Virus record (IMG/VR): IMGVR_UViG_3300011337_000358 | Strand: one strand, 5' to 3' | Length of the DNA stretch: 13,134 bases | Origin: a virus | Taxonomy: Duplodnaviria; Heunggongvirae; Uroviricota; Caudoviricetes | In this document: positions 1 through 13,134 of the stretch, in pieces | How the letters are laid out: every line of letters begins with the position of its first letter | Numbering within the stretch: the first letter of the stretch is position 1 | Notes under the pieces: model-generated | Seen by the model: only the letters and a program-made list of their open reading frames with translations | Databases searched by the model: none | What the model was told of the DNA's origin: nothing | Program-made: the position numbers and the translations under genes

Positions 1-1
1 A

Positions 2-31
2 AAAGCCTTTAAGGCAATGGCGGGGTTATAA
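2..31 (+). CDS. 3' end of an upstream gene (partial, ...KAFKAMAGL*)
   Basis: Frame from nt 2 reads aaa gcc ttt aag gca atg gcg ggg tta taa. The stop at 29-31 lies 2 nt before the next ATG (34), matching the tight packing elsewhere. Only 9 codons are visible. Confidence 0.45.
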   Translation, partial: KAFKAMAGL

Positions 32-33
32 GT

Positions 34-672
34 ATGGCAACTATATTACAAAAAAAAACAGGATTTGAAAATCCAATGGCATTGGATGATGAGCACCATG
101 ATGCATTGGCAGCTGATCCTGCAATAACACAATTCCCGCAAGGAAGTACATATGGAGGAAATTCAATTGAGTTCAACATATCATCAAGCGGGTCTTCAGC
201 ATTTGGCTCACCTTCGTCAGGAGGATTCGGCTCATCCAGTCCGGGTTTTGGTGCAGTACCCCCAATATCAGGAGGCTTTGGTTCAAGTACAGGCTTTGGA
301 GCGTCAACGTCTGGCTTTGGAAGCACACAAAACATTAACCAATCAACCGGAAATCAATCAGTACTCACGGGAGCCGCACCAACAAATGCCGCCAGCGGAG
401 CAGACGTATTAGTAGCAAATGATAACACAGATTGGATTAACAAAAAATGGCGTCCAGTTATGGGTTGGGTGTATATGTTAACTTGCACTATGGACTTTGT
501 TGTATTCCCTATATTATGGAGTTTACTGCAAGCATTGAGTAAAGGTAGCGTTACTATGCAATGGCAACCATTAACATTACAAGGTGCTGGTCTTTACCAT
601 ATTGCTATGGGTGCAGTTCTTGGTATTGCGGCTTATGGGCGTACTAAAGAAAAGATTGAAGGTAAATCATAA
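34..672 (+). CDS. 3TM holin-family membrane protein (GTA_holin_3TM-like) with long G/S/F-rich N-terminal extension, 212 aa
   Basis: The C-terminal ~85 aa read DWINKKWRPVMGWVY...FVVFPILW...GAVLGIAAYGRTKEKIEG. This matches my recollection of the WRPxxGW...G.R..EK..G pattern of the 3TM gene-transfer holin family, with 2-3 hydrophobic helices. The N-terminal ~125 aa are low complexity. Confidence 0.7.
   Translation: MATILQKKTGFENPMALDDEHHDALAADPAITQFPQGSTYGGNSIEFNISSSGSSAFGSPSSGGFGSSSPGFGAVPPISGGFGSSTGFGASTSGFGSTQNINQSTGNQSVLTGAAPTNAASGADVLVANDNTDWINKKWRPVMGWVYMLTCTMDFVVFPILWSLLQALSKGSVTMQWQPLTLQGAGLYHIAMGAVLGIAAYGRTKEKIEGKS
181..327 (+). repeat. Six FG peptide repeats (SAFGS, GGFGS, PGFGA, GGFGS, TGFGA, SGFGS)
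   Basis: Read directly from the translation, aa 50-98. FG dipeptides at aa 57, 65, 72, 82, 88 and 95 with Ser/Gly/Thr/Pro spacers. Confidence 0.85.
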
Positions 673-738
673 GTAACACTATGATAATAGATGAAGTTGA
701 CCATTTGCGGTAATGGAACAATTAACTAGAAAACTAGT

Positions 739-767
739 TTGACAATTTTAATTGTATAGTATATAAT
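739..767 (+). promoter_or_regulatory. Perfect sigma70-type promoter (host RNAP, early)
   Basis: TTGACA 739-744, 17-nt spacer, TATAAT 762-767. Predicted +1 is about 774-775, at the ATG (775). Confidence 0.85.
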
Positions 768-774
768 ATATGTT

Positions 775-1143
775 ATGCATATTTTGTCAACTCAATTAAA
801 ATTCACCAAAGAACAAATACTTGAATTTGGTAAAATAACCGGAGACTCGGGGCCTATACATAGCATTGATTTAATAGTACAAGGCGGATTAATTATAAGT
901 TGTTTACCAAAAATTCTAAATGATATTATGACTAGAGATAATATTGATGAAGGTTATACTCATAGTGTTAGTATGATTTTAGAAGCAAAATTTAGAAACA
1001 AATTGCCAGCCGATACATTAGTTACTGTTGATTTTATCCGCGAAGATACTACCAAATTAATTTCCAGATTTAGTTGGCGTGTATATAGTGTAGATACTGA
1101 ATATTGTTTTGGTAAATGGGTAATTTACAAAGCTAAACGTTGA
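775..1143 (+). CDS. MaoC-like / (R)-enoyl-CoA hydratase-like hot-dog-fold protein, 122 aa
   Basis: FTKEQILEFGKITGDSGPIH...IVQGGLI resembles the MaoC hydratase motif (F..l[ST]GD.NPIH...HG.l). The later FRNKLPADTLVTV matches the F..Pv..GD.l strand pattern. Confidence 0.7.
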   Translation: MHILSTQLKFTKEQILEFGKITGDSGPIHSIDLIVQGGLIISCLPKILNDIMTRDNIDEGYTHSVSMILEAKFRNKLPADTLVTVDFIREDTTKLISRFSWRVYSVDTEYCFGKWVIYKAKR

Positions 1144-1151
1144 CTTGATTA

Positions 1152-1955
1152 ATGGATCATTATGTAACTTTAGGGGTAAACAAAAATGCTACCCCGGACG
1201 ATATTAAAAAAGCATATCGCAAACTGGCAAGTAAACATCATCCCGATAAAGGGGGCGATACCGCAACGTTTCAACAAATTGAAGAAGCATATCGTATTCT
1301 CAGTGATCCACAACAACGTCAACAATATGACAATCCAATGCCACAAGGCTTTGGGCAGAATTTTAATTTTAACGGTGGACCTGATATCTTCCAAGACTTT
1401 ATGAGTCAGGTGTTTAGGCAACAACATCAGCAACATCAACACCGCCAGAGACAAAAACCAGTATTTAGAACCACAGTAACTGTAACACTTGAACAGTCAT
1501 ACAAAGGTGAAGAGCAAGTTATCAGACTACAAACACCTACACTTACACATGCGGCAAATATTCAAACTCCGAAAGGGGTTCATAATGGTGACCAAGTTAA
1601 ATTTGATAATATCATACAAGAGGCAAGTCTTATTGTAGAGTTTAAAATTATACCACATTTAAAATATGATAGAAATGGAAATGACTTGTTATCAAATCAC
1701 CCGATATCAATATTAGATTTAATTACAGGGACATCGTTTGAGTTTACTACTATTTCAGGTAAAACATTTGAAGTTACAGTTAAACCTAAAACGCAACCAT
1801 TTATACAATTAAAAATTACAGGACAAGGTATGCCCATACATGGAACCAATCAGTTTGGCGACCAAATAATCTTGTTAAAACCCTATATACCTGATATAAT
1901 TGACGAATCAATTATTAACAGCATTCTACAATCTAAAAATAAGGAATCAATATGA
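1152..1955 (+). CDS. dnaJ: DnaJ/CbpA-like class II J-domain co-chaperone, 267 aa
   Basis: J-domain DHYVTLGV...[19 protein letters not shown] (HPD motif), a G/F-rich linker ([11 protein letters not shown]), no CxxCxGxG zinc fingers, and a DnaJ_C-like C-terminus (RNGNDL...ISILDLITG...GQGMP...GDQII). Confidence 0.9.
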
Positions 1956-4213
1956 CAAATTCTCCGGAAATAGAAAACATTATCGAACAATCGATTGAGT
2001 ATGCCAAACAACGTAAACATCAATATGTTACAGTTGAACACTTACTTCTTGCATTAATTAATCATCCATCTTTTACTAAATGCGTAGTTGGCTTTGGCAT
2101 AGATGTTGAGTCAATGTCACACGAAATCACTGGTTATTTAGATAGCTTACACGCTATTGTTTCTACTGAAACTGAAGTAGTTCCACGCAAAACAAGTAGT
2201 TTAGAACGGGTTATGAATCGTTCTGTCACTCAGGTTCTATTCACCGGACGTAGACAAGTTACTACTATTGATTTGTATCTAAGTATTGCAAGTGAAGGTA
2301 ACAGTCACGCACATTATTTCATGCTCAAATACGGTATGCAAAAGAATGAGTTTGTTGCGTACTGGCAAAAACACTATAAGAATGAAGGCGCCGGCAATCT
2401 TACTGAAAATCAAGCAGATGAAATTCTTGAAGAATATACTATTAACCTAAGTGAACTTGCTAGTCAAGGTAAACTTGAACCATTGATTGGTCGTGCAAAA
2501 GAACTTGATGATATTATCAATGTGCTTGCTAAACGATTTAAATCAAATGTATTGATGGTGGGTGATCCGGGTGTAGGTAAAACTGCTATTGCCGAAGGTC
2601 TTGCACAAATGATGCACGACAAACAAGTGCCTGAATTTTTAGAAGGTCATCAACTATATTCATTAGAAGTTGGTTCATTACTTGCCGGCAGCAAATATCG
2701 CGGGGACTTTGAAGAAAAAGTCAAAGCCATTATCGATGCATTGAATACTAAAAAGAAAGCTATTTTATTCATTGACGAAGCACATACTATGCAAGGTGCA
2801 GGTTCAAGCTCCAATGGTAGTGTTGACTTTGCTAATATGATTACACCAGCAATTACTAAAGGCACATTGAAAGTTATTGCTAGTACTACTTGGGAAGAAT
2901 ACTACGAACGTTTTGAGAAGGATCGTGCATTAATGCGTAGATTCTATCGTGTCTCAATTGATGAACCAAGCAACGAATCTACTGTTCGAATTCTTTCTGG
3001 ACTAAGCACACGATTGAATGACTTTCATAGTGTTGAAATTCAAGAAGATGCAATTAAAGCATCAGTTGAAATGTCAACACGATACATTCACGACCGAAAA
3101 AATCCTGATAAAAGTATTGACTTATTGGATGCGGCTTGTGCTAAACAACGTGTTGCAGGTAATAAAGGTGCACATATTACTAAAGACTTAGTGTTTGACC
3201 AAGTAGAGAAGTTTACGGGAGTTCCTGCAGATAAGATGAAGGGTGATAATTTTGACCTTATCAATAACCTTGAGATTAATATCAAAGGTAAATTATATGG
3301 TCAAGATGAAACCGTTCAGCAAGTGTTAGAACGTATCTATGTTAACTTTGCTGGTATCGGTAATGATACTAAACCAACAGGTAGTTTCTTGTTTTTAGGC
3401 CCAACAGGTACAGGTAAAACAGAATTGGCTAAGTTGTTAAGTAAGAACCTTGACATGCCATTGCTCAAATATGATATGAGTGAATACGGAGAAAAACATT
3501 CAGTATCTAGTTTGATCGGTCCGCCCCCTGGTTATGTTGGCTTCGGTGACAGTCAAGTCGGTGGTGGCCGTTTAATCAACGACTTAAGTAAGAACCCACA
3601 TGCTATCATGTTGTTTGATGAAGTTGAAAAAGCACACCCTGATATATTTAACATCTTCTTACAGATGTTAGACGAAGGTACTATTACAGGAAGTAATGGT
3701 AAGAAGGTTAACTGTAAGAATGCTATTATCATTATGACTAGTAACTTAGGTAGTGCCGATGGTGAGCGCAATAACATTGGTTTTGGATCACAAGACAAGC
3801 AAGGAGAAGATGATAAAGCATTGAAAGAATTCTTTAAGCCAGAATTCAGAAATCGTGTTGATTTGATTTGCAAGTTTAACAAACTTGATAGCTTGGCTAT
3901 TAAGAAAATTGTTATTAAGTTTACTGAAGATTTGAAAAAATCATTAATTGAAAAACACAATATCAATTTAGTATTGACAGAACCAGTAGTTGAGTATCTA
4001 GCTGAACAAGGGTATGACAAGAAAATGGGTGCTAGACCACTAGCACGTAAGATTGACGAATTGATTCGTGTACCACTGAGTAAAAAAGTATTGTTTGAAC
4101 GCATTAAAAATGCTACTATTACTGCCAACATTGTTGGTGACACTATTGATTTTGCAGTGACACACAAATTAACAGCTAAGGTGAATGACGATGGCATTAT
4201 TGAGGTCAGTTGA
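1952..4213 (+). CDS. clpA: ATP-dependent Clp protease ATP-binding subunit ClpA, 753 aa
   Basis: Clp N-domain ([13 protein letters not shown]). D1: Walker A GDPGVGKT, pore loop GSKYRGDFE, Walker B IDEAH. D2: Walker [13 protein letters not shown] loop, Walker B FDEVEK. ClpP-docking IGF loop (NNIGFGS). No ClpB coiled-coil M domain. SD AAGGA at 1941-1945; ATGA overlap with dnaJ. Confidence 0.93.
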
Positions 4214-4925
4214 AAATATACCCGGTGTTAATTTTTATGAACATCGGGATCAGCTTTATTATAACAAATATGAATATAGAGCTAGATTTTATCTAGTGGG
4301 AGTTCGGTATACATGGTATATCAAAGATAATATTCAGGAACTAGTTGACAAATTAAATGGCCCTGCAATAGGCTACAGCTACAGTTACATAAATGGAGAA
4401 ACCAATAGAGATGAGATTAAAGAAAATATTCCTAAATTAAAGAAATTTTTACACTGGCGTAACGAAATTAAAAAGAAGAAAAATTCTACTATAAGAGTTG
4501 AGCATAATACTGTTGCGGTGTTCAGTAATGATTTACAAGAATTACACGACATTACAAATATTATTCCTGATATTGAAATAGATATCACACAAGCACAAAC
4601 ATCTAATTTTGTTGGGGTTAGGTATTTTGTGCGTAAACCAAAACATAGTTATAGAGTTTATTTAAAATCTAGGCGTATTGAGGGTTCATTTGCTAAGGAT
4701 TTACATGAATTGTTTAAAAAGAACAAAAAGTTGTATCCATGCAATTCGCTTAAACATTGGGCTAAGGGTAGTGCAAGCAATACTAATATGTGGAGGTATC
4801 GTTTTAGTAGTGCTACTCACTTTATTGACTATGATGATGAGAGCACCTTAAGCTATCTAGCAATATTGCACGGAGATATGCTTGGAAAACGCTATAAATT
4901 AGAAAAACGTCCTGATCCTATCTAA
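4191..4925 (+). CDS. Hypothetical basic, aromatic-rich protein, 244 aa
   Basis: Long ORF overlapping the clpA end. AAGGTG at 4178-4183 is correctly spaced for ATG 4191, not for ATG 4185 as given in the track. No recognised motif. Confidence 0.75.
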   Translation: MALLRSVENIPGVNFYEHRDQLYYNKYEYRARFYLVGVRYTWYIKDNIQELVDKLNGPAIGYSYSYINGETNRDEIKENIPKLKKFLHWRNEIKKKKNSTIRVEHNTVAVFSNDLQELHDITNIIPDIEIDITQAQTSNFVGVRYFVRKPKHSYRVYLKSRRIEGSFAKDLHELFKKNKKLYPCNSLKHWAKGSASNTNMWRYRFSSATHFIDYDDESTLSYLAILHGDMLGKRYKLEKRPDPI

Positions 4926-4926
4926 A

Positions 4927-4963
4927 ATGATAAATACTCTAATAAAATGGAGTATTTACCATG
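4927..4963 (+). promoter_or_regulatory. T4-like late promoter (TAAATA 4931-4936) inside an SD-sequestering hairpin
   Basis: TAAATACTCTA (4931-4941) pairs with TGGAGTATTTA (4948-4958): 11 bp including one G-U. After one mismatch, ATG 4927-4929 pairs with CAT 4960-4962. The stem covers GGAG (4949-4952) and part of the start codon. Confidence 0.8.
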
Positions 4964-5125
4964 GCAAAGATTGTCGAAGATGTATTAGTCATCAAATTCA
5001 GTAAAATCGTTAAGGACAGCGAAGAAGGTTCTCCTATCGCTGGTTCTGATGTTCAAGCCGCATTAGAGCAAGTAGCACAGGAACTAGTTGGTTCGGGTGT
5101 TGTTGTTGAGGTTGTTCAAGCATGA
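4961..5125 (+). CDS. Small 54-aa protein (MAKIVEDVLVIKFSKIVKDSEEGSPIAGSDVQAALEQVAQELVGSGVVVEVVQA), not in ORF track
   Basis: GGAG SD 8 nt upstream, its own late promoter, and an ATGA overlap with the next gene (5122-5125). Confidence 0.8.
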   Translation: MAKIVEDVLVIKFSKIVKDSEEGSPIAGSDVQAALEQVAQELVGSGVVVEVVQA

Positions 5126-5496
5126 GCCAAACTACAACATTAATACTGTTGCCGCAAACTACATACCAGAATCCAGGTAACGGAGCACCTTACACAGTTG
5201 TAGGGAACGCTCAACCAGCCGCTGCCTACTATCTAGGTAACAGAGACTTGCAAACAGTTAATCTTAGTTTAACTAACATGACAGGTAATATTGTAATTCA
5301 AGCTACACTATCAAATCCAGCAACACTTGATAGTCAATGGTTTGATGTATATGAATTAGATGCAAATGCTAATTCATCCGGCGATAACTCAAACGCACAA
5401 ACATATACAAATATAACAGGTAACTTTGTTTATATGAGAGCAAAGATTGTAGACTTCCAAGCTGGAGGCGTTAATTTTGTTAAGCTAAGTTATTAA
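5122..5496 (+). CDS. Probable virion structural protein (beta-rich), 124 aa
   Basis: T/N/Q/G-rich, beta-strand-like sequence (LQTVNLSLTNMTGNIVIQATL...WFDVYEL...NITGNFVYMRAKI) with few charged residues, in a late operon. The function is an inference. Confidence 0.55.
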   Translation: MSQTTTLILLPQTTYQNPGNGAPYTVVGNAQPAAAYYLGNRDLQTVNLSLTNMTGNIVIQATLSNPATLDSQWFDVYELDANANSSGDNSNAQTYTNITGNFVYMRAKIVDFQAGGVNFVKLSY

Positions 5497-5497
5497 T

Positions 5498-6781
5498 ATG
5501 AAACAAATTGTCATTATGCCGGGAGGCTTTCATCCATTTCATGCAGGGCACGCCGCACTATATCAAAGTGCAGTGAAAGCATTTCCGAGTGCAGAAGTAT
5601 ATGTTGCCGCTACCAATGACACAAAAACAAGACCTTTCCCCTTTAATATCAAAGAAAAACTAGCAAAACTTGCTGGCGTAGCTCCTGGACATTTTGTACA
5701 AGTTAAAAGTCCTTTTAAAGCAGAAGAAATCACAAGTCAATATAATCCAGAAGAAGATGTATTAATTTTTGTGCGTAGTGAAAAAGATAGAACAGAACAA
5801 CCTAAACCAGGTGGCACAAAGAAAGATGGTACACCTGCTTACTTTCAACCATGGACCGGTAAGAATTTACAGCCATTCAGTAAACATGCTTACATTGCTT
5901 ACTTACCAACTGTAGAGTTTGGACCTGGAATTCAGAGTGCGACTGAGATTCGCAACATGTGGCCTAAACTAAACGATAAGCGCAAGACTGCATTGGTTAT
6001 GAGTTTATATCCGATAACACAGACAAATCCTAAACTTGCCGCTAACGTTGTTAAGATGTTAGATATAGGCATGGGTGAACAACAAGGTGTGGCGGAGGAT
6101 AAAGAATCCGATCCAGTCACAAGTGCTGTATTAAATTTCTATAAGCCAGTAATAAATGATATCCACAAAGAAAAACTACCAGACTATGTTGACCAAGCTC
6201 GTGGATTGTTACAGAAAACAAATGATCCTGATATTCGTAGTAAATTAGTTGATATCTTTAAAAAGGGTAAAGAAAATCCATATATTCAAGGTGGCATTGT
6301 TACTACCGTTGGTGCAGTATTAGCCGGTGGTATATTAACTACAGCACAGAAGATGGGACTAAGCCCTGCACAAACTAACTTAGCATTACAAGCAATATTG
6401 AATACAGTTATTCCTACAGTTGTTTCACGTATCAATGGTAAAAACTGGAGTGATACAATTAAGTATACATTAGCAAGTGCAGGTATAGGTACAGGTATTG
6501 CCGGCGCAAGTTTAGTAGAAAACGATCCTTGGGGAGATCAAGGTAACTTTGCAGGTGATCGACACGTTGATATTGGTGGAATTTTTACTAGACCTAAATT
6601 AGGTGTAGGTGATATGGTTAAAGTAAATGCAGGTCATTTCAAAGGCATCGGAGAGATATCAGAAATTAAAGGTGACCGTGCAGAAGTTTGGATGGACAGC
6701 TATGCTAAATCCTTCATGTTTGATTTATCTGACCTAGTAAAGTATATACCCGAATCCATAGATTACTTAGAAGAAAAATAA
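5498..6781 (+). CDS. HxGH-superfamily cytidylyltransferase-like protein fused to extra C-terminal modules, 427 aa
   Basis: N-terminal PGGFHPFHAGH (HxGH) and SATEIR (SxT/SxxR) motifs. Then QQGVAE, a 141-aa hydrophobic module ending in LVE, and a KOW-like module. Confidence 0.8.
   Translation: MKQIVIMPGGFHPFHAGHAALYQSAVKAFPSAEVYVAATNDTKTRPFPFNIKEKLAKLAGVAPGHFVQVKSPFKAEEITSQYNPEEDVLIFVRSEKDRTEQPKPGGTKKDGTPAYFQPWTGKNLQPFSKHAYIAYLPTVEFGPGIQSATEIRNMWPKLNDKRKTALVMSLYPITQTNPKLAANVVKMLDIGMGEQQGVAEDKESDPVTSAVLNFYKPVINDIHKEKLPDYVDQARGLLQKTNDPDIRSKLVDIFKKGKENPYIQGGIVTTVGAVLAGGILTTAQKMGLSPAQTNLALQAILNTVIPTVVSRINGKNWSDTIKYTLASAGIGTGIAGASLVENDPWGDQGNFAGDRHVDIGGIFTRPKLGVGDMVKVNAGHFKGIGEISEIKGDRAEVWMDSYAKSFMFDLSDLVKYIPESIDYLEEK
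6083..6099 (+). repeat. QGVAE repeat copy 1 (CAAGGTGTGGCGGAGGA)
   Basis: 15/17 match to CAAGGTGTGGCGGAAGG with the first 14 nt identical. In frame, at the end of the cytidylyltransferase domain. Confidence 0.9.
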
Positions 6782-6801
6782 TTTGACCCCCTCGATAGAG
6801 T

Positions 6802-6828
6802 GTAAATATCTTTATCTTAACAAGAGGA
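6802..6828 (+). promoter_or_regulatory. Late promoter TAAATA (6803-6808) and SD GAGGA (6824-6828)
   Basis: Intergenic TAAATA 25 nt upstream of ATG 6833. A weaker upstream arm (ATTTG 6781-6785, CCTC 6790-6793) could pair with CAAAT and GAGG around the SD. Confidence 0.65.
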
Positions 6829-6832
6829 CCAA

Positions 6833-7729
6833 ATGGCAACTAAGAAAACCAAAAAAACTGAAGAAAAAACTGTACCCGTAGAAAAGGTACAGGAAATCGC
6901 TGAACAAGCGGCACAAGAACAGCAACAAGCCCCGCAACAGGGTCAAGTTCAAGTTAATGTTGACTTTCTAAAAACTACCCGTGTGCACATTGCTATGCCA
7001 TGTTACGGTGGTATGTTGACAGAATCAACATTTATGTCATTCATCAAGTGGGCTAACACAGCCCGTCAACTTGGTATTGACTGGACATTAGAAACAATGG
7101 TTAACGAATCATTGATTAGCCGAGCACGTAATACACTAACTGCAAAGTTCTTGGACATGCCAGACGCTACTCACTTGTTCTTTGTTGACGCTGACATTGG
7201 CTGGGAACCCTGGCATCTATTAGTTCTATTGAACCGTGATGTTGATGTTATTGGTGGACTATATCCAATGAAGACTATGCCTATTAAATGGGTAGTTAAT
7301 GGTTTTGAAGGTGCAGAAGAAGGCACTGATGGCCTACAGGAAGTATCTAAAGCAGGTACCGGTTTCTTACTAATGAAGAAGCATGTATTTGACAAATTGA
7401 AGTCTCATCCTGCAGTTAAGCAGTATAAGAACGACATTGGTTTAGATCCAAGATTTGACCAACACTTAAAGACTTACTTTGATACAGCAGTTCGTCAGAA
7501 TCGTTACTACAGTGAAGACTGGACATTCTGTGAAAACTGGCGTGATATAGGTGGTAAGATTTGGGTTGACAAGCGTGTACTATTACGTCACAGCGGCTCA
7601 TATGTTTTCTGCCAAGAGAACCAAGAACACTTGATGAAGACTATTGGACCCATGTACGTAGACCAATTGACTCAACAAGGTATTAAGCTAGTTGACAAAG
7701 ACGGCAACGAAGCTAAAATCAACAAATAA
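6833..7729 (+). CDS. GT-A fold (GT2-like) glycosyltransferase, 298 aa
   Basis: VHIAMPCYGG, SLISRARN, HLFFVDADIGW (DxD), AGTGFLLMKKHVF, YYSEDWTFC...GGKIWVD...LRH. K/E/Q-rich N-terminal ~40 aa. Confidence 0.75.
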   Translation: MATKKTKKTEEKTVPVEKVQEIAEQAAQEQQQAPQQGQVQVNVDFLKTTRVHIAMPCYGGMLTESTFMSFIKWANTARQLGIDWTLETMVNESLISRARNTLTAKFLDMPDATHLFFVDADIGWEPWHLLVLLNRDVDVIGGLYPMKTMPIKWVVNGFEGAEEGTDGLQEVSKAGTGFLLMKKHVFDKLKSHPAVKQYKNDIGLDPRFDQHLKTYFDTAVRQNRYYSEDWTFCENWRDIGGKIWVDKRVLLRHSGSYVFCQENQEHLMKTIGPMYVDQLTQQGIKLVDKDGNEAKINK

Positions 7730-7757
7730 AACAAAGCCCCGAAAGGGGCTTTTGTTT
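7729..7757. terminator. Rho-independent terminator, probably bidirectional
   Basis: AAGCCCC-GAAA-GGGGCTT (7734-7751) with a GNRA loop, followed by TTGTTT and preceded by an A-rich tract, directly after the stop at 7727-7729. Confidence 0.9.
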
Positions 7758-7772
7758 GATAAATACACTATG
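7758..7772 (+). promoter_or_regulatory. Late promoter ATAAATA directly upstream of ATG (probable leaderless start)
   Basis: GATAAATACACTATG: TAAATA 7760-7765, ATG 7770, no SD between them. Confidence 0.7.
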
Positions 7773-9086
7773 AATTTAAAAGAACTTGATTCCTTTCGCA
7801 TCTCTGACGCTATTAGTTTCCATGACAAATTGAACCCTAAGTTATGGAATAATACACGGTTGCGTCCTGAAGTAAAACAACAACTATTAATAATAGCAGA
7901 AGATTTTTTAGAAGAATTAGGTATTAGTGGATTAGATGTAATAGACATGACTGTATCTGGTTCTAATGCCGCATTTAGTTATACACCCAACAGCGACCTA
8001 GACTTACACATATTAGTTGATATGAGTAAGTTGCCAAATGATGAAGTTTACAGAGAATTATTTACAGCAAAAAAATCATTATACAATGACAGCCACGACA
8101 TAAAAATACACGGGATACCAGTAGAGTTATATGTACAAGACGCCAGAGAACCAGTCGTAAGTCTAGGTGAGTACAGTCTCACAAATGATAACTGGCTTAA
8201 AATCCCATCAAAACGCAGAGCCAATTTTGACCAAACCGCCACCAAGACGAAATATGAAAAGTTATTAACATTAATAGAGCTAGCCCTCAAATCTAGAAAA
8301 TACAGTAAAGTAAGTAACATAGCTAAAACAATTAAAAGATATAGACAATCAGGATTAGATAAGGGTGGCGAGTTTGGTCCTGAAAATCTAGCATACAAAG
8401 CATTAAGAGCACAGGGTTACATTACTAAGTTATACGATTTGCGTGACAAGTTACATAGTGAGAAGTTAACTATTGAAACGATGTACCAGCCCATAAACGA
8501 TGACTATGATCCAAATGGTCCTCCTCCAGGTCCCGAGTTTAAACCAACTATGCCTAAAGGTACTGTTAAAGTAGACGTAAGTGATGTATATGATTGGTAT
8601 AAGTTAGGACAACATATTAGTAATCTTAAGGGTCTAGGTAAGCACGACTTTGGTAGTGGACCTCCTAGTACTATTTTTTCATTTGGTGATGAAGATACAG
8701 AACACCAGTACATTAAAGATTTAGAGAAGACCGGATTAACGACAACTGATATTGATCCAGTTGATCCCAAGCAACCCAAGGGTATGAAGCGTCAGAAAGT
8801 TGATCCTACATATAACGTCAATGAATACAACACTATGCAATTTGCGGCTGAAAAAACACCAGCAACAAACCCATATGGTGGTCTTAAAGATAATCAATTT
8901 CGAGGAAGTATGTCAGAAGCAAGTGGATATATACCTTCAGAAAAACAAAAAAATGATCCTCGTTTTAGTACAGCATTGACAGTGGATGTTCATCCTGATT
9001 CAATCAAAAAGAACGCAAAAGCATTTGGATGGCTCACTAGCAGAGCCGGAATCCCTCCTACAGCGAAAGCAAACGGCAAAATCTGA
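7770..9086 (+). CDS. Pol-beta-superfamily nucleotidyltransferase with C-terminal modules, 438 aa
   Basis: GSNAAFSYTPNSDLDLH (GS...DxD, 7959-8003) plus a third acidic strand, VELYVQD. The track start (7692) would run through the terminator and overlap the GT gene, so 7770 is preferred. Tail segments are separated by TIE (8477), VNE (8825) and MSE (8918). Confidence 0.8.
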   Translation: MNLKELDSFRISDAISFHDKLNPKLWNNTRLRPEVKQQLLIIAEDFLEELGISGLDVIDMTVSGSNAAFSYTPNSDLDLHILVDMSKLPNDEVYRELFTAKKSLYNDSHDIKIHGIPVELYVQDAREPVVSLGEYSLTNDNWLKIPSKRRANFDQTATKTKYEKLLTLIELALKSRKYSKVSNIAKTIKRYRQSGLDKGGEFGPENLAYKALRAQGYITKLYDLRDKLHSEKLTIETMYQPINDDYDPNGPPPGPEFKPTMPKGTVKVDVSDVYDWYKLGQHISNLKGLGKHDFGSGPPSTIFSFGDEDTEHQYIKDLEKTGLTTTDIDPVDPKQPKGMKRQKVDPTYNVNEYNTMQFAAEKTPATNPYGGLKDNQFRGSMSEASGYIPSEKQKNDPRFSTALTVDVHPDSIKKNAKAFGWLTSRAGIPPTAKANGKI

Positions 9087-9092
9087 TGGTAA

Positions 9093-9133
9093 AAAATTCT
9101 CTTTTGACTAAATATAAGTATCAAGGGAATTTT
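9093..9133 (+). promoter_or_regulatory. Late promoter TAAATA (9109-9114) in the loop of an SD-sequestering hairpin
   Basis: AAAATTCTCTT (9093-9103) pairs with AAGGGAATTTT (9123-9133): 11 bp with one G-U, covering the SD AAGGG of ATG 9136. Confidence 0.75.
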
Positions 9134-9135
9134 CT

Positions 9136-9381
9136 ATGCCAATTGCGAATAGCTATAATAATACACCAAACGTAGTTTTAGGTCCTCCAACTAGTTCTCC
9201 ACCTACAGTTGATCCGGGCGCGGCTACAGGAACTAACCCAATAGTTAGAAGACCAACTCCTACAATATCATCTAATACTGAAGTAGCAAGTAATGCTATT
9301 CCTGAAGCAGTTCCTACTCCGACTGTTAATCTTCCCACCGCAACTAACACAACAATATTGAAGTTGTGGAAAACAGCATAA
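9136..9381 (+). CDS. Small Pro/Thr-rich hypothetical protein, 81 aa
   Basis: Has its own late promoter and SD and fills the intergenic gap. Low-complexity P/T/N/V sequence. Confidence 0.65.
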   Translation: MPIANSYNNTPNVVLGPPTSSPPTVDPGAATGTNPIVRRPTPTISSNTEVASNAIPEAVPTPTVNLPTATNTTILKLWKTA

Positions 9382-9395
9382 TAAACTAACAAGTT

Positions 9396-9457
9396 TGGTG
9401 GAATTCCTTGTCTATATAGATTTTTGATAAATACTATATAATATTGGAATTCCATCA
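9396..9457 (+). promoter_or_regulatory. Late promoter TAAATA (9428-9433) inside a long RBS-sequestering hairpin
   Basis: TGGTGGAATTCC (9396-9407) pairs with GGAATTCCATCA (9446-9457): 12 bp with one G-U. An inner stem pairs TATATAG (9413-9419) with CTATATA (9434-9440). It covers the RBS and the A of ATG 9457. Confidence 0.75.
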
Positions 9458-10236
9458 TGCGTTTTACAGAAATATCAGAATCTACAACATCAGGCTCAGT
9501 ATCTACTGTAGCAATGCCACTAGGCAAAACTCAAACACGTACTCAAGTATCTGGTTTAGAACCCGTGAAAAAAGTAATGGGCGGCACTGCTAAGAAAAAA
9601 GGTCCATATGGAAATAGTCTTACTGAAGGTGCTATGAAGCAACTTTCAATGGATCTTAAAGAGTTAAAAGACGAAGAATTCAAAAAGAAATATAATATGA
9701 CTAAGCAGGAAGCCCGTACTGAATTATCTGCAAAGCCTGAACCCATCAAAGAAGCAGAACTATCTGAAGATGATATCATATTAGTTCCAGGACAGGGACG
9801 CAAAATGAAAACTGGATTTGTACCGCATGGTCAAAGTCGTGTAGACCATGAAGTAGAAATGGCACGTAGTGATTTATTCAGTGCGGCAAAGAACGCTAAA
9901 CAAGTATATGAAATGATTCATAGTGTATCTGAAGATGAGGGTCTTGAGGGCTGGGTACAAGAAAAGATTATCAAAGCCAACGACTACCTAAATACAGTAC
10001 GTGAATACTTAGAAGGTAAACAAATTCAACAAGAAGCTAGTAGTCTTACATATGAAGGTAAGATTGACTTTGCCAAAAAGATACAAAAGAATGTAGATAA
10101 GAGTAACAAAGCAGTAGTAAAGACTAGAAAAGAAGTTGGTGCAAGAATTGCTGATATTGGTGCAGGCGGCAAAGAACACAATGTTAAAACTGACAAAGCG
10201 TGGGACGATGCACAAAAAGCAAAGAAAGCAAAATAA
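9457..10236 (+). CDS. Probable internal head / prohead-core-like protein, 259 aa
   Basis: Late promoter; charged, helical sequence; N-terminus MRFTEISE; several hydrophobic-X-E junctions (LTE-G, IKE-A, LSE-D, YLE-G, TYE-G). The function is inferred. Confidence 0.6.
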   Translation: MRFTEISESTTSGSVSTVAMPLGKTQTRTQVSGLEPVKKVMGGTAKKKGPYGNSLTEGAMKQLSMDLKELKDEEFKKKYNMTKQEARTELSAKPEPIKEAELSEDDIILVPGQGRKMKTGFVPHGQSRVDHEVEMARSDLFSAAKNAKQVYEMIHSVSEDEGLEGWVQEKIIKANDYLNTVREYLEGKQIQQEASSLTYEGKIDFAKKIQKNVDKSNKAVVKTRKEVGARIADIGAGGKEHNVKTDKAWDDAQKAKKAK

Positions 10237-10237
10237 A

Positions 10238-13134
10238 ATGAGCAATATTCTACAAGGCTTAAACGAAACACAAAAACATGACGGTGTATTCTTGTTAACA
10301 GAATCTCGTACATACAAGTTATGGGAGAGTGCTGGACAAAAGATTAGTGAAGCACAACTAACTGCCGATCAGATTAATCAAATCTTTAAACAAGTTGAAC
10401 AAGGTGCTACTGCCGCAGGTGGTAATCGTACAATGCTCGGTAAAGGTAAAGACGCAGCCGGCGCAGTAAAGCAAGCATATGATGATTTGGTGAGTAAAGC
10501 ACAGAACTCAGGACCTATTAAAGGTGTTGATGCGATGTACGACAAAGCCGCCGAAAAATTAAAACAAGCAACTGGTGGCGATCAGGGTGTAATGAAATAT
10601 GTACAGAAATATCGTGACTTTGCTAAAGAACACCCAGTAGCACAAGGTTTAATATATTCAGCATTAATTGCAGCCGCTGGTATCAGTGGTGCAGGTATTG
10701 GTGGTGCAGCCGCACTAGGTTTGTTTAAGATGGTAGACAAATTGTTACAGGGTGAGAAGTTTAGTACTGCTGTAGGTAAAGGCGTAACTACTGGTGCAAT
10801 GGCTTATGGTGCAAGTAAAGTTGGTGATCTTTTCAAAGGTTCACCGCAAGGCGCACCTACTACTGCTGGATCAGACGCTACCGCAGGTGCGGCACAAGAT
10901 ACATTGTCTGCGACTAGACAAGCAGTGGAAAAAGAAGCTATGGATGCCATTAAGTCTAGAATTGCCAATGGAGAAATAGCACCCGGCGATCAAGGTGCCA
11001 TACGAGATTTGGCATACAAAATGCTAGATGGATCAGGTATGCCGCCGCAGTCTATAGAAACTTCTGTAGAAAAATTAATAACACGATCTATGGGTGATGT
11101 AGGAACTAGCGCAACTAATACAGTGTCCGGCACATTGTCAGGTGTTACCGGAGAACAGATGGCTAGTCATCCTGCATACCAAGCAATGATTCAAAAGTTT
11201 GGCAATACACCCGGCGCTCGTCAGGCGGCTATGGCTGCTGCCAAGTCAGCAATTCTTAAGGGACAAGTCAATGAAAGTATCAATTTATCAGAATCTCAAA
11301 TCTTTCTATTGATAGGTAAGATTGTTGAACGTCAACGTAAACTTGACGAAGGCATCATGGATACACTTAAAGGCGCCGCAGGTAAAGCCGCCGATTGGGC
11401 ACAAACTAAAGGAACTAATTTAACAACTAAAGTTACTGCTGACAAATTATTACAAGCGTGGAAGAAAGCTGGTAGTCCAACAGATAGTTTAGATGTTGCA
11501 AGCATTATTCAAAAAGCTGGTGTACCATCTGATTCAATCAAACAAGTATACACTACAATGCAAATACCTTTTGCAGGTGAAAAAGGTGCAGGTGCGAGTA
11601 CAAAACGTAATATAGATGTTGATCCATCAAGTGTTGCACCAGCCGCTCCAACAAGTACACCCACTGCTTCTGCACCGTCAGCTACAGCAAATGCGCCGGC
11701 GGCAGATGCATCACAGCCTGCTACGGCCGCAACTGGCTCTTTAGCACAAGCACAAGAACTCATTGCAAAATTAGATCCAGAAACTAAAACAAAACTTATA
11801 TCAACATTGAAACAAGAGTTGAGTGTAGCTGAAAGTCGAATCAATGAATTATCTAATGAAAAATTAGGACAATACAAAAAAGCCGCAAGTGCTGACGCTA
11901 CTGCCGCTGACAAAGCAGGTGACTATAAGCGTGGTGATAAACGTTTCAGTGGTATTGTTCGTGCAACTAACAAACAGTTTGCTAATGATACTAAAAAACA
12001 TGGTCAGCAAGGTGTGGCGGAAGGCTTAGAGCAATCATTATCGTCAATGGTAAGACAAGATCAGACTGAGCGGAATGAGTATGCAACCTTTGTAAAATCA
12101 CAAGCAGGTGGTGATTGGTCCAAAGGGGCTAAAATGTATGCTCAACTCAAAAAAAGACCCATCGATGATATATTTGGTGATGCAATAAGATTAAACCAGT
12201 TTATGAAAATGAAGTTTGATTTTGATAAATTTACCAATGAAGATTGGGACAATTATTGGTTGTTAGCACAGCATTGTGATAATAATCGTGACTTTCAAAA
12301 GAATGCTTTATCAATAATTAAAAAATATCAAGGTACAGATCATTCGCACTACAAATATCTATACGATAGAATCAGTATGGGTCTAACTGGTAAACAGAAA
12401 TACGGAACACAGAATATTAAAGAGCATGGCGTGGCAGAAGGCTTCCCTCATGATGTTGACCATATGCCGGGTCCTGTGATTCGCAATGCTGATATGACTA
12501 CAGATAATGTCAAGACCAAAGACAAAGCAGAATGGGACAGAGCCACTGATAGCATCAACGCACGGGTGTTTGATGATATGAGTGAATTTCGCACTGACAA
12601 CAACGGTGAAACAGTTGTCGGTGATAGCGCAGTTTGGGCCAAGTGGGACAATGCTACACAAACAGGTTGGTTCAATGCCAAAGGTCGCCCATTAAAGCCT
12701 TGGCCTGTTAAAGAGCAAGGTGTGGCGGAAGGTGATGGGCCAAGATATATTGATAACATAATGAACCAGTATAAGGCAGGCTTGCCTGGCCAAAACCCGG
12801 CGGCCTTATCTAAACCAACTAGAGCAGTTGATGCCAGAGGTCGCACACAAGAACAATGGGCACAATTAGTTAGGAGCAAGTTTCCGGGTGCTAAAATTAC
12901 ACAGGCTAAAATGATTGACGGGCCTATGCAAGCAACCTTACCTGATGGTAGAAAACTTGGATGGAAAAAAGTTGAACAAATTGATGAAATTATTGATCCT
13001 AGCACAAAGATGGCATGGGCATTACGCCACATCGCCGGGTTCCTTACTAGATTATTTCCTTACGCAGTGGGCGCCGGAACTTTGTGGGCAGCCAGTGGAC
13101 TGTTGGCCCCACTAGTGGCTGCATCCGGTGGAGT
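10238..13134 (+). CDS. Large modular polyprotein, probable internal head protein (at least 965 aa, 3'-truncated, not in ORF track)
   Basis: I translated it by hand from ATG 10238 (after TAA 10234-10236) and found no stop to the window end. It begins MSNILQGLNE and contains three in-frame GVAEG repeats, a DUF6624-like module, an A/P/T linker and hydrophobic segments. Confidence 0.88.
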   Translation, partial: MSNILQGLNETQKHDGVFLLTESRTYKLWESAGQKISEAQLTADQINQIFKQVEQGATAAGGNRTMLGKGKDAAGAVKQAYDDLVSKAQNSGPIKGVDAMYDKAAEKLKQATGGDQGVMKYVQKYRDFAKEHPVAQGLIYSALIAAAGISGAGIGGAAALGLFKMVDKLLQGEKFSTAVGKGVTTGAMAYGASKVGDLFKGSPQGAPTTAGSDATAGAAQDTLSATRQAVEKEAMDAIKSRIANGEIAPGDQGAIRDLAYKMLDGSGMPPQSIETSVEKLITRSMGDVGTSATNTVSGTLSGVTGEQMASHPAYQAMIQKFGNTPGARQAAMAAAKSAILKGQVNESINLSESQIFLLIGKIVERQRKLDEGIMDTLKGAAGKAADWAQTKGTNLTTKVTADKLLQAWKKAGSPTDSLDVASIIQKAGVPSDSIKQVYTTMQIPFAGEKGAGASTKRNIDVDPSSVAPAAPTSTPTASAPSATANAPAADASQPATAATGSLAQAQELIAKLDPETKTKLISTLKQELSVAESRINELSNEKLGQYKKAASADATAADKAGDYKRGDKRFSGIVRATNKQFANDTKKHGQQGVAEGLEQSLSSMVRQDQTERNEYATFVKSQAGGDWSKGAKMYAQLKKRPIDDIFGDAIRLNQFMKMKFDFDKFTNEDWDNYWLLAQHCDNNRDFQKNALSIIKKYQGTDHSHYKYLYDRISMGLTGKQKYGTQNIKEHGVAEGFPHDVDHMPGPVIRNADMTTDNVKTKDKAEWDRATDSINARVFDDMSEFRTDNNGETVVGDSAVWAKWDNATQTGWFNAKGRPLKPWPVKEQGVAEGDGPRYIDNIMNQYKAGLPGQNPAALSKPTRAVDARGRTQEQWAQLVRSKFPGAKITQAKMIDGPMQATLPDGRKLGWKKVEQIDEIIDPSTKMAWALRHIAGFLTRLFPYAVGAGTLWAASGLLAPLVAASGG
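12008..12024 (+). repeat. QGVAEG repeat copy 2 (CAAGGTGTGGCGGAAGG)
   Basis: 17/17 identical to copy 4; in frame. Confidence 0.95.
12026..12424 (+). other. DUF6624-like domain cassette inside the polyprotein
   Basis: MVRQDQTER...WLLAQHCDNNRDFQKNAL...YKYLYDRISM...KQKYGTQ matches the recalled DUF6624 pattern (M...DQ..R...WLL.QHAD....FQ...L...YAYL.DR......Q.YGTQ). It is bounded by repeat copies 2 and 3. Confidence 0.7.
12417..12441 (+). repeat. GVAEG repeat copy 3, degenerate (TTAAAGAGCATGGCGTGGCAGAAGG)
   Basis: 14/17 match in the core (12425-12441). It shares the upstream TTAAAGAGCA with copy 4 and encodes IKEHGVAEG. Confidence 0.88.
12708..12732 (+). repeat. QGVAEG repeat copy 4 (TTAAAGAGCAAGGTGTGGCGGAAGG)
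   Basis: 17/17 core at 12716-12732; encodes VKEQGVAEG; in frame. Confidence 0.95.

Follow-up and report, generated by a model that had tools for sequence, protein, structure and literature searches.

Internal proteins of phage T4 form a diverse cargo in which only the leader is conserved (PMC3012670). Their 10-residue CTS leaders (MKTYQEFIAE in T4) target them into the head, and the protease gp21 cleaves after L/I-X-E (PMC9026906). The leaders of IPI-III and Alt follow the pattern M-(K/R)-x-x-E-hydrophobic-x-x-E and end in hydrophobic-x-Glu (PMC9026906, PMC3012670). The phage locus described here has similar leaders, and some relatives of this phage encode an S77 protease and a Gp23-type capsid gene. 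The T4 internal proteins are single-module genes, whereas here many putative cargo modules share one ORF; moreover, at the internal sites one six-residue spelling is preferred and is conserved as DNA across at least 120 contigs.

Polyvalent proteins are likewise large, mosaic and multi-domain; the prediction is that they are carried in the head and delivered along with the DNA, and they re-assort their domains rapidly (PMC5512222). They are defined by known domains (MuF, ART, LPD, MPTase and others) together with embedded autopeptidases (PMC5512222). At Pfam thresholds, no domain of this repertoire was detected at our locus, for which reason we place the system outside it: Pfam returned only CTP_transf_like, a weak KOW match, GP88, DUF6321 and weak DUF5872/DUF2076 matches, and an Atlas match to LPD39 scored 0.81, below a usable score. 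A preliminary description of this DNA had taken polyvalent proteins not to involve a shared junction repeat, and in agreement with this no shared linker or junction repeat is described in the paper, where the word 'linker' occurs 0 times (PMC5512222).

For T4-type genomes, PeSLs have been proposed as homologous-recombination sites that allow modular shuffling without a dedicated recombinase (PMC2839356). PeSL cassettes resemble the present case in that short conserved sequences flank variable units and are recombined without a dedicated recombinase (PMC2839356). PeSLs, however, are intergenic, consist of a promoter and a stem-loop of about 50 bp, and move whole ORFs (PMC2839356), while the site described here is about 21 nt long, lies in frame within coding sequence and appears to move protein domains. 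The intergenic early promoter and terminator stem-loop of a PeSL are accordingly missing, all copies being coding and in frame.

Integron arrays are also made of swappable units bounded by a repeated site, but their units are separate ORFs, whereas here they are protein domains joined in one frame. The 17-mer is, unlike attC, not self-complementary, and its conservation ends at about 21 nt. In the polymorphic toxins CdiA and Rhs, a short motif (VENN and PxxxxDPxGL, respectively) separates a constant region from swappable C-terminal modules, as seen here, and the Rhs junction motif is in addition a proteolytic site. Unlike our locus, polymorphic toxins have one junction per protein, rely on autoproteolysis, belong to bacterial secretion systems and are not known to form arrays. 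A literature search, including work on protease-processed polyproteins of jumbo phages, returned no description of a QGVAEG joint or of GVAEG.

Results

A short repeat occurs in frame at module boundaries

The window, by which we mean the whole analysed stretch of 13,134 nucleotides, corresponds to bases 14024-27157 of a 78,317-bp IMG/VR record, from which it differs at 12 bases. CheckV estimates the record to be 22% complete, implying a genome of about 350 kb. A pattern search for the 17-mer CAAGGTGTGGCGGAAGG returned exactly four matches in the window, all on the plus strand, at 6083, 12008, 12425 and 12716 with 2, 0, 3 and 0 mismatches, respectively. As 0.01 matches are expected by chance and none of 200 shuffled sequences reached four, this confirms the four copies at the positions first reported. 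The copy at 6083 reads QGVAED in the sense frame of the ORF 5498-6781; the other three, QGVAEG, HGVAEG and QGVAEG, lie in the sense frame of an ORF that leaves the window at its end, at spacings of 417 and 291 nt, both multiples of three. Since base 12427 is A in the record as well as in public runs, the third copy is truly CAAGGCGTGGCAGAAGG and encodes QGVAEG.

The full record adds two minus-strand copies, at 58671 (EGVAEG) and 59603 (QGVAEG), which lie in sense within two minus-strand genes of 593 and 230 aa. The preliminary description had all copies on the plus strand, which holds for the window and fails for the record; its claim that the copies are in frame extends to the record, where all six are in sense and in frame. 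Each copy had also been said to mark a boundary between protein segments, and indeed similarity to other contigs begins or ends at every one of them. The features of the locus are compiled in Table 1.

Table 1. Genes, modules and junction copies in the window.
Feature	Position	Strand	Basis or remark
Gene 1, 427 aa, three modules	5498..6781	+	Pfam, tblastn
HxGH nucleotidyltransferase-like module, gene 1	5498-6082	+	Pfam CTP_transf_like; weak NCBIfam/PDB PPAT/CCT-type matches
Junction copy J0, CAAGGTGTGGCGGAGGA, QGVAED	6083..6099	+	Pattern search, translation
Gly/Ala-rich hydrophobic module, gene 1	6101-6523	+	tblastn
Weakly KOW-like module, gene 1	6524-6778	+	Weak KOW match
Neighbouring gene, nucleotidyltransferase-like N-terminus	7770..9086	+	phrog_36119
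ATAAATA, T4-late-promoter-like	9427..9433	+	24 nt before the ATG at 9457
Gene for 259-aa modular protein, leader MRFTEISE/S	9457..10236	+	Immediately precedes gene 2
Gene 2, continues past the window; 1283 aa in the record	10238..13134	+	ORF and record
Widely conserved 55-aa module	11840..12001	+	phrog_26930
Junction copy J1, exact 17-mer, QGVAEG	12008..12024	+	Pattern search
Module M1, 133 aa, all-alpha	12026..12424	+	HMMER scan, AlphaFold2
Junction copy J2, CATGGCGTGGCAGAAGG (HGVAEG) in the window, CAA.. (QGVAEG) in record and public runs	12425..12441	+	Pattern search
Module M2, 91 aa	12443..12715	+	Bounded by J2 and J3
Junction copy J3, exact 17-mer, QGVAEG	12716..12732	+	Pattern search
Start of gene 2 C-terminal part	12734..13134	+	ORF

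In gene 1, J0 parts the nucleotidyltransferase module from the hydrophobic module. The tblastn matches of this gene either end at residues 185-193 or start at residues 196-207, with further starts at residue 342, and position 6524 is a site of contig ends and joints in public data. A CTS-like leader was looked for at the N-terminus of gene 1 and none was seen. No QGVAEG copy is present in the gene at 9457..10236.

The start of gene 2 is MSNILQGLNE/T at 10238 rather than the TTG at 10136, as judged from a homologue (L153) that aligns from residue 1. A long N-terminal part is followed by the 55-aa module, J1, M1, J2, M2, J3, a hydrophobic stretch and small modules. In other phages, the 55-aa module is followed by a stop codon, by QGVAEG or by another hydrophobic-x-E joint; it also accounts for the sole tblastn match of gene 2 to a cultured phage, Synechococcus phage BUCT-ZZ01, in which GVAE is absent. 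Homology to two related loci, L008 and L009, begins at J1, and Logan contigs end at 12012 and 12023.

When 1.84 billion representatives were scanned in full with HMMER, M1 matched 354 cluster representatives. The matches cover almost exactly residues 2-131, and their place varies widely among proteins of 53-2552 aa. AlphaFold2 models M1 as a compact six-helix domain (pLDDT 96, pTM 0.88), and DUF6624 matches 7 of 50 members of the family. Judged by these sequence relationships, M1 is a distant DUF6624 relative and an autonomous domain between two joints. Foldseek comparison of the model with PDB and AFDB clusters gave only weak matches to helical-repeat or uncharacterised proteins, a Protein Atlas search with M1 and M2 gave no usable match, and no family was recognised for M2 in the search. 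In contigs from one public run (X5), M2 is flanked by other sequence, with breakpoints at 12428 and 12731, and J3 shares 26 identical nt with one junction of L008. Beyond J3, gene 2 continues in the record with a Gly/Ala-rich hydrophobic stretch followed by small Cys-rich and basic modules, with a weak DUF5872 match.

Similarity between relatives breaks at the joint

The motif proteins of the record were compared by tblastn with 1.8 Mb of related loci. Of the 192 internal match termini, 61 lie within 8 aa of the motif, where 12 are expected (p = 6e-27). In a set of 228 non-redundant junction contexts, similarity that reaches the joint carries on across it in 2 pairs and is confined to one flank in 119, as against 99 and 82 pairs, respectively, when a point 25 aa inside the modules is taken as a control.

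L009 provides an individual example. It follows window 6760-8818 collinearly, with 76.5% identity, and then jumps inside the motif (..AAT GTG/GCG GAA GGT..) to window 12013-12268 at 95.3% identity. At the equivalent of window position 8818 (..YNV/NE..), the homologue of the 7770-9086 gene is thus fused in frame to M1, and the step in identity suggests that the cassette was transferred more recently. L008, by comparison, has in common with our locus only M1 together with both of its joints. Assembled public contigs stop at joints and go on into other sequence, and among them a QGVAEG joint is followed by the KOW-like module of gene 1. There are also 'empty' joints, followed by 2-8 residues and a stop codon, as well as overlapping doublets reading QGVAEGVAE, neither of which would make sense for a plain linker.

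The reading of the repeat as a recombination joint, proposed in the preliminary description, is strongly supported by the end of similarity at the joint, by the jump in L009 and by the excess of one-sided over two-sided pairs. Comparison with relatives, which had been suggested as a check, found modules gained, lost and re-paired exactly at the repeat, contradicting a fixed domain order. From these alignments, modules are very probably shuffled in frame at a joint that is conserved as DNA. The integron-like mechanism that had also been put forward did not hold up: a search for tyrosine recombinases (PF00589) came back empty for the record and for four near-complete relatives, its control matched 14 of 14 genomes, and the site is not palindromic. 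With no IntI-type recombinase found, we do not regard the system as an integron, and the exchange is most likely general recombination acting on short identity. A stretch of 17-21 bp is short for RecA/UvsX-type exchange.

The encoded peptide resembles a head-protease site

At the protein level, the joint looks plausibly like a cutting site of a T4-type head protease. Homologues of the DUF6321 module have a hydrophobic-x-E tripeptide 1-5 aa before the module in all 28 non-redundant cases, although the sequence there varies and includes QGVAE, GMAE, FITE, LLNE, SVEE and others. Four of these homologues stand alone and start with MRATEFITE, MRAYEFIDE, MRIHELLSE and MKSFKAFITE. In the M1 family, hydrophobic-x-E is found at 41 of 59 internal boundaries and in 29 of 50 short leaders, against a background of 11%; the leaders include MRATEFITE, MRACEFILE, MKLHELFE and MKTFKQFLLE. 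Leaders of about 10 residues ending in hydrophobic-x-Glu are likewise present in some proteins of the record, though not in that of gene 1, namely MRFTEISE in the 9457 gene and MSNILQGLNE in gene 2, and elsewhere we find MRITEILTE, MNFKELFE and MRANEFAVDE. Taken together, the boundaries and the stand-alone leaders indicate that the joint sits where the CTS cleavage site sits in single-module versions.

The main competitor of this interpretation is a joint that serves as recombination site and flexible hinge only, so that the polyproteins work uncut, in the manner of polyvalent proteins of the N4 vRNAP type, and hydrophobic-x-E is simply a favourable way to end a domain. Every result obtained at the DNA level fits such a hinge equally well, and some polyvalent proteins are packaged unprocessed (PMC5512222). 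A hinge does not explain, however, why a near-invariant Glu with a hydrophobic P3 residue recurs at very different boundaries (every DUF6321 homologue; 69% of internal M1-family boundaries), nor why stand-alone modules carry 9-10-aa leaders that resemble the T4 CTS and end in the same tripeptide. We therefore consider this alternative unlikely.

A protease of the T4 prohead type is encoded by some of the related phages. Peptidase_S77 was found in four of eight large relatives searched (G002, G003, G006 and G008), all four of which also encode a Gp23-type capsid protein. In G002 and G003, the S77 gene adjoins a scaffold gene and the Gp23-type capsid gene, and the capsid propeptide ends in L-x-E followed by S or A. 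The 78-kb record, at 22% completeness, contains neither a protease nor a capsid gene. S77 searches of two near-complete motif-bearing relatives, G001 and G007, gave no match; the G001 contig ends inside its capsid gene, and in G007 no capsid gene, S77 or S78 was found. Searches with Peptidase_S78 and the G003 capsid protein returned nothing in G007, G009 and G010. Modelling the G003 S77 protease in complex with 40 aa of QGVAEG-containing sequence from that genome gave a score of 0.00, which is uninformative either way.

QGVAEG was also considered as a general site of head proteins and is not supported as such: in the 354-kb relative G001 its occurrence is limited to a pair of neighbouring genes, and relatives have plain L-x-E in their capsid and scaffold proteins. 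The protease-site proposal of the preliminary description is indirectly supported by the hydrophobic-x-Glu boundaries, the CTS-like leaders and the S77 genes of relatives, and is not supported where head proteins in general are concerned. QGVAEG is far more specific than gp21 would need, so the conserved Q and the two conserved G residues are not explained by a protease alone.

This specificity, the confinement of QGVAEG to polyprotein genes and the lack of a detectable S77 in G007 would also fit cleavage by a different enzyme, be it a dedicated phage protease, a host protease or an activity that acts after injection. Yet the window yielded no other candidate protease, the leaders agree with those of the gp21/CTS system, and S77 is present in half of the large relatives searched, which makes a different enzyme quite improbable. 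By analogy with T4, we consider cleavage by the prohead protease and delivery with the DNA to be moderately favoured.

The joint is conserved as DNA beyond the needs of the peptide

In this genome, GTG accounts for 11% of Val and GCG for 7% of Ala codons, and the canonical spelling of QGVAE has a probability of 0.0026 under genome codon usage. Nevertheless, all six copies in the record use GTG and five of the six use GCG. Of 30 non-redundant GVAE joints in loci fetched by the protein similarity of a different domain, 17 have the spelling GGTGTGGCGGAA, and the canonical spelling recurs in 79 of 121 extra junctions from loci found by their DNA. The remaining GVAE joints are synonymous variants, and therefore the peptide must be under selection as well. 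At least 120 other viral contigs contain the exact 17-mer; of 103 copies, 102 encode QGVAEG within a long ORF, and their flanks are highly diverse or unrelated. In a bacterial control, it is single-copy, occurs mostly in high-GC taxa and is in the QGVAEG frame in 42 of 120 cases. The conserved stretch of the joint measures about 21 nt, takes in the wobble bases at -4 and +14 in spite of codon bias, and ends sharply. These sequence data support conservation of the joint DNA far beyond what the peptide appears to need.

When diverged pairs in the same context are compared (5 pairs, one clade), 13 of 24 joint codons are identical, as compared with 162 of 250 codons in the flanks. Based on these five pairs from one clade, the canonical spelling would be kept common by births of new joints from canonical ones; drift of the wobble bases at the pace of the flanks implies no selection on the individual copy and argues against an RNA or translational signal. 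We consider it likely, from the pattern of conservation, that identity-driven recombination explains why the joint is conserved as DNA.

A nucleotide signal of another kind, such as a pause caused by rare codons or a Shine-Dalgarno-like sequence, a Chi-like hotspot or a protein-binding site, would make the shuffling a by-product. Rare GTG and GCG codons at domain boundaries would suit a pause, and the AAGGTG within the motif is Shine-Dalgarno-like. However, at three of its five codons the motif has the most frequent choice, it is not followed by a start codon, joints of non-canonical sequence are spelled with unrelated codons, and the wobble drift (in the 5 pairs of one clade) speaks against such a signal. 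The 7- and 8-mers of the motif show no enrichment outside joints in the sense frame, on which ground a Chi-like or sub-word hotspot was dropped. Overall, a signal of this type is very improbable. The chance that the repeat is a coincidence or an assembly or adapter artefact, conceivable as all data are metagenomic, is practically negligible given the expectation stated above, frame statistics that already refute it, the different behaviour of the bacterial control and the recovery of the stretch from public runs of eight studies of river and freshwater metagenomes.

Discussion

We lean towards an explanation on two levels, in which one short sequence serves as recombination joint and would also serve as prohead-protease site in cargo polyproteins. 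Gene 1, gene 2 and the two minus-strand genes would be 'beads-on-a-string' cargo polyproteins of a river phage of about 350 kb whose closest large relatives appear to carry T4-type head genes. As DNA, a level largely borne out by the comparisons, the core of about 21 nt, RAG CAA GGT GTG GCG GAA GGC, offers a common patch of identity at which general recombination appears to swap whole modules in frame, be it inside one gene, from gene to gene or from phage to phage. Canonical copies would be common since it is they that give rise to new joints, while joints that stay in one context would drift at their wobble bases. As protein, V-A-E/G may be one spelling of the hydrophobic-x-Glu site of a gp21-type (Peptidase_S77) protease. 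A leader resembling the T4 CTS would bring the polyprotein into the prohead, where it would be cut into separate small proteins, and these would leave the head with the DNA, by analogy with the T4 internal proteins and Alt. By such analogies, the system would work like the leader/gp21 logic of T4 internal proteins combined with joints of the PeSL type, and would be polyvalent-like in its logic.

A further-reaching proposal, to which we give somewhat less than an even chance, is that the joint defines a pan-phage pool of in-frame cassettes, an 'integron without integrase', in which any combination is packaged automatically by means of leader and cut. A module between canonical joints could then move between genes and even between distant phages by short-homology exchange; canonical joints would be the reproducing members of the pool and drifted joints its fossils. 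As the joint would spell a head-protease site, each new combination could be packaged through its leader and cut into free cargo.

If the two-level explanation is true, it reveals a route by which large environmental phages vary the set of proteins delivered with their DNA, proteins that by analogy with T4 IPI are likely to be factors of host takeover and anti-defence. Diversification would then proceed by in-frame exchange of cassettes at a dual-purpose site and not by gene-by-gene turnover. The joint would offer a testable example of coding DNA that owes its uniformity to recombination and not to selection on the encoded product, and it suggests a natural design rule for filling phage heads with several proteins, namely a leader combined with cleavable joints. 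In practical terms, the 17-mer provides a simple handle with which hundreds of candidate cargo modules can be catalogued in metagenomes, the DUF6624-like M1 with its 354 clusters being one example.

Late-promoter-like motifs

The assignment of the two genes to the late class in the preliminary description was not borne out, as only upstream ATAAATA motifs speak for it. These are suggestive only as evidence of late promoters, their overall count in the record being at chance level. As to their placement, 12 of the 20 forward ATAAATA motifs in the record sit 8-31 nt upstream of an ATG, and motifs at 4930 and 7759 likewise precede ATGs.

Leader-bearing genes and joint-like peptides elsewhere in the genome

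Outside the window, the 78,317-bp parent record (G000) carries four consecutive genes, each of which begins with a leader resembling the T4 capsid-targeting sequence (MRITEILTE, MNFKELFE, MRDLIQLLED and MRANEFAVDE). In two of the four, QGVAEG joints, the in-frame peptides of the 17-mer junction repeat, precede one module of the GP88 (PF17338) family and one of the DUF6321 family.

A second recurrent joint-like peptide is found in G000 ahead of small Cys-rich modules, both in the modular polyprotein gene that runs off the window end (gene 2) and in a minus-strand joint-bearing gene of 593 aa. Linkers of the NEFAP type recur in other contigs.

Among 103 exact copies of the 17-mer, only one lies outside a long QGVAEG frame, namely that of the viral contig L112 (IMGVR_UViG_3300042278_000550, match 18-34, minus strand), where the QGVAEG frame is open for 16 aa and another frame for 280 aa. 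This copy may represent a frameshifted gene or a chance match.

Features of the window and of the parent record
Feature	Location	Strand	Basis or remark
Holin-like protein	window 34-672		domain matches; GTA_holin_3TM / phrog_3427 domain at C-terminus
DnaJ-type co-chaperone (J domain and DnaJ_C)	window, pair 1152-1955 and 1952-4213 (listed first)		domain matches
ClpA/ClpB-type double-AAA+ unfoldase, full, with Clp_N domain	window, same pair (listed second)		domain matches
EGM(M/T)EEQLDE(L/I)N(C)W	G000, gene 2, residues ~1126-1140 of 1317-aa ORF; 593-aa gene, residues ~43-56		joint-like peptide
Four consecutive genes	G000 56087-59961 (outside window)	minus	CTS-like leader at start of each

Comparison of the window with the deposited record

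Twelve single-base differences separate the window from the deposited record (at 50, 314, 325, 2163, 2844, 2909, 6081, 11006, 11028, 11036, 11049 and 12427). Two of them, 6081 and 12427, are located in or beside junction copies; at both of these, public contigs agree with the deposited record and not with the window.

Head genes of a large relative and matching sequencing runs

In the large relative G007, which carries the motif and is rated 99% complete, no Gp23-type capsid gene, S77 protease (the T4-type prohead protease family) or S78 protease was detected across 342,865 bp. Either this contig lacks the head module, or the head module belongs to a different type. Eight small public sequencing runs (X5-X12), belonging to two studies and sharing one organism label ("organism A"), contain 87-95% of the words of the stretch. 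These may be cultures or enrichments with this phage and would hence provide a clue to its host.

Promoter-like motifs and other genes of the window

The heptamer ATAAATA, which resembles the T4 late promoter core, occurs in the window at 4930, 7759 and 9427, 11-31 nt upstream of three ATGs. Genome-wide, 12 of its 20 forward copies lie 8-31 nt before a start, with the total count at chance level. The genes for the phage-encoded DnaJ-type co-chaperone and the ClpA/ClpB-type unfoldase adjoin each other, and the N-terminal half of the holin-like protein is of low complexity and rich in Gly and Ser.

Follow-up and report, generated by a model that had tools for sequence, protein, structure and literature searches.

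A codon-fixed GVAEG repeat as a putative dual-use joint in polyproteins of T4-related aquatic jumbo phages

Why should a short peptide that recurs in a phage genome be written, almost every time, with codons that are otherwise rare there? The question is raised by a caudoviral DNA stretch of 13,134 nucleotides (IMG/VR record IMGVR_UViG_3300011337_000358; hereafter the window), which contains four in-frame sites encoding Gly-Val-Ala-Glu (GVAE; positions 6086, 12011, 12428 and 12719), compared with 0.11 occurrences of the pattern expected per shuffled window. The initial annotation correctly counted four copies but assigned them to the range 12005-12732; this range holds only three, and the fourth copy must therefore have been the one at 6086. 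Exact or near copies of GGYGTGGCRGAAGG are located at 12011, 12428 and 12719, all in the frame of the open reading frame that begins at 10238, while the copy at 6086 deviates from GGYGTGGCRGAAGG by two mismatches and reads RQGVAED within ORF 5498-6781. We refer to these four plus-strand sites as joints J0 to J3. J0 (6083..6100; QGVAED, CAA GGT GTG GCG GAG GAT) is a slightly decayed copy, whereas J1 (12005..12025; QQGVAEG, CAG CAA GGT GTG GCG GAA GGC) and J3 (12713..12733; GAG CAA GGT GTG GCG GAA GGT) carry the exact 14-mer in frame. J2 (12422..12442; GAG CAT GGC GTG GCA GAA GGC) departs from the consensus 14-mer at two bases, both of them synonymous. The window and the stored genome record (78 kb) differ at 12 single bases, one of which is position 12427 (T versus A), and for this reason the peptide of J2 is EH-GVAEG in the window but, with CAA for CAT, EQ-GVAEG in the record.

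The codon bias at these sites was confirmed. In the window, the Val codon is GTG in all four copies and the Ala codon is GCG in three of them, with GCA at 12434 as the exception; the internal control SVAE (11822..11833, plus strand) is written with the ordinary codons AGT GTA GCT GAA. Against a background calculated from the 93 ORFs of the 78-kb record (GTG 10.5%, GCG 7.0%), the usage in the window copies is significantly skewed (p=1.2e-4 for GTG and 1.3e-3 for GCG), and the skew is stronger still for the six GVAE sites of the record (GTG 6/6, p=1.3e-6; GCG 5/6, p=9.5e-6). None of the eight VAE tripeptides of the record that lack a preceding Gly uses either GTG or GCG.

Three of the four joints are embedded in a gene that encodes a polyprotein with a modular layout, in which a conserved core with hydrophobic segments is followed by cassette modules. 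Its 5' part occupies 10238..13134 (plus strand) and the gene extends 975 nt beyond the end of the window, its full length being taken from the genome record; the predicted protein has 1268 amino acids from the ATG at 10238, the start common to orthologues beginning MSNIL, or 1302 amino acids from an upstream ATG at 10181. Core orthologues range from 413 to 1185 amino acids, and their cassettes are different or missing. Directly adjoining J1 is a conserved module of about 55 amino acids (11840..12004, plus strand) ending in NKQF-x-ND-x-KKH, which recurs at other positions in unrelated proteins with 58-77% identity; its DNA is 70% identical to that of one relative (L168) as far as J1 and unrelated beyond. 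J1 and J2 enclose cassette M1 (12026..12421, plus strand), a 134-residue all-helical domain to which no function is assigned. Its AlphaFold2 model (pLDDT 94.6) consists of six helices and a disordered tail that runs into J2. Relatives of M1 alone number in the hundreds and occur either as stand-alone proteins of about 150 residues with a start resembling the T4 capsid-targeting sequence (CTS) or between GVAEG joints; for M1 no Pfam family was found, Foldseek gave no match in the PDB, and a wide structural search returned only an uninformative, generic TPR-like helical similarity (Z of 7.1 or less). Cassette M2 (92 amino acids; 12443..12712, plus strand) likewise has database matches of its own, covering query residues from about 131/137 to 235. 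Homologues of M2 are found bounded by joints in one relative (L042) and, in a further protein (P0082), downstream of another gene family's leader with a joint on either side. M3 (12734..13134, plus strand) is the start of the C-terminal region, which past the window includes a hydrophobic stretch rich in Gly and Ala as well as two further shuffled modules; these two submodules occur in other order and in other genes in L067, L082, L060 and L116.

The gene that carries J0 (5498..6781, plus strand; 427 amino acids) comprises a nucleotidyltransferase-like N-terminal domain (Pfam CTP_transf_like, residues 6-93), the junction and a C-terminal module. In the 430-residue stop-to-stop frame the junction Gly is residue 200 (197 when counted from the ATG), and homology to two relatives (L017 and L170) begins directly past it, at residues 201 and 210, respectively.

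The block is not peculiar to this genome. The 14-mer was matched in at least 120 IMG/VR contigs, and contigs with the block span GC contents of 30 to 49%; in the low-GC contigs, the 14-mer lies nearly always in the GVAEG frame within long ORFs. All 108 exact 15-mers situated within long ORFs share the same frame and sense, and four further ones fall outside any long ORF. The conserved unit comprises about 21 nt, RAG-CAA-GGT-GTG-GCG-GAA-GGC, encoding (K/E/Q)-Q-G-V-A-E-G, of which 15 consecutive bases are invariant. In a DNA logo built from 134 unique sites, information extends from -6 to +14 and fades gradually at -6..-4 and at +14. Residue -2 is variable (K/E/Q), yet its third base is G at 54% of the sites; the last Gly codon is GGC in 78%, GGT in 19%, and GGA or GGG in about 1% each.

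If the peptide alone were selected, as a protease site or a linker, its codons would be incidental. The invariably in-frame position of the motif and its suitability as a T4-type cleavage site speak for such a reading, but it is already contradicted by the codon counts and we regard it as improbable in the extreme. In motif-blind loci, retrieved with the motif-free N-terminal part as protein query, 26 of 37 sites use GTG (p=1.6e-12) and 25 of 37 use GCG (p=4e-20), so that third positions are far off background. With the GGC to GGT exchange left out, one-mismatch variants comprise 10 synonymous and 23 non-synonymous changes, which corresponds to the mutational opportunity of 12:32; constraint is thus equal at synonymous and non-synonymous positions of the block. 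Moreover, the T4-type protease motif is loose (PMC9026906), yet the peptide is invariant, and in a single case (L142) a CTS that ends in VAE|G is encoded with GTT GCT. The initial interpretation is supported in part, in that the DNA is kept more strictly than the peptide requires.

Several other sources of this conservation were considered and rejected. Complete relatives of about 350 kb contain only two to three copies of the motif each, all within one locus, which rules out a genome-wide DNA signal such as a chi-like, packaging or modification site. Generic GC-biased conversion is ruled out by the codons GGT, CAA and GAA, which keep their A/T ends while GTG, GCG and GGC are fixed. The motif is also essentially absent from cellular genomes, and a cellular origin is therefore ruled out: when 596 Gb of bacterial and archaeal sequence were scanned with an 18-mer, 56 matches were obtained, of which 53 fall in high-GC genomes and are chance-like. 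Only three are on low-GC contigs (L216, L238 and L258), and the last of these contigs carries the motif three times in frame and resembles phage DNA that was binned wrongly. A phage GenBank collection returned a single weak match of 153 nt to a Synechococcus phage, and a full-text literature search for GVAEG and QGVAEG found no relevant published description of the motif.

The joint is always in frame and divides independently folding, independently distributed modules. Related phages have gained, lost or replaced modules relative to one another, with the breakpoints lying at the block edges. Database matches to M1 alone or M2 alone number 457, and in L158 a single ORF fuses, at joints, the homologues of two genes that are separate in this genome. 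Among pairs of junctions, 55 are homologous on one side only and eight on both sides, a count in which the contigs are not phylogenetically independent. Breakpoints lie at +11..+17 or -3..-8. One contig (L100) is 100% identical to L037 downstream of the joint and 28% upstream, and it is 92% identical to L026 upstream and 24% downstream; a cassette insertion of 165 nt is located exactly at a joint. In an all-against-all BLAST comparison, HSP ends coincide with joints in 16% versus 4.8% of cases, an enrichment of only 3.4-fold, although the DNA-anchored breakpoint test is the more informative of the two. It should be noted that breakpoints close to linkers would be expected from selection on domain boundaries as well. 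Recombination, which had been put forward as a cause of the DNA conservation, nevertheless remains its best-supported explanation, given the preponderance of one-sided homology and the breaks at the block edges.

These comparisons also bear on the possibility that the copies are merely young, stemming from recent duplication or a single recent horizontal sweep without selection on the DNA. As the initial annotation had pointed out, J2 and J3 have upstream sequence in common (TTAAAGAGCA, at 12417 and 12708), which lengthens their match by 10 bases, and some pairs of joint-adjoining modules are 90-100% identical. However, flanks are unrelated in 29,257 of the 29,592 junction pairs, and codon sharing reaches 89% at the junction compared with 42-58% at conserved flank residues, where the flanking protein is 40-80% identical and the set was chosen by DNA similarity. 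The codon skew in motif-blind loci and the lack of excess synonymous change among the variants argue in the same direction, as does the presence of the block across so many contigs of differing GC content. We therefore reject recent duplication and consider a merely young age of the copies highly improbable.

A second function of the joint is suggested by its peptide. The prohead protease gp21 of T4 cleaves after L/I-X-E, and a CTS of 10 residues loads proteins into the head (PMC9026906). CTS-like leaders are present in 50% of the junction ORFs versus 14% of controls, by a pattern that was defined only after the sequences had been seen. MRITEILTE and MNFKELFEG, both CTS-like, are the N-termini encoded by the remaining two junction genes of this genome; the N-terminus of the window ORF, MSNILQGLNE, fits only loosely, with L-x-E at residues 8-10, and no leader is present at the start of ORF 5498-6781. 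In register, GVAEG coincides with the point at which T4-like capsid-targeting leaders are cleaved: the register of M1 is identical after EFITE|G in stand-alone proteins and after QGVAE|G in polyproteins. Neither an S77 protease nor a capsid gene is contained in the 78-kb fragment (22% complete), but an S77 (gp21) prohead protease was found in relatives G001, G003, G005, G007 and G008, one example of such a gene in a relative being the ORF at 1444-2076 of L137, and a gp23-type capsid gene in G001 and G003 among the five genomes searched for it (G000-G004). In two relatives, the propeptides of the capsid protein do not end in GVAE|G but in LKE|N and LME|N; the protease therefore does not require the exact GVAE|G peptide. 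Judged by sequence, GVAEG is probably a cleavage site of the T4 gp21 type (V-A-E|G) in capsid-targeted polyproteins. The original dismissal of a peptide motif was thus too strong, given the single reading frame of the 15-mers and the matching CTS cleavage register; constraint probably acts on the peptide as well as on the DNA.

Taken together, we favor, with some reservation, the reading that in T4-related aquatic jumbo phages the GVAEG repeat is a dual-use joint of capsid-targeted polyproteins, serving as a recombination linker and as a gp21-type cleavage site. The block would provide the sole homology between otherwise unrelated modules, and general homologous recombination or annealing of the UvsX type within it would yield in-frame recombinants. 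Copies that drift would cease to exchange, and copies that are still spreading would therefore retain identical codons; the rare codons GTG, GCG and GGC, and the xAG two codons upstream, would be explained by the proposed role as an in-frame recombination linker. A gp21-type prohead protease would then cut V-A-E|G and free each module inside the head, and the freed modules may be injected along with the DNA. Crossing-over within the block is inferred from the breakpoints, and the perfect core of 15 nt in a block of 21 nt is short for RecA-type recombination, a point that counts against this proposal.

In a rival view, the block (18-21 bp) is the recognition site of a dedicated enzyme, such as a homing-type endonuclease or a site-specific recombinase, by which cassette exchange would be driven, comparable to an in-frame integron attC. 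Fifteen invariant bases across GC contents of 30 to 49% exceed the apparent need of generic homology-dependent recombination, the breakpoints are located at the block, and homing endonucleases are numerous in T4-type phages, one of them adjoining the capsid gene of L132. On the other hand, no integrase or recombinase is encoded by the neighbors of the junction-bearing genes in this genome, whose products are a Dps-like protein, an SNase, TctC, SOD, a kinase and UvdE; the inserted cassettes contain no mobility gene, the block is devoid of dyad symmetry, unlike the imperfectly palindromic attachment sites of integron-like systems, and its conservation tapers off with no sharp end. No specific DNA-binding or site-specific enzyme gene was found adjoining junction-bearing genes. 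In line with the suggestion of a UvsX-type recombinase, RecA/UvsX-type genes are present in all four near-complete relatives checked, but they belong to the general T4 machinery rather than to a dedicated enzyme. A recognition site of this kind is unlikely, and equally unlikely is a dedicated cassette-exchange machinery for which the joint would serve as attachment site; if such an "in-frame integron" did exist, jumbo phages might reassort injected effector modules on demand or, alternatively, frequently generate deletion and duplication variants inside a single burst.

It is very unlikely that the codons are fixed at the level of RNA or translation, be it by a ribosome pause at rare codons, a weak two-tier G-quadruplex (GG-TGT-GG-C-GG-AA-GG) or a site for an mRNA regulator. 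GTG and GCG are exactly the codons that produce four GG doublets, and every copy lies on the sense strand. However, the four window joints share no secondary structure (z of -0.24, +0.39, -0.95 and -1.75), an Rfam search of the window gave no match, and by our own estimate from the ViennaRNA energy model these loops would leave a two-tier quadruplex with no more than marginal stability; J2, with GGC and GCA, disrupts the G pattern. A rare-codon pause would follow the tRNA pool of each host rather than one sequence over many hosts, and the breakpoints are left unexplained.

Should the dual-use reading of the joint hold, a word of 21 nt would preserve the reading frame, permit the splicing of any module to any other and mark the cut of the head protease, and these phages would possess a built-in grammar of protein evolution. 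Taking the segments from joint to joint would then be a simple rule for finding injected effector or anti-defence modules in uncultured jumbo phages, and the joint could be adopted as a natural design when several foreign proteins are to be loaded into the head of a T4-type phage. It would also represent a clean case of synonymous sites fixed by selection for exchangeability, not for the protein.

The closest parallel to the putative cleavage function is provided by the internal proteins IPI-III and Alt of T4, which carry a capsid-targeting sequence and are processed by the gp21 prohead protease (PMC9026906, PMC3012670). As in T4, diverse putative cargo would share only a short N-terminal leader ending in hydrophobic-x-Glu; the cargo varies among phages and would be injected together with the DNA, and some relatives encode an S77 protease of the T4 type and a capsid protein of the gp23 type. 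The T4 internal proteins are, however, encoded by separate small genes, whereas the cargo modules studied here are arranged serially in one polypeptide with an internal, invariant and codon-fixed site whose cleavage is putative.

With respect to exchange, the joint resembles the shuffling of glycine-rich motifs in the gp38 adhesin of T4-type phages (Tetart et al. 1996, 1998, as cited in PMC3157838) and the motif-mediated shuffling of PeSL regulatory cassettes (PMC2839356, PMC4122927). In each, short conserved DNA sequences flank variable segments with exchange points within or near them, in T4-type phages with a high rate of general recombination. Differences are nevertheless apparent: the motifs of gp38 form the structural core inside one gene family, and PeSLs are intergenic promoter-terminator elements, while the joint, a block of 15-21 nt, is coding and locked in frame, recurs in unrelated genes and is probably also a protease site. 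The PeSL hallmarks of an intergenic sigma-70-like promoter and a terminator stem-loop are absent from the block, which lies in frame within ORFs and has no shared stem-loop.

Polyvalent proteins are long multi-domain polypeptides of phages and conjugative elements, for which packaging and delivery into the host have been predicted (Iyer et al. 2017, PMC5512222). They too combine many unrelated domains in one polypeptide, with suspected recombinational variability; no conserved linker has been described for them (the word 'linker' does not appear in the text of PMC5512222), and their processing is ascribed to built-in peptidase domains. By Pfam, the window ORF contains none of their hallmark domains (MPTase, ArdC, Kinase-PolyVal and others), and a separate neighboring gene has only a weak match to Kinase-PolyVal. 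Polymorphic toxins have junction motifs as well (VENN in CdiA, PxxxxDPxGL in Rhs): a short stretch, conserved in peptide and DNA, lies where recombination exchanges their variable C-terminal domains. These toxins are secreted by bacteria, have a single junction in each protein and involve no capsid protease, in contrast to the multiple serial junctions found here in what would be proteins of a phage head.

The pattern GGYGTGGCRGAAGG is found in the window at 12011, 12428 and 12719, with a two-mismatch copy at 6086, against a chance expectation of 0.11 matches; all four copies lie in frame and read GVAE(G/D). The window corresponds to bases 14024-27157 of a 78,317-bp IMG/VR record (GC 37%; estimated completeness 22%), and outside it the record contains two further exact copies, each within a gene on the minus strand and likewise in that gene's sense frame. 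The initial annotation held that this repeat is conserved at the DNA level, with GC-ending codons unusual for the genome. Across the 93 ORFs of the record, GTG accounts for 10.5% of the Val, GCG for 7.0% of the Ala and GGC for 18% of the Gly codons, whereas the six joints, as we call these blocks, use GTG in 6/6 (p=1.3e-6) and GCG in 5/6 cases (p=9.5e-6). VAE tripeptides of the record outside a joint context, among them the SVAE site at 11822 that had been named as an internal control, use neither codon (0/8 each). Given the copy number relative to chance, the codon skew of the joints and the 0/8 in the control tripeptides, the original observation is correct and statistically solid.

The record encodes T4-type replication proteins (a gp44-like clamp loader and a family B polymerase), and the gene content of the window includes a holin-like protein, DnaJ, a ClpA/B-like AAA+ protein and a nucleotidyltransferase-like protein. 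The DnaJ (J domain and C-terminal domain) and the 753-aa ClpA/B-like double AAA+ protein (1152-4213; 4-nt overlap of the genes) represent a phage-encoded chaperone pair. The joints J1 (12005-12025), J2 (12422-12442) and J3 (12713-12733) are located in a long ORF that starts at 10238 and continues past the window end; read from this ATG, it measures 1268 aa in the record, and its residues are counted from an upstream ATG (1302 aa). Window and stored record differ at 12 single bases (50, 314, 325, 2163, 2844, 2909, 6081, 11006, 11028, 11036, 11049, 12427), four of which are grouped at 11006-11049 and alter residues of the long ORF, while that at 12427 changes the Gln preceding J2 to His.

An exact 14-mer scan of IMG/VR matched at least 120 contigs. 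Among the matches listed, about 97 loci have a GC content below 50%, and nearly all of their matches are in frame as (K/E)(Q/E/K)GVAEG, in ORFs of 100-1500 aa, often with 2-4 copies per ORF and with unrelated flanks; the matches on the listed high-GC contigs fall outside this frame and resemble chance hits. The 18-mer is essentially missing from cellular genomes (596 Gb scanned), and the joint is a widespread, phage-specific element. In-frame joints are also present on two low-GC contigs in bacterial MAGs, L258 (8.9 kb, Bacteroidetes; three joints) and L216 (14 kb, Bdellovibrio), which are probably phage fragments and whose binning could point to hosts. Each complete relative (about 350 kb) possesses only 2-3 copies, all at one locus, which rules out a genome-wide signal.

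Ascertainment bias was controlled with 48 loci whose proteins are homologous to the N-terminal part of the long ORF, which contains no copy of the motif. The skew persists in their 37 unique GVAE sites, with GTG in 26/37 (background 17%; p=1.6e-12) and GCG in 25/37 (background 7.4%; p=4e-20). The DNA logo that the initial annotation had proposed, built from 134 unique sites, carries information from -6 to +14 (RAG-CAA-GGT-GTG-GCG-GAA-GGC) and none outside. Residue -2 is K, E or Q, commonly written xAG (third base G in 54%), and the final Gly is GGC in 78% and GGT in 19% of the sites, almost never GGA or GGG. All 108 exact 15-mers within long ORFs are in the joint frame; four further ones outside any long ORF probably mark locus edges. 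With the GGC/GGT dimorphism set aside, one-mismatch variants comprise 10 synonymous and 23 non-synonymous changes, close to the mutational opportunity of 12:32, and synonymous positions are therefore about as constrained as the others. That the copies are merely young is very improbable in our view, and a role of the block at the RNA or translation level is hardly more attractive; both rank below the reading developed here.

To locate sequence breakpoints relative to the joints, every pair of junctions taken from different loci was anchored on the joint and compared over 90 nt to either side. At least 70% identity was found on both sides in eight pairs, upstream only in 23 and downstream only in 32, and in the one-sided pairs identity drops at +11..+17 or -3..-8, the edges of the conserved block. 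Relative to L037, the junction of locus L100 has 100% identity on the downstream side and 28% on the upstream side, and L100 differs from L037 by a cassette of 165 nt that is inserted precisely between leader and joint; relative to L026, the L100 junction has 92% identity upstream and 24% downstream. The module upstream of the L095 junction is shared with L061 and the downstream one with L055, J1 is 70% identical to L168 until the joint and unrelated thereafter, and homology between L037 and a 593-aa protein gene of our own record restarts with the final base of the joint. A cruder test based on BLAST HSP ends gave an enrichment at joints of only 3.4-fold.

The joints bound modules. When the J1-J3 interval was searched against 1.8 billion representative proteins, nearly all of the 457 matches covered either the cassette M1 (12026..12421; query 2 to 130/140) or the cassette M2 (12443..12712; query 131/137 to 235) alone, at any position within proteins of 74-1495 aa. 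M1 is predicted to form a six-helix domain (pLDDT 94.6) with a disordered tail towards J2; family and structure searches assigned it to no known family or fold. The 55-aa module ahead of J1 and two C-terminal submodules occur in other phages, orders and genes, as do the modules of the record's other junction genes. The copy at 6086 separates a nucleotidyltransferase-like domain from a C-terminal module common to L017 and L170. On the minus strand at record 57494-59961 (L131), the 593-aa gene opens with a conserved leader (about 47 aa), after which come a decayed joint that reads GMTEE and has three mismatches at the DNA level, a single cassette, an exact joint and a GP88-like domain (PF17338). 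The adjoining 230-aa gene has a start resembling a capsid-targeting sequence (CTS) and continues with a cassette, then an exact joint, then a DUF6321 module that matches eight PHROGs families at differing offsets. Homologues of the window ORF core and of this GP88-like domain are united in a 1122-aa ORF (L158:6296-9661), behind a leader and two cassettes, and the fused parts meet at GVAE joints. Two genes of the record, one in L130 (residues about 1130-1140; record about 27590-27620) and one in L131, contain a second repeated boundary, E-G-M-(T/M)-E-E-Q-L-D-E, ahead of a Cys-rich 'CW.GYH' module; this boundary could be an alternative joint or one that has decayed. Near the junction genes (record 28122-32061, 55620-61063) lie genes for Dps/ferritin-like, SNase-like, TctC-like binding, Fe/Mn SOD, minimal protein kinase, ParB-like and UvdE proteins, several of them in the same minus-strand block.

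We conclude that the block carries two constraints, one on peptide and frame and one on DNA. In T4, gp21 cleaves after L/I-X-E, and internal proteins are loaded into the head by means of their first 10 residues, the CTS (PMC9026906); T-even internal proteins have only this leader in common (PMC3012670). T4-like leaders open many junction ORFs (e.g., MRAQEFVAEG, MRAKEFIVET), and two in our record start with MRITEILTE and MNFKELFEG. The leader pattern, defined after leaders had been seen, fits 50% of junction ORFs as opposed to 14% of the remaining ORFs (p=3e-14, odds ratio 6). M1 is the most informative example: in stand-alone proteins it follows a leader ending in EFITE|G (then SDESLSS), and in polyproteins it follows QGVAE|G in the identical register. 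Five relatives (G001, G003, G005, G007, G008) encode an S77 protease, G001 and G003 also a gp23-type capsid protein; in a 300-kb relative, an HNH/NUMOD-type homing endonuclease gene (L132:2594-3376) lies directly 3' of the latter type of gene. We consider it fairly probable that frame and peptide serve proteolytic processing.

The capsid propeptides of the relatives terminate in LKE|N or LME|N; hence, the protease does not need GVAEG, which in turn points to a different cause for the invariance of the joint. Selection on the peptide only, the lowest-ranked alternative, is scarcely credible to us. A single ORF, in L142, writes the VAE|G of its CTS-like leader MRAQEFVAEG with ordinary GTT GCT and so offers one natural comparison of the constraint on peptide with that on DNA. 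As judged from the breakpoints, the frozen codons are somewhat more likely than otherwise to reflect use of the block as the sole homology through which unrelated modules would be exchanged in frame; mutated copies would leave the exchange pool, so that those in circulation remain identical. The initial annotation had proposed looking for a co-occurring recombinase or DNA-binding gene. Each of the four near-complete relatives that were checked carries RecA/UvsX-type genes, but they belong to the general T4 machinery and are not specific evidence. A weak point of this recombination reading is the length of the block (15-21 nt), short for RecA-type exchange. A dedicated site-specific enzyme acting on it ranks lower and appears unlikely.

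We found no account in the literature of a coding, frame-locked and codon-frozen joint that is common to unrelated genes and probably doubles as a protease site. The parts themselves are known: CTS and gp21 processing from T4, exchanges inside conserved motifs from T-even gp38 adhesins (PMC3157838), PeSL-mediated shuffling (PMC2839356, PMC4122927), and polyvalent proteins, whose description includes no linker (PMC5512222).
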